A stretch of 64,000 nt of DNA from a virus (lineage: Duplodnaviria; Caudoviricetes). The position numbers and the translations under genes are program-made. Positions 1 to 64,000 of this stretch are shown in pieces. Numbering within the stretch: the first letter of the stretch is position 1; every line of letters begins with the position of its first letter. The stretch lies in the IMG/VR virus record IMGVR_UViG_3300047557_002741, positions 1 to 64,000 of that record; one strand, written 5' to 3'. The notes beneath the pieces were generated by a model. The model saw only the letters and a list, made by a program, of their open reading frames with translations. It was not told the origin of the DNA and did not search any database.

Positions 1-215
1 TCATCTGGATTGCGATCTCTCCATTTACCTGATGTTGCGTCATAAACTAAAACATATTGGTCGTAATTGTTACCACTCAACTCAACATCAGTAAGTTCGT
101 TTAGTGATTGTGGCATAATTTCTATGTTGTAACTGAATGATGTTTTATAATTACTTGGTTGTGATGACTTAACTGAAAAATTATATGGAGATACGTAAGT
201 AACTTTATGAGTCAT
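1..215 (-). CDS. Virion/tail-fibre-associated protein, truncated by window edge
   Basis: ATG at 215 overlaps the upstream stop; reads MTHKVTYVSP...LNELTDVELSGNNYDQYVLVYDATSGKWRD, an L.DV...VLVYD..SGKW pattern seen in phage fibre proteins; not in the ORF track. Confidence 0.6.
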   Translation of the reverse strand, partial: MTHKVTYVSPYNFSVKSSQPSNYKTSFSYNIEIMPQSLNELTDVELSGNNYDQYVLVYDATSGKWRDRNPD

Positions 216-547
216 ACAGATGCACTCTCTTCTACGATTGCAGTTCCTTTAATGACCTTGGTTTTCTTTCCACTAAGTGTTAAAACAACATCAAAATAAT
301 TTCTTCCTGACTTGAGATTTGCAGTTTGTGCTGCAGATAATGTAAGTTTGATTGTTCCGGTTCCTGCGGTAATAGTTTTTGAAAATTCCTCATATGCAGT
401 CGCATCAGGATACTTACGAATTGCTGCATAAGTTGTAGTAAGACCAGACAAAACTGTTGCCGACTGATCTGGGTCAAAAAGATTAAAAGTTGCCTCAAAG
501 TCAGTTCCTTTTTCAATAACTATATTAGTGATTTCAGCAACTGCCAT
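212..547 (-). CDS. Cyanophage virion structural protein
   Basis: 111-aa ORF with IEKGTDF...LTLSAAQT..LK.GR..FDV pattern typical of small cyanomyovirus structural proteins; lies in fibre operon. Confidence 0.65.
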   Translation of the reverse strand: MAVAEITNIVIEKGTDFEATFNLFDPDQSATVLSGLTTTYAAIRKYPDATAYEEFSKTITAGTGTIKLTLSAAQTANLKSGRNYFDVVLTLSGKKTKVIKGTAIVEESASV

Positions 548-562
548 TTTTCTTACTGATTT

Positions 563-1015
563 TTAACTATTTATTTTCTTTTTTAATTCTTCAACTTCAA
601 TTTTTAATTCTTTAACTGCCTCAATCAAAACTCCAATTAATCCATTATAATTTACAGTTTTATGTTCACCAGAACTTACTAATTCAGGTAAATATTGTTC
701 TATCTGTTGTGCAATGACACCAACAGATGGATTTCCAGTATCTATCCAATTAAATCTAACTCCTTCCAAATTTGATATTAAATTTAAAGAGTCTGTTATT
801 GGAGTAATATTAATTTTTTTTGTTATATCCGAAGTGGAATTAAAATCTGTTGCTGTAATAATTCCAATTACATTAATATTTCCTCCAACTGAAACATCAG
901 TGCTGATAGCAACATTATTAGCATTCAAATTTAAATTTGTAGGACTTTCAATTGTAGGAACTCCAGAGGCACCTATTAAATTTATCTGCTTTACGCCAAA
1001 ACTCTTATCCGCCAT
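563..1015 (-). CDS. Short tail-fibre protein with peptidase S74 intramolecular chaperone
   Basis: SD...K.NI...L.GV.FNW...GVIAQ...PELV...VNY.GLIGVLIEA.KEL motif and terminal coiled coil. Confidence 0.8.
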   Translation of the reverse strand: MADKSFGVKQINLIGASGVPTIESPTNLNLNANNVAISTDVSVGGNINVIGIITATDFNSTSDITKKINITPITDSLNLISNLEGVRFNWIDTGNPSVGVIAQQIEQYLPELVSSGEHKTVNYNGLIGVLIEAVKELKIEVEELKKKINS

Positions 1016-1036
1016 TTGACTTTTTTAACTATTTAG

Positions 1037-1261
1037 TTAGGTATATTTTATAATAACACCCTTAAAGATAAGACCATTTCCAGTAGCAAATCTAACAGAA
1101 TCTAAACCTCCACCAAAAGATGGTGGTTCTGGTTCTGGTCCTGGAGGTGGTTCTGGAGGTGGTACATTGACATCAAAAAAAGTAATATAATCTGTAGTTG
1201 CTACAACATTTCCATCAACAGACCCTTCTCGTATTCTTAAACGAAATAATTTATTTGCCAT
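1037..1261 (-). CDS. Small virion protein, possibly a detached C-terminal part of the upstream subtilisin
   Basis: 74-aa ORF starting 8 nt after the subtilisin stop; Pro-rich linker. Confidence 0.5.
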   Translation of the reverse strand: MANKLFRLRIREGSVDGNVVATTDYITFFDVNVPPPEPPPGPEPEPPSFGGGLDSVRFATGNGLIFKGVIIKYT

Positions 1262-1269
1262 TTTATTTT

Positions 1270-4200
1270 CTATTGAATAGTAAGTGATATGGTTCCATTA
1301 CCAGAGGAAACTTCAAAACTACCAGATAAAGAATTATTAGAAAAATCGGAGGAAGAAATAGAAGTTCCAGCACTGACAGATGATCCTGGTCCTGCTTCTA
1401 TAGTGTAATAATAAGTTCCATTTAATAAATCGGAGGAAGATACTTGAATGTTAACAACATCTCCAGGGTTTAGAGTAAAATCAGATATTGATGAAATTTC
1501 AGCCAAAGTTGACGGTTCATTACCTGTTAATGCATCATCATAAAGTACAATTCCAAGATTTCCTTGCATATTATAACTATCACTCCAAGTTGAATCGGAT
1601 GAAGTAATAGACTCTGTTCCAAAATACAAAGATTCGGATGTTTGTGATTCTAATCCCGATATCCAATTTTTTACGTCGTCAATTGTCCAATCTCTACTAT
1701 ATTGTAGTTTTGTAGCAATAATTCCAGCAGCAACTGGACAAGCGGCACTTGTTCCATTAAACTGAACATCCAGATTAATTAAAGATTTAGTATTATTTAA
1801 ATAATAATAATTATCATATCTAGAGATTCCAGAAGTACCAGTTGTTGCTGCTAAAACATCATCAGCCGCACAAAAACAATCAACTGCATTTCCCATATTT
1901 GAATATGATGCTTTGGATTCACGAGAATCAGAGAAAAGTAAAGGAACACCTACAGGAACATCATTTAAAGCACCAACAATAACACATTTATATTCTCCAG
2001 ATTCATTCTTTGATATATGAATAGGAAATCCAGGGCGATTATGAGAATTATATGTGGGATGAAAATTCACTGTTGAATATATTGAATTAGTTGTGGACTC
2101 TTCAAAAGTAAGTCCTTGATAATTTGAATGATAATTATTATAATCTGGATGATTTGATTTAACTAGTTTTTGATTGTTATTTCCTGCCGCAGCAACAAAT
2201 ATAACACCAGAATTTATTAATTCTTGTCCAGAAGTTATTGCCGGATGCCCTCCGGTTAATTCACAGACTCTTCTTTTTACATTCTGTTCAAGTCTATAAT
2301 AATTCATAAATTCTGGAAATGGTTCAAGAGCACCAGTATCTTTTATAGAAAAAGAATTCCAAGGTTCGTTTCTAAATTTATAGTAAAAACGTAGTTTTTT
2401 AGTATCTCCAATAACGAAAATATTACTGCCATCAGGTTTAAAAAATATTGATTGAGGATTTCTAGTAAAATCAAAAAATCTTAGCACAAAAGAACTTTGA
2501 GTTCCAATATCCCAACTACTAGTCAGGTTAGTTTTTGATATCCTTTGAAGTGTTGAAGTATTAGATGAAACTATGACGTATAAACTTAATCCATCGTCTT
2601 TAAAGAATAATCCTGTTGCAATATTATTACCAACAGTTATAGATTTTTCGAATGTAGCATTAGTAATATTCCATGGAGTAGATAAATTATATTGATATAT
2701 TGAGTTAGAATTAGAACTTTCAGTGTTTAAATCATTACTAAGAATATATAATTTTGTTCCATCGGGTTTAAAAAATAAATCTCCAGGAAGTTTTCCGGTA
2801 CGAGAAAATGTATTATTAGTCGATTGAATTGTACTAATATTCCAGTTAATTAAATTAAATTCAAAAATTTTTGAAGAAGTTCCATTTGAAGTTAAAATGT
2901 ATAGTTTATCTCCTTGTGGTTTAAAAAACATACCATAAACATTTTCTCCAGATAAACTACTTTCAAAAGAGAAAGAATTACCACTATAACTTAAAGTAGA
3001 AATATTCCAATCAGTTAAATTATATTCGTAAAGTATTTTTTGAGAACCAATAACATAACATTTAGATCCATCAGGTTTAAAAAAGAATGCAGAAGGATAT
3101 ATTTCCTCAGTCCTTAAAGAAATACTAGTAGTTATTCCCGTTATATTACTACTATTCCAAGTCTCTCCAAGTGAAATTTGATGAATAAAAGTAGTAGATT
3201 CATTAAGGTCAATAGGAGCAGTATTGTTTTCTCTAACCTCTTGCCTAAGTCCCCAACTATTACTTGAAACTGTGGGATTTTTATTTCCGTATGAAGGATT
3301 AATAGGTTTTATTTTATGAAATATTTTTTGCAAATCAAATCCAACAGCATAAGAATTACTTCCAGTTCCGTACATATTTAAAAACCACTTATTTGCATTA
3401 TATGCCCATCCATATTGTCTACCATATGCTAAAGAAGCACATGAGGTTCCATGTGTTTCACTACCAGTTTGTTTTGCAGTATTACTTCCATTACACCTTG
3501 CTCTTGTGTAAGAAGAATTGATTGTAATAGATCCAAAATCATCATCACCAATCGCAGTTCCTCCATTTGAAGAACTCACAAATTTTGAAGATCTATATTG
3601 TAATGAATTATTAGACCACCAACCTCTAGCAGCACTTTCAGTAGGTACTATGGTTCCATCCCATCTTGTCATTAATCTATTATTAGAATCTGCATTAAAG
3701 AAATCTGGATCCAAATAATAAGGTGCATCCAAAACAAGATCTAAAATGTCACAAGAACCATTTCCAGGAAGAAGGTTTCCACCTCTGTAACCTTTTGGTC
3801 CGATCAATTCTGGAATATTGACCACATTTCCATTAAATTCTGAAGTAGCATAATCATATCTATTCTGAAATTCAATATGTCCAAACCACATTTCAGTATC
3901 AGCTACAATAATATCAATATCAGTTCCATCTCCATATTGATTTATTTTATCTTCAAAAATAGAAGTGCTACTTGCCTGCCATGGATTTGTTTTTTGTTGA
4001 TGTCGTTTTAATTGCCAACTTCCTCTATTGAGAAGAGATGAATCCGGAGAAGACGGAATAATTGTTGTTGCTCCAATATATCTTTGATGTTTTACTGGAG
4101 TAGAATATCTATCAATTTTGGTAAGAGTGCTTATATCATCTGGGTTATCTGAATAAGTTCCCGGATATTTTCCCGTATTAATAATAACATAATTAACCTT

Positions 4201-4488
4201 TGGATGATTTCTAAGTTCTTCTGCCTCATCATCGGTTAATAAGTATATTCCTCTAGTTTCACTGTGAAGGCAATCATTAACACAAATGCAAGAATGTGAT
4301 GGAATATTATCTTCTAAAGTTCCATCCTTCATTAAAATCTCATGAACGTATTCCCACCCATCTTTATCATAACAACCAACATAATACTCTTTTAATCCAA
4401 TTTCAGGTTCCTTAGGAAGAGTACTTTTATACTTTAAAAATTCTTCTTTTCTTTTTTGATATTCAAAATCAAAATCAGTGTTAATCAT
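1270..4488 (-). CDS. Subtilisin-like (S8) serine protease with inserted beta-propeller
   Basis: Catalytic motifs DIIVAD, HGTSCAS, AAAGNNN and FNGTSAACP; about five FFKPDG-type repeats between the His and Asn motifs. Confidence 0.8.
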   Translation of the reverse strand: MINTDFDFEYQKRKEEFLKYKSTLPKEPEIGLKEYYVGCYDKDGWEYVHEILMKDGTLEDNIPSHSCICVNDCLHSETRGIYLLTDDEAEELRNHPKVNYVIINTGKYPGTYSDNPDDISTLTKIDRYSTPVKHQRYIGATTIIPSSPDSSLLNRGSWQLKRHQQKTNPWQASSTSIFEDKINQYGDGTDIDIIVADTEMWFGHIEFQNRYDYATSEFNGNVVNIPELIGPKGYRGGNLLPGNGSCDILDLVLDAPYYLDPDFFNADSNNRLMTRWDGTIVPTESAARGWWSNNSLQYRSSKFVSSSNGGTAIGDDDFGSITINSSYTRARCNGSNTAKQTGSETHGTSCASLAYGRQYGWAYNANKWFLNMYGTGSNSYAVGFDLQKIFHKIKPINPSYGNKNPTVSSNSWGLRQEVRENNTAPIDLNESTTFIHQISLGETWNSSNITGITTSISLRTEEIYPSAFFFKPDGSKCYVIGSQKILYEYNLTDWNISTLSYSGNSFSFESSLSGENVYGMFFKPQGDKLYILTSNGTSSKIFEFNLINWNISTIQSTNNTFSRTGKLPGDLFFKPDGTKLYILSNDLNTESSNSNSIYQYNLSTPWNITNATFEKSITVGNNIATGLFFKDDGLSLYVIVSSNTSTLQRISKTNLTSSWDIGTQSSFVLRFFDFTRNPQSIFFKPDGSNIFVIGDTKKLRFYYKFRNEPWNSFSIKDTGALEPFPEFMNYYRLEQNVKRRVCELTGGHPAITSGQELINSGVIFVAAAGNNNQKLVKSNHPDYNNYHSNYQGLTFEESTTNSIYSTVNFHPTYNSHNRPGFPIHISKNESGEYKCVIVGALNDVPVGVPLLFSDSRESKASYSNMGNAVDCFCAADDVLAATTGTSGISRYDNYYYLNNTKSLINLDVQFNGTSAACPVAAGIIATKLQYSRDWTIDDVKNWISGLESQTSESLYFGTESITSSDSTWSDSYNMQGNLGIVLYDDALTGNEPSTLAEISSISDFTLNPGDVVNIQVSSSDLLNGTYYYTIEAGPGSSVSAGTSISSSDFSNNSLSGSFEVSSGNGTISLTIQ

Positions 4489-5027
4489 ATTTCTAATCTT
4501 AGAAGTCTATATGTAGTTATGCCAGAAATTCCAGTTTCTGGAGTAGCTGTTAATTTGTAAGTTAAACCACTTATTGTTGCACCAACCGAAACAATTTGTG
4601 AAGGATCGTACATAATTCCATATTCTTGAGAATATGCAGTTGTTCCATTATTCATTACAAGAACTTTTTGCACTTGAATTTTATTACCATTTTCAAAAAA
4701 TAAACTATATTCAAGAGATTTTAAATTATTAGTATCAATAGAAAAAGAATCTATATCTTCTGGAATTCCAGCAGCTGCATTAAATGTTCCATTTATTTGT
4801 ATAGAATTATTATTAACTCCCGATAAGTTAGAACCATCACCATAAAAAGTGGTTGCTGTTAAAACTCCAACAACGTTAACATTTCCAACTACGTGAAGTT
4901 TTGATGTGGCATTTCCAGTTCCTATTCCAATATAAGGAGTTGCTTCAGTTGCAATTCCAATACTTTTAGTTTCATCAGTAATATAAACAAAAGACCCAAA
5001 TTGTGATAGTTCTCTATTCTTAGACAT
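4485..5027 (-). CDS. Tail-fibre-associated structural protein
   Basis: IGIGT...SKLHVVGNV..GVLTAT.FYGDGSNLSG fibre repeat; position in operon. Confidence 0.65.
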   Translation of the reverse strand: MSKNRELSQFGSFVYITDETKSIGIATEATPYIGIGTGNATSKLHVVGNVNVVGVLTATTFYGDGSNLSGVNNNSIQINGTFNAAAGIPEDIDSFSIDTNNLKSLEYSLFFENGNKIQVQKVLVMNNGTTAYSQEYGIMYDPSQIVSVGATISGLTYKLTATPETGISGITTYRLLRLEI

Positions 5028-5041
5028 TTGAATCTCCTATA

Positions 5042-8000
5042 TTAATATTTAGATTTTTCTTCAAGCATCTCAACTTTTAATTTGAGTTCTTTTATTGCTT
5101 CAATAATAACACCAATCAATCCACTATAATTAACAGTTTTATGATTAAAGTTATTTTCACTCACAAGTTGAGGAATAATTTCTTCTAGTTCTTGTGCAAG
5201 AACACCCATAGATGGTTTATTAGTGTCTTTCCAATTAAATTTAACTCCACGGAGATTTCCTATTAATTCAAGAGAATTAATAATAGTTTCAATATTATCT
5301 TTAAGTTTAATATCAGATCCAGAACTAATGTCGCCACCTGCGGTTATATCGCCACCAACAGCAAGACTACCTTTAGTACTATCACTTGGAATTGTAAATG
5401 AAAACGCAGTTGTATTTGTTTTTACATAAGGAGTAAGAATTCCAGTGCTCGGATCTCTTACAAAAACTGGATAATATGTAAATTGTCCTGTGGTATCAGT
5501 AACACTAATTTGATTTCCATCTCCTTTTATTCCTTGAGTTCCTTGAATACCTTGGCGTCCTTGAATACCTTGAGTTCCTTGAATACCTTGAACATTCGCA
5601 TTGGAACCTTGGATACCTTGAGTACCTTGGATACCCTGAGTTCCTTGAATACCTTGGCGTCCTTGAATACCCTGAGTTCCTTGGATTCCTTGAGTTCCTT
5701 GAATACCTTGAGTTCCTTGAATACCTTGAGCTCCTTGAGCATTTGAATCGGAACCTTTAATACCTTGAGTTCCTTGAATACCTTGAGTTCCTTGAATACC
5801 TTGGACATTGGCATTAGAACCTTGAATACCTTGAATACCTTGAGTGCCTTGAATACCTTGAGCACCTTGAATACCTTGAGTTCCTTGAATACCTTGAGTT
5901 CCTTGAATACCTTGAGTTCCTTGAATACCTTGAACATTCGCATTGGAACCTTGAATACCTTGAATACCTTGAGTTCCTTGAATACCTTGAGCTCCTTGAG
6001 CATTTGAATCGGAACCTTTAATACCTTGAGTTCCTTGAATACCTTGAGTTCCTTGAATACCTTGAACATTCGCATTGGAACCTTGGATACCTTGAGTGCC
6101 TTGAATACCTTGAGTACCTTGAATACCTTGAGGTCCTTGAATACCTTGGCGTCCTTGAATACCTTGAGTACCTTGAATACCTTGAACATTAGCATTGGAA
6201 CCTTGGATACCTTGAGTTCCTTGAATACCCTGAGGTCCTTGAGCATTTGAATCGGAACCTTTAATACCTTGAGTTCCTTGAATGCCTTGAGTTCCTTGAA
6301 TACCTTGGACATTCGCATTGGAACCTTGAATACCCTGAGTTCCTTGAATACCTTGAGGTCCTTGAATTCCTTGAGATCCTTGAATACCTTGAGATCCTTG
6401 AATACCTTGAGATCCTTGAATACCTTGAGTTCCTTGAATACCTTGGACATTCGCATTGGAACCTTGAATACCCTGAGTTCCTTGAATACCTTGAGGTCCT
6501 TGAATTCCTTGAGTTCCTTGAATACCTTGGCGTCCTTGAATACCTTGAGTACCTTGAATACCTTGGACATTGGCATTAGAACCTTGGATACCTTGAGTTC
6601 CTTGAATACCCTGAGGTCCTTGAATACCTTGGACATTCGCGTTAGAACCTTGGATACCTTGAGTACCTTGAATACCTTGAGTTCCTTGAGGTCCTTGAAT
6701 ACCCTGGGTTCCTTGAATGCCCTGAGTACCTTGAGTACCTTGAATACCTTGGACATTCGCATTGGAACCTTGGATACCTTGAGTACCTTGGATACCCTGA
6801 GTTCCTTGAGGTCCTTGGATACCTTGTCTTCCCTGAATACCTTGGGTTCCCTGAATGCCTTGAGTACCTTGAGGACCACGAATATTTCCTACGTTAGTCC
6901 AATTGTCATTTCCATCAGATACCCATAAATTACCAAGATTACTGTCAATAACACCATCACCAGCTGCAGCATCTGGCCACGCAGCAACTAACTGAGAATT
7001 TTCTGTTCCTGAAGTTAAAGGTAAAGAACCAATAATAGTTACTGAAGTTCCATCATTACCTTGAGATCCTTGAATACCTTGAGTACCTATAGTACCTTGA
7101 ATACCTTGGACATTCGCATTAGAACCTTGAATTCCTTGAGTTCCTTGGATTCCCTGAGTTCCTTGAATACCTTGTCTTCCTTGGATTCCTTGAGTTCCCT
7201 GAATTCCTTGAGAACCTTGAATACCTTGGACATTCGCATTGGAACCTTGGATACCCTGAGTTCCTTGGATTCCTTGAGTACCTTGAATACCTTGAGTACC
7301 TTGAATACCTTGAGTTCCTTGGATTCCTTGAGTTCCTTGAATTCCTTGAGTACCTTGAATACCTTGAGGTCCTTCAGTCCCTTCAGTTCCTTGAATACCT
7401 TGAGTACCTATAGTACCTTGAATACCTTGGACATTCGCATTAGAACCTTGGATACCCTGAGATCCTTGGATACCCTGAGATCCTTGGATACCTTGTCTTC
7501 CTTGGATTCCTTGAGTTCCCTGAATTCCTTGAGAACCTTGAATACCTTGGACATTCGCATTGGAACCTTGAATTCCTTGAGTGCCTTGGATACCCTGAGT
7601 TCCTTGGATTCCTTGAGTTCCTTGGATTCCTTGAGTTCCTTGGATTCCTTGAGTTCCTTGAATACCTTGGACATTTGCATTAGAACCTTGGATACCTTGA
7701 GTACCTTGGATACCTTGAGTTCCTTGAGGTCCTTGGATACCTTGAGTTCCTTGAGGTCCTTGGATACCTTGAGTTCCTTGGATTCCTTGAACATTCGCAT
7801 TGGAACCTTGAATACCTTGAGTTCCTTGAATACCTTGAGTACCTTGAATGCCCTGAGGTCCTTGAATTCCTTCACCTTGAATACCCTGAGTTCCTTGAAT
7901 ACCCTGAGTTGCTTGAGGTCCTTGAATACCCTGGGTTCCTTGAATACCCTGTATTCCTGTAGTTCCTTGTATACCTTGAATACCTTGAGTTCCTTGAATA

Positions 8001-8194
8001 CCTTGAATACCCTGAGTACCTTGAGCACCTTGAACGCCTTGAACTCCTCCGGGTGACCAATATCTAGTACCATCAGTATCTGATGCTAAAAGATAACCAT
8101 TAACTCCAGGTTTTCCTAGATATCTTTCAGCATCTTCAAGAGAAATAAATTCTCCATCAGCACCTACAACTTTTCCGCTAATTAAATTTCCCAT
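5042..8194 (-). CDS. Collagen-like tail fibre with C-terminal S74 chaperone
   Basis: Long Gly-X-Gln triplet tracts (QGIQGT) and C-terminal SD.KLKDNI...GVLAQE motif. Confidence 0.88.
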   Translation of the reverse strand: MGNLISGKVVGADGEFISLEDAERYLGKPGVNGYLLASDTDGTRYWSPGGVQGVQGAQGTQGIQGIQGTQGIQGIQGTTGIQGIQGTQGIQGPQATQGIQGTQGIQGEGIQGPQGIQGTQGIQGTQGIQGSNANVQGIQGTQGIQGPQGTQGIQGPQGTQGIQGTQGIQGSNANVQGIQGTQGIQGTQGIQGTQGIQGTQGIQGTQGIQGSNANVQGIQGSQGIQGTQGIQGRQGIQGSQGIQGSQGIQGSNANVQGIQGTIGTQGIQGTEGTEGPQGIQGTQGIQGTQGIQGTQGIQGTQGIQGTQGIQGTQGIQGSNANVQGIQGSQGIQGTQGIQGRQGIQGTQGIQGTQGIQGSNANVQGIQGTIGTQGIQGSQGNDGTSVTIIGSLPLTSGTENSQLVAAWPDAAAGDGVIDSNLGNLWVSDGNDNWTNVGNIRGPQGTQGIQGTQGIQGRQGIQGPQGTQGIQGTQGIQGSNANVQGIQGTQGTQGIQGTQGIQGPQGTQGIQGTQGIQGSNANVQGIQGPQGIQGTQGIQGSNANVQGIQGTQGIQGRQGIQGTQGIQGPQGIQGTQGIQGSNANVQGIQGTQGIQGSQGIQGSQGIQGSQGIQGPQGIQGTQGIQGSNANVQGIQGTQGIQGTQGIKGSDSNAQGPQGIQGTQGIQGSNANVQGIQGTQGIQGRQGIQGPQGIQGTQGIQGTQGIQGSNANVQGIQGTQGIQGTQGIKGSDSNAQGAQGIQGTQGIQGIQGSNANVQGIQGTQGIQGTQGIQGTQGIQGAQGIQGTQGIQGIQGSNANVQGIQGTQGIQGTQGIKGSDSNAQGAQGIQGTQGIQGTQGIQGTQGIQGRQGIQGTQGIQGTQGIQGSNANVQGIQGTQGIQGRQGIQGTQGIKGDGNQISVTDTTGQFTYYPVFVRDPSTGILTPYVKTNTTAFSFTIPSDSTKGSLAVGGDITAGGDISSGSDIKLKDNIETIINSLELIGNLRGVKFNWKDTNKPSMGVLAQELEEIIPQLVSENNFNHKTVNYSGLIGVIIEAIKELKLKVEMLEEKSKY
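5525..8045. repeat. 9-nt-period coding tandem repeat (ccttgaata / ccttgagtt) in two blocks
   Basis: Directly visible; two arrays at about 5525-6875 and 7060-8045 separated by a unique domain, with a recurring SNANV-encoding interruption. Confidence 0.95.
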
Positions 8195-8198
8195 TTAC

Positions 8199-8531
8199 TT
8201 ATTTTGCAGATTCTAAGACACTAAGGGTATACTTCATTGTGCTATTTGATTGTCCTTGTATTTCTATTTTATCTCCAACTTCCAAAACTAAACTGCCAGT
8301 AATTGGGTTCAAAGCATCATTAGCAGGTATTTTTATATTTTTAATTAATTCATAAGAAGATCCAGAACGATTATGATAAACAGTAACTGTTGCAACACCA
8401 GAAGAAATATTTGATACTACAGAAAATAGATGAATGGTGGAAACACCATTAGGAGTAGTATAAACAGTCGTTATACCTGTAGTGACATCTGCCCTAAATG
8501 TTTTATAGGTATTAAGTGCTAATGCTGCCAT
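8199..8531 (-). CDS. Virion structural protein (beta-rich)
   Basis: 110-aa ORF with VYT.P.G...LVLE.GD pattern; fibre operon. Confidence 0.6.
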   Translation of the reverse strand: MAALALNTYKTFRADVTTGITTVYTTPNGVSTIHLFSVVSNISSGVATVTVYHNRSGSSYELIKNIKIPANDALNPITGSLVLEVGDKIEIQGQSNSTMKYTLSVLESAK

Positions 8532-8534
8532 CTC

Positions 8535-11207
8535 TTATTTTGCCCCTAATGCGATAATAAATGGTGTTACTGTATTTAGCAGACTGCGCTCAAATGCTCT
8601 TCCACGAATGGTACCTGTTGCTTGATCAATAATTAAATCTTCACCAATAGCAAAGTTACCATCCTGGTCTGTACTTGTATAAACAACTTCACCGCCGTTT
8701 ATTTTAATAACTTCATTTGCCTGAATTGTCACACCACCAGTTGAAGGTCTTGCAAATTCAATAGTATTTCCTGCGCCAATATATTCAAAAGAATGTGAAG
8801 AAACAATTTGCAAACTTTGACGAGAAAGAAATACTGTTGTTCCAATTCCAACTTCGTTATTAAGTGATTGAGCAAGTGTTACTGTAGAAATTCCCCCAGA
8901 AGGAGCAGTTGCAGATCTAACCTGATAATAAACAGGTCTAAAGTTTGCAACTCCGGTCGCAGTGTTTATACCAGACTGAGGAGCACTAAAAGTAACAATT
9001 CCAATATTATCAATTGAACGATAATTTCTACCATTACCAATCATATTTACTGCAACAACAGATCCGTTTGATATATCAGTAAATGCTTCTGCAATAATTT
9101 CAGATGGTCCTGTTGGAGTAGCAAATGTTATAGTTGGTGCTTCAGTATAACCAGAACCACCATTAGTAATAGTTACACTTTCAATCTCATAGTACAATTC
9201 GCCAAAATACAATGCTTGTCCAGAATAAGGTCTTTGATTTCCTATTCCGCTGATTACAAATGAAACATCGCCTTCTGATGCATTTTGAGAAACTTCTCCA
9301 GTATAATGATATGAAGAAAGAGTTGTTGCATCAGATACTCCCTCGGAAACCAAACCTTTGGTTCCAAAAGATGAGTTTGAGTTAGTAATATCACACTGAC
9401 CACCAGAACCAGTATATATTGCAATATCATCACAGATAGTAAATATAGAAACTAATTGAGTATATGCACCATTTGTGATTGAAACTCCAATTCCACCTTG
9501 ATTATATTGAGTATAAGAATCAACACTCATCATTCCTGTGATTCCCATATCATCTTTATCACCAGGATCTGCGTTGAATCCATCAGCTTTCATTCCAATA
9601 CTGTTTGGAATGAAATTAGTGCAGTTACGAACATAAGGACCCTTTGTTACATTTCCAACTCCTTGTGATGGACTCGAAGATGGATCAAGAATACCAGAAT
9701 TAAAAGCACCATCATTGCCAGGATAATTAGTAGTAATTCCAGAGGCATTAAACCCAACATCAATAATTGTAGTGACAACACCAACGCAAGAATAAATTGC
9801 AGAAACTACATTCGCACAACCATCAATACTTTGATTTCCATATGCACCATCTGGTTGCATACTCAAATCTCTGACTTGAGTAAATTCGCTTTGATAATTT
9901 CCTGTCCATAAAACATTATTAATACAGGATTTTGCAATTCCAGCAGAATAATTGAGGACATCAATTATCTCAGATGAAAATCCAACATATTGTGTATAGT
10001 GAGTAATTCCAACTCCAACACATTTTGAATTTCCACCTCTAGTAATATCGTGACAAACTGCTCTAAATGCAGTTTTAATTCCACTGGTCACAGTAGAAAC
10101 TCCAGCAGACAAAACTAAAGCAGGAGATTTGTAATCAGTGCTTGTTAAATAACCAACTGCTTCTGATGCAATAAAATCTAAATTATAACGAATCATTCTT
10201 GCTGCATCAAAAAATCTATCAGATGCAACACCTACAAGAGGTTTAAATGCAACTACCGCTGCTCCATTAGTTGCACTTTGTCCTTGGAATGATAAATCCG
10301 TTAAGTGTGTTCCATTTGTGACCCAAAATAAATCAGATCCAGGATTTAAAGGAGTCACTATACAGTTTCTTAATTCCGCTCCCTCAATAGAAACATTTTC
10401 TGGAAGTGTAATTGGATTATCCTCAATATAAGTTCCAGGAGAAACTTTTACAGTATCTCCAGAACTTGTGATTCCAACAGCATTTTTAATTGTTTTTTTA
10501 GCAGCATTGAGACTTAATCCATCTTTACTATCATCTCCATTCATTGCAACATAAACAGTTTTTCCTGGAGGATTGTCAATTGGTTCTATAGTAATATTAA
10601 CTTTATTGGCAGAAGCACTTGTAACAGTTACTCCGTTACCAACAAAATTAAAAATATTAACGTCATTTGCTACAGTTACATTGTTTTTTTGGACAGTAAT
10701 GCCTATACCAGAGATGGGAAGTACATCATTAGTGATAATTTCAACAACTTCACCTCCAAAACAAGGTTCATTTAATATAATTTGATTACCAGTGTCGTCA
10801 TTAAATTCACTAGAATTAAGTTTTACGCCATTTATGTAAACTTCTACGTTATTTGGTAAAAAATCTAAATCATAAAAAGTAGTTTGTCCAGGAAATGCAT
10901 AGACAATATTAGAGTTTCTTACGTATTTTTTCCAGGTTACTCCAACACCTGTAGAAATTAAAAAAGCTCCAGCAAGTCCAGAATCTTCTCCGGTTATAAT
11001 TTTTCCGGATAAATTTAAATCATTAATAAATGCAGTATCAGGAACGTGTAAACCACTGCTAATTCCAACATCACCCTCTACATTAAGAATATACTGTAAA
11101 TTATTTGTGGTACCAATACCTACTTTATTATCTTCTGCATTAGCAAAGATTAAGTTGTTATCAACTTCTAGTCCGTGTTTGACGACAAAATTCTTATTAA
11201 TTGCCAT
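8535..11207 (-). CDS. Tail fibre/baseplate-associated protein with pectin-lyase-like beta-helix
   Basis: N-terminal KNFVVKHGLEV; YVA.NGDD..DG...AKKTIKNA...GDTVKVSPGTYIE motif. Confidence 0.7.
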   Translation of the reverse strand: MAINKNFVVKHGLEVDNNLIFANAEDNKVGIGTTNNLQYILNVEGDVGISSGLHVPDTAFINDLNLSGKIITGEDSGLAGAFLISTGVGVTWKKYVRNSNIVYAFPGQTTFYDLDFLPNNVEVYINGVKLNSSEFNDDTGNQIILNEPCFGGEVVEIITNDVLPISGIGITVQKNNVTVANDVNIFNFVGNGVTVTSASANKVNITIEPIDNPPGKTVYVAMNGDDSKDGLSLNAAKKTIKNAVGITSSGDTVKVSPGTYIEDNPITLPENVSIEGAELRNCIVTPLNPGSDLFWVTNGTHLTDLSFQGQSATNGAAVVAFKPLVGVASDRFFDAARMIRYNLDFIASEAVGYLTSTDYKSPALVLSAGVSTVTSGIKTAFRAVCHDITRGGNSKCVGVGITHYTQYVGFSSEIIDVLNYSAGIAKSCINNVLWTGNYQSEFTQVRDLSMQPDGAYGNQSIDGCANVVSAIYSCVGVVTTIIDVGFNASGITTNYPGNDGAFNSGILDPSSSPSQGVGNVTKGPYVRNCTNFIPNSIGMKADGFNADPGDKDDMGITGMMSVDSYTQYNQGGIGVSITNGAYTQLVSIFTICDDIAIYTGSGGQCDITNSNSSFGTKGLVSEGVSDATTLSSYHYTGEVSQNASEGDVSFVISGIGNQRPYSGQALYFGELYYEIESVTITNGGSGYTEAPTITFATPTGPSEIIAEAFTDISNGSVVAVNMIGNGRNYRSIDNIGIVTFSAPQSGINTATGVANFRPVYYQVRSATAPSGGISTVTLAQSLNNEVGIGTTVFLSRQSLQIVSSHSFEYIGAGNTIEFARPSTGGVTIQANEVIKINGGEVVYTSTDQDGNFAIGEDLIIDQATGTIRGRAFERSLLNTVTPFIIALGAK

Positions 11208-11241
11208 CGGGTTTCACTCTCCACCCCTTTTTATTATTAGT

Positions 11242-11249
11242 TATTTATA
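11242..11249 (-). promoter_or_regulatory. T4-type late promoter TATAAATA
   Basis: Exact TATAAATA about 35 nt upstream of the ATG at 11207. Confidence 0.75.
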
Positions 11250-11270
11250 AGTTTTTAAGTTTGTTAAAAA

Positions 11271-14200
11271 TTAAGAACTAGCGCCTTTTATAATAGAAAA
11301 ATTAATCACTGGAGCAGCTGCTGATGTTTGTGCAGATGGAGTATAGATAGCAATTTTAAATGACCCAGAGTTCACCTCAGAAACATAAATGATATATTGT
11401 CCAGCCGATCCACCGGACTTATGATTAACTATTATTGTATCTGTTGCATCAACCAAATTATTAGAAACAGTAAATACATCAACAAGACCTGAAGTAGTTG
11501 TTTTACTAAATGATGTTATAGATCCAGTCAATGCGTTTAACGTTACAGTATTAGTACGCGCTCCAGTCTGAATTACAGATCCTCCAGATCCAGATGCATA
11601 TCCAACACCTATACCGATTTTACCAAATTTTTGCCATTCATTACTGCTAGTATAAACCCATCCAAGATAATCAACATTAGATGGATTTGAATTATACTGA
11701 ACATCACCGGGATTGCCAGCAAAAGATGGTGTTGAAATACCTACAGTATATTTTCTAGAAATATCAACATCACCTTGAAGATACAATGAATTTGCTTCAA
11801 TACCTTTTAATGAAGTAGAGGTAATTTTATTATTAAAAACAACAGGTCCATCAAATTCAGAAACAATATTTGAATCAGGACCACCTTCAACTCTTAAAGA
11901 ACGACTAATTGATGCCTCAAGTGGAGTAAGAACATCAAATCCTACATTAACTCCACCAATTCCAAGATCTTCACCGGTAACAGTTGGAATAGGAGCATCA
12001 AAAACTTCTTCTTGTCCTGTTGCAGAATTAACTTTTTTATTTCCAGTGTAAAAATCTCCATCAGCATTCATTGCAGTAAAGATTGCAATACCACCATCAG
12101 TTTTGGTGCATTGTGCTAACAATTCTTCTTGTGGAGAAAGATTTCTATCTTGTCTTTCAGGAAATGCGGTGGAATAATTACCAGGTCCATAACCAAGATA
12201 TTCAAATGTATGAGCAGAGGCACGAATGAGAGAATTCCTACGAAGTTCAATTGGACGTGGTTTAATTCTTTTTACAACAGCACCAGAATTATGAGTAGAT
12301 GTTCTAGTTCCAAGTAATCCACGATATACAGTAACTGGATTCCCAGTCACATCAGTTCTAATTCTCATAATTTCATTATCTATGAGCAAATAATCGCCAA
12401 TATTAAAATTAAAGTTAGTTACATTTGAAATTGAAATAGTGGAAGCAGAAATTGTAACTGATGCAGAAATTGTAGTTGTAATTCCAGCATATTCAGCAAT
12501 TAAACGACCGGAAGTATTTTCAGTTGTAGGAAGAATATTTCCACCAAACGAAGAATATGCTGGAGAATAAACAAAAATAGTTCCAGAAGTTGATGGTGTA
12601 GGAGTGCTTATTCCAGCATTAATTGTAAATGAAGTTGTTGTTCCAACGCTTTTAATTATGAAATCATTATTAAATAAATTATTGTTTGCTCCACCAAGAC
12701 GAATTTTATTATCAACTTGCAATCCGTGACTTTGTGGTGTTACGACAGTTGCAATTCCTGTAGTATTATTATGTGTTAAGGAGAAAACATTTAATGTTCT
12801 ACCAGTAAGAATTACGTTTGCAGTAGAAGCAACTGTTAAACCAATACCAGTGGTAGAAGCAGACGAAACAGTAGATGCCGATGAAACTACAATTTGTTTT
12901 GGACTATTAACCGCAGTAATTCTATAAAGAGTATTATAATTCGAATAAGAACTTGGTGAAATTCCTTCAACACTTACAGTGTCATTAAGATTATTATAAA
13001 TGGAACTGACAGTCAAATATCCTTGTTTATGCCCTGTTGTTGTCGCAATACCAACCAATGCCAGGGTATTTCCAATTCCATATGCACTACCACCATCAAT
13101 AATCTTAACAGAAGAAATAACACCACCACTTACAGTAACTCTTGCTGTTGCATGAGATCCAGTTGTTGATCCAGCAAATCCAACAAGATTTACATTATAA
13201 TAGTTTCCATTAACATAATTTGCTCCAGCACTTGTTATTCCAACTCGTGTAATTCTATTAAACCCATGATCAATAGAAGTATAAAAAGTATGTGAAGTTC
13301 CCGAAGAATTTGATATGATTTGTGTTAATCCAACACCAACACCAGTATCAACAAGTTGCTTTGATACATTTTCCTTTGTGATCGAATATTGAGGTTCATT
13401 AATTACAACTTGACCTATTGTATCGGGAAGAGCAAAGGATGTTGCTGCTTGTGGATCTGATGTAGGATTATCTCTATTTGTTTGAGGATAAAGACTTTGA
13501 ACAGGTTGAGAAAACCTTGTAGAATCAAAAGGAGAAACTGATGGAGAATTAGACGAATTTAAAACTAAAAGATGATAGATGCCATCTTGTTTTCCGGAAA
13601 CATATTCTTGAATTTCCTGACTTCTATAAATGTAATAAGTTCCAGGTGTTTTCTTTTTCTTAAAATATGGAAGTGCAGTTGTTCTTGCAGAAGTATCGTT
13701 TGTAAAAGTTCCTGGATCGTCTGTAATTGAAACACTAAATTGTTTTGAACTACTAATTCCAGTAACTGTAGCAGTTCCATTATATCCAGAATTAATGGCA
13801 CCTGTGGTATTATTAGTACTCTTAACATTAATAATCTCTACTTCAGATCCTACATTTAAGTCATGCGGAATTTCAGTAATAATATTAGCAGTTCCACCTG
13901 ACCAATTTGTACTTGCAATGTATCTTGGATTTCTTAATTCTTCTACACTAGATAAAGATGCTGGGGTTGAATTATAAAGATAATTAACTTCAGTATTTGT
14001 TAAACCGATAGAAGAATTAGATTCTTGAATAACATAACCATCAATTGGTGGTCTTGCATTATTTGAAGAGGAAGGAATAACATAGCGTAAACGATAAATC
14101 TTATCAATTAGACCTCTATTATCTGGTTTTCTATTGATATAGGACCTTGGAGTTGCTTGTCCAAGACCAGAGGTTCCTAATGAATTAATAATGTTATAGA

Positions 14201-16454
14201 GAGATCTTTCAGTAGATGCTGTTGCTACATTAATATACCATTGTCCTTGAGTAGAATCATATTGTATAGGATGCCCTATATTTCCTGGTTTTTTATCATT
14301 AACTCTACTAGAAACATTCAAAATTCCACCTTTATTATTCAAAGTAATTGCACTATCACTTAGTGCATCATTAAGAGTTTGTGCTATTTTAATTTGATTT
14401 GCACTTAAAGATGGAGTTGAAGAAGTAATTGCATAATAAACAGTATTATGTGTAAGACCATCGGGAATTTGTCCGTTTTCACTAATTACTCGAACAGATT
14501 CTCCATTAATAAAATTATGATCAGACGTTAATGTTAAAATGTTGCTAGAAATACTATTAACACCAACATTACTTCTACCAACTACAAATTTTTTCTCTGC
14601 ACTAATTTCATTTCCAGTATATTGAGTATTCGGCATAATAATTCTTGCCGAATATATGGATGAAATTCCACTCTGAGAAATTAGTACATTTAGTTGATCA
14701 TTTTCTCTAGCACCAACTCTATACCCATCATAAACATGTTCAGGTGGAACTGATTCATTTTTTTCATTATAAAGATATAATCTATTTGTAGACGCAACTC
14801 CAACAGTTTTTGCTACATCAAAAGCAAGAAATTCTACTCTAACTTCAGAACTTTCATTTTCTTTTGGTGGAATGATATGTGTAATATAACCTACATCATC
14901 TCTAAGAAATGCATCTTTTCTAAATCCAGATGCAACAAGAGATTTTGCACCAAAATTAGAGTTTGAATTATTAATTGATTGATCACCACCAGATTCAGAA
15001 AGAAAATGATTTGCAAATCCAATTGCAAAAACAGAAACTACTTGAATATATGCCTCATTAGAACATTTGATATGATAATTTTCATAAGATGGTTTAAATT
15101 TTGCTCTAGAATCTGATTGAATATTTTCATTTCCGGAAGCAGTATTATCTTGATATACTCCAGAAGTCGAATTATATTTCACAAAAGCATTGCTATCTTT
15201 TTGTAATCCAATTCCAGTGAATTGTGCAATAACCATGCTTTTAAATCCTGCTGCTTTATCACCATCAGCATGTAATCCACACATTCCATATACAGAACGC
15301 ATGGAAATATTAAAAACATATGGAGATGCCGAAGTAACAGTATCTACTGATATATTAACAGTTGCTCCAGTGACTGTAGGAAGTGGATTTTCCGGAGCAT
15401 TTTGAACTTTGTATTGAATATTAGTGGAGTCTACTTTATTAAAAACAACATATTGACCATCATAACCAGAAGCATCAACACCTTGAATTTGAATTGGAGT
15501 ATCTACATCAAATTCTGTTGCATCTTCATCTAAAGTTACTGTAATTGTTGTTGAAGATAAGAGTCCATTACCTGCACGAATACTTGTGATTCCAACTTCT
15601 TCACCTCTAGATCCTACGATGCGATATTCATCAACTTTAGTCTGAATATCAAGACCAGAAGAAGGATAATCTGGTTCAATTTTTCTTCCAGAAGAAGGTC
15701 CATATGCAAGACCAACTTTCTCATAATACATATCCAAATCGGTTCTATCATAAGATAAACCTAATGGATAAAAAGTATCTTTAATTTTTACATTATTCAC
15801 ACCATCTGCATATTCAAATGCAGTTAGTTTATGATGCGAAAAATTAGGAACAAATGCAGTTGTTGTATAATCTAAGTAACAAACGTCATTTGGATCTGCA
15901 TCCAAAACTGAAAATTGCCAGAAATAACATCCGCCAGTTACACGAAAAATAGCAGATCTTTCAATGTTATCGTTTTCGGGATTTGGAACATACTTTGGAC
16001 GAATTCTAGTTTTACGAAGATCCATACCAATGATTGATGTACCACGAGGTACAATCACACCACCATGAATACTATTTAACTTATAAAGAACATTGTCTGA
16101 TCTCGTAAGATCAAATTTGGTAGTTAAATCCCATGCACCAAAATCACTACTACTTTGACCATTTCTTAATCTGTAATTATTTGATCCATCAGGAATCCAT
16201 CCCGGACGATTATCTACAATATGATCACCAGGATAAAGAACGATTGTCGTCTTATTAAATCTATCGTTATCTAATCCAATTTGATAGGAAAATCTTGCTG
16301 CCTCTACAAGAGCACGTTGTAAAGTTTTAAATGGTCTTGTAAGAGAATTTCCTTGATTCTCAATACTATCTGTAGAATCAAGACTATTTGGATCAACATA
16401 GATAATCGTCCCTCTCACTGATTTGAGGAAATTATCAAGACGACTTAATCCCAT
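11271..16454 (-). CDS. Large virion structural protein (baseplate/tail fibre), 1727 aa
   Basis: MGLSRLDNFLK..G..IYVDP...RPFKTLQRAL.EAARFSY N-terminus characteristic of large cyanomyovirus structural proteins. Confidence 0.75.
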   Translation of the reverse strand: MGLSRLDNFLKSVRGTIIYVDPNSLDSTDSIENQGNSLTRPFKTLQRALVEAARFSYQIGLDNDRFNKTTIVLYPGDHIVDNRPGWIPDGSNNYRLRNGQSSSDFGAWDLTTKFDLTRSDNVLYKLNSIHGGVIVPRGTSIIGMDLRKTRIRPKYVPNPENDNIERSAIFRVTGGCYFWQFSVLDADPNDVCYLDYTTTAFVPNFSHHKLTAFEYADGVNNVKIKDTFYPLGLSYDRTDLDMYYEKVGLAYGPSSGRKIEPDYPSSGLDIQTKVDEYRIVGSRGEEVGITSIRAGNGLLSSTTITVTLDEDATEFDVDTPIQIQGVDASGYDGQYVVFNKVDSTNIQYKVQNAPENPLPTVTGATVNISVDTVTSASPYVFNISMRSVYGMCGLHADGDKAAGFKSMVIAQFTGIGLQKDSNAFVKYNSTSGVYQDNTASGNENIQSDSRAKFKPSYENYHIKCSNEAYIQVVSVFAIGFANHFLSESGGDQSINNSNSNFGAKSLVASGFRKDAFLRDDVGYITHIIPPKENESSEVRVEFLAFDVAKTVGVASTNRLYLYNEKNESVPPEHVYDGYRVGARENDQLNVLISQSGISSIYSARIIMPNTQYTGNEISAEKKFVVGRSNVGVNSISSNILTLTSDHNFINGESVRVISENGQIPDGLTHNTVYYAITSSTPSLSANQIKIAQTLNDALSDSAITLNNKGGILNVSSRVNDKKPGNIGHPIQYDSTQGQWYINVATASTERSLYNIINSLGTSGLGQATPRSYINRKPDNRGLIDKIYRLRYVIPSSSNNARPPIDGYVIQESNSSIGLTNTEVNYLYNSTPASLSSVEELRNPRYIASTNWSGGTANIITEIPHDLNVGSEVEIINVKSTNNTTGAINSGYNGTATVTGISSSKQFSVSITDDPGTFTNDTSARTTALPYFKKKKTPGTYYIYRSQEIQEYVSGKQDGIYHLLVLNSSNSPSVSPFDSTRFSQPVQSLYPQTNRDNPTSDPQAATSFALPDTIGQVVINEPQYSITKENVSKQLVDTGVGVGLTQIISNSSGTSHTFYTSIDHGFNRITRVGITSAGANYVNGNYYNVNLVGFAGSTTGSHATARVTVSGGVISSVKIIDGGSAYGIGNTLALVGIATTTGHKQGYLTVSSIYNNLNDTVSVEGISPSSYSNYNTLYRITAVNSPKQIVVSSASTVSSASTTGIGLTVASTANVILTGRTLNVFSLTHNNTTGIATVVTPQSHGLQVDNKIRLGGANNNLFNNDFIIKSVGTTTSFTINAGISTPTPSTSGTIFVYSPAYSSFGGNILPTTENTSGRLIAEYAGITTTISASVTISASTISISNVTNFNFNIGDYLLIDNEIMRIRTDVTGNPVTVYRGLLGTRTSTHNSGAVVKRIKPRPIELRRNSLIRASAHTFEYLGYGPGNYSTAFPERQDRNLSPQEELLAQCTKTDGGIAIFTAMNADGDFYTGNKKVNSATGQEEVFDAPIPTVTGEDLGIGGVNVGFDVLTPLEASISRSLRVEGGPDSNIVSEFDGPVVFNNKITSTSLKGIEANSLYLQGDVDISRKYTVGISTPSFAGNPGDVQYNSNPSNVDYLGWVYTSSNEWQKFGKIGIGVGYASGSGGSVIQTGARTNTVTLNALTGSITSFSKTTTSGLVDVFTVSNNLVDATDTIIVNHKSGGSAGQYIIYVSEVNSGSFKIAIYTPSAQTSAAAPVINFSIIKGASS

Positions 16455-16495
16455 TTTTATTACTTTATAAGTTCCGTTATGGATTATTTATCATA

Positions 16496-16522
16496 CAAGA
16501 AAACCTCCTAGAAGGAGGTTCT
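16496..16522 (-). terminator. Intrinsic terminator after Mom-like gene, followed by late-promoter-like GATAAATA
   Basis: AACCTCC-TTCTA-GGAGGTT stem followed by TTCTT on the minus strand. Confidence 0.6.
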
Positions 16523-16540
16523 CAGGTCACACTTTTTGGG

Positions 16541-17194
16541 TCACTGTAACGATTCAGTATCGTCTTTTTTATTATACCACCTCTGCTCTTCCCATGTCAA
16601 CTTTTTTTTCAGTTCTTTATCAAATATCATTAAGTATCTGTGCTTCCTACTTCTTTCTCTCCACTCACCCTCTAATCCTTTGATAGGACCTCTTGAGTGT
16701 TTTAGAAAAGAACCATCAGGTTGCTTAATCCAAAAATCCGATTTCTTATCAGTTAAACCGTGATAAGTAAAATTGCAAGCTCTGTATATAGTTCCAAGGT
16801 GGTGATTAGCATCAGCGTAACTAAGAATACAAGAAACGCGGGCATCTTTTCTAAATCTCCTTATACAACGACTGACGAACCAAGATGTGATATTATACTC
16901 TTCTTTTTGAATATCTGGATGTATACAAAGTCGTGAGAGTTCGTAGATACCCTCTTGTTGATTTCTTTCTAGACCAAATGCACCGACTGCTATTTCTGGA
17001 ACTGGGAGACCGCTAAAAATGCAACAACCAACAGACCCGCCAATATTAAGGATGTCTGTGAATGATTTGCGGTAGAGTGAGTAATTATATCCACTTTTGA
17101 AATCTTTTGATTCGTCTTTAAGATAATGATGAGTATAAAGAAGTTCTTTAATTTCTTCTTTACTTACCTTATCTATATAAAAATCTGATTTCAT
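16541..17194 (-). CDS. Mom-like (GNAT-fold) DNA modification protein
   Basis: ELSRL...SWFVSRC...ILSYAD..H.GTIY.A.NF.Y.G resembles the phage Mu Mom family. Confidence 0.65.
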   Translation of the reverse strand: MKSDFYIDKVSKEEIKELLYTHHYLKDESKDFKSGYNYSLYRKSFTDILNIGGSVGCCIFSGLPVPEIAVGAFGLERNQQEGIYELSRLCIHPDIQKEEYNITSWFVSRCIRRFRKDARVSCILSYADANHHLGTIYRACNFTYHGLTDKKSDFWIKQPDGSFLKHSRGPIKGLEGEWRERSRKHRYLMIFDKELKKKLTWEEQRWYNKKDDTESLQ

Positions 17195-17204
17195 CTAAGT
17201 ATTT

Positions 17205-17378
17205 CTACTCACTTTGTTTGCATTCTAACATATATTCTACAGTGTTTGCTACATCATTCATAGCATCACGCAAAAATGGTTGTTGACCAGATTCTTGCTT
17301 AAGGATTGGTCGTGAGTCATCAGTAAGAATCCAGCGCCATTGTTGCATGTTCTTACAATACCAGAGATTAATTTTCAT
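17205..17378 (-). CDS. Hypothetical phage protein (MKINLWYC...)
   Basis: Likely start at ATG 17378 overlapping the end of the upstream ORF. Confidence 0.6.
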   Translation of the reverse strand: MKINLWYCKNMQQWRWILTDDSRPILKQESGQQPFLRDAMNDVANTVEYMLECKQSE

Positions 17379-17526
17379 GTTTGAAATATTCGAGTTCGAC
17401 CCAGTTAAGGAGAGTTTGGAATGCTGTAATGGAAGCATTCGTGCAGTTATCATCCTTAAGTTTTTGAACATAATATTCAAGTGCCTCAATGACCATTTGA
17501 CGGTCTTGTTGTGAAATTAATGACAT
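17368..17526 (-). CDS. Small hypothetical protein, 52 aa (MSLISQQDRQMVIEALEYY...)
   Basis: ORF read manually; fills the gap between tRNA-Thr and the next gene. Confidence 0.55.
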   Translation of the reverse strand: MSLISQQDRQMVIEALEYYVQKLKDDNCTNASITAFQTLLNWVELEYFKHEN

Positions 17527-17546
17527 TTGGAGTTTTATAGAACTCA

Positions 17547-17619
17547 AGCCCCCACTCGGATTCGAACCGAGGACCGCTCGCTTACAAGGCGAGTGCTCTG
17601 GCCACTGAGCTATAGAGGC
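17547..17619 (-). tRNA. tRNA-Thr(UGU), no encoded CCA
   Basis: Cloverleaf: acceptor GCCTCTA/TGGGGGC, anticodon arm CTCGC-CT-TGT-AA-GCGAG, T loop TTCGAAT. Confidence 0.92.
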
Positions 17620-17621
17620 AT

Positions 17622-17891
17622 TTAATCAACAGGCAACATTTCTGGATTTTCCAGATCTAACTCATAAAGCAAAGGATGGCATTCTTCAAGCATTAGATAA
17701 TATGATGCTTGATATAAATCCTCTGGTTCATATCGTCTTTCGTTATCTGCTAATTTGATTAACTCCAAGTCGAATAATGAATCGTCAGGGAGTTCATCAA
17801 AAGTAAAAGGAATTTGGTTTATAAAGTACATTAAAACAATTTGTCTTCCGCGATTGTACCAGACATATGCGGCATCAATTCTGTACTTCAT
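17622..17891 (-). CDS. Hypothetical cyanophage protein
   Basis: 89-aa ORF between the two tRNAs. Confidence 0.65.
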   Translation of the reverse strand: MKYRIDAAYVWYNRGRQIVLMYFINQIPFTFDELPDDSLFDLELIKLADNERRYEPEDLYQASYYLMLEECHPLLYELDLENPEMLPVD

Positions 17892-17935
17892 AGGAGTTTT
17901 CCTACTACTTTTGATTATTTAGAGGTTAAACCTCA

Positions 17936-18008
17936 TACCCGTGGTGAGATTCGAACTCACGCTTGCGAAATTTTAAGTTTCGTGCCTCTTCCGCTGGGCT
18001 ACACGGGC
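17936..18008 (-). tRNA. tRNA-Leu(UAA) with a short variable loop
   Basis: Acceptor GCCCGTG/CACGGGT plus A73; anticodon arm CGAAA-CT-TAA-AA-TTTCG; T arm GTGAG-TTCGAAT-CTCAC; 73 nt. Confidence 0.85.
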
Positions 18009-18016
18009 ATAAAAAC

Positions 18017-18196
18017 TCAAAAAAGATTGAGTTGATTGTTAGAGTCTACCACATAAGTTGGAGAATGTAAACGGCAGTATTCATTAAACGTAATCTTCAT
18101 TTCTTTGTTGGTAAGATTACAGTTTTTTGCTGCCGTTGGTACATTCCATTTTGCTGCGAACAGCATTTCCATTGATTCTCGTGTTTCTGGACGCAT
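18017..18196 (-). CDS. Small hypothetical protein, 59 aa (MRPETRESMEMLFAAKWNVPTAA...)
   Basis: ORF read manually; just under the ORF-track cutoff. Confidence 0.6.
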   Translation of the reverse strand: MRPETRESMEMLFAAKWNVPTAAKNCNLTNKEMKITFNEYCRLHSPTYVVDSNNQLNLF

Positions 18197-18200
18197 TTTT

Positions 18201-18253
18201 AAAAAAGTATCGTGTGAGAATTTTTGCCGGGATTTTTTTCGACCAAAAATGAA
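18201..18253. repeat. Dispersed intergenic element, copy 1
   Basis: aaaaaagta-N-aatttttgccggga-ttttt-accaaaaatgaa; matches 37282-37334. Confidence 0.7.
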
Positions 18254-18255
18254 AC

Positions 18256-18438
18256 TTAAAGTGGATTTGCATATGAGAGAGTCTCTTCATCCACTGTAGC
18301 ACGAACAAATTCTAACACATTCATAAACTCTTCAATCGTATCACAGGACACTTGCTTTTCTGACCCCTCATTTGAGTAAAGATACACAGATCGCTTAAGT
18401 GGGTCAACGACGCATCGTGCCAGGTACTCATCTTGCAT
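18256..18438 (-). CDS. Hypothetical cyanophage protein
   Basis: 60-aa ORF downstream of a sigma70-type promoter. Confidence 0.65.
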   Translation of the reverse strand: MQDEYLARCVVDPLKRSVYLYSNEGSEKQVSCDTIEEFMNVLEFVRATVDEETLSYANPL

Positions 18439-18464
18439 TCGGTTCGTTTCGTGATTACCTAAGT

Positions 18465-18493
18465 ATCATAGCACTTTGGGTTGGCAGCGTCAA
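18465..18493 (-). promoter_or_regulatory. Sigma70-type (early) promoter
   Basis: TTGACG-N17-TATGAT. Confidence 0.7.
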
Positions 18494-18530
18494 GACCATA
18501 ACTAGGTATGTAGATTAAACTTACTTATGT

Positions 18531-19325
18531 ATGAAAACTGCTTTAATAATTACTGGATATATGAGAAATTGGGAGGACCATTTTCCAAACATTCAGAGAG
18601 AAATAATCGAAAAGTATAATGTAGATGTTTATATTTCATCGTATAGTTACTCAGAATTATACAAAGGTTCTGAAATAGTTGATGTTGACACTAAAAAAAT
18701 TGCAGAAAAATATAAACCAAAAGAATATTTGTTCAGAGAAAGAGAAACTTTACCAGATTTTAATTTCAAAGACAATGGATTAGAAATAAATGGCAGAGAG
18801 TGGTCATATCGTATACTTAAACAATGGTACTGCATATACCTAGGATTGAGTCTTTTTAATCCAGAAGAATACGAGGTAGTAATAAAATGTCGAAGTGACT
18901 TTTCAACCAAAAATTTTAAAGTTAAACCTGAAAAAAATCTTGTTATTCCAGCATGGAAAGTTCATCCTGGACCATGCGAACCTGAAGACTCATATATTGA
19001 TTATTTTGTCTATGGAAAAGGATTTTATATGGAAAAATTAATGAGTCTCTATGAAAAAATACAAGAAATGCATAACAATGATTGTGGCGATGTCTCTCTG
19101 GGAGAAACTCTCATTAAGTCATATCTTGATAGATATGTCGGAAAAGAAAATATAAGTTTTGACTATGATATGGATTGGAAATTAAGAAATGAAATATGGG
19201 CATCCGAATATAGAAAATTATATGAAATAGGAGACCCAGAAAAACTCATTAAAGTTCCAACCACTGAGAAGGATGCGTTGATCCTTGGTGATAATCTGGG
19301 TGCTCTCTCTTTAAAGTTACCCTAA
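18531..19325 (+). CDS. Hypothetical glycosyltransferase-like protein
   Basis: KTALIITGYMR...DVYI...YEVVIKCRSD...DYFVYG pattern; isolated plus-strand gene. Confidence 0.5.
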   Translation: MKTALIITGYMRNWEDHFPNIQREIIEKYNVDVYISSYSYSELYKGSEIVDVDTKKIAEKYKPKEYLFRERETLPDFNFKDNGLEINGREWSYRILKQWYCIYLGLSLFNPEEYEVVIKCRSDFSTKNFKVKPEKNLVIPAWKVHPGPCEPEDSYIDYFVYGKGFYMEKLMSLYEKIQEMHNNDCGDVSLGETLIKSYLDRYVGKENISFDYDMDWKLRNEIWASEYRKLYEIGDPEKLIKVPTTEKDALILGDNLGALSLKLP

Positions 19326-19926
19326 TATCACCAGGAATTACAATACGTTCATCTTTTCTAGTTGTAAATTTTTGGGTAAAATGTCCAATATTACTTGGAA
19401 AAATTACAATAGTTCCTTCAGTAGGAGTGATTGTATAAACATTACAATTATACCGATTATATCCAGTAATCAAATTTCTTTGAATTGCTGTTTGAAATAG
19501 ATCTCCAACACACTCATTTTTATTTGATTGCTGAGCAACGCAAAACTTATCAGAAGTTTCATCTGACTTTAAATAATAAACAAAACTCAAATTAGATTCG
19601 TTATGAGTGTGTGGTTTTACTGATGGAGTTTCATCATTAAAATGACAACCAACCCATGCTTTAATTACATGATAATCTAATTTTGAATAATCTACATTTA
19701 AAATGTTAAAGTAGTTGTCAATATGAGTTCTCAACTCTTTAAAAAAGAGTTGATAGTCTTCATTCAAATGAGCAAAAATACGACCAGAATACTCTGGACT
19801 TTCATTAGTGTACCCATTAAACCAGTATTCTTTTAAAGAATCTAAATTTTTTTCTTTAAATTCATTGTGACACTCAACTTCCCCCTGATAAACTATTAGG
19901 GGGAAGACTTCATGAACTTTATGCAT
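19249..19926 (-). CDS. 2OG-Fe(II) oxygenase
   Basis: H-T-H...LSFVYY...PTEGTIVIFPS..H...R motif. Confidence 0.75.
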   Translation of the reverse strand: MHKVHEVFPLIVYQGEVECHNEFKEKNLDSLKEYWFNGYTNESPEYSGRIFAHLNEDYQLFFKELRTHIDNYFNILNVDYSKLDYHVIKAWVGCHFNDETPSVKPHTHNESNLSFVYYLKSDETSDKFCVAQQSNKNECVGDLFQTAIQRNLITGYNRYNCNVYTITPTEGTIVIFPSNIGHFTQKFTTRKDERIVIPGDIRVTLKREHPDYHQGSTHPSQWLEL

Positions 19927-20540
19927 CAGATAGAATTTATATTATATTCTCTATTATCGCCCGGATAGTCGTTTGGAGTCAAGCCTTGATACTCTGGAAT
20001 ATTTTTTGTGGTATCTTTTCTCACACCAAAAACAACATAATCACAATTGATCTGAGAACCTGAATTATTTTTAATGATAATTCTAGTTCCCCATTCAATT
20101 TTATCCACATACAATTCTTGCCATCTACCAACTGGTGTTAAGTTGACACCAATAGTCTCAACATCAACTAATCCAGTCCAATAATCAGGAAGTTGAATGA
20201 CATCCTCATTTCTTAATTTTCCTCTAAAATAAACTTCGGCATCTGGTCCCTCTAAAGTAATATAACGAAGTCTATAATTTTCTTTCGTTGGGTGAGGAAT
20301 ATCAAATGATTTTTTAGAGTCCCAAATCGGAGCTTTAACTGATAAAGTACCACCATCCCATTTTAAGTCTGTACATTGAATATAATCATGCCTTAGTAAA
20401 GCACAAGCATCTTCTGGGTAATCATTGTCTCCAGTCCAAGGATACATTGGATATCTCCAATCTGCTGTTGGAGTTAAATTTTGCCACTCACCAGTACACG
20501 AAGGATCTCCAATATTTCTAGGTATAAATTCGTTTGCCAT
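19926..20540 (-). CDS. Baseplate/spike-associated protein, paralog of the next ORF
   Basis: KKSFDIPHPTKE..RLR...EGP..VYFRG..LPDYW domain. Confidence 0.6.
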   Translation of the reverse strand: MANEFIPRNIGDPSCTGEWQNLTPTADWRYPMYPWTGDNDYPEDACALLRHDYIQCTDLKWDGGTLSVKAPIWDSKKSFDIPHPTKENYRLRYITLEGPDAEVYFRGKLRNEDVIQLPDYWTGLVDVETIGVNLTPVGRWQELYVDKIEWGTRIIIKNNSGSQINCDYVVFGVRKDTTKNIPEYQGLTPNDYPGDNREYNINSI

Positions 20541-20542
20541 AA

Positions 20543-21319
20543 TTACTCCTTGATATCATAGTGATATCCAGAAACAGAATATTCATTATTGTTTCCTGGA
20601 TAATCTGCTGGGGTTTGACCCTCATATTCGGGGATTAACTTTTCACCATCATTTCTTTCTGCAAAGATATGATAGTAACAATCAATTGGCATACCACCTT
20701 TTGCTTGTAAGAAAACCTTATTCTCACCAATTCTCTTTACAATTACATCTTGATGAGCACCAATAGGAGTCAATGAAACTGTAATAGTTGTTGCGTCTAC
20801 AAATTTTTTCCAATACTCTGGAAGTTCAATTTCTGTAGTATTTTTAACTCTTCCTCTAAAATAAACATCATTAGATGGTCCTTCAGGGCAAGTGTGGCGA
20901 AGTCTCCATCCTTCCTTTGTTGGGTGAGGAATATCAAAATTCTTTTTTGCAGAAAGAATGTGAGTTCCACAACGAGATACTACCTCTCCTTGTGCAATCA
21001 AATCTCTACCAACATTAATATCTTCATTCGTATCAACCATTCCAAAAAATGCAGATGGACCATCAATAGCAAGAGAATATGGATTATTAGATCCAGTGCA
21101 AAGTGCTCCAGCGATCAAAGGTGAAGTTGCTTCTACATTAATATTTGGACCTACCATTAATGTTGCTTCAACAGTAGTAAATTTTTGAGGATCTCCAATA
21201 ATAGCAGGTCCTTCAATAAAAGCAGATCCTCTTGCTTCTGCAGGACCTACTCCCAATGCAATAGGATTTCCACATCCTACAAATAATCTTTTTCCAACAA
21301 ATAAATCAGGTACTTTCAT
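20543..21319 (-). CDS. Baseplate/spike-associated protein
   Basis: KKNFDIPHPTKEGWRLRH..EGP..VYFRG..LPEYW domain; downstream of gp5. Confidence 0.6.
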   Translation of the reverse strand: MKVPDLFVGKRLFVGCGNPIALGVGPAEARGSAFIEGPAIIGDPQKFTTVEATLMVGPNINVEATSPLIAGALCTGSNNPYSLAIDGPSAFFGMVDTNEDINVGRDLIAQGEVVSRCGTHILSAKKNFDIPHPTKEGWRLRHTCPEGPSNDVYFRGRVKNTTEIELPEYWKKFVDATTITVSLTPIGAHQDVIVKRIGENKVFLQAKGGMPIDCYYHIFAERNDGEKLIPEYEGQTPADYPGNNNEYSVSGYHYDIKE

Positions 21320-21909
21320 TTTTTATTTTGCTCCTCGTTTGTGTATGGTCCGGCGCATGGCTTAGATCCATTAAGTTTTGTTGCTCCATCAGCAGCATCA
21401 ATAAGTCCTCCATATATATTTAAGATTGCTTTACCAATCACATCTACAGTTTTTTCGGAGAATATTTTAGTTGATACTTTTGAATTAACATCAATTTGCG
21501 GTGCCTTTATAATAACTTTTTCATTGCCATCAATAATAATATTTCCATTTTTACCATCAGAACCAGAAGCAATTAATTCAATATTCTGAGCCCAAATTAT
21601 AATTCGACCATTTGGTGCTCCTATAAATATATCTCCATTTTCTGCAAGTTGATAAATTGCAGGAATATCTTTCGCAACATCTTTACCTGCCTTGATAGCA
21701 AAAGAACCAGGACACACATTAATAGTAGATCCTTTTCTTCCCTGATCTACACTGCCACTAGAATCCATCGTCATATAATGACGACCACCATCTTCTCCAG
21801 TTCTGAACATGACACCAGAGATATTATTATCGTCATGAATATGACCGAATCTAAGTTCTCCGTGATCATTACCTACTCTATTAAAATGATAGTTAATTTT
21901 TTCAGACAT
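21316..21909 (-). CDS. gp5 C-terminal beta-helix/spike-like protein
   Basis: Beta-rich repeats (AENGDIFIGAPNGRIIIWAQNIELIA) directly after gp5. Confidence 0.55.
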   Translation of the reverse strand: MSEKINYHFNRVGNDHGELRFGHIHDDNNISGVMFRTGEDGGRHYMTMDSSGSVDQGRKGSTINVCPGSFAIKAGKDVAKDIPAIYQLAENGDIFIGAPNGRIIIWAQNIELIASGSDGKNGNIIIDGNEKVIIKAPQIDVNSKVSTKIFSEKTVDVIGKAILNIYGGLIDAADGATKLNGSKPCAGPYTNEEQNKK

Positions 21910-24155
21910 TATACTTTACCTACACAATCTATGACACTAATAATTCCAGTAAATGGAACTTGAGATTCTGGTTCGTCGCCTATTCTTCTTATACTAAATA
22001 TTGGAGTTATTTTAGCATTATAACCAGTATCACTCTCAATGTAAATATTAGGAAATTCTTTAAATCCTTGTCCAGGTTTTGTGATGATTACCTTAGTTAG
22101 AGATCCAAGATCATCAAATTCTGGCGTTAAAACTGCTCCGTTATCTGGAGTTATCACAATCTTGTCATCTTTATTATAAGATAATCCTGGATCAGTTATA
22201 TTTACATCACCAATCTCAAGAACTACAGGATAATTTCCTTCGGAAGTAGATGGATTAGATCCTCTCGGAGGAGTTGAATCAGAACATTTAGGTGCAGTAA
22301 TTGTGATTGTTTCATTAATAACTTGAGGAAGAGATCCACAAGATTGAACAGTATCTCCGGGTAAAAGATTAACAATAGAACCTGCTTGATAAGGAGTATC
22401 ATACGTTCCATTCGCTCTTTTAACAACAGTATCTCCAGACTCTGCCCAAGTTCTACCATCACCACCTTGACTACCATCTGGTGCAGGAAGATAACCTGTT
22501 CCTGGATTATCTATAACCACCGAAGTAACTTGACCATCAGAAACTCTAACAGTTCCAGTTGCTCCTCTACCATTACCGCAGTTATCCTTAAAATTAATGA
22601 ATGGAGCAGAAATATATCCAGAACCTGGAGTAATTATATCAACACCAAGAATATCACCAGCAGCACTTATGATCGCATTTCCTGCAGCACCAGATCCACC
22701 ACCTCCATAGAATTCAACAATAGGAGGTCCACAGAAGACAGGACCAACATTACAAGATCCAAGAGAATCAAAAACGTCGGAAAAATCAAGATCAAAATTA
22801 AAATTGTCAGGATTAATTGATTTTGAAACTGAACTTGCTACAGTTTCAACCTGTCTAATAATTGAATTAAGATCAAGTGTAGATAATGACTCGGATCCTT
22901 CCCAAATACTCCATTCTTTTATTTCGGCACAAGAAGGATTATCATCACAAGAAAGAAATGAAAGTAGATCTATAACGAAATTCAAAATTCCATCAGCAAT
23001 ACTAAATGCTCCACCAACAAGTGCTTTAACTGGACCAAGAATCGCATTAACACCAGAAGTAATTAATCCTGCAAGTTTACCAACCAAAGACCCAACAAAA
23101 TTTTCAACTGCACATAATGGAGTATTAATAAAACGATCTACTGCGGAAAGTAAAAATCTACCAACCATCTTCAAAAGATTACTAACAATTTTTCTAAACA
23201 GACATGCAATCAAATCATTTGCAGTTTCTACTGCTTTTTTTAATCCAGGTCTTTGATTTGGAAATAAAAGATAATATGTATCCTTTAAAGTATTGTTTAT
23301 TTTATTTGTTGTATATTTTTGAACTTCATTGATTAACCACTTAATTCCACCAGAAATGTACTCAGTTGCCTTAGTGATTGCGTTATCAATTTCCTTTTCA
23401 ATATTAGAAATCTTTGTAGATACTTTTGTTTCCCAATTATTTGCTGTTTTTTTAATTCTTTCAATATCAGCAATTAAATTTTTAATTTGTCTTTGAATTG
23501 CTCCTAAAGGAACAGGTTGACACGTAGAAGGACTTGGAATTGGATCTTTTACTTTACCATTGAGATATTGTTCTCTTGAAGCACCATCCTTTTTTTCATG
23601 TCCAGCAACTGCTTCTTGTTTTCCATTATTACTTGCAGTCTGAGTAGAATTAGTTTGAGTTGCTTCTGGTTCTTCTTTAGTAGTTGTTAAAGAATATCTT
23701 GCAATTGTATCTGTATTAGTATACCCACTGAATGGAAAAAATGCTATATCTGGATTATCTTTAGATGCAAGTGCAGTATATTGATTTGTTCCCAATACAC
23801 CCATAATGACAGGTTGTTGAGCATCTTCACCGTCTATAAAAAAACCAAATACAAAATTACCTTGACGAAGAGAAGCATTTGACCATGATCCTGCTCCACC
23901 ACCTCCAGCGGTTACAGGATACATAACTGATGCCCAAGGTAATTGATCGTCAGTTAATTCTTTTTTGTTCGCAGTATGATATCCCATAATGCGAACTTTA
24001 TATCTTTCACCAAATCCTTTATGATCGCCAGTGGTTTTTGTTCTGAATCCAGGAATATTTCCTGCCCATTTTTCTTCAGATACTATCTGACCTATCCACC
24101 AGATAAATCCATCACGACCAACAAAATATCTCTTAAAAAGTCCTTGTTCAATCAT
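21909..24155 (-). CDS. gp5: Baseplate hub subunit gp5 (OB-fold)
   Basis: F.WW.G...R.KVRIMGYH...LPWA...G.FVFGFF.DG..AQ.PVIMG signature. Confidence 0.85.
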   Translation of the reverse strand: MIEQGLFKRYFVGRDGFIWWIGQIVSEEKWAGNIPGFRTKTTGDHKGFGERYKVRIMGYHTANKKELTDDQLPWASVMYPVTAGGGGAGSWSNASLRQGNFVFGFFIDGEDAQQPVIMGVLGTNQYTALASKDNPDIAFFPFSGYTNTDTIARYSLTTTKEEPEATQTNSTQTASNNGKQEAVAGHEKKDGASREQYLNGKVKDPIPSPSTCQPVPLGAIQRQIKNLIADIERIKKTANNWETKVSTKISNIEKEIDNAITKATEYISGGIKWLINEVQKYTTNKINNTLKDTYYLLFPNQRPGLKKAVETANDLIACLFRKIVSNLLKMVGRFLLSAVDRFINTPLCAVENFVGSLVGKLAGLITSGVNAILGPVKALVGGAFSIADGILNFVIDLLSFLSCDDNPSCAEIKEWSIWEGSESLSTLDLNSIIRQVETVASSVSKSINPDNFNFDLDFSDVFDSLGSCNVGPVFCGPPIVEFYGGGGSGAAGNAIISAAGDILGVDIITPGSGYISAPFINFKDNCGNGRGATGTVRVSDGQVTSVVIDNPGTGYLPAPDGSQGGDGRTWAESGDTVVKRANGTYDTPYQAGSIVNLLPGDTVQSCGSLPQVINETITITAPKCSDSTPPRGSNPSTSEGNYPVVLEIGDVNITDPGLSYNKDDKIVITPDNGAVLTPEFDDLGSLTKVIITKPGQGFKEFPNIYIESDTGYNAKITPIFSIRRIGDEPESQVPFTGIISVIDCVGKV

Positions 24156-24370
24156 TAGTCGTCATAAACTCTGCATTCGAGAGCATCTGGGTGAGTGTCG
24201 CAATATAATTCTAAAGAAGTTGGATCATGATCTTCATCCGGATGATTTACTTGATATTGCTCTAAAGCATTAAGTTCATCTTCTAAATGACGACGACGTT
24301 GACCACTAGTATTTGGGTTGTCCAATTCATCTTTATCATTATTAATATGCTGTTGAAGTGTTCTGTCCAT
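24155..24370 (-). CDS. cp12: CP12 Calvin-cycle inhibitor
   Basis: C-terminal LELYCDTHPDALECRVYDD, typical of cyanophage CP12. Confidence 0.9.
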   Translation of the reverse strand: MDRTLQQHINNDKDELDNPNTSGQRRRHLEDELNALEQYQVNHPDEDHDPTSLELYCDTHPDALECRVYDD

Positions 24371-24371
24371 A

Positions 24372-25724
24372 TTAGAAAGGTTTTCTACCGAACGTGTCTC
24401 TCACAAGAGTTAAACTTGTAAATGTATTTCTAGTTGTAACTCTATGACATAGACTTGATATCATATATATACCACCACTCACGCTATTTGGTTCTGTAGT
24501 TTTTTCCAGTGTAAGTTCCGGAAAATCACAGTGAATTAAATCCCCTGCTTTTAAACTAAAATCACCAGGAATCATAATATGTATTTTGATGGTCATCATC
24601 TGATTATATCTCATAATCGATTGAACCATTGTATTAGCAGCATCATAAGTTGGATCGAATGGAGTATTCTTCCAATTTTCTAGTTGGGCAGAAATATCCT
24701 TACCTGATGGAAGTGCTCCAACATCTAAAACATGACTCATTAAACGTGACGTTGGTTTTCTAAATTCTTCTGCGACATAAAGAATATCCTGTCGTCCAGC
24801 ATTAACAATTTTGTCTTTTTGATAATCATCAACATTAAAGTTTCTTACTCTATGATCCATTGCATAAAAATCAAAGAATATACTTCTGTTCGCATAAGTT
24901 CCTAGTGTTAAATTTTGTTGCAAATCAATATCTCTTTCAATTTTATAAGAGAGAATTTTACCATCATACTCACCAGGTTTATCTGCGGTTTGATTAAAAA
25001 TATATTTTTTTACTGGAGTCTGTTCAAACAATTTATCAATAGACTTAAATTTAAATCCATCATAATTTTCATAGAACAAATATCCTGCAGTTCCTCCCTT
25101 TGATGTTTTACCATTTACACTTAACTCAGGAACTGACTTTGATGCCAACCAAGTATTAACATAAAAAGGTTTTCGATCATTTCCAATAAAATTATAATTA
25201 ATTAATGTAGTATCAGTTTCAATATTTTTTGACGTATTTAATCCTTTACGATCAGTAAGAATAGTTCTAACACTATCAGATATTTTGCCGTCATATCTTC
25301 TCACAACTCTTGTTTGTTCGTTTGCAAGAAATTCACGAGTAGATAAATCAATTGAATAAACATCCTTTTGAGTTCCAGGATCTACATCACGAACTCGATT
25401 TATATAAAAAGATTTCTCTGCTTTAAATGATAATTTATTTGGAGTTGGTTGATTATCTTGAAAATCAATAATCACCTGTTCTCCGCCATGAATAGGAAGT
25501 GCATCGAGAATTCCAATGGGTTTTACCTGATCTTTAAGTTTTTTATCAGTAAATCCAGTCTCAACAATTACTGCAGTAGCAGAAACTGAGTTAGATAAAA
25601 CGCTTTCATAATACTTTAGTTCAACTGAAGCTGCAGACATATCTACAGATTCACCACCATTTTTTGCTTGATAAATCTGGAATCTGGTTATATTACCAGA
25701 TCTTGTTGCGGTATTGTCTGCCAT
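24372..25724 (-). CDS. Baseplate hub/tail protein (gp27-like)
   Basis: YYES..S..VSA; GYLFYE..DGFKFKSID; IPGDFSLKAGD...GGIYMISSLCH pattern. Confidence 0.7.
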   Translation of the reverse strand: MADNTATRSGNITRFQIYQAKNGGESVDMSAASVELKYYESVLSNSVSATAVIVETGFTDKKLKDQVKPIGILDALPIHGGEQVIIDFQDNQPTPNKLSFKAEKSFYINRVRDVDPGTQKDVYSIDLSTREFLANEQTRVVRRYDGKISDSVRTILTDRKGLNTSKNIETDTTLINYNFIGNDRKPFYVNTWLASKSVPELSVNGKTSKGGTAGYLFYENYDGFKFKSIDKLFEQTPVKKYIFNQTADKPGEYDGKILSYKIERDIDLQQNLTLGTYANRSIFFDFYAMDHRVRNFNVDDYQKDKIVNAGRQDILYVAEEFRKPTSRLMSHVLDVGALPSGKDISAQLENWKNTPFDPTYDAANTMVQSIMRYNQMMTIKIHIMIPGDFSLKAGDLIHCDFPELTLEKTTEPNSVSGGIYMISSLCHRVTTRNTFTSLTLVRDTFGRKPF

Positions 25725-28298
25725 TTATCCTTGTTTATATAAGAACCCTATCAGTTGTGCTTGATAATAACTATTTAATGCTTCTCTTTTAGAAAGTCCA
25801 ACAGGAATCATTCCACCACCACCTCCACCACCTATTATTGGTGGAGTAGAACCACCACCTAAAGGAATGGGTATAGAAATGATTTGTTGTTGACTTTCAT
25901 AAGATGCTTGCTGTGCAATTTGTCTTGCTTCCTGCGCTAAAGATTGTGTTGGTTGTCTAGGAACTTGTGCAAGTTGAGTAGATGGAACTGCACCACCAGT
26001 GCCTCCTTTATATTGAAATCTATCACCACCAAATATAGATCCAATAGATCTCAAATATTCTAAAGGATTAGTGGTTCCAGAAAATCCAAATCCTCTTGAG
26101 TTTCGATATTCAAGGTGGGTAACGTTAGTTGGTCCAAGTCCATGCGAAACTACTTGTCCTGGAGCAAGAACAGCACCTTTCTTAACTGCAGGATCTAATC
26201 TTCCAAGTTCTGCTAGTCTTTCAATTTTTCCAGTAGGAGTTAATATATCAACATAAGTATAGTATCCACTGCTAGTATGTTTAACATCAACGACTCTTCC
26301 ACCTAAAAATGTAATCTGTTTCGAATTGGAATACATTTGTATATCAACACCAGCGTGCTTATCCAACACTCCACCACTTCTTATTCTTGGAGCACCATAA
26401 TATTGATTTCTCCAGGTGTTTGTTTGATATTGCATTCCAACATTTTGACTTGGACCTACTGATATTGGTTGAAATCTAGCATTACCTAAGGACGTAACAT
26501 TAGCGGGTCCTGGATTTCTATTTCCATATGATATAGATCCAGGTCCAACATACCACCCAAACAAATGCCCATGTCTGGTTTTATATCCATGCCCACCAGG
26601 ATACTTATTTGCTGCTGATGGAACAGCAAAATCAGTTCTTCCTCCAACCCATTCTGCTGCATTTTTTCTTAAACTTGGATTTAGAATATTCTTCGCTGCA
26701 TCATTAACCATATTTGCAGCATTAGCCCTACCCCTAGAATGAGATGAAACAGCAGCAATTGCTGTTGCTTGATCGACAATTGCTGCCCATTTAGAAGGAT
26801 CACTTTCCCTAACTGGAGAATATTGATCTCTAGCATTAATCAATGCCTTAATACTACTTCCAGAATAAACACCAGATGCAAGTCTATTATAAATTGATTG
26901 AGCAACATCTGCTTGTCCTTGAGGATTACCACTTTCTAGAGAAGCAATAGCAGCCAATGCCCAAAAATCAGCATTGCCTCCAGATACCTGACCACCAAGA
27001 CCTCCACCAGCACTAGGTCCAGCAGGTGGTTCTGGTTCTCCTAAATCTCCGGGTGGAGGATTAATTTGAGAAATTTGACCGCTGATATTTCTATAAATTT
27101 CTTTTCCTGCCCAATCTCCAATAGCAGCACCAACGATGCCACCCAAAAATGTTCCAACGCCAGGAATTGGAAGAGCAGCAGTTCCAATCGCTCCCCCAAT
27201 TGTAGCTCCTAATGAAGCACCAACTGCTCCAGCAACTGCATTATCTAATCTCTCACCCATAGCAAGATCAATACCAATACCAATTAATGCACCAATAAAT
27301 GGAATTTTTTTAAAAACTCCTGATACTTTTGCTAAGTGTTTAGCACCTTTTTCACCAAATAATTTTTCAGCCCTTTTTACAAAAGTTGCTGCTGGACGAC
27401 CTCCAATAGCAGCAGCACCTCTTACTCCGGTTCTTGGCAATCCTCTTCTTCCAATAGCGCCAAGACCTCTCTTGGCAACTCCTGTTGCCCTTGTAGAAGC
27501 AGCACCAGTTGCAAGACCAGAAATATTTTTAAAAGTGCTACCCACAAAATTACTAAGTGCTTTTCCAGTCCTAACTAATAAATTTTTTACACTTTTTCCA
27601 AGTGTACTTAATAATTTTCCAGTAAGTTGAGCAGGACCTTTTAATAATGTAGATCCAATTTTAGCAACATTTTTTATAAGTCCTTGGGCAGTATTACTCA
27701 ATGAAATAATAGAAAATTTGATCAAATTAAAAACATTATCAAATCCATTCAAAATATCATCAAGAGCAGAGAAAATAAATTTTCTTTTAGATACAAGAAA
27801 GTTTAACAAACTTCCCAAAAGAATATTTCCAAAAAAGTTTAAAATAGTATCTAAAAAACTAAATTTAGGAAGAGATGGTATTTTTACTCCAGGAATTTTT
27901 GGAATTTTTGGTTTTTCTAATTCTGCTTCTTTTTTTTCTTTTTTTTCTTTTTCATCTAGTTTTCTTTCTTCTCTTATATCTTTATTCTTTTGATTTTTTC
28001 TATCAATAAAAAAATTAACTAAACTATCTAAAGTATCTTTTATTGAAGAAAATCTTTCATTAACATTTTCAAAAGAATTTTTACTGTCTCCAAAAGAATA
28101 TTTTTGAGGTTCTTTAATTAAAGAAGAAGAGGTTTTTACAATTGCCGAAGAAATTTTAGGTCTAAGTTGAATTGAAGATCCTTTTGTTTTTACAATTGCA
28201 CTACTCTTTTTATTTCTTCCAAACAAAGATTCCGTTGATATTTTTTTATCAACTATTTTTCCCGATTGTGTAGATGGTGGTAAGAGTGGTGTTGCCAT
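25725..28298 (-). CDS. Tape-measure/hub-like protein with SleB-like hydrolase and M23 peptidase domains
   Basis: Ala/Gly-rich helical core; ASLES...DVAQSIYNR...QYSP...GHLF; HAGVD...HLEY. Confidence 0.7.
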   Translation of the reverse strand: MATPLLPPSTQSGKIVDKKISTESLFGRNKKSSAIVKTKGSSIQLRPKISSAIVKTSSSLIKEPQKYSFGDSKNSFENVNERFSSIKDTLDSLVNFFIDRKNQKNKDIREERKLDEKEKKEKKEAELEKPKIPKIPGVKIPSLPKFSFLDTILNFFGNILLGSLLNFLVSKRKFIFSALDDILNGFDNVFNLIKFSIISLSNTAQGLIKNVAKIGSTLLKGPAQLTGKLLSTLGKSVKNLLVRTGKALSNFVGSTFKNISGLATGAASTRATGVAKRGLGAIGRRGLPRTGVRGAAAIGGRPAATFVKRAEKLFGEKGAKHLAKVSGVFKKIPFIGALIGIGIDLAMGERLDNAVAGAVGASLGATIGGAIGTAALPIPGVGTFLGGIVGAAIGDWAGKEIYRNISGQISQINPPPGDLGEPEPPAGPSAGGGLGGQVSGGNADFWALAAIASLESGNPQGQADVAQSIYNRLASGVYSGSSIKALINARDQYSPVRESDPSKWAAIVDQATAIAAVSSHSRGRANAANMVNDAAKNILNPSLRKNAAEWVGGRTDFAVPSAANKYPGGHGYKTRHGHLFGWYVGPGSISYGNRNPGPANVTSLGNARFQPISVGPSQNVGMQYQTNTWRNQYYGAPRIRSGGVLDKHAGVDIQMYSNSKQITFLGGRVVDVKHTSSGYYTYVDILTPTGKIERLAELGRLDPAVKKGAVLAPGQVVSHGLGPTNVTHLEYRNSRGFGFSGTTNPLEYLRSIGSIFGGDRFQYKGGTGGAVPSTQLAQVPRQPTQSLAQEARQIAQQASYESQQQIISIPIPLGGGSTPPIIGGGGGGGMIPVGLSKREALNSYYQAQLIGFLYKQG

Positions 28299-28299
28299 A

Positions 28300-30324
28300 T
28301 TATCCTACAACATTATAGATTGCTTTTACAACTAAAGTAGTCATATTATTTGGATCTTCAGATGAGAAAGATGGAACTTCTCCCTGATTAGGAGCAGCAG
28401 AAGAAGTTGGAACAGAAGTTTTAGGTGCTCCACCTCCAGTAGGAGTTGGTATAGGCACTATTGCAGATCTTGATGGAGGAGGAAGAATGGGTGCTGGAGG
28501 CGCTTTAGTTCCTAGTTTTGCTGCAGAAATAGCATCTTTTAATGCCTTATCATATTGCTCATAATTTCTGTAATCTTCTGGTTTTATAATTCTAGTTCCT
28601 GGAATTTGTGTTTTAATTCTTTGCGCTATAGCATCAGTAAAATCTCTCTCAGTATACCCACCGTAAGATGCTCCACTTGCTGCTGCTTGAGTAGTCCTAG
28701 GATCTGTCGATGAATTTGGTATCATTCTTCTTGAATGATCCATTCCAATAATTAAAGGAGCACCATCTAATGAATTTCTCAATCCATTTATAAATTCAGA
28801 CATATAATTACTATTTGCAAACCCCGAAGGGGTTTTATACTTATCAACTGCCTGCTTTAATGTCGAAAATTCAGCGAGTGCAGAAGGAGATCCAGAAGAG
28901 GTTGCAGTTTTTAATGATTTTAAATCTCTATTGACTGCAGTAGATCCTGTTCCAGGAAGTTTAGTTATTTTATTTTTTTGTGCAGATTGCGAAAGAATAG
29001 ATGCAAGTACATTCGCAAATTGACCTTGACCTATGATATGTGCTCCACCACGATAGGTACTCGTTTGAGCATCCATATGAGGAAATAAAGTTCCAACTCG
29101 ACCACCACCTTGCATTGCTTGAACACCTAATCCACCAAATTTTGGTTTATTAGTTCCGCCACCCATTGCATTCATAGCAAGTAATGTATCTCTACCCCAA
29201 AAATCACCTGCCTTATTACTCATCATTACCTCACCTTCTTGTGCGGCAATCAATCTATCATCTTTTCCAAACCCACTAACTTTAATACCTGATTTATTTG
29301 TTATCTTTCCGCCATTCATAAAGGATATATCACCAACATTTATAACTGGACCACCACCTTCTTGTTGTTGAACAGGAAAAGGTGTTGGTATTTGTGGAGG
29401 ACCAGAAATTGTTGGTATTTGAGGAGCAGTAATCTGTTTTGCTCCAGGTATTAATCCGATTGCATTATTAATTTGACCTATTAACCCACTAATTCCAGCA
29501 TTAATTCCATTTATAACAAAATTAATTGGAGACACCACCATATTCCAAAGAAATGATATAATATTATTGAGAAATCCAACGATATTATTGGCAAGACTCT
29601 TTAGTGGATTTAGTATAATTCCAGGATTTTTAAAAACAGATAATAAAAAATTCAAAGCAGAACCAATCAATATTGACATAAAAAATTGTTTGATTCTATC
29701 AAAAAAACTTACAAAAGGTTTTGCTACTTTTTCAAAAATTTTATTCGCTCCTTTAACACCAGTTTCAAGTCTAGATTCTTTTTTTCTTTTTTTATCTATT
29801 TCACTTTTCTTTCTTTGCCTTTCTTTTTCTTTCTTTTCAATATTATCTTCTTCTTTAATAGTTGATAGTAATTTTTCTAATTTATCATTAACATCTGTTA
29901 GTTCTTTTATTAAATCTTCATTCAAAAACTTAACAATTTTATTATTTAATTCAGTCTTTTCTTCTGGTTGTTCTACGCTTGGTGGAAGTAATTTTTTAGA
30001 ATCAAGTTTAACTTTTTGTGATGAAGGTGCTTGGCGATTCATCACTTTCGCAATATTAATTTTCTTTGGTTTTATTTTAAAGGCACCTGTTTTTCCCTTT
30101 ACTCTTTTATATTCATTTGTAATTAATTCAACGCTTTCGGTAGTCATTTTACTACCGGACATTCTACCTTTAATTGATGCCTCTTTTAATTCACTAGCAT
30201 ATTCTTCATACGTTAAATCAAATACATCTTCCAATCCTAAAATTGAAAGAATTTGAGAGTTTATTTCTTCTTCTACTAAATCGGAAGGTTTTTTTGGAGA
30301 AGGAGCAAGTGCATCAACCGCCAT
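28300..30324 (-). CDS. Tape-measure/hub-like protein with possible amidase-like C-terminal region
   Basis: Coiled coils, amphipathic repeats, GG.I..SG..V.G.G.D..L...GEVMM; C-terminal IGMDH...GAS.GGYTERD. Confidence 0.6.
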   Translation of the reverse strand: MAVDALAPSPKKPSDLVEEEINSQILSILGLEDVFDLTYEEYASELKEASIKGRMSGSKMTTESVELITNEYKRVKGKTGAFKIKPKKINIAKVMNRQAPSSQKVKLDSKKLLPPSVEQPEEKTELNNKIVKFLNEDLIKELTDVNDKLEKLLSTIKEEDNIEKKEKERQRKKSEIDKKRKKESRLETGVKGANKIFEKVAKPFVSFFDRIKQFFMSILIGSALNFLLSVFKNPGIILNPLKSLANNIVGFLNNIISFLWNMVVSPINFVINGINAGISGLIGQINNAIGLIPGAKQITAPQIPTISGPPQIPTPFPVQQQEGGGPVINVGDISFMNGGKITNKSGIKVSGFGKDDRLIAAQEGEVMMSNKAGDFWGRDTLLAMNAMGGGTNKPKFGGLGVQAMQGGGRVGTLFPHMDAQTSTYRGGAHIIGQGQFANVLASILSQSAQKNKITKLPGTGSTAVNRDLKSLKTATSSGSPSALAEFSTLKQAVDKYKTPSGFANSNYMSEFINGLRNSLDGAPLIIGMDHSRRMIPNSSTDPRTTQAAASGASYGGYTERDFTDAIAQRIKTQIPGTRIIKPEDYRNYEQYDKALKDAISAAKLGTKAPPAPILPPPSRSAIVPIPTPTGGGAPKTSVPTSSAAPNQGEVPSFSSEDPNNMTTLVVKAIYNVVG

Positions 30325-30490
30325 TTTGTTGTTGTTTTAGTTTTTCTTCTTCCAGATGTTGTTGTAATAATGCAATATAAATGTCCCTTTCCCAAGGAAT
30401 CATATTTTCAATCTCTGTTAATGAATATTTATGGTACTGCATCAAAGCAAAATTGATTCGGAAATAATTTTCCAAATCCATATGTACCAT
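30314..30490 (-). CDS. gp51: Baseplate hub assembly catalyst gp51
   Basis: Read manually: MDLENYFRINFALMQYHKYSLTEIENMIPWERDIY..LL; missing from the ORF track. Confidence 0.88.
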   Translation of the reverse strand: MVHMDLENYFRINFALMQYHKYSLTEIENMIPWERDIYIALLQQHLEEEKLKQQQNGG

Positions 30491-30492
30491 TC

Positions 30493-31212
30493 CTATGCGA
30501 AAAAACTAGAAAGACCCTCCAAAACGACAGTGCTCTCTACATTAGTTTTTGGATTTTTGAGTGTGATTTCATGTGATAGTTTGGGCATCGTTTCAAAAAA
30601 CTTTTCAATTTGTTTGAACTGCATACTGTTCATTTGCTCTAGAAATTCTACCAATTCTTTTTTAGTTACATCCGATGCCGCCCAAACTTCTTCTTCATTA
30701 TAAATTTTATCAATACAAGATGAAATCAAACTAAACGATTGGTCCATATTTGTTTGATTAGACAAATCAAAATTAGTCTTAATAAATTGATCTAATGAAG
30801 GATATTTCATTTCCATTATTAGATGTTCATCAAGTTTAATTTTTTTATTATGCTCTGGATCTTTCTTTATCTTAATATCATCAATATTAATATCAACAGG
30901 AACTGAAGTTTCTCCATCATCAGGAGCAATTAAATTAACTTCTATTTTTTCGCCAACAGATTTACCACGAATATTAAGAAACAAAAATTCGATATCAAAA
31001 GTAGGAAGATTTTCTACTTTAATAGATCTTGTTTGAATGCAATTTTTTAATACTGCTTTAATTGCGTTTGAAATTTCTTTTGTGTCCTCACTCTCTAATG
31101 CTAACAAAAGAAGTTTTTCTTCTTTAACTAAAAATGGTCTGTACTTTATTTTCTGTCCAGTTGAAGGCAACTCAAGTTCATAAGTTGGGGTTGCAATTGT
31201 AGGTAAGGGCAT
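30493..31212 (-). CDS. gp26: Baseplate hub subunit gp26
   Basis: MPLP.I.TPTYELELPS.G..IKYRPFLVKEEK...FDIEFLFL.IRGKSVGE. Confidence 0.92.
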   Translation of the reverse strand: MPLPTIATPTYELELPSTGQKIKYRPFLVKEEKLLLLALESEDTKEISNAIKAVLKNCIQTRSIKVENLPTFDIEFLFLNIRGKSVGEKIEVNLIAPDDGETSVPVDINIDDIKIKKDPEHNKKIKLDEHLIMEMKYPSLDQFIKTNFDLSNQTNMDQSFSLISSCIDKIYNEEEVWAASDVTKKELVEFLEQMNSMQFKQIEKFFETMPKLSHEITLKNPKTNVESTVVLEGLSSFFA

Positions 31213-31241
31213 AATGTCCTATAGAATTTCAGTGTGATTAT

Positions 31242-32108
31242 TTAGTCCGGAAATAAACGTTCTCCAGCATAATTAGTTAATGCTCTTGTAGAACTTGCAT
31301 ATAATTCATCTCCTTCTAGTGCGCCACCAGAAAAAGCACCAGGAATATTTTGATTAATGGTATATGGATCTCCATCATATGCAGGTCCAAAACTTGTTCT
31401 GGCAGTATTTAATTCAGGAACTCCAGGTGCATTTGTATTAGATTTTATTTCTTTTGCTGGAAGAAACTTTCTTTCTCTAACATAACGAATATAAGAAAAT
31501 GAAACCGTACATTTTAATAACTGACTTTGATCATATGAAACAGGCATTGAAACCATGTTTATAGGAAATGCTCCAACAAAAGTATAATACATTACAGATC
31601 CAGCAAGATATAAATCTTTTTCAAATTTAGTTAGAAAAATATCAGTTTTGTATTCATTTGGATATATGACCCTATTATTTACATATGGACTTTTAAAATC
31701 TTGCCTATCCAACCCACTACTAAATCTCCTGCTTCCTTCACCCGAAATATAGTTCAACCATCCATCAAAAAACTCAATGACATTATAATTTCTATCAACA
31801 TAAAAAGTAAGATCCAAAGTATCATCATATATTCTTCTATAAGCCATCTTTTCAGTAACACCATGATAATCATTAGTTACTTCATGAGTTGCTAAAGAAG
31901 ATCCAGGTAAAGATGCCTCAGAACAAAGTAGTTGAATATTTGATATTATATCTCCAGAAATATCTCTACCAGAAAATTGAAGAAACTCTTTCAAATTTTC
32001 TGGTGGAGATATATCAACATGATATAATGAAGTTTGAGCAATATTAAGAACTCTAGATTTTATATCACTAACATTATAATGACGAGCGGGCGTTGGTGTT
32101 CCAGCCAT
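31242..32108 (-). CDS. Tail tube/tube-initiator protein (gp19/gp54-like)
   Basis: LLCSEASLPG...Y.R.YD..L.LTFYVD...F..AFP. Confidence 0.75.
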   Translation of the reverse strand: MAGTPTPARHYNVSDIKSRVLNIAQTSLYHVDISPPENLKEFLQFSGRDISGDIISNIQLLCSEASLPGSSLATHEVTNDYHGVTEKMAYRRIYDDTLDLTFYVDRNYNVIEFFDGWLNYISGEGSRRFSSGLDRQDFKSPYVNNRVIYPNEYKTDIFLTKFEKDLYLAGSVMYYTFVGAFPINMVSMPVSYDQSQLLKCTVSFSYIRYVRERKFLPAKEIKSNTNAPGVPELNTARTSFGPAYDGDPYTINQNIPGAFSGGALEGDELYASSTRALTNYAGERLFPD

Positions 32109-32110
32109 CT

Positions 32111-32118
32111 ATAAATAC
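32111..32118 (+). promoter_or_regulatory. T4-type late promoter TATAAATA
   Basis: Exact motif upstream of gp4. Confidence 0.75.
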
Positions 32119-32150
32119 TTTTTGACCGTTATATATTATGTATGCTGGAA

Positions 32151-32597
32151 ATGGCAGAAAGTATTAAAAGTATCTACAAACCATCCTACCCAGAAAAGTA
32201 TAGAGGTGATGCAAATAATATAATTTGCAGAAGCAGTTGGGAAAGAAAATTTTGTTATTATTGTGACCATAATCCAAGCATTGTATCTTGGGCATCAGAA
32301 GAATTTTCTGTACCTTATGTATCTCCAGTAGATAACCGTGTTCATAGATATTTTCCAGATTATCTAATCAAAGTTAAAGAACAATCTGGACAAATTAAAA
32401 CTTATGTAATTGAAGTGAAACCAAAAAAACAAACCGTTCCACCAAAACAAAAATCAAGAGTGACTAAATCGTATCTTTATGAATGCAAAACTTATGCGGT
32501 AAATCAAGCAAAATGGAAAGCAGCAAAGGAATGGTGTGCGGATAGAATGCTAGAATTCAAAGTCATAACAGAAGAAGAACTTTTTAATAACCGATAA
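32151..32597 (+). CDS. gp4: Head completion nuclease gp4
   Basis: RSSWERKFC..CD.NP..WASEE..PY.SP.D..HRYFPD...EVKP...N.AKW.AA. Confidence 0.92.
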   Translation: MAESIKSIYKPSYPEKYRGDANNIICRSSWERKFCYYCDHNPSIVSWASEEFSVPYVSPVDNRVHRYFPDYLIKVKEQSGQIKTYVIEVKPKKQTVPPKQKSRVTKSYLYECKTYAVNQAKWKAAKEWCADRMLEFKVITEEELFNNR

Positions 32598-32989
32598 TGG
32601 CAGAAGGTTTTGGTCAGTATATAGAAAAATCATCTAACTCAAGGATTAGAGAACTCAAAAAGAGAGTTGTCGCATTAGGAAGTGGAGATCCTGAAGATAT
32701 AATGCTAATCATTATGGAAATCTTTAAGGATCAGGTATTCATTCCAGAAGTAGGAAAGTTTTATACGTTTGTTTATAATCCTAAAACACCCAATATTGAA
32801 TACGATCAACATCCGTTAATTGCTTGTACAGAAATTCAAAGTTGGGGATTTAGAGGAATTAATTTTCACTGGAGAAAATACAGAAACTATACTTGGCAAG
32901 AAGTAGCAGGAAGACTTCATGTAGTTAAATATGATGAATTAGATGAGTTACTTGAATTACAATATGGAAAATTCCTAATAAATAAATAA
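32597..32989 (+). CDS. DNA end-protector-like protein (gp2-like)
   Basis: GKFY.F.Y.PKT...YD..PL...GF.G.N.H. Confidence 0.7.
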   Translation: MAEGFGQYIEKSSNSRIRELKKRVVALGSGDPEDIMLIIMEIFKDQVFIPEVGKFYTFVYNPKTPNIEYDQHPLIACTEIQSWGFRGINFHWRKYRNYTWQEVAGRLHVVKYDELDELLELQYGKFLINK

Positions 32990-33065
32990 AAACCTCCTTA
33001 TCAATGTCTCATACTCTACAAACAATTGAGATTATTAATCCTTTTTCAAATAAGGAGGAAGTTTA

Positions 33066-34604
33066 ATGCCGGCAAGAGTCATAAATGGATCTGCAGATCC
33101 AAAATATAAATTTCCATACGTTTTTCCAGGAGGAGATCCTCTTTATTTTACTCATAGAATAACATTTGAAAATTTAGGATCACCGGGAACTATAAATCCA
33201 TCAACACTAAAGACTGAATTAGTTTTTGAAAAACCAGGAAAAAATTTTGTACAATCTGCAATACTAGAACCAGATGGAATTTGGAGACCACTTAAAGAAA
33301 GTGAAGCAAGATACATTAATTTTGATGGATCTTTAGGTCCGGTATTTAAACCGGGTTCTAATGAATATGTTTTAGGGTATTCTGCAAGACAAAGTTTATC
33401 CGCAAAGGGATTAAATACATTAAACACTGCTGCCCGACAAAATGGAGCAATGGTTTTAGAAAAAGGTGGTGGTATAACAAGTCAACAAGCACTTCAAGCA
33501 TATCATATTGCACAAAGCACAGATCCAACAACATTTCAACAAATACCACCTGTTTTAACATCAACACAATCTACGATAGCAAGTCCTCCAGCAGCAACTC
33601 CTGCCGCGACAACAGCAACACCAGATCCGGAACCATCATCCACGCCACTTCCTGCACCTTTAGAAAACTTATTGGAAACTCAATTTGCTTCTGCAAATAC
33701 AAAAGATAAAAACTATGGTATTTTACGTTATCCAGTTAATCAATCTAGAGAAAGTACCTTTGATTATTTAAAAATAGACGTTGTAAAATACATATCATCT
33801 AAATTAATTCAAGATCAAAATCAAATTTCATTCACTAGACCATCAGAGAGATTGAGAGGAGTTGAATCTTTAGGTACAGTGATTTTACCAATGCAACCTA
33901 ATATTTCTGATAGTAATGGAGTTTCTTGGAATGAGGATCAATTAAATGCATTACAAGGTGCTTTTGGTGCAGTTGCATATAATACAATAGGAAAAGCAGG
34001 AAATATACAAGGAATGCAAGATGCTATAACAGGTTTAAAAGATCTTGCTAGTAGTTTAGGAACAACACTTGGAACTTTAGCAAATGATCCAGGAATATCA
34101 AATCTTATTGCTGGATATTTTGCAGGTCAAGCAGTTGGAGCAAATGTTATTGGAAGAGCAACGGGAGCAGTTATCAATAATAACTTAGAACTATTATTTC
34201 ATGGTCCAAAACTTAGGACTTTTAGATATAGTTATAAATTTACTCCAAGAGAGAAATCTGAAGCAGAAACAATTAAAAAAATTATAAGATTATTTAAAAG
34301 AGAAATGGCAACTTCTCAATCAGACACTGGATTATTTTTACAAACTCCAAATGTGTTTAAATTAAAATACATATACAATGGAGATAGAGGAGAAAATGGA
34401 GACCAACACCCCTATTTGAATTTAATTAAACCATGTGCGCTTACAAATTTTAGCGTAAATTATACTCCTGATGGAACTTATATGACTTATGCAAATGGAG
34501 GTTCAATGACTTCTTATCAAGTTGATATGGAATTTTCTGAGTTGGAACCAATTTATAAAAATGATTATGATGACACAGAAGGACAACAAGGAATGGGTTA
34601 CTAA
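33066..34604 (+). CDS. gp48: Baseplate tail-tube cap gp48
   Basis: LRYP...LPM..ISD.N.V.W; N.N.ELLF.GP.LR.F.Y.F.P...EA; C.L..VNYTPDG. Confidence 0.85.
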   Translation: MPARVINGSADPKYKFPYVFPGGDPLYFTHRITFENLGSPGTINPSTLKTELVFEKPGKNFVQSAILEPDGIWRPLKESEARYINFDGSLGPVFKPGSNEYVLGYSARQSLSAKGLNTLNTAARQNGAMVLEKGGGITSQQALQAYHIAQSTDPTTFQQIPPVLTSTQSTIASPPAATPAATTATPDPEPSSTPLPAPLENLLETQFASANTKDKNYGILRYPVNQSRESTFDYLKIDVVKYISSKLIQDQNQISFTRPSERLRGVESLGTVILPMQPNISDSNGVSWNEDQLNALQGAFGAVAYNTIGKAGNIQGMQDAITGLKDLASSLGTTLGTLANDPGISNLIAGYFAGQAVGANVIGRATGAVINNNLELLFHGPKLRTFRYSYKFTPREKSEAETIKKIIRLFKREMATSQSDTGLFLQTPNVFKLKYIYNGDRGENGDQHPYLNLIKPCALTNFSVNYTPDGTYMTYANGGSMTSYQVDMEFSELEPIYKNDYDDTEGQQGMGY

Positions 34605-34606
34605 AA

Positions 34607-35326
34607 ATGACAAGACCATATTTCAGGCAAATACCAAATTTTGAATACGTCAATCGTAATCCTGATAAGAACGATATATCAAATTATATTACAGTTAAAA
34701 ACTTATTCAAACGTGGAAAATTAAGAGAAGATATCTTTGGAAATTTATCGTTCTTCACCAAATATAAAATCATTGGAGACGAAAGACCAGATAATGTTGC
34801 GTATAAAATTTATGGAGATGAAACTCTTGATTGGGTAGTTCTTCTTTCAAATAATATTACGAATATTCAAACTGAATGGCCATTAAATCAAAATTCTTTT
34901 GATAGAATTCTTTTAGAAAAATACGGTTCATATGAAACTTTATATTCTGATATTCATCATTACGAAACCGTAGAAGTTAAAACATCATCAGGAGCAACAA
35001 TTTTACCTGGCGGTTTAGAGATTTCAAATACGTGGGAAACCAACGGAAACTTTATTAAAGATAACAATTCATACTATTATCAGTATTATGATGATGGATT
35101 TGGACAATACATAACACTTACATCAACGGAAATACTCACTCCAATCACAAATTATGAGTATGAAGAAAAAAAAGAAAATGATAAAAGAAATATCTACGTT
35201 CTAAAACCAAGATATCTCAATGTTGTATTTAATGACCTTGAAGATATTATGCCATATAAAAAAGGTTCCACTCAATACGTAAGTGAAACCTTGAAGAAAG
35301 CAGATAATATCAAACTTTACGAGTGA
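34607..35326 (+). CDS. gp53: Baseplate wedge subunit gp53
   Basis: YF...P..Y...KNLF.R...RPD.VA..YG...DWVVLL.N...WP; HHYET. Confidence 0.9.
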   Translation: MTRPYFRQIPNFEYVNRNPDKNDISNYITVKNLFKRGKLREDIFGNLSFFTKYKIIGDERPDNVAYKIYGDETLDWVVLLSNNITNIQTEWPLNQNSFDRILLEKYGSYETLYSDIHHYETVEVKTSSGATILPGGLEISNTWETNGNFIKDNNSYYYQYYDDGFGQYITLTSTEILTPITNYEYEEKKENDKRNIYVLKPRYLNVVFNDLEDIMPYKKGSTQYVSETLKKADNIKLYE

Positions 35327-36274
35327 TCAATCTTCAGCAAGACGCTGGAAATATGAAAGTGCATCATCCTCATCTTCATCATCCTGAGTGATTTTAGGAA
35401 GTGAAGGAGACTTAGAACGAGCATAAGATTGCTCCAGTTCATCAGCAACACGACTCTCAACAGAAGGTTTTTCTACATAAGACTCATACTCATCCTCTTC
35501 TTCCATTACAGCACGAGAACGTGTAGGAGAGGAAGTTTGAAGACCCAGAACAACGTTCATACGTGCTTCCAGTTCTTCATAGGATTTAAACTGATCTGGT
35601 GCAGTTACTGCTGCCAGAGAATACTCTTTCTTCCAGACGGCTTCCAGAGCATCGTCATCATCCAGTAGTGATTCAACAGAACCAAATTCTGACTTGTCGT
35701 AATTCCAGTACCCATCTTTCTTAACGATTTTGAGTTTGAAATTCGCACCCTGCCAGAAATCAAAAGGATTGATAGGAGTTTCATCCTCAAACTCAGGTTG
35801 CATTGCTTCCATGATTTTGTCAAAAATCTTCTTGCCATACTTGAAAAGGAAGACTTTACCTTCGTTTTGAGGATTGGTAGGGTCTTTTACAACATAAATG
35901 TTGCTATAGTAAGACAGTTTACGCTTTTGCTTACGAACAGTTTCTTTATCCTTGTCGCTACCACTGTTCCACAGTTTGCGATTATATTCAGAAACAGGAT
36001 CTTTCTGACCAAGAGTAGTCAAAGAGTTTTCAATATACCAACCACCAGGACCTTGGAAACCATGAGAATAAATCTTTGCCCAGGGAACATCTTCACCTTC
36101 GGGAGCAGGAAGGAAACGAATCACTGCAAAACCGTTTCCAGTTTTATCAAGTTCGGGTTTCCAGAGACGATCATCTTCACCACCACTGGTGGCACTCATT
36201 TTTTCGACTTCTTTGACCAGTTTAGCGGTCAGAGAACCAAGTTTGGATTGTTTTTTAAGATCTGAAAAAGACAT
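35327..36274 (-). CDS. gp32: Single-stranded DNA-binding protein gp32
   Basis: DDRLWKP..DK.GNG.AVIRFLP...WYIENSLTT; acidic C-terminal tail. Confidence 0.96.
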   Translation of the reverse strand: MSFSDLKKQSKLGSLTAKLVKEVEKMSATSGGEDDRLWKPELDKTGNGFAVIRFLPAPEGEDVPWAKIYSHGFQGPGGWYIENSLTTLGQKDPVSEYNRKLWNSGSDKDKETVRKQKRKLSYYSNIYVVKDPTNPQNEGKVFLFKYGKKIFDKIMEAMQPEFEDETPINPFDFWQGANFKLKIVKKDGYWNYDKSEFGSVESLLDDDDALEAVWKKEYSLAAVTAPDQFKSYEELEARMNVVLGLQTSSPTRSRAVMEEEDEYESYVEKPSVESRVADELEQSYARSKSPSLPKITQDDEDEDDALSYFQRLAED

Positions 36275-36338
36275 TAGATTTCTCCGTATGAATTGGATTT
36301 GGCTTTTGGGACTTTGCTTAAGGGATCGTCCAGCCCAT

Positions 36339-36367
36339 ATTGTATCAGTCTAAGTCGTGCTTGTCAA
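36339..36367 (-). promoter_or_regulatory. Sigma70-type promoter of gene 32
   Basis: TTGACA-N17-TACAAT. Confidence 0.8.
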
Positions 36368-36686
36368 TCTGTTCCTTCATCACTTCAAGCATCTTAGACA
36401 TATTGTTAAGGATAATATTCATATCAGTGTTAGGAGGCATACCCATCATTATCGCAGATTGAACAATACGATCTTTCATTTGTCGTGCTTCAGGATCATC
36501 AGATAAACACATTCTTGTATAAAGAACTTTCTGCTTTTCTAAAAGACGTTCTAAAAGATCAATATGATTCAGTCTTTCTTCTTTAGTCATAGAAGGAAAC
36601 TTGAAGATGTTTGAATAAACTTCTTCCTGCATTTCTGAGATTTCAACCATCTCAGCACGAACAACTTCTGAACTAAAGAAACTCAT
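36345..36686 (-). CDS. Conserved cyanophage protein (DUF1825-like)
   Basis: MSFFSSEVVRAE...LLEKQ...R..LSDDPEA. Confidence 0.7.
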   Translation of the reverse strand: MSFFSSEVVRAEMVEISEMQEEVYSNIFKFPSMTKEERLNHIDLLERLLEKQKVLYTRMCLSDDPEARQMKDRIVQSAIMMGMPPNTDMNIILNNMSKMLEVMKEQIDKHDLD

Positions 36687-37279
36687 GAATCCTCCAAAAC
36701 GATTTCTTTTAAAATTTTACGAAATCGAAATATATCAATATTTAGAAATGGATTATATTTTTTAACTCTAAGACTGACGGTTTTCCACACGGGGTCTTGA
36801 AGTTTTTTATCAAAATTACTTGAATAGGAAAAGATCTTATCATAGATGACAAGAGTTTCTAAACTTATTTTGCCTGTTAGAAACTTTTTAAGGAGAAGTG
36901 GATGCCCTTTTGAACAGTTAAAAACTTCTTGAAATTTATTTTCTTCAAACAAAGATTGACTTTCTTCTTTAAAGACATATGAAAGTGATTGAATTTTCTT
37001 TTGCCAGTTTTGATACCTAGTTTCTCCTTCTTTAATCATTTCACCAATCCAAAGAGTTTCTGGATCATTACAGGATACAAAATTTGCTACAAAAAAATCT
37101 ACAACTTCTTGATCTGATTTTTGCCTTGAAACTTTTTCAAACCACATTCTATCCTTCCGTTTGTAGAAAGATTGAAGACTTGCTCGACTTTTTCCACAAT
37201 ATTTAAAGTAATCATATCCGTCTTTAGTAAAATGATTTTTTAAAGACAGATAAGTTTTATAAGAATCAAAAGGCATCAT
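36683..37279 (-). CDS. gp59: Helicase loader gp59
   Basis: YLSLKNHF...YDY.KY.G...F.KR.D..F. Confidence 0.88.
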   Translation of the reverse strand: MMPFDSYKTYLSLKNHFTKDGYDYFKYCGKSRASLQSFYKRKDRMWFEKVSRQKSDQEVVDFFVANFVSCNDPETLWIGEMIKEGETRYQNWQKKIQSLSYVFKEESQSLFEENKFQEVFNCSKGHPLLLKKFLTGKISLETLVIYDKIFSYSSNFDKKLQDPVWKTVSLRVKKYNPFLNIDIFRFRKILKEIVLEDS

Positions 37280-37281
37280 TC

Positions 37282-37334
37282 AAAAAAGTAATATAGGAAA
37301 TTTTTACCGGGAAAATTTTTGCACCAAAAATGAA
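37282..37334. repeat. Dispersed intergenic element, copy 2
   Basis: aaaaaagta-N-aatttttaccgggaaaattttt-accaaaaatgaa; matches 18201-18253. Confidence 0.7.
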
Positions 37335-37592
37335 TCAAAGAGGCAATTTTGCACGAGAACTTCTTTTTAAGAAATTAAGTTCTATTGCCTCATACTTAAT
37401 TTTTTCTTTCAGTGGTTTTGAAATGAGTTTTGGAACTGATTCCAAATCAATATTATTTTGTTCACAAAAATAAACAATTGCATCAATATAATTCATTTCA
37501 ACATTCACTTGCACAAGATTTTCAATTTCTTGTGCAAATCGTGATGGACAGAAAAATTTACTTTCTAGTACTTTCTCTAACTCATTCTCCAT
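37335..37592 (-). CDS. gp33: Late transcription coactivator gp33
   Basis: F..EIE.LV...YIDAI..FCE..I...LISKPLKEKI..EA..LNFL. Confidence 0.9.
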   Translation of the reverse strand: MENELEKVLESKFFCPSRFAQEIENLVQVNVEMNYIDAIVYFCEQNNIDLESVPKLISKPLKEKIKYEAIELNFLKRSSRAKLPL

Positions 37593-38262
37593 CTGGCCTA
37601 GTACGGTGAGATACAAATTCTTTAATATAACGAACTAGTAATCTAATATACTCGTCTTTGTTTCTTTTGTCAAATACTTTCACTTCTCCACCAGGAGTTA
37701 CCATCAATGTAATGAGTTTTTTGATTGGTTTACCAGTCATTTCATAATAAGCAGATGCATAAAACATCTCCTGAACGAAATAATTTTCAATCCATGCTTC
37801 TGGTTTGATTTTATCCGAAGTTTTGAAGTCGATAACCGCAAGTTCTCCTTCATATTCAGCAATACAATCAACTCGTCCAGCAAGTCCAAAATATTGAGAA
37901 TATAAAGTTCTTTCAATCGCATGAATATTATTTATCTTATCAAGTTCAGGTTTTACATGATAAAACATATGTTTTGTAAGAGGTTGATAATTATCCCAAA
38001 TTAACTCTTTATTCTCTAGATAATCTTGACAGACTAAGTGAAAATCAGTTCCTCTTGCAGTTGCTCTTTTAGTAATACGATTTGCTTCTTCAAGTCCAAC
38101 TCTTTTACGCCAATCAATAAAAATTTGACGATTGTAAAATGAAGTGACTGATGTAATAGAAGGCACCCACTGCCCATCAGGAAGATGATAGAGACGGATG
38201 CCGTTTGTTTCTTTCTTTTCTAATTCAATATCACCTAGAAAATTATGATGAATAAATGTCAT
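37582..38262 (-). CDS. PD-(D/E)XK exonuclease
   Basis: PSITSV...RGT.FH...E..L...AGRVD.I...IDFKT...Q..Y. Confidence 0.85.
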   Translation of the reverse strand: MTFIHHNFLGDIELEKKETNGIRLYHLPDGQWVPSITSVTSFYNRQIFIDWRKRVGLEEANRITKRATARGTDFHLVCQDYLENKELIWDNYQPLTKHMFYHVKPELDKINNIHAIERTLYSQYFGLAGRVDCIAEYEGELAVIDFKTSDKIKPEAWIENYFVQEMFYASAYYEMTGKPIKKLITLMVTPGGEVKVFDKRNKDEYIRLLVRYIKEFVSHRTRPDGE

Positions 38263-39015
38263 TTATAGTCCCAGTTCAGTTTTTGCAACAATATATTCTT
38301 TGACTAATCCACTTCTAACAATATCTTCAATACCAAATTCAATAATATCAAATGAAGGCATTACACGAAGAATCTTCATAAAGTCAATAATACCATTCTT
38401 CTCATTAGTTTTAATTAAATCACTTTGAGTTGCATCACCACAGAACATAATTTTACTATCTTCGCCAACCCGAGTAATAATAGAATCCAATTCGTGGAAG
38501 TTGAGATTCTGAAATTCATCAACAATAATAATTGCCTTGTCTAGAGTAGTTCCGCGAATAAAAGAAGTACTCCAAAAACTAATCGTACCTTGTAGTTTGA
38601 GGTTTCCATAGAGCATTTCGAAGGATGCATCATCTGGCATTTGGAACATGTACTTCACCATGTTCTTATAAGGAATCTGGTAAAGTGAAGATTTGTCTTC
38701 ATGATCACCAGGAAGAAAACCAATTTCACGAGTAGCAACAAGAGACCTAACGATATAGATTTTTTCGTAAGGTGACCTTTCATCTAGAACATCTTGAAGA
38801 GCATTGTAGAGTGTGATAAAAGTTTTACCTGTACCAGCAGCACCATAAGCAACGATGTTTTTATGATCTTCGTATGCCTTATAAAGTAGTTTTTGATTAT
38901 CAGTAAGAGGTTCAATATCTCTCATTAAATCAGCACTGATTGGTTTCTTACGCTTCATTTGTTTTGCAGTAAGACCTACACCAATGGGTTGATCATTCGT
39001 CCTTTTTCTTGCCAT
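38263..39015 (-). CDS. phoH: PhoH-like ATPase
   Basis: G.AGTGKT, GFLPG, RG.T.D...DE.QN, GD..Q.D, DIVRSGLV. Confidence 0.95.
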   Translation of the reverse strand: MARKRTNDQPIGVGLTAKQMKRKKPISADLMRDIEPLTDNQKLLYKAYEDHKNIVAYGAAGTGKTFITLYNALQDVLDERSPYEKIYIVRSLVATREIGFLPGDHEDKSSLYQIPYKNMVKYMFQMPDDASFEMLYGNLKLQGTISFWSTSFIRGTTLDKAIIIVDEFQNLNFHELDSIITRVGEDSKIMFCGDATQSDLIKTNEKNGIIDFMKILRVMPSFDIIEFGIEDIVRSGLVKEYIVAKTELGL

Positions 39016-39023
39016 ATAAAAAA

Positions 39024-39272
39024 TTAAACTGGTTTTACTTTTGAACCTGGAACTTTTGATGCTTTGTGAAGTACATCATTCCATCCTGGATGAGACTTTT
39101 TAAGTCTATCATAAACTTCACCTACTTCTCCAGAAGATGGACAAGTTGATGGATCACTCCAATCTCTTGTCCATTCTGGATTATCATTTTTCCACTGATC
39201 CCACTCATGAACACTGAGAACAACTTCTTTTTGTTCGCCTGTGACTTTATTGTAAACTGGATACGTTGCCAA
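39024..39272 (-). CDS. Conserved cyanophage hypothetical protein
   Basis: MATYPV.NK.TGEQKE...GWNDVL.K..K.PGS. Confidence 0.7.
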   Translation of the reverse strand: MATYPVYNKVTGEQKEVVLSVHEWDQWKNDNPEWTRDWSDPSTCPSSGEVGEVYDRLKKSHPGWNDVLHKASKVPGSKVKPV

Positions 39273-39301
39273 ATTTATTCCTCCATAGTATATGAGAATA
39301 T

Positions 39302-40021
39302 TTATTCAATAGTAATAGAAGGGGGATCTGTGCATTCAGAGCATCCTTCACGAGTCCAACCAAGTGCTTCAGATACTGCAGGAAACTGACAAGTAAAAAT
39401 ACAACGTACAAGTTCAGCAATCTCCATGTGTTCTTTTTGAGTTCCATGAGCTGAGCGAAGATCGATATAATGTATCCATGACCTTACAGAACCCGTCATA
39501 TAGAGGCGTGTAGGCGTCGCTAAGGGCAGTACGAACCTTGCACACTCCTTTGCCACTCCTTTCTCTAGAAGACGATTGTAGAGACGCATAGAGTGCTCAA
39601 AATGAACACGAATGTCTTCTGTCAAAGTCAGGCGAAGATAATCTGGAATATCGTCGATTGAGTTCTGACGATTCTTATCATCCTGACGACGTAGTTCAGG
39701 AAGAGGAATAGTCTTACCAAGAAGTGTACTATCAGCATATCGTTGAGAAAATTCCTGATATGTAAAACTCCTATGACGCAAAATTTGAGCAGCAATACCT
39801 CTTGTTGTATTAATCTCTACAGTCATCGAAGCTTGTTCAAAGATACTCCAATGCTGATGTTGAATACAATACTTGAGCAATCCAGAAAACTTTTCATTCT
39901 CTTGATTTGCTGGATTAGAAACACGAGCACAGTATGCCATATGTTTCTCTGCATCTGGTGTTACAGATACAAGTTTAACTTCTGGTTTCATGAATTCGAA
40001 TTCTTCAAACATTTCTTTCAC
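39302..40021 (-). CDS. thyX: Flavin-dependent thymidylate synthase
   Basis: HWSIFE...RHRSF..QEFSQRY...E.AR..LP...R.W.H...LR...Q.E. Confidence 0.95.
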
Positions 40022-40254
40022 AGTCCATCTCCATCATCATCGTTTATTAGTTTATATTTTTGATTTATATTTGTATTTTCAAATAAGTCTTCTTCATCAT
40101 CGTAAAACACTTCATCATAATCATCAATATAAGAAGCAACCTCTTCATATTGTGGTTTATAAGAATCAACATCAGAATAGACTTCTGATTTTAAACACTC
40201 TACAAGAGACTCAAGGTTTTTGATGATTAACTTAAGCTTTTCTTTATCCATCAT
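40018..40254 (-). CDS. Conserved cyanophage hypothetical protein
   Basis: [17 protein letters not shown]; acidic tail. Confidence 0.7.
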
Positions 40255-40274
40255 GATTAACCCTCACAAAGGTA

Positions 40275-40303
40275 ATTATACACAAAAAAAGAGGGGGAGT
40301 CAA
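40275..40303 (-). promoter_or_regulatory. Sigma70-type promoter nested in the terminator hairpin
   Basis: TTGACT-N17-TATAAT. Confidence 0.75.
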
Positions 40304-40314
40304 GTCCCCCTCTT
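40284..40314 (-). terminator. Intrinsic terminator of the riboswitch-peptide unit
   Basis: AAGAGGGGGA-CTTGAC-TCCCCCTCTT followed by a T-run. Confidence 0.85.
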
Positions 40315-40317
40315 ATG

Positions 40318-40416
40318 TTATTTTGCTGCCAATAGAGTGGCAAGAGATGCTTTTTTGCGTCTCTCTTCTTTTTGCTTTTTCTCTTTAATGAGTTGAAGCA
40401 CGTTGAGTTTTTTCAT
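40318..40416 (-). CDS. 32-aa basic peptide MKKLNVLQLIKEKKQKEERRKKASLATLLAAK
   Basis: TGATG overlap with the upstream peptide; AAGGAGG upstream; ends just before the terminator. Confidence 0.7.
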   Translation of the reverse strand: MKKLNVLQLIKEKKQKEERRKKASLATLLAAK

Positions 40417-40553
40417 CACTTGTGTCCCTCCTTTACAAACTTAACACCACGATAGGTTTCGTTGTATTGCTGAGGTTGTTGCATCATTTGTTGTTGATAC
40501 TCTAGACGCTTTTGAGTGTCATATTCGACACCACGATATACGACTTTTGACAT
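40416..40553 (-). CDS. 45-aa DUF4278-like peptide with two YRGV motifs
   Basis: MSKVVYRGVEYDTQKRLEYQQQMMQQPQQYNETYRGVKFVKEGHK; SD AAGGAG upstream. Confidence 0.85.
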   Translation of the reverse strand: MSKVVYRGVEYDTQKRLEYQQQMMQQPQQYNETYRGVKFVKEGHK

Positions 40554-40585
40554 TAGGGGTTCTCCTTAGTTTTTTAGGTTAAAGA

Positions 40586-40686
40586 GCGTTCCTTCAGTCG
40601 GCGTTTGCGTTCGCTATTTGCGAATAGCGAATGAACGATCCGTTCCGCGTCGGCTTACTTCCGTCTGATTTCCAGATGAACGTAAG
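40586..40686 (-). ncRNA. Tandem glutamine riboswitch-like aptamers (Downstream-peptide/glnA families)
   Basis: Two units CGUUCA-hairpin-CG..-GCCGAC-..GGAACG (40640-40686 and 40586-40639) upstream of a YRGV peptide, the known context of these RNAs. Confidence 0.8.
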
Positions 40687-40725
40687 GTCAGTATAGACCT
40701 ATTAGGATATATAGTAAAGTTTTTT

Positions 40726-40741
40726 TGTAACTTTTGTTACA
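40726..40741. promoter_or_regulatory. NtcA binding site
   Basis: TGTA-ACTTTTGT-TACA matches TGTA-N8-TACA exactly; adjacent to TTTACT-N17-TATACT (40718-40690). Confidence 0.7.
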
Positions 40742-40743
40742 AT

Positions 40744-41070
40744 TTATCTTTCAATATAACTTAACGTATGATTAGTAGCATAAAGTTGATGAATAATCAT
40801 ATCGCATCCAATCTTTGGATTGCAATCACCACAAGTATAAACATCTACTGCTGCTTTACTTTCCTCAGGCCAAGTATGAATACTGATATGACTTTCAGAC
40901 AACAAGCAAATTACAGTGACTCCCTGTGGATCAAACTTCTTTGAGATAGTCTGAATCACAGTAGCGCCACTTGCAACTGCAGCGTTTTCTAATAAGTCTA
41001 TAAGACAACGCTCGTCGTCCAAAAGAACAAACGAGCATCCATACAAGTTAAGTAGATAATGCTTCCCCAT
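40744..41070 (-). CDS. speD: S-adenosylmethionine decarboxylase
   Basis: GKH...F.PQGVT...LSESHISIHTWPE..AAVDVYTCG. Confidence 0.93.
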   Translation of the reverse strand: MGKHYLLNLYGCSFVLLDDERCLIDLLENAAVASGATVIQTISKKFDPQGVTVICLLSESHISIHTWPEESKAAVDVYTCGDCNPKIGCDMIIHQLYATNHTLSYIER

Positions 41071-41071
41071 T

Positions 41072-41263
41072 TTACAGTGGATTATCCTCCGCTTCCTTAA
41101 TCAATGAACTCACAATCTCTTCAGTACCGTCCATTGATTTAATGGCAAATAGAGATGATTTTTGATATTTTTTAATCTTTTTATATTGTTTTAAAAGTCT
41201 GTTTAAATCTTGTTTAGGAAGTTCAAATTGAACTTCAAGATCATTATTAAATCCCTTATTCAT
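41072..41263 (-). CDS. Hypothetical protein
   Basis: Likely start MNKGF overlapping the upstream stop. Confidence 0.55.
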   Translation of the reverse strand: MNKGFNNDLEVQFELPKQDLNRLLKQYKKIKKYQKSSLFAIKSMDGTEEIVSSLIKEAEDNPL

Positions 41264-41598
41264 TTTCTTTTCTTTTTTTCTGGTTTTTGATATCCCCAAA
41301 GTTTAGGATTTACTCTTCCGTATCCAAAATCAATTTTTTGAACTGCGCCAGGACCATACTTATCATAATACATATCAAAAAGATTTACTTTTTTAGAACA
41401 TCTAGTAAGATCCAAGCATGTTTCTTCATTATCTAGATACCAAATTAAATAAGCATCATTAGGAAAAGAAGTGTCTTTTGCTTTTTCAATAGTTGTTTTT
41501 TCCAGTAAAACTTCACATCCATATTCGTGTGGCAGAACTTGATTTTGTTTTTTAAAAGATTCTGCCATTTCTTTTTTCTCCTTCAGAGCAATTGTCAT
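41260..41598 (-). CDS. Conserved cyanophage hypothetical protein
   Basis: P.DAY...Y...D...FD.YYD...I..G.G..NPKLW; start uncertain. Confidence 0.65.
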   Translation of the reverse strand: MTIALKEKKEMAESFKKQNQVLPHEYGCEVLLEKTTIEKAKDTSFPNDAYLIWYLDNEETCLDLTRCSKKVNLFDMYYDKYGPGAVQKIDFGYGRVNPKLWGYQKPEKKKRK

Positions 41599-42164
41599 GA
41601 ACGACCTCCCCATTGAATATCAGGGTAAGCTTCGCTCACAATTTCTTTAGTGATTTTATACTTAGTTTGCAACTTTTTATCTTTTACAAGACAAAGAATT
41701 TCTGCTTCAAGTGGATGAAGACCTTGTAAAATATTAATGAACATTGTTTCTCTTCGAAGAGAACTTAAACTATCATTTCCACCTTTGACAAAATTATAAA
41801 ACATATTATATTCTTTACGAATAGAAGACCTTCCTTGATCCATAGATCCAAGAGAATTTGAATTCAATTCTTCCATTTTCGATACAGCATCTTCAATTTT
41901 ATTACTCAATGTTCCACTATAAGAAGTCTGTTCACCAGTACTTGCATATGGAACATCGCCTTCTGGTAAAAGTGAGATAACTGTTTCGTCAAAATTCCAA
42001 ATTAAAATTGTTTTAAGTGAAAGATCTTCGTATTTTTGAAGAACCTCTATTTTTTTATTATTTGTTCTTTGTTTTGATACTAAGTTCAAAACTTCAAAAA
42101 TAAAAGGATTTTGCGGAAGACTTTCAATTTTTGATTCAGTCTTCTTCTTCGTCGTTATAGTCAT
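41595..42164 (-). CDS. Conserved T4-like hypothetical protein
   Basis: L.WNFD....LPEG..P...RRE..FI..L.GLHP.EA. Confidence 0.75.
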   Translation of the reverse strand: MTITTKKKTESKIESLPQNPFIFEVLNLVSKQRTNNKKIEVLQKYEDLSLKTILIWNFDETVISLLPEGDVPYASTGEQTSYSGTLSNKIEDAVSKMEELNSNSLGSMDQGRSSIRKEYNMFYNFVKGGNDSLSSLRRETMFINILQGLHPLEAEILCLVKDKKLQTKYKITKEIVSEAYPDIQWGGRS

Positions 42165-42198
42165 AGGTAAAAATTTTACTCAAGTTATTTTAGCAAAT

Positions 42199-42735
42199 TC
42201 AAAGAGATTGTTCAAGTCGTTTTAACCTTCTTCTCTCTTTCTGTTTTTTATTTATCTCGTCTCTATTTTGTTCTCTATATTTTTTTGCGTATTTTAATTT
42301 TTCTTCTCTGTTGTTCCAATAATTTTTTTTAGTAATTTCTCTATTTTTTTCTCTATTCTTTTTATTTCTTTCATTTGCAAGTTCTCTTTCTCTTTGCTTA
42401 TTTTTTCTTCTATACTCCTTTGCTTTATTTTTATATGACTCTTCACGTTCTTCTTTTGAATATTTTACTTTTCCTCCTCCCTCACCACCAGAAGTTAAAT
42501 TAATGAGCAATCCACCATCAATTTTTAATCCATAAAGGTGTATCATATATTTTTCGTGAATATACGCTCCATTTTCAGAATTAAATTTCTTTAAAATAAT
42601 AATTTGATTTTTATTTTTTGGTTTAAAATCTTGTCCGTTTTTTCTTTTGTGAGCAACATATGCTCTATTTTCTTGTCCTTTACCAATATAATAAGGAGTT
42701 TTATCTTCACGCAAATAAGCGTAAGTGTAGTACAT
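42199..42735 (-). CDS. Free-standing GIY-YIG-like (Seg-type) homing endonuclease
   Basis: YYTYAY...PYYIGKG...R...E...I...L.N.T.GGEG followed by a basic helical C-terminus; ATG 42735 follows a late promoter. Confidence 0.75.
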   Translation of the reverse strand: MYYTYAYLREDKTPYYIGKGQENRAYVAHKRKNGQDFKPKNKNQIIILKKFNSENGAYIHEKYMIHLYGLKIDGGLLINLTSGGEGGGKVKYSKEEREESYKNKAKEYRRKNKQRERELANERNKKNREKNREITKKNYWNNREEKLKYAKKYREQNRDEINKKQKERRRLKRLEQSL

Positions 42736-42761
42736 TTCTGATCTGTTGTGATTCGCAATAA

Positions 42762-42769
42762 TATTTATA
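42762..42769 (-). promoter_or_regulatory. Late promoter TATAAATA of the endonuclease
   Basis: Exact motif directly after the AGAAAGGGTGC-TCT-GCACCTTTTCT hairpin. Confidence 0.75.
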
Positions 42770-42830
42770 CAAGAAAAGGTGCAGAGCACCCTTTCTACCT
42801 GATAGATGCGAACCACACAGGCATTTTTAT

Positions 42831-43058
42831 TTAGTCGTCGTCATCTTCTTCGTCATCATAATCATAATCATTTTCAAACCTGACCGAGACTATTTCGTCA
42901 GGTATAACCTGTCCATTTTCATCAAAGAACTCTGGATGCAAATATGGAGGTTTTGACTCTAACAAATGCCTATAAGTTAACCAACCTATTATACCTCCTG
43001 TCATAAAAAAGAGCAACGTGAACATTACAGTGAATGTAATTACATATGCTGTTTCCAT
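42831..43058 (-). CDS. Small membrane protein
   Basis: N-terminal TM helix, HPE.FD..G, acidic tail. Confidence 0.7.
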   Translation of the reverse strand: METAYVITFTVMFTLLFFMTGGIIGWLTYRHLLESKPPYLHPEFFDENGQVIPDEIVSVRFENDYDYDDEEDDDD

Positions 43059-43076
43059 TTATCTTCTCCAGAGAGT

Positions 43077-43301
43077 TTATTTTTTTCTAATGTCAAAATG
43101 AAATTCTATGAAAAAATGAAACTCTCTACGGAAGAGAGAAATCATTTTACCAAACTTCACTTGAAAAGTTTTTGGTGCTTCTGATTTTCTCCTCCTATTC
43201 CTAAGTAATAATTCAACACCTCGATTAATTTGAGGTTCTGATTTATTTAGTTTTCTTCTTTCTTCTTCCCGGTCGTTTATCATGACTGTACTTCCAAGCA
43301 T
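43077..43301 (-). CDS. Hypothetical cyanophage protein
   Basis: INRGVEL.LR.RR...F.REF.F; start uncertain. Confidence 0.55.
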   Translation of the reverse strand: MLGSTVMINDREEERRKLNKSEPQINRGVELLLRNRRRKSEAPKTFQVKFGKMISLFRREFHFFIEFHFDIRKK

Positions 43302-43602
43302 CCTCTAAAATGCCATACAAATAATTTTTTATTTTTCTTGCTTGTGGTTTAGAGATGTGTCCATATCCTTCACGAAGTTGTTTGTGCATTTCATCAGAAC
43401 CTCCTTCAAGATAATCGTCTAAATCTAAAATAAGATTATTCAATTCTTGTGCAGTTGAACTTTCAATGAATTCTTCAACTTCATATTTTTTTGTTCCACG
43501 AATTTTCAGATAATCATAAAATTTTAAGACAAACTGACCTTGAAAAGCATAATCAATTGCCCTTTCAACATCATAGTAGACTTCGTGAAATGTGCTATTC
43601 AT
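43243..43602 (-). CDS. Conserved cyanophage hypothetical protein
   Basis: VE.AID.AF...F.DYLK...Y.EGG...QLRE.YGH..KP.ARKI. Confidence 0.7.
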   Translation of the reverse strand: MNSTFHEVYYDVERAIDYAFQGQFVLKFYDYLKIRGTKKYEVEEFIESSTAQELNNLILDLDDYLEGGSDEMHKQLREGYGHISKPQARKIKNYLYGILEDAWKYSHDKRPGRRKKKTK

Positions 43603-43838
43603 TAAACTAGATTTTGCTCCTTAAGATATTGAACTGTATCCGTACATCCACCAATATGTTGATCATTTACAATTACTTGAGGAAAAGTAGATCCTTCTCC
43701 AAATTCTGCGTAAAATTCCTCTCGTGTAAAATCATTATTCAATTTATAAACTACATGCTGTAGTTGTGCTAACTCTAGCACTTGCTGTACTTTTGTGCAA
43801 TATGGGCAACCGTCTTTTGAATAAACCGTAAACTTCAT
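43602..43838 (-). CDS. nrdC: Glutaredoxin
   Basis: CPYC, TFPQV, IGGC. Confidence 0.9.
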   Translation of the reverse strand: MKFTVYSKDGCPYCTKVQQVLELAQLQHVVYKLNNDFTREEFYAEFGEGSTFPQVIVNDQHIGGCTDTVQYLKEQNLV

Positions 43839-43859
43839 AATTCTTTATAAAACTGAAAG

Positions 43860-44162
43860 TTATTTAGTGTTAACTGGAATTCCCTGCCCTTCTGGCAATT
43901 TAATTTGTGGCAATAAATTATCATAATAATCAAATTTTTCTGCAGACATATCATGCAGAACAACAATTTCATTAGTAGGTAATGATTTTGGCATTTCAAT
44001 ATCAACAACAGGACCCATCAGAAATTTATTGCGAGTATAAGTTCTATTCTGTGGATCAAAAGAAACCATTACAAGAGCATCAGACTCTTCGCCACAATCA
44101 ACAATTTTTTTTCCAGTTCTTTTATCCAGAACTGAAAAATATTCTTCATTATACTTTTTCAT
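43860..44162 (-). CDS. Hypothetical protein
   Basis: Likely start MKKYNEEY. Confidence 0.6.
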   Translation of the reverse strand: MKKYNEEYFSVLDKRTGKKIVDCGEESDALVMVSFDPQNRTYTRNKFLMGPVVDIEMPKSLPTNEIVVLHDMSAEKFDYYDNLLPQIKLPEGQGIPVNTK

Positions 44163-44271
44163 TATTAGAAGTCTTTTGATCATTATATGATGCTTGTGGT
44201 TTCCTGTAAAGACCAGGCCAAGTGTCTCTGATAATCTCTGCCAATTTATAAGGTGTTGTTGTTGATATCAT
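44149..44271 (-). CDS. Small hypothetical protein, 40 aa (MISTTTPYKLAEIIRDTWPGLY...)
   Basis: ORF read manually; ATGA overlap with the upstream gene. Confidence 0.55.
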   Translation of the reverse strand: MISTTTPYKLAEIIRDTWPGLYRKPQASYNDQKTSNNEKV

Positions 44272-44867
44272 TTTATAAAATTAAACCAACCTGTCGCTAT
44301 ATATTTTTCATAGTTTTTTGAAATTTGTCCTCTATGAGTATGAGTCCAAATTGCAGGCCAAATTAAAGTTAATCCTTTAATTGCAGGAGTTATAAGATTT
44401 TGATACAAAAATTCTGTTCCGCCACCAGGAACATCATTCAAATATGTCATAAAAACTAGATGCCTATAAACGTGTAGGTTTCCTTCGTTTTCAAAATGAA
44501 AAATTTTATATCCACCACCAGGTTCATAATATTGCAACATCATGTCTTCAGTCATAGTCCAAGAAGTACTATGAGCAGCATGAGCATACTCATATTTTTG
44601 ACAATATGCTTCTATGCATTTTTGAAGTTCTGTGCAATATGACAAAATTCTGTCATCATTATAATTTGGAGGAATAGTCTTATCATAGGAATCTTTACGT
44701 GATGTATCTACATTTCCTATTGATCCTATACATCCACGGTTTATTTTAATAGTCTTATCATTATTAAAAAAATCTATTAAACCATCACATATTTTTTCAT
44801 CCATAATCCAACCACCAATAAATGATGGTTGATTGTGTTTTGATTTAATTTCATATTCTTTCATCAT
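44268..44867 (-). CDS. 2OG-Fe(II) oxygenase
   Basis: Q.Y.PG.GY..H.E...MTYLNDV..GGTEF...WPA.WTH.HRG...KYIATGW. Confidence 0.85.
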   Translation of the reverse strand: MMKEYEIKSKHNQPSFIGGWIMDEKICDGLIDFFNNDKTIKINRGCIGSIGNVDTSRKDSYDKTIPPNYNDDRILSYCTELQKCIEAYCQKYEYAHAAHSTSWTMTEDMMLQYYEPGGGYKIFHFENEGNLHVYRHLVFMTYLNDVPGGGTEFLYQNLITPAIKGLTLIWPAIWTHTHRGQISKNYEKYIATGWFNFIK

Positions 44868-44881
44868 GTTATAATTTATAC

Positions 44882-45043
44882 TTAATGTCTTGATGGAGTA
44901 TAGTCGATGTCTTCCAGAATTGTTTCCAACATCTCTCCATATTCTTTAAATCTTTTATCTCCAGCAATAAAACATCTCTGACGCATCCATACCGCATCTG
45001 CAAGAAGTTTTACTTGATCTTCTGTGAGTTTTAAGGTTTTCAT
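44882..45043 (-). CDS. Small hypothetical protein, 53 aa (MKTLKLTEDQVKLLADAVWMRQR...)
   Basis: ORF read manually. Confidence 0.55.
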   Translation of the reverse strand: MKTLKLTEDQVKLLADAVWMRQRCFIAGDKRFKEYGEMLETILEDIDYTPSRH

Positions 45044-45069
45044 TTTAGTTTTGTAAATTTCTTATGTAG

Positions 45070-45735
45070 TTATTTGACGAAATACATATGACGACGATAC
45101 TGTTCACCAGGGCAGTTTTCTAAATGTTCAACTTCTTCATCTGGAAGAAAATTAACACCACCAAGAAGTTTTGCTCCAATAAAAATATCAGCAGACTTTT
45201 CACACATCAGAGTAGCAGCAGCACAATCCTTTTGATAAGGTGATGCTGTAATAATACCATGATTCTCTAGAAGAATCAACTTAGGAAAGTATCCGTGTTG
45301 GTCTACAAACTCACCAACATACTTCTCCACATTTTGAAGTAAACGAGCACCAGGAGGAGCATAAGGGACAAGGCAGGACACTACACCGTTTCTTACAATC
45401 TGGTCTGGAAACCATCTCTGACAAGCAAAATCATTGACCGCAGGAGAGCAGAGTATCTGTGTAGTCTTTGGTGGATGAGTATGTGCGATATAATTGATTT
45501 CTGGGAAGTGCTTCATAATCCAAGCATGAAAAAGCACTTCAATACTTGGTTTCTTTTGATTTGGATTTAGTTGTTGAGCATCAGTATCCACCAGAACTAA
45601 ATCATCTTCCGATAGTGTATGAAGACTTGTGCCACTTGCTTTGATTAGAAAAGTATCTTCTGTTTGTCTCTCTGATACATTACCTTCACCACAGATAGTA
45701 TAGTCAGCAATCGTGTGTGCTAAGTCTAGAAGCAT
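45070..45735 (-). CDS. Class II aldolase/adducin-family protein
   Basis: GNVS.R...ASG...KPS.E..FH...HTH...L.NHG. Confidence 0.85.
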   Translation of the reverse strand: MLLDLAHTIADYTICGEGNVSERQTEDTFLIKASGTSLHTLSEDDLVLVDTDAQQLNPNQKKPSIEVLFHAWIMKHFPEINYIAHTHPPKTTQILCSPAVNDFACQRWFPDQIVRNGVVSCLVPYAPPGARLLQNVEKYVGEFVDQHGYFPKLILLENHGIITASPYQKDCAAATLMCEKSADIFIGAKLLGGVNFLPDEEVEHLENCPGEQYRRHMYFVK

Positions 45736-45893
45736 CGTTAAGTATTGTAAAATTGTATTTAGAAATTGTATCAGATATTGAAAAAAGTTTTGTTATGGTT
45801 TCTACAAATAGTTAATAATGATAATGGTCTGTGAGTGATAGAAAGAACAAAAAGAAACCGAATGCTATGAAGAATATTAGGATTTGGAGCATT

Positions 45894-46268
45894 TTATTGG
45901 TGCTTTTGTAGATATTTAATCATTTCTTCTAGTACTGAAACATTATCTCCTACAAGTCCAAGAGCAGTGTTGCAGTTATTGCAAAGAATACCACGAACTT
46001 TATTTGAAGAATGGCAGTGGTCTATACACTTTTTATCCAAAACCTTATCACATATCTGACAGTTCTCATTTTTCATAAGTTCTGCGTACTGTTGTTCAGT
46101 TAGTTTGAACTTTCTACGCATAAATTCGTGCGGTTTATAATACTGTCTTCTATTTTTTGTCGCACACTTTTTACATCTTGGTTGCAATCCAACATTACCA
46201 GAACTAAAAGTTCTTTTGTGAAATGAACTATCTGGTAAAGAAATTTTACAATCATTGCAAGTTTTCAT
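45894..46268 (-). CDS. Endonuclease VII-family homing endonuclease (F-CphI-like)
   Basis: N-terminal CxxC...CxxC; CQIC...DHCH...VRGILC..CN..LG; directly downstream of psbA. Confidence 0.8.
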   Translation of the reverse strand: MKTCNDCKISLPDSSFHKRTFSSGNVGLQPRCKKCATKNRRQYYKPHEFMRRKFKLTEQQYAELMKNENCQICDKVLDKKCIDHCHSSNKVRGILCNNCNTALGLVGDNVSVLEEMIKYLQKHQ

Positions 46269-46293
46269 ATTTGTAATGCGTATTTTCTATACC

Positions 46294-46301
46294 TATTTAT
46301 A
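46294..46301 (-). promoter_or_regulatory. Late promoter TATAAATA of the endonuclease
   Basis: Exact motif immediately after the psbA terminator. Confidence 0.75.
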
Positions 46302-46302
46302 C

Positions 46303-46328
46303 AAAAAAGGAACTCCGAAGAGTTCCTT
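46303..46328 (-). terminator. psbA intrinsic terminator
   Basis: AAGGAACTC-TTCG-GAGTTCCTT followed by a T-run. Confidence 0.85.
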
Positions 46329-46337
46329 AACATTATA

Positions 46338-47854
46338 TCACCCGATAGTTGGAGCAGTCAAGGCAACAGGCGTTGCTTCAACTGATGCAAGGTCTAGGGG
46401 GAAGTTGTGAGCATTCCTTTTGTTTTAACCTCTGTCGCCAGAGGGAGCGGACTATATCATCACTCATAAGAGTGTCGGACGCTAGTGGCGTATTACGGAT
46501 GAAGCGTCATCCACCGCCTAGTCTCTGAACCTTCCTTACACGCTTGCAAGGCTTGGCTGCTGATTGTCTACAAGAGAGTTCCAGCAATTCATCCGATTTA
46601 ACGAGCGCCATGCGTTCACAAAACGCTCGTGCATTACTTCAAAACCAAGATTTGCTCGGTTAAGAATGTCAGCCCAGGTATTAATCACACGACCATCAGA
46701 TGATAGAAGTGATTGATTAAAGTTAAAACCGTTACTCTGTTTCCTTAAATTTACCATCTTTAAGGAGAGGACTATATCTTCATCCCAGTAGGATGTTGGG
46801 CGCTAGTATCGTATTACATTCCACGCTTGGAAAACCGACTAGTCTCTGAACCTTTCCAAGAAGCGTCTTGGACTTGGCTGCTGATTACCCATTTATGGAG
46901 GGCTTCCAGCAATTCACCCAAAGTTTACCGTCAAATTGCTAAGACGGGACCCCGACGATTGAGGTTAAAAGCCATCGTGGAAACACCAAGAGCAGCAAAC
47001 CAGATTCCAACTACAGGCCAAGCAGCAAGGAAGAAGTGTAGCGAACGAGAGTTGTTGAACGTGGCGTATTGGAAGATCAGGCGACCGAAGTAACCGTGGG
47101 CAGCCAAGATGTTGTAGGTCTCTTCTTCTTGACCGAACTTGTATCCATAGTTCTGTGACTCGTTCTCAGTAGTTTCACGAACCAGTGAAGAAGTCACCAG
47201 TGAACCGTGCATAGCACTGAAAAGTGAACCACCGAACACACCAGCAACTCCAAGCATGTGGAAGGGGTGCATCAGGATATTGTGTTCTGCTTGGAAGACA
47301 AGCATGTAGTTGAACGTACCAGAGATACCCAGAGGCATCGCATCAGAGAAAGAACCTTGACCGAAAGGATAGACCAGGAACACTGCACTCGCAGCAGCAA
47401 CAGGTGCGCTATAAGCAACGCAGATCCAAGGACGCATACCAAGACGATAAGAAAGTTCCCACTCACGACCCATATAGGCGTAAATACCAATCAGAAAGTG
47501 GAACACAACAAGTTGGAATGGACCACCGTTATAGAGCCACTCATCAAGAGAAGCAGCTTCCCAGATAGGATAAAAGTGCAGTCCAATTGCGTTGGACGAA
47601 GGAATTACAGCACCAGAGATGATGTTGTTTCCGTACATGAGTGAACCAGATACAGGTTCACGGATACCATCAATGTCCACAGGAGGAGCACCGATGAATG
47701 CGATGATGAAACAAGTCGTAGCAGCAAGTAAGCAAGGAATCATGAGAACTCCGAACCAACCGACATAAAGACGGTTATCGGTTGAAGTTACCCACTGGCA
47801 GAATTGTTCCCAGAGGTTTTCGCCAGAACGGCGTGAAGCGATTGAAGCAGTCAT
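46338..47854 (-). CDS. psbA: Photosystem II D1 protein; exons 47854-46962, 46734-46623 and 46415-46338 (360 aa spliced)
   Basis: Joined exons (893+112+78 nt) restore [14 protein letters not shown] and [16 protein letters not shown] in frame. Confidence 0.97.
46416..46622 (-). mobile_element. Group I intron 2 in psbA (207 nt, after standard codon R334)
   Basis: Upstream exon ends in U, intron ends in G; P1 GAGCGU/GCGCUC; core AATTGCTGGAA, AATCAGCAGCC, GTTCAGAGACTAG, ATATAGTCC. Confidence 0.93.
46735..46961 (-). mobile_element. Group I intron 1 in psbA (227 nt, within standard codon L297)
   Basis: Upstream exon ends AACCU, intron ends in G; P1 ACCUC/GGGGU; same P/Q/R/S core elements as intron 2. 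Confidence 0.92.
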
Positions 47855-47970
47855 TTGTTTTAAAAGAGTAGTAAGACCATCAGGGAAATGGTGGAGTTAC
47901 TATTTCTCAGTACCCTTAACTGAGATATGAGAGACGTAATTTATACACCCATAGGTCTCGGTTAACGGGT
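47855..47970 (-). ncRNA. Structured psbA 5' leader resembling the PhotoRC-II RNA motif
   Basis: Stems GAGAC/GTCTC, TCTCAGT/ACTGAGA and ACCAT/ATGGT with potential AGGG/CCCT pairing, upstream of phage psbA. Confidence 0.6.
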
Positions 47971-48017
47971 GTTTAACAATGTTAAGATTTATGAGAAATC
48001 CGTAACATTTGTTTACC

Positions 48018-48051
48018 TATTTATCATACTACGGTTTGCCGCCTGTGTCAA
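48018..48051 (-). promoter_or_regulatory. psbA promoter: sigma70 element with overlapping late-like GATAAATA
   Basis: TTGACA-N17-TATGAT-AAATA. Confidence 0.75.
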
Positions 48052-48098
48052 CCACCTTTATCCTGCTAAATAAGAATAGTGTTTATCACAACAAGAAA

Positions 48099-48590
48099 AT
48101 GAAAAGACTTCTATTAGCCTTTTCGTTATTCTTTACCATTCCAGTTAATGCTGCTGAAATTACATCAAGAATTACTGATTCCGTCCAATTAAAAGTTGAT
48201 GGTGCTGCGATTCAATCTACAAGAATTGGTAGTTCATACTCAGCATCAGGAACGAATATTAAAGTAACTACACTCGGTGGAGTTGGTTCTGGTTCCGCAA
48301 CAACCCCAGCATCTATCACTGACGGAACTTATGAAATCAATACTGATGGACAAGCATTCACATTTTCAGAAACTGCTGCCATCGGTGATGTACCAGTAAC
48401 CTCTCAAACTGTTACTAATGGTGTTGTTGGTTCGCCAAATCTTTATGGTGATAGTATCACTCAACCAGGTGGAGATAAAGGTTCACTCGCAGGAACTCTC
48501 TCTGCCACAGGTGTTCCTACTGTTACTGCTGGTGGTGCTGGTACTACTGCTACAGGACAACGTAGTATTGAACTGAGCGTATTCAAATGA
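48099..48590 (+). CDS. Secreted beta-rich hypothetical protein (operon gene 1)
   Basis: Signal peptide MKRLLLAFSLFFTIPVNA; Thr/Gly-rich. Confidence 0.75.
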   Translation: MKRLLLAFSLFFTIPVNAAEITSRITDSVQLKVDGAAIQSTRIGSSYSASGTNIKVTTLGGVGSGSATTPASITDGTYEINTDGQAFTFSETAAIGDVPVTSQTVTNGVVGSPNLYGDSITQPGGDKGSLAGTLSATGVPTVTAGGAGTTATGQRSIELSVFK

Positions 48591-48946
48591 AAAATATCCT
48601 AGCAGGGTTGCTCCTGCTAGGGTTTTCTTGTCCTGCCCTAGCTGAAAGTGTTGTGCCTAATTTTACTAGGGGTACAATCAATGCAACCACAGAATCAACT
48701 ACAAAAGTAATAGAAACAATTCGTCAAGTTGAATATACAACTGGCGAATCGTATACTGTAACTGGAACTAACATTAACATTCCTGGTGTACCTCAGCGGG
48801 GTGCTGGGTATTCAATTATGACTCAAGGTGCTCCATTCCAGTTTTCAGAAACCTACCTTGGCCCTGGAGTGGCAAAAGAGACATGGATAGATCGCACCAC
48901 AGAAACTCAATCAACCACTACATCAATTTCTGTCTTTACGCAATAA
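48587..48946 (+). CDS. Secreted beta-rich hypothetical protein (gene 2, distant paralog of gene 1)
   Basis: Signal peptide ending PALA; GAPFQFSET versus GQAFTFSET in gene 1. Confidence 0.75.
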   Translation: MKNILAGLLLLGFSCPALAESVVPNFTRGTINATTESTTKVIETIRQVEYTTGESYTVTGTNINIPGVPQRGAGYSIMTQGAPFQFSETYLGPGVAKETWIDRTTETQSTTTSISVFTQ

Positions 48947-49452
48947 TTTCAACAGGGACTGCATTTGCACAAAGCACTCCCGCTCCTTCTAATACTAATA
49001 TTGCTGGTCCTTCTGCATCTGCTACTGGTAACGTAACAAACCAGGCGGTTCAGGTATTACAAGGTCCTTATGCTTTAAATACTTATGGTGGTGGAGTTAG
49101 TTGTCAAGGAGCAACATTCAGTATCTCCCCGTTTTTAATGCATAGTGGCAATAATAGTGATGATCCAGAAAGTTTTGCTTCAAGAAATGGTAACTGGGGA
49201 ATTTCTGCTGGTTTGAATATTCCATTGGATGTGAATCTAATGGACTTGTGCAGAAAAAGAGCAGCAACTGAAATTGCCAGACAGCAAGCAGAAACTGATA
49301 AAGCAAGATTAGATTTTGAATTAGTTAGATTATTAAAATGCGGTGAGGCGATTAAGACAGGAATTACATTTCATCCCGATAGTCCATACTACAAAATCTG
49401 TGCTGACGTAGTTGTGAGGTATCCAAATGGAACCAATACAACAACTAAGTAG
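48883..49452 (+). CDS. Secreted/outer-membrane hypothetical protein (gene 3)
   Basis: Signal-like TAFA; amphipathic beta-hairpin, four mature-region Cys, helical tail; start uncertain. Confidence 0.65.
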   Translation: MDRSHHRNSINHYINFCLYAIISTGTAFAQSTPAPSNTNIAGPSASATGNVTNQAVQVLQGPYALNTYGGGVSCQGATFSISPFLMHSGNNSDDPESFASRNGNWGISAGLNIPLDVNLMDLCRKRAATEIARQQAETDKARLDFELVRLLKCGEAIKTGITFHPDSPYYKICADVVVRYPNGTNTTTK

Positions 49453-50284
49453 TACTAATATAACCACAATAAAGTCCGAAATACCAAAAATTGGTATTAG
49501 TGGTCCAAGTATTATTCCAAAAATAGAACCACCAATATCACAAAGTATAGATGCTCCAGTGACTAAAGGATTGGCATTACCAGTGTTTGAAATGCCAAGT
49601 CCAAAAATTCCTTATCCTGTAATTAATGTACCAACACAAGAAGAATTTGATGCTGCTGTAAAAGCAGATCGTGAAAAACAACAGCAGGAAGAAAAACCAA
49701 AAGAAAGAGGATTACCAGATACTAAACCACCAGAACTTCCACCTGCTGTTCAACAATTAACTCAACAACCACAAACTCCAATAGCAGAAATACCTGCAGA
49801 TAAACCAACTACACCAACCTTTACTATCAGTGGAATCGATATTAATTTACCTGATCCTTCTCTTGTTGCTACGGCTGGTGCTGTCGCAGTAGTAACTACT
49901 GCGGCAACAATGGTATCTACAACAGTTTTGAATGTAGTTAAAAATGCAGCGGAACCAATCATCAAAGAAGCAACAAAGAATAAGTTTAAGATTAAAATCA
50001 AACAAGTCAAACCAGTTTTGCATTACGTCCTAGCAGAAGGTGGGCACATTGATATCTTCGAATACTCTTCCGAAGGAACTCGTCTAATAGAACAAGTAAC
50101 TAATGTAGAACAATATATCCGCGATCAAGTCGAAATCAATGCTCTCTATGAGATTGATAATAAAATTATTATTGATGATATTATCAAAGATAAATTCACA
50201 AAAGAAGGCAAAGAAAGATTTAAGTCTCTCTTTGCCCCCGCTAAAAAGATTGCTAAAAAATTATCTGCTAAGTTTTCAATCTGA
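49427..50284 (+). CDS. Pro-rich membrane-anchored hypothetical protein (gene 4)
   Basis: Pro-rich N-terminal half, hydrophobic ATAGAVAVVTTAATMV segment. Confidence 0.7.
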   Translation: MEPIQQLSSTNITTIKSEIPKIGISGPSIIPKIEPPISQSIDAPVTKGLALPVFEMPSPKIPYPVINVPTQEEFDAAVKADREKQQQEEKPKERGLPDTKPPELPPAVQQLTQQPQTPIAEIPADKPTTPTFTISGIDINLPDPSLVATAGAVAVVTTAATMVSTTVLNVVKNAAEPIIKEATKNKFKIKIKQVKPVLHYVLAEGGHIDIFEYSSEGTRLIEQVTNVEQYIRDQVEINALYEIDNKIIIDDIIKDKFTKEGKERFKSLFAPAKKIAKKLSAKFSI

Positions 50285-50410
50285 AGTAAATTTAGAAATA
50301 ATCCACACAACAATCACTGCTGGCAATTGAACTAAAACATTATAAAGAATTTCTAGAAAAATATTATCCTTTTCTTCTTTACGCTTTTCTTTTGTTGGTG
50401 CCGTTGTCAT
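50276..50410 (-). CDS. 44-aa membrane peptide
   Basis: Read manually: MTTAPTKEKRKEEKDNIFLEILYNVLVQLPAVIVVWIISKFTSD. Confidence 0.5.
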   Translation of the reverse strand: MTTAPTKEKRKEEKDNIFLEILYNVLVQLPAVIVVWIISKFTSD

Positions 50411-50618
50411 TTTGTAACAACTTAAACAAATCCTTACTATTTAACAAATTAGTATCAAATTGTAAAGATTTTTTACGCCCTCTTCGTGCGGGTCTCCTAA
50501 CAAAACGTATAACCTCTGGCGGTTGACGTTTAGGTATAGGTCTTCTATTCTCAAGCATTATCCCATCATTAGTTAATAGTCTTAGAACTATTAATACGTC
50601 TAAGATGAGAAGTTTCAT
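50379..50618 (-). CDS. Hypothetical basic protein
   Basis: 79-aa ORF coupled to the upstream nuclease. Confidence 0.5.
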   Translation of the reverse strand: MKLLILDVLIVLRLLTNDGIMLENRRPIPKRQPPEVIRFVRRPARRGRKKSLQFDTNLLNSKDLFKLLQNDNGTNKRKA

Positions 50619-51046
50619 TCTACAAGAGTTCCATTTCTTCTTCTGATTTCACGAAGAGGTTTCCAGTCTTTATCTTTTGTTCCGCCGTCATAAGCAAGAG
50701 CGTATCCTTCAGTAATCATTTGATTATTCAAAGATACTTCTTCACCATTAATATAAAGATGTCCAATGATTCTACCATACTTTTCAGTAGAATCTGGAAG
50801 TTCTGTGCGAATAATGATGTCTTTTACCTCTTCCAAACGATGCTTCAACCAATTCTTTGCATCTAATCCAAGTGCTTTTTCTGCTTTGTCAGTTGTGCGA
50901 CTTTCTGGAGTATCAACGCCAGCAAGACGTATTCGCTTAGTAAGAGAAATATCGAAACCAAGGTCAATATCAGCATCGATTGTGTCACCATCAACTACTC
51001 TACTTACTGATTTGATTCTATAAACATAAGGATCTTTATCTGCCAT
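50615..51046 (-). CDS. Thermonuclease (SNase-like)
   Basis: VVDGDT...RIRL.GVDTPE...KYGR.I...N..M..EGYA. Confidence 0.85.
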   Translation of the reverse strand: MADKDPYVYRIKSVSRVVDGDTIDADIDLGFDISLTKRIRLAGVDTPESRTTDKAEKALGLDAKNWLKHRLEEVKDIIIRTELPDSTEKYGRIIGHLYINGEEVSLNNQMITEGYALAYDGGTKDKDWKPLREIRRRNGTLVE

Positions 51047-51258
51047 TAGAAAGGTAATCCGAACTTCTGAGTATTTAGTTTAGGAATAGGTAGTTTTTCA
51101 AATGCTTTAGAGACTTGTTTCTCTACAACAGCACCAACAAATTCTTCTGGATTATTAAGAATTGCTTCTGCTTTTTTATAAGTTACATAAGCACCATAAC
51201 AAAGTGCTCCGCTAATTGCCAGACTCGTCGCTGACAGAATGATTGCTAGATTCTTCAT
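51046..51258 (-). CDS. Small membrane protein
   Basis: N-terminal TM helix. Confidence 0.65.
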   Translation of the reverse strand: MKNLAIILSATSLAISGALCYGAYVTYKKAEAILNNPEEFVGAVVEKQVSKAFEKLPIPKLNTQKFGLPF

Positions 51259-51364
51259 TTTGCATCTCCTCGTGTGCTAACTTTAATATGTAGTAAATGA
51301 TGTATGCGGTGAAAGCAAGTCCGCAGGATAATATTATAACAACACCCCAAGGGAACTGATCCAT
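51212..51364 (-). CDS. 50-aa membrane peptide (MDQFPWGVVIILSCGLAFTAYIIYYIL...)
   Basis: ORF read manually; TGATG coupling. Confidence 0.55.
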   Translation of the reverse strand: MDQFPWGVVIILSCGLAFTAYIIYYILKLAHEEMQNEESSNHSVSDESGN

Positions 51365-52110
51365 CAATACTTACCTTCTGTACAATACTGGACTTTCTTA
51401 TTTGGATAATAAGGATACAAACCATCTTGGGGTTTCATCCATCCACATCCAATCAACCATTCTTTTGTGAGTGGAGTTGGAGTTACCTGTTCCCACAATG
51501 GACCTTGTGCTGCCATTTCAAGATACCTAGCAGTTTGATTGAGTTGCTCTTCTGCCCAGTTGGCATCTGCTTCCCAAGGAATAGCACGACTCTGCATCAT
51601 AGATTCATAAGTTAATCGTGTATTTTTCATTACCCAGGCAGGTATTTCACTATCTTGATGAACCTGTGCCATAAAAGAAGTTTTTAGTCCACCACCCATA
51701 GCATCTTGAACAACATGCCAACCTTCATGTCTTAAGGTTCCAAGAAATTCTCTTTCATCTTTCAATAGAGTTTCATTAATAAAGAACCGATTATAATTTG
51801 GTTTATAAAGACCAACTGTTCTTGGAGTGAAATATCTTTCTGGTGCGACATAAACAGGAACTTCAAGTTTATCCAGAGCAGTTACAATCCTAACTATTTC
51901 TTCTCTGAAAGGATCAAAATCCTGATCTTTTAAAAATTCAGATTCTGCAGATAACTTTTCAAGACCTTCTGTACATTCTAAAAGTATCATACAACCCATT
52001 GCCTCTGCACTGTAAGGTCTTACTGTAGGTTGTTTTGGTTCAAGTGAATTTGCTATTGCAGGAAGTGTTAAAGTTAAAGATAAACCGATTGTTGTGAGAA
52101 ATTTTTTCAT
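51364..52110 (-). CDS. Secreted zincin-like metallopeptidase
   Basis: Signal peptide; LRHEGWHVVQD and a downstream E.DA. Confidence 0.7.
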   Translation of the reverse strand: MKKFLTTIGLSLTLTLPAIANSLEPKQPTVRPYSAEAMGCMILLECTEGLEKLSAESEFLKDQDFDPFREEIVRIVTALDKLEVPVYVAPERYFTPRTVGLYKPNYNRFFINETLLKDEREFLGTLRHEGWHVVQDAMGGGLKTSFMAQVHQDSEIPAWVMKNTRLTYESMMQSRAIPWEADANWAEEQLNQTARYLEMAAQGPLWEQVTPTPLTKEWLIGCGWMKPQDGLYPYYPNKKVQYCTEGKY

Positions 52111-52307
52111 TCATCCCACCATCCTTCTTGTTTATGAATCCAGACTTTCAAATCTTTTACATATTTTCTCAAGATCTGGGCCTGTTCTTCATGCCAAAAA
52201 TCACCCGTCTCCATAAAAAGACGGGTGTGATTGTCTATGGCTTGGAGTATTTTATGGATTGGAGCATTCCAACACTCCCTCTTTGGAGTATTCCATTCTC
52301 TTGGCAT
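52107..52307 (-). CDS. Hypothetical cyanophage protein
   Basis: R..WNAPIH..L.AID.H...WH..QA..LR.YV..LK.WI. Confidence 0.65.
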   Translation of the reverse strand: MPREWNTPKRECWNAPIHKILQAIDNHTRLFMETGDFWHEEQAQILRKYVKDLKVWIHKQEGWWDE

Positions 52308-52411
52308 GGTACAACTAGTGAGTGTATTTCATTATAACGAAAATATTCAAGTTGGCATTCACCTGGAGAAATCTCAGTGTATCCAACAATCATAAAAGCG
52401 ATGAATCCCAT
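52235..52411 (-). CDS. 58-aa hypothetical protein (MGFIAFMIVGYTEISPGECQ...)
   Basis: ORF read manually; TGATG coupling. Confidence 0.45.
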   Translation of the reverse strand: MGFIAFMIVGYTEISPGECQLEYFRYNEIHSLVVPCQENGILQRGSVGMLQSIKYSKP

Positions 52412-52533
52412 CACTTTTTCTTACCACCATTCTTTGCCTTTTTGGCATTGGCATTACCAGAGTTCTGCTTCTTATTATTAGCAGACCCAGCACCACCAGA
52501 ACCTTTTTTACCTTTGTTAGCAGACTTTGCCAT
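52411..52533 (-). CDS. 40-aa Lys/Gly/Asn-rich basic peptide
   Basis: MAKSANKGKKGSGGAGSANNKKQNSGNANAKKAKNGGKKK; SD GAGGAG; TAATG and TGATG coupling. Confidence 0.65.
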   Translation of the reverse strand: MAKSANKGKKGSGGAGSANNKKQNSGNANAKKAKNGGKKK

Positions 52534-52958
52534 TAGAGATCTCCTCTTGAATAGGGTTTTTCTTCATCAACTTTTGCTTCTAAAGCTTCAACTCTTTCTT
52601 CAAGAGAAGTTTCTTCTTTATAACCAGTTTGGACCAATGGTTGTTCGACAGTTATTTCTTCAACTACTGCCTCTACTACTGGTTCTACTACTGCCTCTGT
52701 AGAAGGTGTTGGAGGTGTTTCTACAAACTCCTCTCTTTTTGCTTCAGTCTTTTTTTCATCATCATCATCTCCACCTTTCTTCATAGTATTAATTCCAAAA
52801 GTAGCAGCAGATGCAGTAAACACCGTTGCTATAAATGTTGGGTCCATCTTAGCAAGAGCACCAGCATAACTTGCCGTAAGAAGTGCGGCAGACCAACCCA
52901 AAATCGCAATACGAATAATTTGACTCATACAAGCTTCTTTTTTCTTTTGAGGGTCCAT
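52533..52958 (-). CDS. Holin-like membrane protein
   Basis: Two N-terminal hydrophobic segments, acidic tail, directly after the lysozyme. Confidence 0.5.
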   Translation of the reverse strand: MDPQKKKEACMSQIIRIAILGWSAALLTASYAGALAKMDPTFIATVFTASAATFGINTMKKGGDDDDEKKTEAKREEFVETPPTPSTEAVVEPVVEAVVEEITVEQPLVQTGYKEETSLEERVEALEAKVDEEKPYSRGDL

Positions 52959-52976
52959 TTTAGTGAGTTTGTAAGG

Positions 52977-53669
52977 TTAACCTTTTTTCCAAGCTTCACC
53001 TTCTGCCTTTCTTCTACGTGCTAAACCTGCTTCTACGTTAGACCCAGGATTGCGATAGAGATAAAGAGCATCGGGAACTAAATCCCACTCTTTATTTTTC
53101 AGGCGTTTAGTAATAGTATTAAAGTTATCACCGCCGTAAAAACCGGCACCAAGATTATAAGCAAAGCTGAGCAGAGCGCCTCTTTTTCCATCTGACATTT
53201 CACCCCAATGTGGAATTTTTCTTAGAGCAGGGAGGAACTGGTTCTTACACTGAGTAATTAACAATTCATCTGCTTCCGCTTGAGTGATTGAATCACCCAT
53301 TTGGAATGGTTGTCCATTTTTATCTCTTGTAGAACCCCAACCAATTGTAATTGGAAGTCCGCCTGTAAGAGGGTCGGGATATGCATTTAAATGACATCCT
53401 TCAAATTCTTTAATTAACTTAATTCCCATCATTGGCACATCATCACCACCCACTGGAGCAGGTGAAGAAGATGCTGCAGGAGCAGGAGAAGTTGATGTAG
53501 ATGCTACTGCAGCACTAGACTTTTTTCCACGATAGATTTCAGCCCAGTCTACATTATCTTCAAGAAACTTATTTGGTAAATGATCTTCTAACCACTGAAC
53601 TGCTTTAACGTGATTAGGATTTTTTTCATCATAAAATTTAAAAAAGTTATGTAAGTCAATTCTTGCCAT
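52977..53669 (-). CDS. Endolysin, GH24 lysozyme
   Basis: IKEFEG....Y.D....TIGWG.T...ALLSFAYNLG...GL.RRR.AE. Confidence 0.9.
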   Translation of the reverse strand: MARIDLHNFFKFYDEKNPNHVKAVQWLEDHLPNKFLEDNVDWAEIYRGKKSSAAVASTSTSPAPAASSSPAPVGGDDVPMMGIKLIKEFEGCHLNAYPDPLTGGLPITIGWGSTRDKNGQPFQMGDSITQAEADELLITQCKNQFLPALRKIPHWGEMSDGKRGALLSFAYNLGAGFYGGDNFNTITKRLKNKEWDLVPDALYLYRNPGSNVEAGLARRRKAEGEAWKKG

Positions 53670-53796
53670 GTTTTCCTCCGAAATACTTTTGATAAAGTTC
53701 GTTTGCTTCTTTATGTTTTCCGTTATTTGTAAGATCCTTAATTACTTTAAGCATCTTTCTTTTAAAATTAATCGAAGATTCTTCCCCACCCATCAT
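53656..53796 (-). CDS. Small protein bridging the two lysins (..MLKVIKDLTNNGKHKEANELYQKYFG..)
   Basis: ORF read manually; overlaps both neighbours; start uncertain. Confidence 0.45.
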   Translation of the reverse strand: MMGGEESSINFKRKMLKVIKDLTNNGKHKEANELYQKYFGGKHGKN

Positions 53797-54439
53797 TGCC
53801 TCCTGGACACCAACGGTGCTTAAGAACTGCTTTAGTGTAAATAGTTTTCTTACCGTTAGTCACAGGACCAGTATAATTATCATTTAAAGATCCATATGGA
53901 TCGTTAACAAAATATCCCTTTCCATCTGGAGTTTTGCCGATAACTACACACATGTGGCCACCAGTAGGATTAGATAAAGAGCCGCGGTGGAGAATACCAA
54001 TAACGACAGGTTTCCCAGCATCAAGGCTTTTATCAATATCAGCAAAAGAAAGATTGTAACTAAAATGAGACTTAACTCCATAACCAGCAAGAACTTTTGT
54101 CTGTACGGAGTGATCAGTCGTATCACCAATTGCGAATACTTTTTTAACGTATTCATCATCACCTTTGATGCTTCCTGGCTTGAGGAAAGCAAGGCACATA
54201 GCACACGATGAAGAGTTGCAAGTTCTATGTGCATCTCTGTAATTGTCTACTTGGTTGAAATAAGGAACTGCAAGAACTTCTGGAGTTGGTGGTTTTGTTC
54301 TAAAAATACCAACCCACTCAGTCTCTGAGTCATCCATAAATTCGGCAGGTAGATTATCTTCTAACCATTGAACTGCTGCTACATGATTCACATTACTATC
54401 ATCATAAAATTTGAAAAAGTTATGAAGATCTAGAGTCAT
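53768..54439 (-). CDS. Peptidase C39-like lysin
   Basis: VPYFNQ.D...C..SSCAM...GH..VVIG...VNDPYG. Confidence 0.85.
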   Translation of the reverse strand: MTLDLHNFFKFYDDSNVNHVAAVQWLEDNLPAEFMDDSETEWVGIFRTKPPTPEVLAVPYFNQVDNYRDAHRTCNSSSCAMCLAFLKPGSIKGDDEYVKKVFAIGDTTDHSVQTKVLAGYGVKSHFSYNLSFADIDKSLDAGKPVVIGILHRGSLSNPTGGHMCVVIGKTPDGKGYFVNDPYGSLNDNYTGPVTNGKKTIYTKAVLKHRWCPGGNDGWGRIFD

Positions 54440-54463
54440 TGAATATTACTTAAACACTGAAGA

Positions 54464-54471
54464 TATTTATA
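54464..54471 (-). promoter_or_regulatory. Late promoter TATAAATA of the lysis cassette
   Basis: Exact motif fused to the upstream terminator T-run. Confidence 0.75.
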
Positions 54472-54496
54472 AAAAAAGCGTCCTTTTGGACGCTTC
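54471..54496 (-). terminator. Intrinsic terminator after peroxiredoxin
   Basis: AAGCGTCC-AAAA-GGACGCTT followed by a T-run. Confidence 0.8.
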
Positions 54497-54518
54497 TTTG
54501 TTTATTTAAATTTAAATA

Positions 54519-55046
54519 TCAAACAAATTCTTCTTCAAGAATTGTAGATTTGACATAAGTATAGACATTTTCAGGTGTCGATACTTCATAAGGATCTGTG
54601 TCGGCATTGTCGCGCTGACCTGCCTCAATGAAAAGTTTCTCGATGATTCCATTATCCACGATTGCAGCATAACGCCAAGAGCGATCACCGAAACCAAGGT
54701 TAGACTTATTGACAAGCATTCCCATAGAACGTGTGAAGTAAGCATTGCCGTCTGGAATGAGTTTTACTTTTTCAATGTTCTGGTCTTGTGCCCAGGCATT
54801 CATCACAAACCCATCATTAACAGAGATGCAGTAAATATCGTCGATGCCAAGACTAATAAAGTCGTCGTATTTCTCTTCGAATCCAGGTAACTGATAGGCA
54901 CTGCAAGTAGGAGTGAAAGCACCAGGCAAACTAAATACGACCACACGCTTTCCATCGAACAGATCTGCAGTTGTACGAGTTACAAATTCACCTTTTTCAC
55001 GAAATACAAATTGTACTTGAGGAACTTGATACTGTTCTTTACGCAT
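54519..55046 (-). CDS. Peroxiredoxin (Prx5/type II)
   Basis: LPGAFTPTCS, SVND.FVM.AW, G.RSWRY; SD GGAGG before ATG 55046. Confidence 0.92.
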   Translation of the reverse strand: MRKEQYQVPQVQFVFREKGEFVTRTTADLFDGKRVVVFSLPGAFTPTCSAYQLPGFEEKYDDFISLGIDDIYCISVNDGFVMNAWAQDQNIEKVKLIPDGNAYFTRSMGMLVNKSNLGFGDRSWRYAAIVDNGIIEKLFIEAGQRDNADTDPYEVSTPENVYTYVKSTILEEEFV

Positions 55047-55057
55047 TTTAACCTCCA

Positions 55058-55177
55058 TCAAAATACACCAGGAATAATTTGTCCGGTAACAAGGTAAGAA
55101 CCGGTAGCAGCAATAAATCCAATCATTGCAGCCCAACCGTTAATACGTTCCGCTTTTTCAGTAAAAATTTTGTTCAT
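55058..55177 (-). CDS. hli: High-light-inducible protein
   Basis: Read manually: AERINGWAAMIG...TGQIIPGVF (39 aa). Confidence 0.92.
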   Translation of the reverse strand: MNKIFTEKAERINGWAAMIGFIAATGSYLVTGQIIPGVF

Positions 55178-55449
55178 TGTTTTTCTCCTTGATACAAATG
55201 TTTTTGTTTAAGTTCTGGATTTGGATTAGATGTCTGTTTTGGAGAACGACTTTTATTTTTAATAACAATAAAAGCATCGTTCTGATAAGTTACAGTTCCA
55301 AATGGTTTTGCCCATTTTGGATTTGCATCTGGATGTGTAGAAGTTCCTGTTACCGCCACACCTCCAATTTCAACCAACAGTTCATCATTACGATCCCAGT
55401 TAAGTTTTTGGAGGGCAACTCCAAGTTGCCCAAGCATATCAGCACTCAT
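55174..55449 (-). CDS. Conserved cyanophage hypothetical protein
   Basis: MLGQL..AL..L.W....L.V.IGG...N.KW..P.G. Confidence 0.65.
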   Translation of the reverse strand: MSADMLGQLGVALQKLNWDRNDELLVEIGGVAVTGTSTHPDANPKWAKPFGTVTYQNDAFIVIKNKSRSPKQTSNPNPELKQKHLYQGEKQ

Positions 55450-55535
55450 TAGTAAGTTTCGCAAACTTTCTCTACAGAATAACTCAAAAGAACTAGAAAT
55501 GCAACTGAAGTAGTAGTGAAAATTAGTTCAATCAT
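55449..55535 (-). CDS. 28-aa membrane peptide MIELIFTTTSVAFLVLLSYSVEKVCETY
   Basis: TGATG and TAATG coupling on both sides. Confidence 0.5.
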   Translation of the reverse strand: MIELIFTTTSVAFLVLLSYSVEKVCETY

Positions 55536-55744
55536 CAGATGATACCGAAGAAGAAGTTGCCAGTGATAGCATAAGAAACGATGCCAGCAACAAAGCCGAC
55601 CATTGCCCAGCGTCCATTCATTTTCTCCGCTTTCTCAGCATAGGGTTCGATACCATAACGCTCAAGATCTTCTTTTGTCATATACATTGAGGGTTCTTTA
55701 GCAAACATATTCATTTGACCACGCTCATTGGTTGTTACAGTCAT
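55535..55744 (-). CDS. hli: High-light-inducible protein
   Basis: N.FAKEP...AEKMNGRWAMVG. Confidence 0.92.
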   Translation of the reverse strand: MTVTTNERGQMNMFAKEPSMYMTKEDLERYGIEPYAEKAEKMNGRWAMVGFVAGIVSYAITGNFFFGII

Positions 55745-55789
55745 TCTCTTTTGTAAAGATTTACAACACAATTATATAGCAAATCTAAA

Positions 55790-55820
55790 GAAAAAACAAG
55801 GGGGGAAACCCACCCTTGTT
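55790..55820 (-). terminator. pstS terminator overlapping the hli promoter (TTGTTT-N17-TATAAT)
   Basis: AACAAGGG...CCCTTGTT followed by a T-run. Confidence 0.65.
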
Positions 55821-55856
55821 AGAAAATGCTGACTTTAGTAAGTATAAATGCCTACA

Positions 55857-56819
55857 TTATTTACCAATACGTCCAACGGCGAGACGTGCTTTGTTTAGGA
55901 TACTTCCAGAAAGAGGAACATATCCAAGATCATCAGCAATAGATTGTGCATTAGTGCTCAGAGCATAATTAATAGCGGCACGAATATCATCTGTTTTTGC
56001 ACCATTACCTTTCTTATATGCAAGAATCCAAGTCAGAGTAGAAATAGGATAAGCATTTACACCTGCAGGATTGGGATTTTCACCAGCAAGGTTAGAGTCC
56101 AAAGTAATACCATTTAGAGCAGCGGAACCAGTTGCAGCAGAAGGTCCAACGAACTTACCTGCCTTGTTTTGAAGTACAGCGGCTTGGAGCTTATTAGCAC
56201 GAACAAATCCAGTGTTCACATAACCAATCGCACCAGCAGTGTTCTTGATAGTTCCAGAAACACCTTCGTTACCTTTTGAACCAACACCAGTAGGCCATTT
56301 GACTGCCTTGCCGACACCAGGAGCCCAACCACCAAATGCATCTAGAGAGTTAGTGAATGCGAAAGTAGTTCCAGAACCATCAGAACGGTGAACCACAGTC
56401 ACGGGACCAGCAGCACAACCAAGTGCCTTCCAATCCTTAATACGTCCAGAGAAGACATCAACAGTCTGCTTCTGAGTCAGTTTCAGTTTACATCCAGGTT
56501 TATTGTAAGCAACAGCAATCGTTCCACCCACCATCGGAATTTGAACAACACCACGCTTTACCTTTACCGCTTCTGCGGGTTTGATTGGTTCGTCACTTGC
56601 GGCGAAATCAACCGTTCCCGCAATGAATTGGCGAACACCAGCACCAGAACCAACGGACTGATAATTAACCCTACTCCCAGAAGTTCGTGCATAATCTTGG
56701 AACCATCGTTGATAAATTGGTGCAGGGAAGGTAGCACCAGCACCATTCAAAGTAGATCCGGCAAGAGTAGCGGCAGGAGCAGCAACCAGACCAATAGCAA
56801 TAAAGTTTTTGAGTTTCAT
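55857..56819 (-). CDS. pstS: Phosphate-binding protein PstS
   Basis: GAGATFP, Y.SVGSGAG, DF.ASD, HRSDGSGTT, YPI; signal peptide from ATG 56819. Confidence 0.95.
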   Translation of the reverse strand: MKLKNFIAIGLVAAPAATLAGSTLNGAGATFPAPIYQRWFQDYARTSGSRVNYQSVGSGAGVRQFIAGTVDFAASDEPIKPAEAVKVKRGVVQIPMVGGTIAVAYNKPGCKLKLTQKQTVDVFSGRIKDWKALGCAAGPVTVVHRSDGSGTTFAFTNSLDAFGGWAPGVGKAVKWPTGVGSKGNEGVSGTIKNTAGAIGYVNTGFVRANKLQAAVLQNKAGKFVGPSAATGSAALNGITLDSNLAGENPNPAGVNAYPISTLTWILAYKKGNGAKTDDIRAAINYALSTNAQSIADDLGYVPLSGSILNKARLAVGRIGK

Positions 56820-56872
56820 AAAAAGTTTGTTTAGAAGTGAATTGACTTCGTAAGTAATGATACTAGAAGACA

Positions 56873-56913
56873 ATCTTAAAGTCCACTAAGGTTTGGTTAA
56901 GGTTTTGATTAAC
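56873..56913 (-). promoter_or_regulatory. Putative Pho box
   Basis: Direct repeats GTTAATCA, CTTAACCA, CTTAGTGG and TTTAAGAT at 10-12-nt spacing, resembling cyanobacterial PyTTAAPyPy repeats. Confidence 0.6.
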
Positions 56914-56917
56914 CAAT

Positions 56918-56945
56918 AAAAAACCACTCCAAAAAGGAGTGGTTT
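56918..56945 (-). terminator. Porin terminator
   Basis: AAACCACTCC-TTTTT-GGAGTGGTTT followed by a T-run. Confidence 0.8.
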
Positions 56946-56967
56946 CACTCAAGTTATGAGTAGTTTA

Positions 56968-58434
56968 TCAGAACTTGAAGGTAGTTTGAATTACACCACC
57001 AAAATTAGAGGAGTTATCAGCAAGACGCTGATTATCGCTAGCATAGAAGATAGCGGGAGTGATGCTGATGTTGTCAGATACTTGATACTTATAGAAGATT
57101 TCAAGCATCGTTGCCTTTTCAAGGTTCTCACCAGTAGGTGCTTGACCGATAGCAACACCAGCAGAGTTACCGCCAACAAACACGTCTTCCCACTGAAGAC
57201 CAGCAAACCAAGACTGACTATCGGTAGCAGCACTAGGAGTACCACTTACAGTGTTCCAACCATAACCTGCGGAGACAGAAGGAACAATACCAGACTTCTT
57301 AGGTTGCCAGTATGCGTTCAGAGCATAACCGTTAGAGGTTTGCCCAGGAACCAGAGTACCGGAAGCACCATCAAAACCGTTATAAGTACGAACACGGGTG
57401 CCTTCAGTACCATAACGATAACCAAATGCAGCACCCCAGTTAGTACCACGATAACCAATTTGTGCGAGAGTATTCAGAGCACCAGTCTCATCAAACTCAC
57501 CACGAGTGCTATCTTGACCTGCTTGTGCAACATAGTTTACACCAGCAACAATACCTTTTTTACCATACTGAACACCAAAACCAGCACCAGTTGCCTTGTT
57601 ATAAACACCAGGAGTACCAGCAACAGCAAAGAAGTCAAGAATACCAGACTTATATGCAGAAGGCATCCAGGCAATCTCAGTGTTACGAACTGCTGCACCA
57701 GCAGTCAAAGTAGTGCTTCCGTTGAACACAGGGAATGAATAGTACAGACGATCAATAACTACATTGTTGCCAACTTCACTGGAAGTGTTGTCTGCTTTAT
57801 CCAGTTTGAACAGAGAAGAACTGGAACCAAAAGGATCACTGCTGAAGTTAGCAGAACGCAAACGGGTCTTGAGTAGATCCTTACCAGTGAACGAAGTATC
57901 CAGGTTCAAACGCAGATCGTAGTTAAATGCAGCGTGAGTTACATCACCACCTTTGGTATCATAACCAGGAACACCACCAAGAACGAAGTTTGCTTCACCA
58001 CGGAGTTTGGTAGTGGTAGAGAACTGGGTTGCTTCCAGTTGACCAACCTGAGTTTCCAGTTTAGAAACAGAACCTTGAATTACAGTCAGTTCATTGCGGA
58101 ACTCATCAGCAAGACGCTTGAGTTCATCAGTGTTTTCAGTTACACGATCCAGGCAAGCATTTAGAAGTGCTGCTGCTTCAAAGCGAGTCATTGCTTTACC
58201 GCCACCATAGGTGCCGTTGGGATAACCAGCAACGCAACCATAACGCTCTACAAGGTTGCTGAGTGCCTGATAAGCCCAATCGGTGGGTTGAACATCAGAC
58301 AGTTGTGAGACGCTTGTAACCTGCTCAGAAGAGTATTGGTTGACTGCTGCCATATTGAGGTCTGCAGCATTTGCAGCAACAGGAGCAACCATTCCCAGAG
58401 CAACAGGTGCAAGCATCAGTTGTTTGAGTTTCAT
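56968..58434 (-). CDS. Cyanobacterial-type porin (SLH domain plus OprB-like barrel, Som-like)
   Basis: SDVQPTDWAYQAL..LVERYGC..GYP...TRFEAAA; QFSTTTKL.GE; terminal TTFKF. Confidence 0.92.
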   Translation of the reverse strand: MKLKQLMLAPVALGMVAPVAANAADLNMAAVNQYSSEQVTSVSQLSDVQPTDWAYQALSNLVERYGCVAGYPNGTYGGGKAMTRFEAAALLNACLDRVTENTDELKRLADEFRNELTVIQGSVSKLETQVGQLEATQFSTTTKLRGEANFVLGGVPGYDTKGGDVTHAAFNYDLRLNLDTSFTGKDLLKTRLRSANFSSDPFGSSSSLFKLDKADNTSSEVGNNVVIDRLYYSFPVFNGSTTLTAGAAVRNTEIAWMPSAYKSGILDFFAVAGTPGVYNKATGAGFGVQYGKKGIVAGVNYVAQAGQDSTRGEFDETGALNTLAQIGYRGTNWGAAFGYRYGTEGTRVRTYNGFDGASGTLVPGQTSNGYALNAYWQPKKSGIVPSVSAGYGWNTVSGTPSAATDSQSWFAGLQWEDVFVGGNSAGVAIGQAPTGENLEKATMLEIFYKYQVSDNISITPAIFYASDNQRLADNSSNFGGVIQTTFKF

Positions 58435-58503
58435 AAAAATTTGTTTTTGTTCTATAGGACATTATGTAACTTTGCAAGTAATTGCGGCATTGTCACATCA
58501 CGG

Positions 58504-58537
58504 TATTTATCTTAACACTTTCTCTGGGATCAGTCAA
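58504..58537 (-). promoter_or_regulatory. Porin promoter: sigma70 element with overlapping late-like GATAAATA
   Basis: TTGACT-N17-TAAGAT-AAATA. Confidence 0.65.
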
Positions 58538-59331
58538 GTGCTTTGTTGAACAGAGGAATTCTCAATCACTCTACCAAGATATGGATCATAATTCATAAGA
58601 GTTTCGATAGTCAAATCGGAACCTCTTTGGCTCCAAAAATCTAAAAGACCATTATAATTTCCCCTATGAAAGGTCTCAATATGTTCTGGATGTATAGTAG
58701 ATCCAAGTTCTATTTTATAGAAAAGCAAAGGAATACTATAAGTATTAGCAGAATTATAAATCAAGTCATCGGCAACGGGTCTAGGTTTAACCCCATTGTC
58801 TAACTTATACTTATCGCCCTTCGTATGAAATCTTAAAAGTTTTTCAGCATGATGCCTGGTTATCATATAACAGGCAGTTGAAAAGTCATTTACGAATCTT
58901 TTATGAAGGATTACGTGAAGGTCTCCCGTACAAATAATAGCAATCTGAACGACATCCCAATCATAAGGAATGCGGCAGTAAAAATCATCCCAAGTAAAAT
59001 TCCAATATTTAACTAGGTCAAGATTACAATCATCCTCCATAATAATCGCATAAGGAGAATCCGAAGTTTCATACCAATGTTTAATTGCTTTAAGGTGAGA
59101 AGTAACGCAACCAATTTCACCTGAGCTCATTGTCTCAGGATATCTTCCTCGAATAATATCACTTAGATCATCATCTCTACCATCATAAGCAGAAATACGA
59201 GTATAATTTTCAATTTGCCAATAATCAAATTGCTGCTCCATATATTCCCTTCTTTCTGGTTGACTATCCAGATTGAGATAATATATGGGACCGATATTTC
59301 GTAACTTATACGCTGATTTGTTTTTATCCAT
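58534..59331 (-). CDS. Glycosyltransferase family 25-like
   Basis: YYLNLD..ERR...R.SA.DG...GEIGC..SH...I.EDD; start uncertain. Confidence 0.8.
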   Translation of the reverse strand: MDKNKSAYKLRNIGPIYYLNLDSQPERREYMEQQFDYWQIENYTRISAYDGRDDDLSDIIRGRYPETMSSGEIGCVTSHLKAIKHWYETSDSPYAIIMEDDCNLDLVKYWNFTWDDFYCRIPYDWDVVQIAIICTGDLHVILHKRFVNDFSTACYMITRHHAEKLLRFHTKGDKYKLDNGVKPRPVADDLIYNSANTYSIPLLFYKIELGSTIHPEHIETFHRGNYNGLLDFWSQRGSDLTIETLMNYDPYLGRVIENSSVQQST

Positions 59332-59335
59332 TTGA

Positions 59336-59692
59336 TTAATCGCCATTGAGAATTCTAATACTATCACTATCAAAGTGTTCTGTCGAAAATTCAAATAATT
59401 CAGTATCTTCTAAGGCATACATTCTATGCCTTAGTCCAATTGGTATATGAAATTTTTCTCCTCTACTAAGAACTTTTTTTTCTGCTAGTTCAATATTATC
59501 ACCAAAACTATGATATAGTATTATTTTACCAGATTGAACAAAAAATGTCTCGTCTTTTAGAGCATGATAATGCCACGAACATTTTTTACCCTTCACAAGA
59601 TAAAGAAGTTTACCGCAGTATTTTTCAGAGTTTACAATCCATTTCTCAAATCCCCATCCTTTAGGGACAAATTTAATTTCAGAAGAAGTCAT
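59336..59692 (-). CDS. Cupin sugar-isomerase-like protein
   Basis: KGWG.E...CS.HYH..K.ETF...IP....H. Confidence 0.75.
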   Translation of the reverse strand: MTSSEIKFVPKGWGFEKWIVNSEKYCGKLLYLVKGKKCSWHYHALKDETFFVQSGKIILYHSFGDNIELAEKKVLSRGEKFHIPIGLRHRMYALEDTELFEFSTEHFDSDSIRILNGD

Positions 59693-59993
59693 TTGAATTC
59701 ATACCTTTATCGTCAATGTAATAATCCCCAGAGGGTTTTCCAAGATGAAGTTCGTGAAATTTACATCCCCAAGATTTTAACTGAGAATAAGTAAGATCAT
59801 AAAAATTCTCATAGGAAAGAATTCTTGAATCTTTAAATCTACCCATACCTCTCGCGGTTGAGTAAGTTATATGGTTTCCTTCATCATATAACTTATTTAT
59901 TTTTTCAATTCTAGATTGAATTGGGATGGCAAGTTCATAATTACCATTGGTAATGGTACATATTGTCCCATCAATATCAATTACGTACTTCAT
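59679..59993 (-). CDS. HAD-family (capsule-biosynthesis-type) phosphatase
   Basis: DIDGT...TARG...GKP..D.YIDDK. Confidence 0.8.
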   Translation of the reverse strand: MKYVIDIDGTICTITNGNYELAIPIQSRIEKINKLYDEGNHITYSTARGMGRFKDSRILSYENFYDLTYSQLKSWGCKFHELHLGKPSGDYYIDDKGMNSNDFF

Positions 59994-60738
59994 TTATATC
60001 ACCTTCAGTAAGAACATAAGAACCCAAATGCTGAACCGATTTAGTAGCTAAATTTATACACTTCGGTATCGACACATAAAAATCTCTAGTAGTTAGATAA
60101 AAATAACAAAGAGATGCCAAGAAAATATCCCCAGCACCCGTTACGTCATATACATCCACATGAGGTGCCTCAAATCTAACACCATCATAAGTTGCTCCAG
60201 ACTTTCCATGAGTAACAATTAGTTTGTTAGAATCTGATATTTTTGCTTGCTCTGCTTCATATTGATTTATCTTTATAATGGCATTTGGAAAGATACTCAA
60301 ATCCTTTCTCTTACTATCAACAAAAATAGGTCCAGAAAAATTTTCACAAAGTTTCTTTATTGAAACTGGATCTATGAGACCCTTATCATAGTCGGATATA
60401 ACAATGGCATCATAATCTAGAAAAGAATCAACTGGTTTACATTCAACGTGAGTTCCTACATCATGTCTCATAATTTGAGTCATGGACTTCAAATCAATGA
60501 ATCTTCTTTTAATAAGTTTTTCTGGATCATTCGTATGGAAGTCACAATCAAGTCCAAAAGATAAAAGATTCAAATATACATTATGTGCCATCCCTATAAA
60601 TTTTTTTGTTTCTTTATAGAGATGAACTGGAACAGGGGCTTCTGGACTTAATCTATCACATGTACCATAGACATATTCATCTACGCAACTATCCCCTATC
60701 AATAATACCCTGAATGATTTTTGTGGTTGAGTATTCAT
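59977..60738 (-). CDS. Heptose-7-phosphate kinase-like (HldE/RfaE domain I, PfkB fold)
   Basis: IGD..D.Y..G...R.SPEAPVPV, SDYDKG, DVTGAGD. Confidence 0.85.
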   Translation of the reverse strand: MNTQPQKSFRVLLIGDSCVDEYVYGTCDRLSPEAPVPVHLYKETKKFIGMAHNVYLNLLSFGLDCDFHTNDPEKLIKRRFIDLKSMTQIMRHDVGTHVECKPVDSFLDYDAIVISDYDKGLIDPVSIKKLCENFSGPIFVDSKRKDLSIFPNAIIKINQYEAEQAKISDSNKLIVTHGKSGATYDGVRFEAPHVDVYDVTGAGDIFLASLCYFYLTTRDFYVSIPKCINLATKSVQHLGSYVLTEGDINEVRN

Positions 60739-61090
60739 CTATCCTATCAAAAAATAAAAGTTTAGCTGCGTAGTATGAACCAATTACAGATTTATCTTTC
60801 CAGTCAGAACCAACGACCATTATATCAGGTTTTACAGATTTTACCAAATCTTCTAATTCTTTATCAGTACTAAAGAATCTAACCTCATCAACTGATTTTA
60901 AATTGATTAACATAAATGCTCTATCTGCAGCATTATTGATTGGTCTAGATTGCCCCTTCTTTTCCTTTACCCGATAATCCGTATCTATACCAACAACAAC
61001 ATAATCACCCAAAGACTTAGCGTATCTTAAAAGTTCAAGATGTCCTCTATGGAGGACATCAAACGTACCATTAACAAAAACTGTTGTCAT
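60689..61090 (-). CDS. Heptose-1-phosphate nucleotidyltransferase-like (HldE/RfaE domain II)
   Basis: NGTFDVLHRGH, K.KG..RP, STT.II. Confidence 0.82.
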   Translation of the reverse strand: MTTVFVNGTFDVLHRGHLELLRYAKSLGDYVVVGIDTDYRVKEKKGQSRPINNAADRAFMLINLKSVDEVRFFSTDKELEDLVKSVKPDIMVVGSDWKDKSVIGSYYAAKLLFFDRIDEYSTTKIIQGIIDRG

Positions 61091-62064
61091 TGAATTTTGT
61101 TGTACCAGTACATGAGAAGATCTTCTAAAGTCGTATCAATATCATATTCTTCTTTAAACCCAGTCATTTCAACTAAGTTTGTAGCATCACCATGTTGATA
61201 ATAAATTTCATGAGGTCTCCAAAAAGGTTCATGAATTTTTTGTTCTACATTTTTTAAACCAGAAATTTCAATCAGTTTATCAGTAAAGAACTGCATTTTG
61301 CGAGGAGTATCCCCACAGATATTAAAAACATGATTTACTACATCTTTATTAATCATTGCGAGATAATATGCTCGAACAGTATCACGAACATCCATTACTA
61401 CACGAGTAGTCTCAAGATTACCAACTTTAAGAACAGGTTCTTGAAGACCTTTCATCATTCTGGCAATTTGATAAGCATCAGATGAGATTGAGAATATTCT
61501 TCCCCTACGGGGTCCAGTATGAGAGAATGCGCGAGTGATGAATCCTTTTAGGAATCCATTATGCATTCTTTCCTGAAGATAAAGGTCTGTAGCGGCCTTT
61601 GAAGCACCATAGGGATTTGCTGGAAAAATTGTATCTTCCCAATGAATCTTTCTTCCATCCTGTCCAACATTTCCGTAAACTTCTGATGTAGAACAGAACA
61701 TCAATTTACATTCTAGTTGATGGTCCTGAATTACCTGAATGAGATTCGCACTACCAATTACATTAGTTTCCATTGTCCCAATAGGGTCAATGAAACTTGT
61801 TGGAGGATGTGATTGTGCGGCAAGATGAAATACTCCATCAAACTGATTTTCTTCAAAAACTTTCCGCATGGATCTATAGTTACAAAGATCTCCATAAAGA
61901 AAAGTTATTGAATTATAAACTTCATCTCTCACAACATCACGAATATCACTCTCCATACCATTAGTACGGCGAATTAATCCATAAATTTGATGCCCATTTT
62001 CATAAAGAAGATTTGCCAGATGAGGTCCAGCAAATCCAGTAATTCCTGTAATTAAAAATTTCAT
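61087..62064 (-). CDS. GDP-mannose 4,6-dehydratase/reductase-family SDR
   Basis: ITGITGF.G..L, HLAAQSH, STSEVYG, PYGASK, GNL...R. Confidence 0.85.
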   Translation of the reverse strand: MKFLITGITGFAGPHLANLLYENGHQIYGLIRRTNGMESDIRDVVRDEVYNSITFLYGDLCNYRSMRKVFEENQFDGVFHLAAQSHPPTSFIDPIGTMETNVIGSANLIQVIQDHQLECKLMFCSTSEVYGNVGQDGRKIHWEDTIFPANPYGASKAATDLYLQERMHNGFLKGFITRAFSHTGPRRGRIFSISSDAYQIARMMKGLQEPVLKVGNLETTRVVMDVRDTVRAYYLAMINKDVVNHVFNICGDTPRKMQFFTDKLIEISGLKNVEQKIHEPFWRPHEIYYQHGDATNLVEMTGFKEEYDIDTTLEDLLMYWYNKIQ

Positions 62065-62065
62065 A

Positions 62066-62803
62066 TTAGTAAGTTAGATAATCAATGTTATCAAAAAGAA
62101 AAAGTCCACGCTCTTTGTGGGTATTATACCATTTTTCTGGCATAATACAAATACTCTTAAGATTTGGAGAGTATTGTTTAAGAGCAGAACTCAGATGACT
62201 AGCGCCACTACTTAGAGCAACTAAACCATATGCGGAAGAAATTAAATCACAATATCTGAATATATTCTCAACCTCAATGTATCCATCAAATCCAACATCA
62301 TACGTATTATGTTTTCCATCAGAAACTTGCTTCGTGAAATACACGGAGACAAATTTTCTATCTGGGTATTCATTTTTTAGATTTTCAAAAATACTTTTAA
62401 GTTGATTTTTATCATAATCAATACTAATACAACTAAAATCAACAATAAAAATATCTTTTACATCATCATGTTTTTCTGGTTCATAATAAATCTTGGGGCG
62501 AGTATTAGTCGGATTTAGTCCATGAAACTTTTCCCAATTCAGAATTGTGTTTCCCATAATGTTTGAGTATGGAATTTCTGGAATATCGCCAGCATTCCAA
62601 GGGCCCTCTTTTTTACCTTCAACATATGGATTTTTTCCCCAAACCAATTCATAAATTTCTGAATTTCTGAATGGGGCACTCTCTAAGATATAAGTCTTTT
62701 TCCCATGTTGTTTTGCGAACTCTTCTGGTAAAGTTGAAAACTGCAGACTATCCCCAAGTCCACCATGATATGCTTTTAAAAAAATGTCAGTCATAATACC
62801 CAA
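62066..62803 (-). CDS. Putative glycosyltransferase
   Basis: GGLGD.L...NPYV...SG.SHL, a GT-B-like pattern. Confidence 0.55.
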   Translation of the reverse strand: MGIMTDIFLKAYHGGLGDSLQFSTLPEEFAKQHGKKTYILESAPFRNSEIYELVWGKNPYVEGKKEGPWNAGDIPEIPYSNIMGNTILNWEKFHGLNPTNTRPKIYYEPEKHDDVKDIFIVDFSCISIDYDKNQLKSIFENLKNEYPDRKFVSVYFTKQVSDGKHNTYDVGFDGYIEVENIFRYCDLISSAYGLVALSSGASHLSSALKQYSPNLKSICIMPEKWYNTHKERGLFLFDNIDYLTY

Positions 62804-63423
62804 ACTATTTGATAACCTTCGTAAATGAGAGTTGCTCCAATGTCATCCATAAAGTCTTTTACATAATTACCCTTACCAATTTTACATCCAGTAAAAAAGG
62901 CATCGTGGTCATCAACCGCAACTATTGAGCCACTCTTCAACTTATCTATTGCTGCACAAAGTTCTTTTACATGATGCAATTGAGATGGGTGTGGATTATC
63001 TCTCTCAATATCATACGAATCTAGATAAAGAAAATCTATTTTCTTACTCTTAGGTAAACTCCATAGAAATTTAACAGAATCAGAACAAACAACTTCTGTT
63101 TTTTCGGAAACTAAGGTTGAACAGTAATCAACATTGGATTGATTTATATCAACGGAATATACCTTCCCATCATAGTGATTTACAAACTGGTCAAAGATAT
63201 ATGTTGATGCCCCATCATCACCAAAAGCAAGGTGGCCATGATCCGCTCTAGTAGTTCCAGTCTCGACAATATAAAAATTTTTATTCTTCTTTTGTTCTAG
63301 AAGTTGAAATATCTTCAAAAAACTATCAGCACGATTTCTTACTGGATTATTTCCAGCAGGAGAAATCATCCTTTGATAGAATTCATTTTTAAAAACTTCA
63401 GAAAAACTTACATCATTATTCAT
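62791..63423 (-). CDS. Class I SAM-dependent methyltransferase (Methyltransf_24-like)
   Basis: IVETG...SVDI...DS..FL...D.LYLDS...DD. Confidence 0.75.
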   Translation of the reverse strand: MNNDVSFSEVFKNEFYQRMISPAGNNPVRNRADSFLKIFQLLEQKKNKNFYIVETGTTRADHGHLAFGDDGASTYIFDQFVNHYDGKVYSVDINQSNVDYCSTLVSEKTEVVCSDSVKFLWSLPKSKKIDFLYLDSYDIERDNPHPSQLHHVKELCAAIDKLKSGSIVAVDDHDAFFTGCKIGKGNYVKDFMDDIGATLIYEGYQIVWVL

Positions 63424-64000
63424 TTAACTTAATACAGAGGACATTACCTGAAAGAATTTTTGAATTATAGCCAAGACTCGTTAGGTCATTCAACAAATTG
63501 TTTAATTCGTCATACCCACATTTAACTGTGTTTAATCTATCATCATTTGGATTTGGATGGGGTCTTTCAAAGTAAATTATTTTTGGATATATTTTCTCCC
63601 CAATAAATTGTTTTACAATTTCCATATCAAAACCTTCAGTATCTATAACTAAAATATCAACTGAATTTTCATATGACTTCATCAAAGTAGAAACTGTAAT
63701 CCCATCAACTAATTCATAATGATTTTCATCAAAGAGGGTATTTTGGTCATTCTGTCTCAGGAGAAGAGTGGAATGCCCAGACGTTCCTTCATGGTCTATA
63801 TTCTTATATAATTTTACAGGACCATCAACATGAGAAATAGCAACATTTAGAAAATCAATTCTATCTTTCTGGTTTGAGTAATTATCTTTTAGTCTTCCAA
63901 ATTCATTTTTTTGCGGTTCAATCAATACAGAGAAAAACCTATCATCATCTTCTATCAAGTCCCTTACAGGATCTTCCATAAAGTTATTATCTGAACCATC
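63416..64000 (-). CDS. FkbM-family methyltransferase, probably 5'-truncated by window edge
   Basis: IEP...N.AI...D.L.ID.EG.D...I.FE. Confidence 0.7.
   Translation of the reverse strand, partial: DGSDNNFMEDPVRDLIEDDDRFFSVLIEPQKNEFGRLKDNYSNQKDRIDFLNVAISHVDGPVKLYKNIDHEGTSGHSTLLLRQNDQNTLFDENHYELVDGITVSTLMKSYENSVDILVIDTEGFDMEIVKQFIGEKIYPKIIYFERPHPNPNDDRLNTVKCGYDELNNLLNDLTSLGYNSKILSGNVLCIKLNE

Follow-up and report, generated by a model that had tools for sequence, protein, structure and literature searches.

Linked Leu249 and Thr264 substitutions in the QB niche of a cyanomyovirus D1 protein

In plants, the S264T form of the D1 protein has a cross-resistance profile of triazines plus ureas. Ser-264-Thr is listed among the field-evolved psbA resistance mutations of weeds in the available text of PMC6843678 and PMC8621942, which give 218, 219, 251, 255, 264, 266 and 274 as resistance positions of D1 and agree with the first-pass annotation of the present locus in treating S264T as a plant resistance mutation. 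The O-gamma of Ser264 makes a hydrogen bond with QB and, in a proposed further role, hands on the first proton from His252, according to the accessible parts of PMC4030317 and PMC9709244; the bond itself, which the annotation had stated, is borne out by that part of PMC4030317. Val249, three residues before His252, is counted among the niche residues in a docking model (PMC6999049, available portion), and in the portions of the literature covered this docking list was all that was found for the position, with no resistance mutation at D1 Val249. The phage D1 described here shares residue, substitution and protein with the weed allele listed in the same parts of PMC6843678 and PMC8621942. Unlike the plant allele, its Thr264 is phage-borne, is always paired with Val249Leu, at a site that is not on the resistance list, and is known from environmental sequence alone.

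A Great Barrier Reef study sought changes at Val219 and Ser264 in cyanobacterial scaffolds and found none, and it suggested PEST-region variants of phage psbA as a possible influence on the herbicide tolerance of marine phototrophs (PMC4793316, accessible text). No S264 or V249 variant of a cyanophage D1 was found reported in the portions of the literature covered. Natural D1 isoforms of cyanobacteria, such as the E130 and Q130 forms and PsbA1/2/3 of Thermosynechococcus, are described in the available part of PMC9709244 as variants that change the QB environment and tune the QB site, affecting the Ser264-QB distance and inhibitor binding; the differences given there spare Ser264. In contrast, the allele described here alters the QB-bonding residue itself.

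Studies of 2005 and 2006 are said to have found cyanophage psbA to be mosaic, with intragenic recombination and GC patches. The present gene is similar in its short tract of deviant GC3 and in the switching of its best neighbour along its length, and differs from the mosaic genes described in that the exchanged tract bears two non-synonymous changes in the inhibitor niche. It also resembles psbA of S-PM2, which has a group I intron at Arg334|Asn335, the same site as our intron 2, and which encodes A286 as our D1 does. However, S-PM2 has Val249/Ser264 and one intron, whereas the present gene has Leu249/Thr264 and another intron inside the Leu297 codon. The collaborative homing of S-PM2, in which an intron works with the free-standing F-CphI (PMC6083498, available portion), finds the same layout here, as far as it can be read from the sequence.

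Organization of the psbA locus

The window, by which we mean the whole stretch of 64,000 nucleotides analysed, comes from a 118-kb IMG/VR virus record (IMGVR_UViG_3300047557_002741) that is 57% complete by CheckV and carries psbA on its minus strand. T4-like cyanomyovirus genes are found in the window, including those for tail fibre, baseplate and a 2OG-Fe(II) oxygenase, together with cyanophage PHROGs. Exon 1 of psbA (46962..47854, minus strand), identified by the open reading frame with its translation and by Pfam, runs from D1 residue 1 through the first two bases of the Leu297 codon and encodes the whole QB niche. It is followed on the same strand by group I intron 1 of 227 nt (46735..46961; Rfam RF00028, 84.3 bits), which lies inside the Leu297 codon (CT|T), by exon 2 of 112 nt (46623..46734), by group I intron 2 of 207 nt (46416..46622; RF00028, 82.3 bits) between the Arg334 and Asn335 codons, and by exon 3 with the stop codon, 78 nt in length (46338..46415). 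The last two exons were defined by sequence and splice placement, and the splice junctions were inferred from the sequence, with every 5' exon ending in T and every intron in G. The 307-aa ORF of the program list is exon 1 running on into intron 1, and the splitting of the gene goes unmentioned in the annotation. When exons 1 and 2 are joined, the frame gives the canonical ...MAFNLNGFNFNQ..., and the spliced coding sequence of 893 + 112 + 78 nt makes up 1083 nt, that is 360 aa plus stop. A contig of public run X1 (Logan) has a joint of exactly 46415 to 46962, which fits the placed exon ends. The psbA leader contains a PhotoRC-II RNA motif (47892..47984, minus strand; Rfam RF01717, 84.1 bits).

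The window D1 matches the Pfam family PF00124 Photo_RC at 1.1e-86 with 290.7 bits (curated cut-off 27), and its spliced form agrees at 333 of 360 residues with the D1 of locus L136, whose gene is uninterrupted. All the redox and Mn ligand residues that we take to make up the cofactor list of D1 (Y161, D170, E189, H190, H198, H215, H272, H332, E333, H337, D342 and A344) are intact in the spliced translation. Interrupted psbA genes were also seen elsewhere, in 14 of 204 loci by a crude split-HSP screen: L221 and L223 have the same two intron sites as the window, and L107 combines a 3' intron with an insert of ~910 nt close to residue 78.

Directly downstream of psbA lies a free-standing, F-CphI-like ORF of the Endonuclease VII type (45894..46268, minus strand; phrog_2633, 2.7e-33; Pfam PF02945, 3.1e-17), with 33% identity to F-CphI of S-PM2 (E 5e-20). 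The Arg334|Asn335 intron and this putative endonuclease gene adjoining psbA make up a candidate homing unit of the S-PM2 type. A second putative homing-endonuclease-like ORF (42199-42816, minus strand; phrog_10829, phrog_15526, phrog_314) is located ~3.5 kb from psbA, and a related ORF stands immediately after psbA in the metagenome contig L134 (1892-2554). Between the endonuclease gene and the 2OG-Fe(II) oxygenase gene sits a conserved phage ORF of 221 aa with no assigned function (45070-45735, minus strand; phrog_13212, 2.4e-58). No psbD was found in the 118-kb source record at its 57% completeness, where the single match was a cross-match of psbA; in L134 and L136, psbD is 0.25-1.3 kb from psbA.

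Leu249 and Thr264 and their occurrence

Codon 249 of psbA is TTG (47105..47107, minus strand), encoding Leu in place of the canonical Val, and codon 264 is ACG (47060..47062, minus strand), encoding Thr in place of the canonical Ser. Both were read directly from the sequence, and the ORF list together with the minus-strand sequence confirmed the first-pass annotation in this respect. Standard D1 numbering equals local numbering minus 1, with Y161, D170, H190, H198, H215 and H272 at local 162, 171, 191, 199, 216 and 273. The window D1 thus departs from the canonical QB niche of Ser264 and Val249, with its family membership unaffected, and is substituted at a listed resistance position (Ser264Thr). 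The two changes are a coding difference in a conserved gene and not a chance motif; they are the sole conserved positions that separate the window from the consensus of 200 viral psbA loci. In addition, the window D1 has A286 (WFAALG), A171 (SFSDAMP) and E130 (GREWEL). The annotation was right about T286A, G171A, E130 and the numbering offset, but the three residues, to which it gave weight, are ordinary in the clade, A286 being present in 53/199, A171 in 120/186 and E130 in 157/181 viral psbA loci. Identity with the low-oxygen D1' isoform, whose signature is G80A, F158L and T286A, was ruled out, because G80 and F158 are kept and A286 alone of the signature is present.

Residue 264 is Ser in all 200 IMG/VR psbA loci, of which 120 were retrieved through a Ser264 pattern and are uninformative at 264 and the other 80 are the nearest relatives of the window, chosen regardless of residue 264. 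These 80 relatives (90-98% aa identity) have Ser264 in 80/80, Val249 in 78/80 and Cys249 in 2/80. Residue 249 is Val in 193 of the 197 loci that cover it and Cys in the remaining 4, a rare substitution in viral psbA; Cys at D1-264 was seen in one database D1 (P0064) as another rare niche variant. The pattern IFQYATFNN has no match in IMG/VR, its Ser version at least 120. The looser FQYATFN pattern gave six matches there, none of them psbA, and neither YNI[L/F]AAHGY nor an S264A/G pattern gave any. Among GenBank phages, a 42-aa piece searched by tblastn returned 512 records with a best identity of 95.2%, the two mismatches being Val and Ser, and neither change was present; the 80-nt tract reached a best identity of 93.8% among 472 records. 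A 5.8-billion-protein database, which consists of cluster representatives and was read for the best 120 matches per search, contained the allele in 0/120 of the best matches listed for the whole exon 1 and in 0/120 of those listed among short proteins; with residues 238-279 alone, none exceeded 95% identity and the allele occurred in 0/233 returned proteins. FQYATFNN in one genome per species from 185,579 species gave seven matches and no psbA. Carriers of only one of the changes were found neither in the IMG/VR pattern scans nor among the returned database proteins. The count of T264/L249 among viral and host psbA that the annotation had proposed finds the pair near-absent in viral loci and in no psbA of the 185,579-species collection, with the reservation that the scans may have omitted records very close to the window.

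Three further carriers were obtained from a metagenome scan, which gave 10 pattern matches in a collection without a denominator, three of them psbA (L131, L134 and L136). Leu249 accompanies Thr264 in all three, and their exon 1 nucleotide identities to the window are 0.79, 0.87 and 0.88. Codons 249/264 are TTG/ACG in the window, CTG/ACC in L131 and TTG/ACC in L134 and L136. The contigs are of phage origin, with PhoH, ThyX, exonuclease and phrog_461 nearby, and a PhotoRC-II motif lies 5' of psbA in L134 and L136. The psbA of L136 is without intron, and that of L134 is interrupted once, by a group I intron within the Met331 codon, which is a third insertion site. Three of the four carriers come from one assembly project, which differs from the assembly of the window. 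Sequencing error, which the annotation had named as fatal to its claim, is excluded, because the same residue pair occurs in three divergent contigs of another assembly with other codons. Both residues persist at nucleotide divergences of 12-21% and through synonymous changes of their codons, and to judge from this pattern they are maintained in the carriers. The strict linkage of the two changes, their extreme rarity and, by sequence comparison, their location on a short recombinant tract go beyond the annotation.

At 47107 the comparison with public data used short Logan contigs from four runs, each of a different study; the runs carry the labels freshwater, marine and marine sediment. The annotation had advised confirmation with reads, and here no support was obtained: all contigs over 47107 show the Val letter, at depths of 13/13 in X1, 3529/3529 in X4 and 141.4/141.4 in X7, and X2 has zero depth there. 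These contigs probably represent the tract in its common Val/Ser form; they are no support for the allele and are not its refutation. The intron and exon 2-3 pieces (46300-46941) show 0 differences in the contigs of the four runs. As these pieces are unchanged in the four runs, either the lineage that bears the introns or the introns themselves are widespread.

A GC3-rich mosaic tract in four psbA genes

The four Leu249/Thr264 genes have in common a GC3-rich mosaic tract at codons 243-265 (47057..47125, minus strand). Over codons 243-263 without codon 249, the four genes are identical at all 60 nt, and each finds its closest sequences among the other three. Within this group, identity reaches its maximum of 0.97 in the tract, against 0.83 when the four are compared with others. 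All four carriers have a tract GC3 of 0.76, compared with 0.42 +/- 0.12 in 144 other genes, only one of which is as high; in the rest of the window psbA, GC3 is 0.43. The best neighbour of the window changes along the gene from L146 to L060/L148, L136, L223 and finally L134/L136. In the triplet of the window, L223 and L134, informative sites split 16:5 over codons 160-240, 0:12 over codons 241-266 and 6:1 over codons 267-296 (Fisher p = 2.3e-5, with boundaries picked post hoc).

A 42-nt core between codons 249 and 264 is found in 15 IMG/VR contigs, all of which (15/15) have Val249 and Ser264, encoded by GTG or GTA and by TCC or AGC, respectively. A canonical parent haplotype of the tract thus exists, one base change off at each codon; it is a minority haplotype, and the four variant alleles are all located on it. 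Because the core is also present in these Val/Ser contigs, tract identity alone is no proof of common descent of the four alleles. A careful maximum-likelihood tree of 148 exon 1 sequences, from which codons 249 and 264 had been removed, separates the four carriers so that four changes are needed, at least two of them forced by the starred branches, and a single clade of the four appears in 0 of 200 bootstrap trees. The AU test puts such a clade 69.5 lnL units lower and does not reject it (p = 0.127). Given this p value, spread by recombination is unproven against vertical descent of the allele in a heavily reshuffled gene, which the test leaves standing; repeated origin of the allele on the same haplotype is possible. 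We read the sequence pattern as one origin that would have been followed by short-tract transfer into different backgrounds. Homing co-conversion was ruled out as the cause of the tract, since the tract adjoins neither intron site and the intervening sequence varies from carrier to carrier.

Explanations for the allele and its meaning

We propose that the Leu249/Thr264 allele of cyanomyovirus psbA arose once, was spread by recombination, is under selection and reshapes the QB niche, a reading that we hold to be evenly poised between right and wrong. The allele itself is a real and rare variant of a known protein, has an unusual population-genetic signature and is probably selected. Most likely, the pair has a single origin on a GC3-rich haplotype that is still in circulation in its canonical Val/Ser form. 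A tract of ~65 nt would then have been moved by intragenic recombination into phage psbA genes that are divergent elsewhere, with both residues kept by selection. As for function, whose consequences we infer throughout, D1 function can be retained because Thr retains the hydroxyl; in the proposed mechanism this hydroxyl would still bond QB and relay the first proton from His252, leaving the phage D1 functional. The extra methyl of Thr264 and the bulkier Leu249, one helical turn before His252, would reshape the niche, and Leu249 may be a compensating partner of Thr264. Inhibitors that orient on Ser264 (triazines, ureas and natural compounds with this mode of binding) would be expected to bind less strongly, and/or the exchange of QB with plastoquinone to change, and PSII centres that take up the phage D1 during infection could keep electron flow while the D1 of the host is blocked or in short supply. 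The suggestion of the annotation that the viral D1 may resist herbicides or allelochemicals, or pass electrons from QA to QB differently, is an extrapolation from plants. Tolerance of inhibitors or a change in QB kinetics may reasonably be expected from the pair, as Ser-264-Thr is a listed weed resistance mutation; Ser to Thr is a conservative change, with an effect documented for plant D1 only. A single-sequence AlphaFold2 model of the L136 D1 had a pLDDT of 35.9, too low for the 249-264 distance.

An unlikely alternative holds that the pair is a neutral or slightly deleterious hitch-hiker, two tolerated accidents on one haplotype that were copied by the frequent recombination of psbA and unseen by selection. 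Both replacements are conservative, psbA is mosaic, and a common Val/Ser form of the carrier tract exists; the small number of carriers, four only, would equally fit a mildly deleterious, short-lived allele. However, Ser264 in 200/200 and Val or Cys249 in 197/197 viral loci, together with all the database matches seen, argue that the sites do not drift freely, and the hitch-hiker reading also has against it the persistence of both residues through 12-21% divergence with synonymous codon changes and the lack of single-change intermediates in the IMG/VR patterns and database proteins. Doubtful in our judgement is also a tuning of the QB site for infection unrelated to inhibitors, in which altered QB affinity, redox potential or plastoquinone exchange would affect charge recombination and photodamage; a parallel to cyanobacterial D1 isoform switching, suited to the short, high-demand use of PSII by the phage, is drawn just as tentatively. 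The window D1 is of the E130 type, the surroundings of QB vary among natural isoforms, which affects the Ser264-QB distance and inhibitor binding (PMC9709244, available part), and Thr has the hydroxyl needed for function, given the role of Ser264 (PMC4030317, available part), but the absence of the allele from 512 GenBank phage records and 200 IMG/VR loci argues against a general benefit in infection.

Decidedly unlikely, in our estimate, is a small, recombination-mobile resistance cassette in psbA (Leu249 + Thr264) that PSII inhibitors of natural waters would select, be it run-off of herbicides and antifouling agents or QB-site toxins made by microbes. It would give infected cells tolerant photosynthesis and provide a reservoir of target-site resistance that hosts could take up. 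Marine Synechococcus genes have high GC3, and the contrast of 0.76 in the tract with 0.43 in the remaining gene would suit a tract copied from an unsampled Synechococcus with its own Leu249/Thr264 D1. Such a host origin is nevertheless very improbable: none of the seven FQYATFNN matches in the 185,579-species genome collection is psbA, the allele is absent among the protein-database matches listed, and the Val/Ser form of the tract itself resides in phage contigs. Finally, psbA is a classic site of chimeric assembly and the public-run contigs read only Val at 47107, but an error of sequencing or assembly, or chimerism of the contig, is scarcely credible when the same two changes recur in three contigs of another assembly, with three distinct codon combinations across the carriers, and the reading frame and all ligands are intact.

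Ser264 is the textbook residue of QB and herbicide binding in D1 and is invariant in every other viral psbA examined. A natural phage allele that alters it, always along with a second niche residue, offers an experiment on the extent to which the QB site tolerates change with PSII still working. Should the allele reduce the binding of inhibitors, this would be the first virus-borne PSII inhibitor tolerance of the target-site type. The allele would also make testable the idea, put forward in the accessible text of PMC4793316, that phage psbA variants affect the herbicide tolerance of marine phototrophs.
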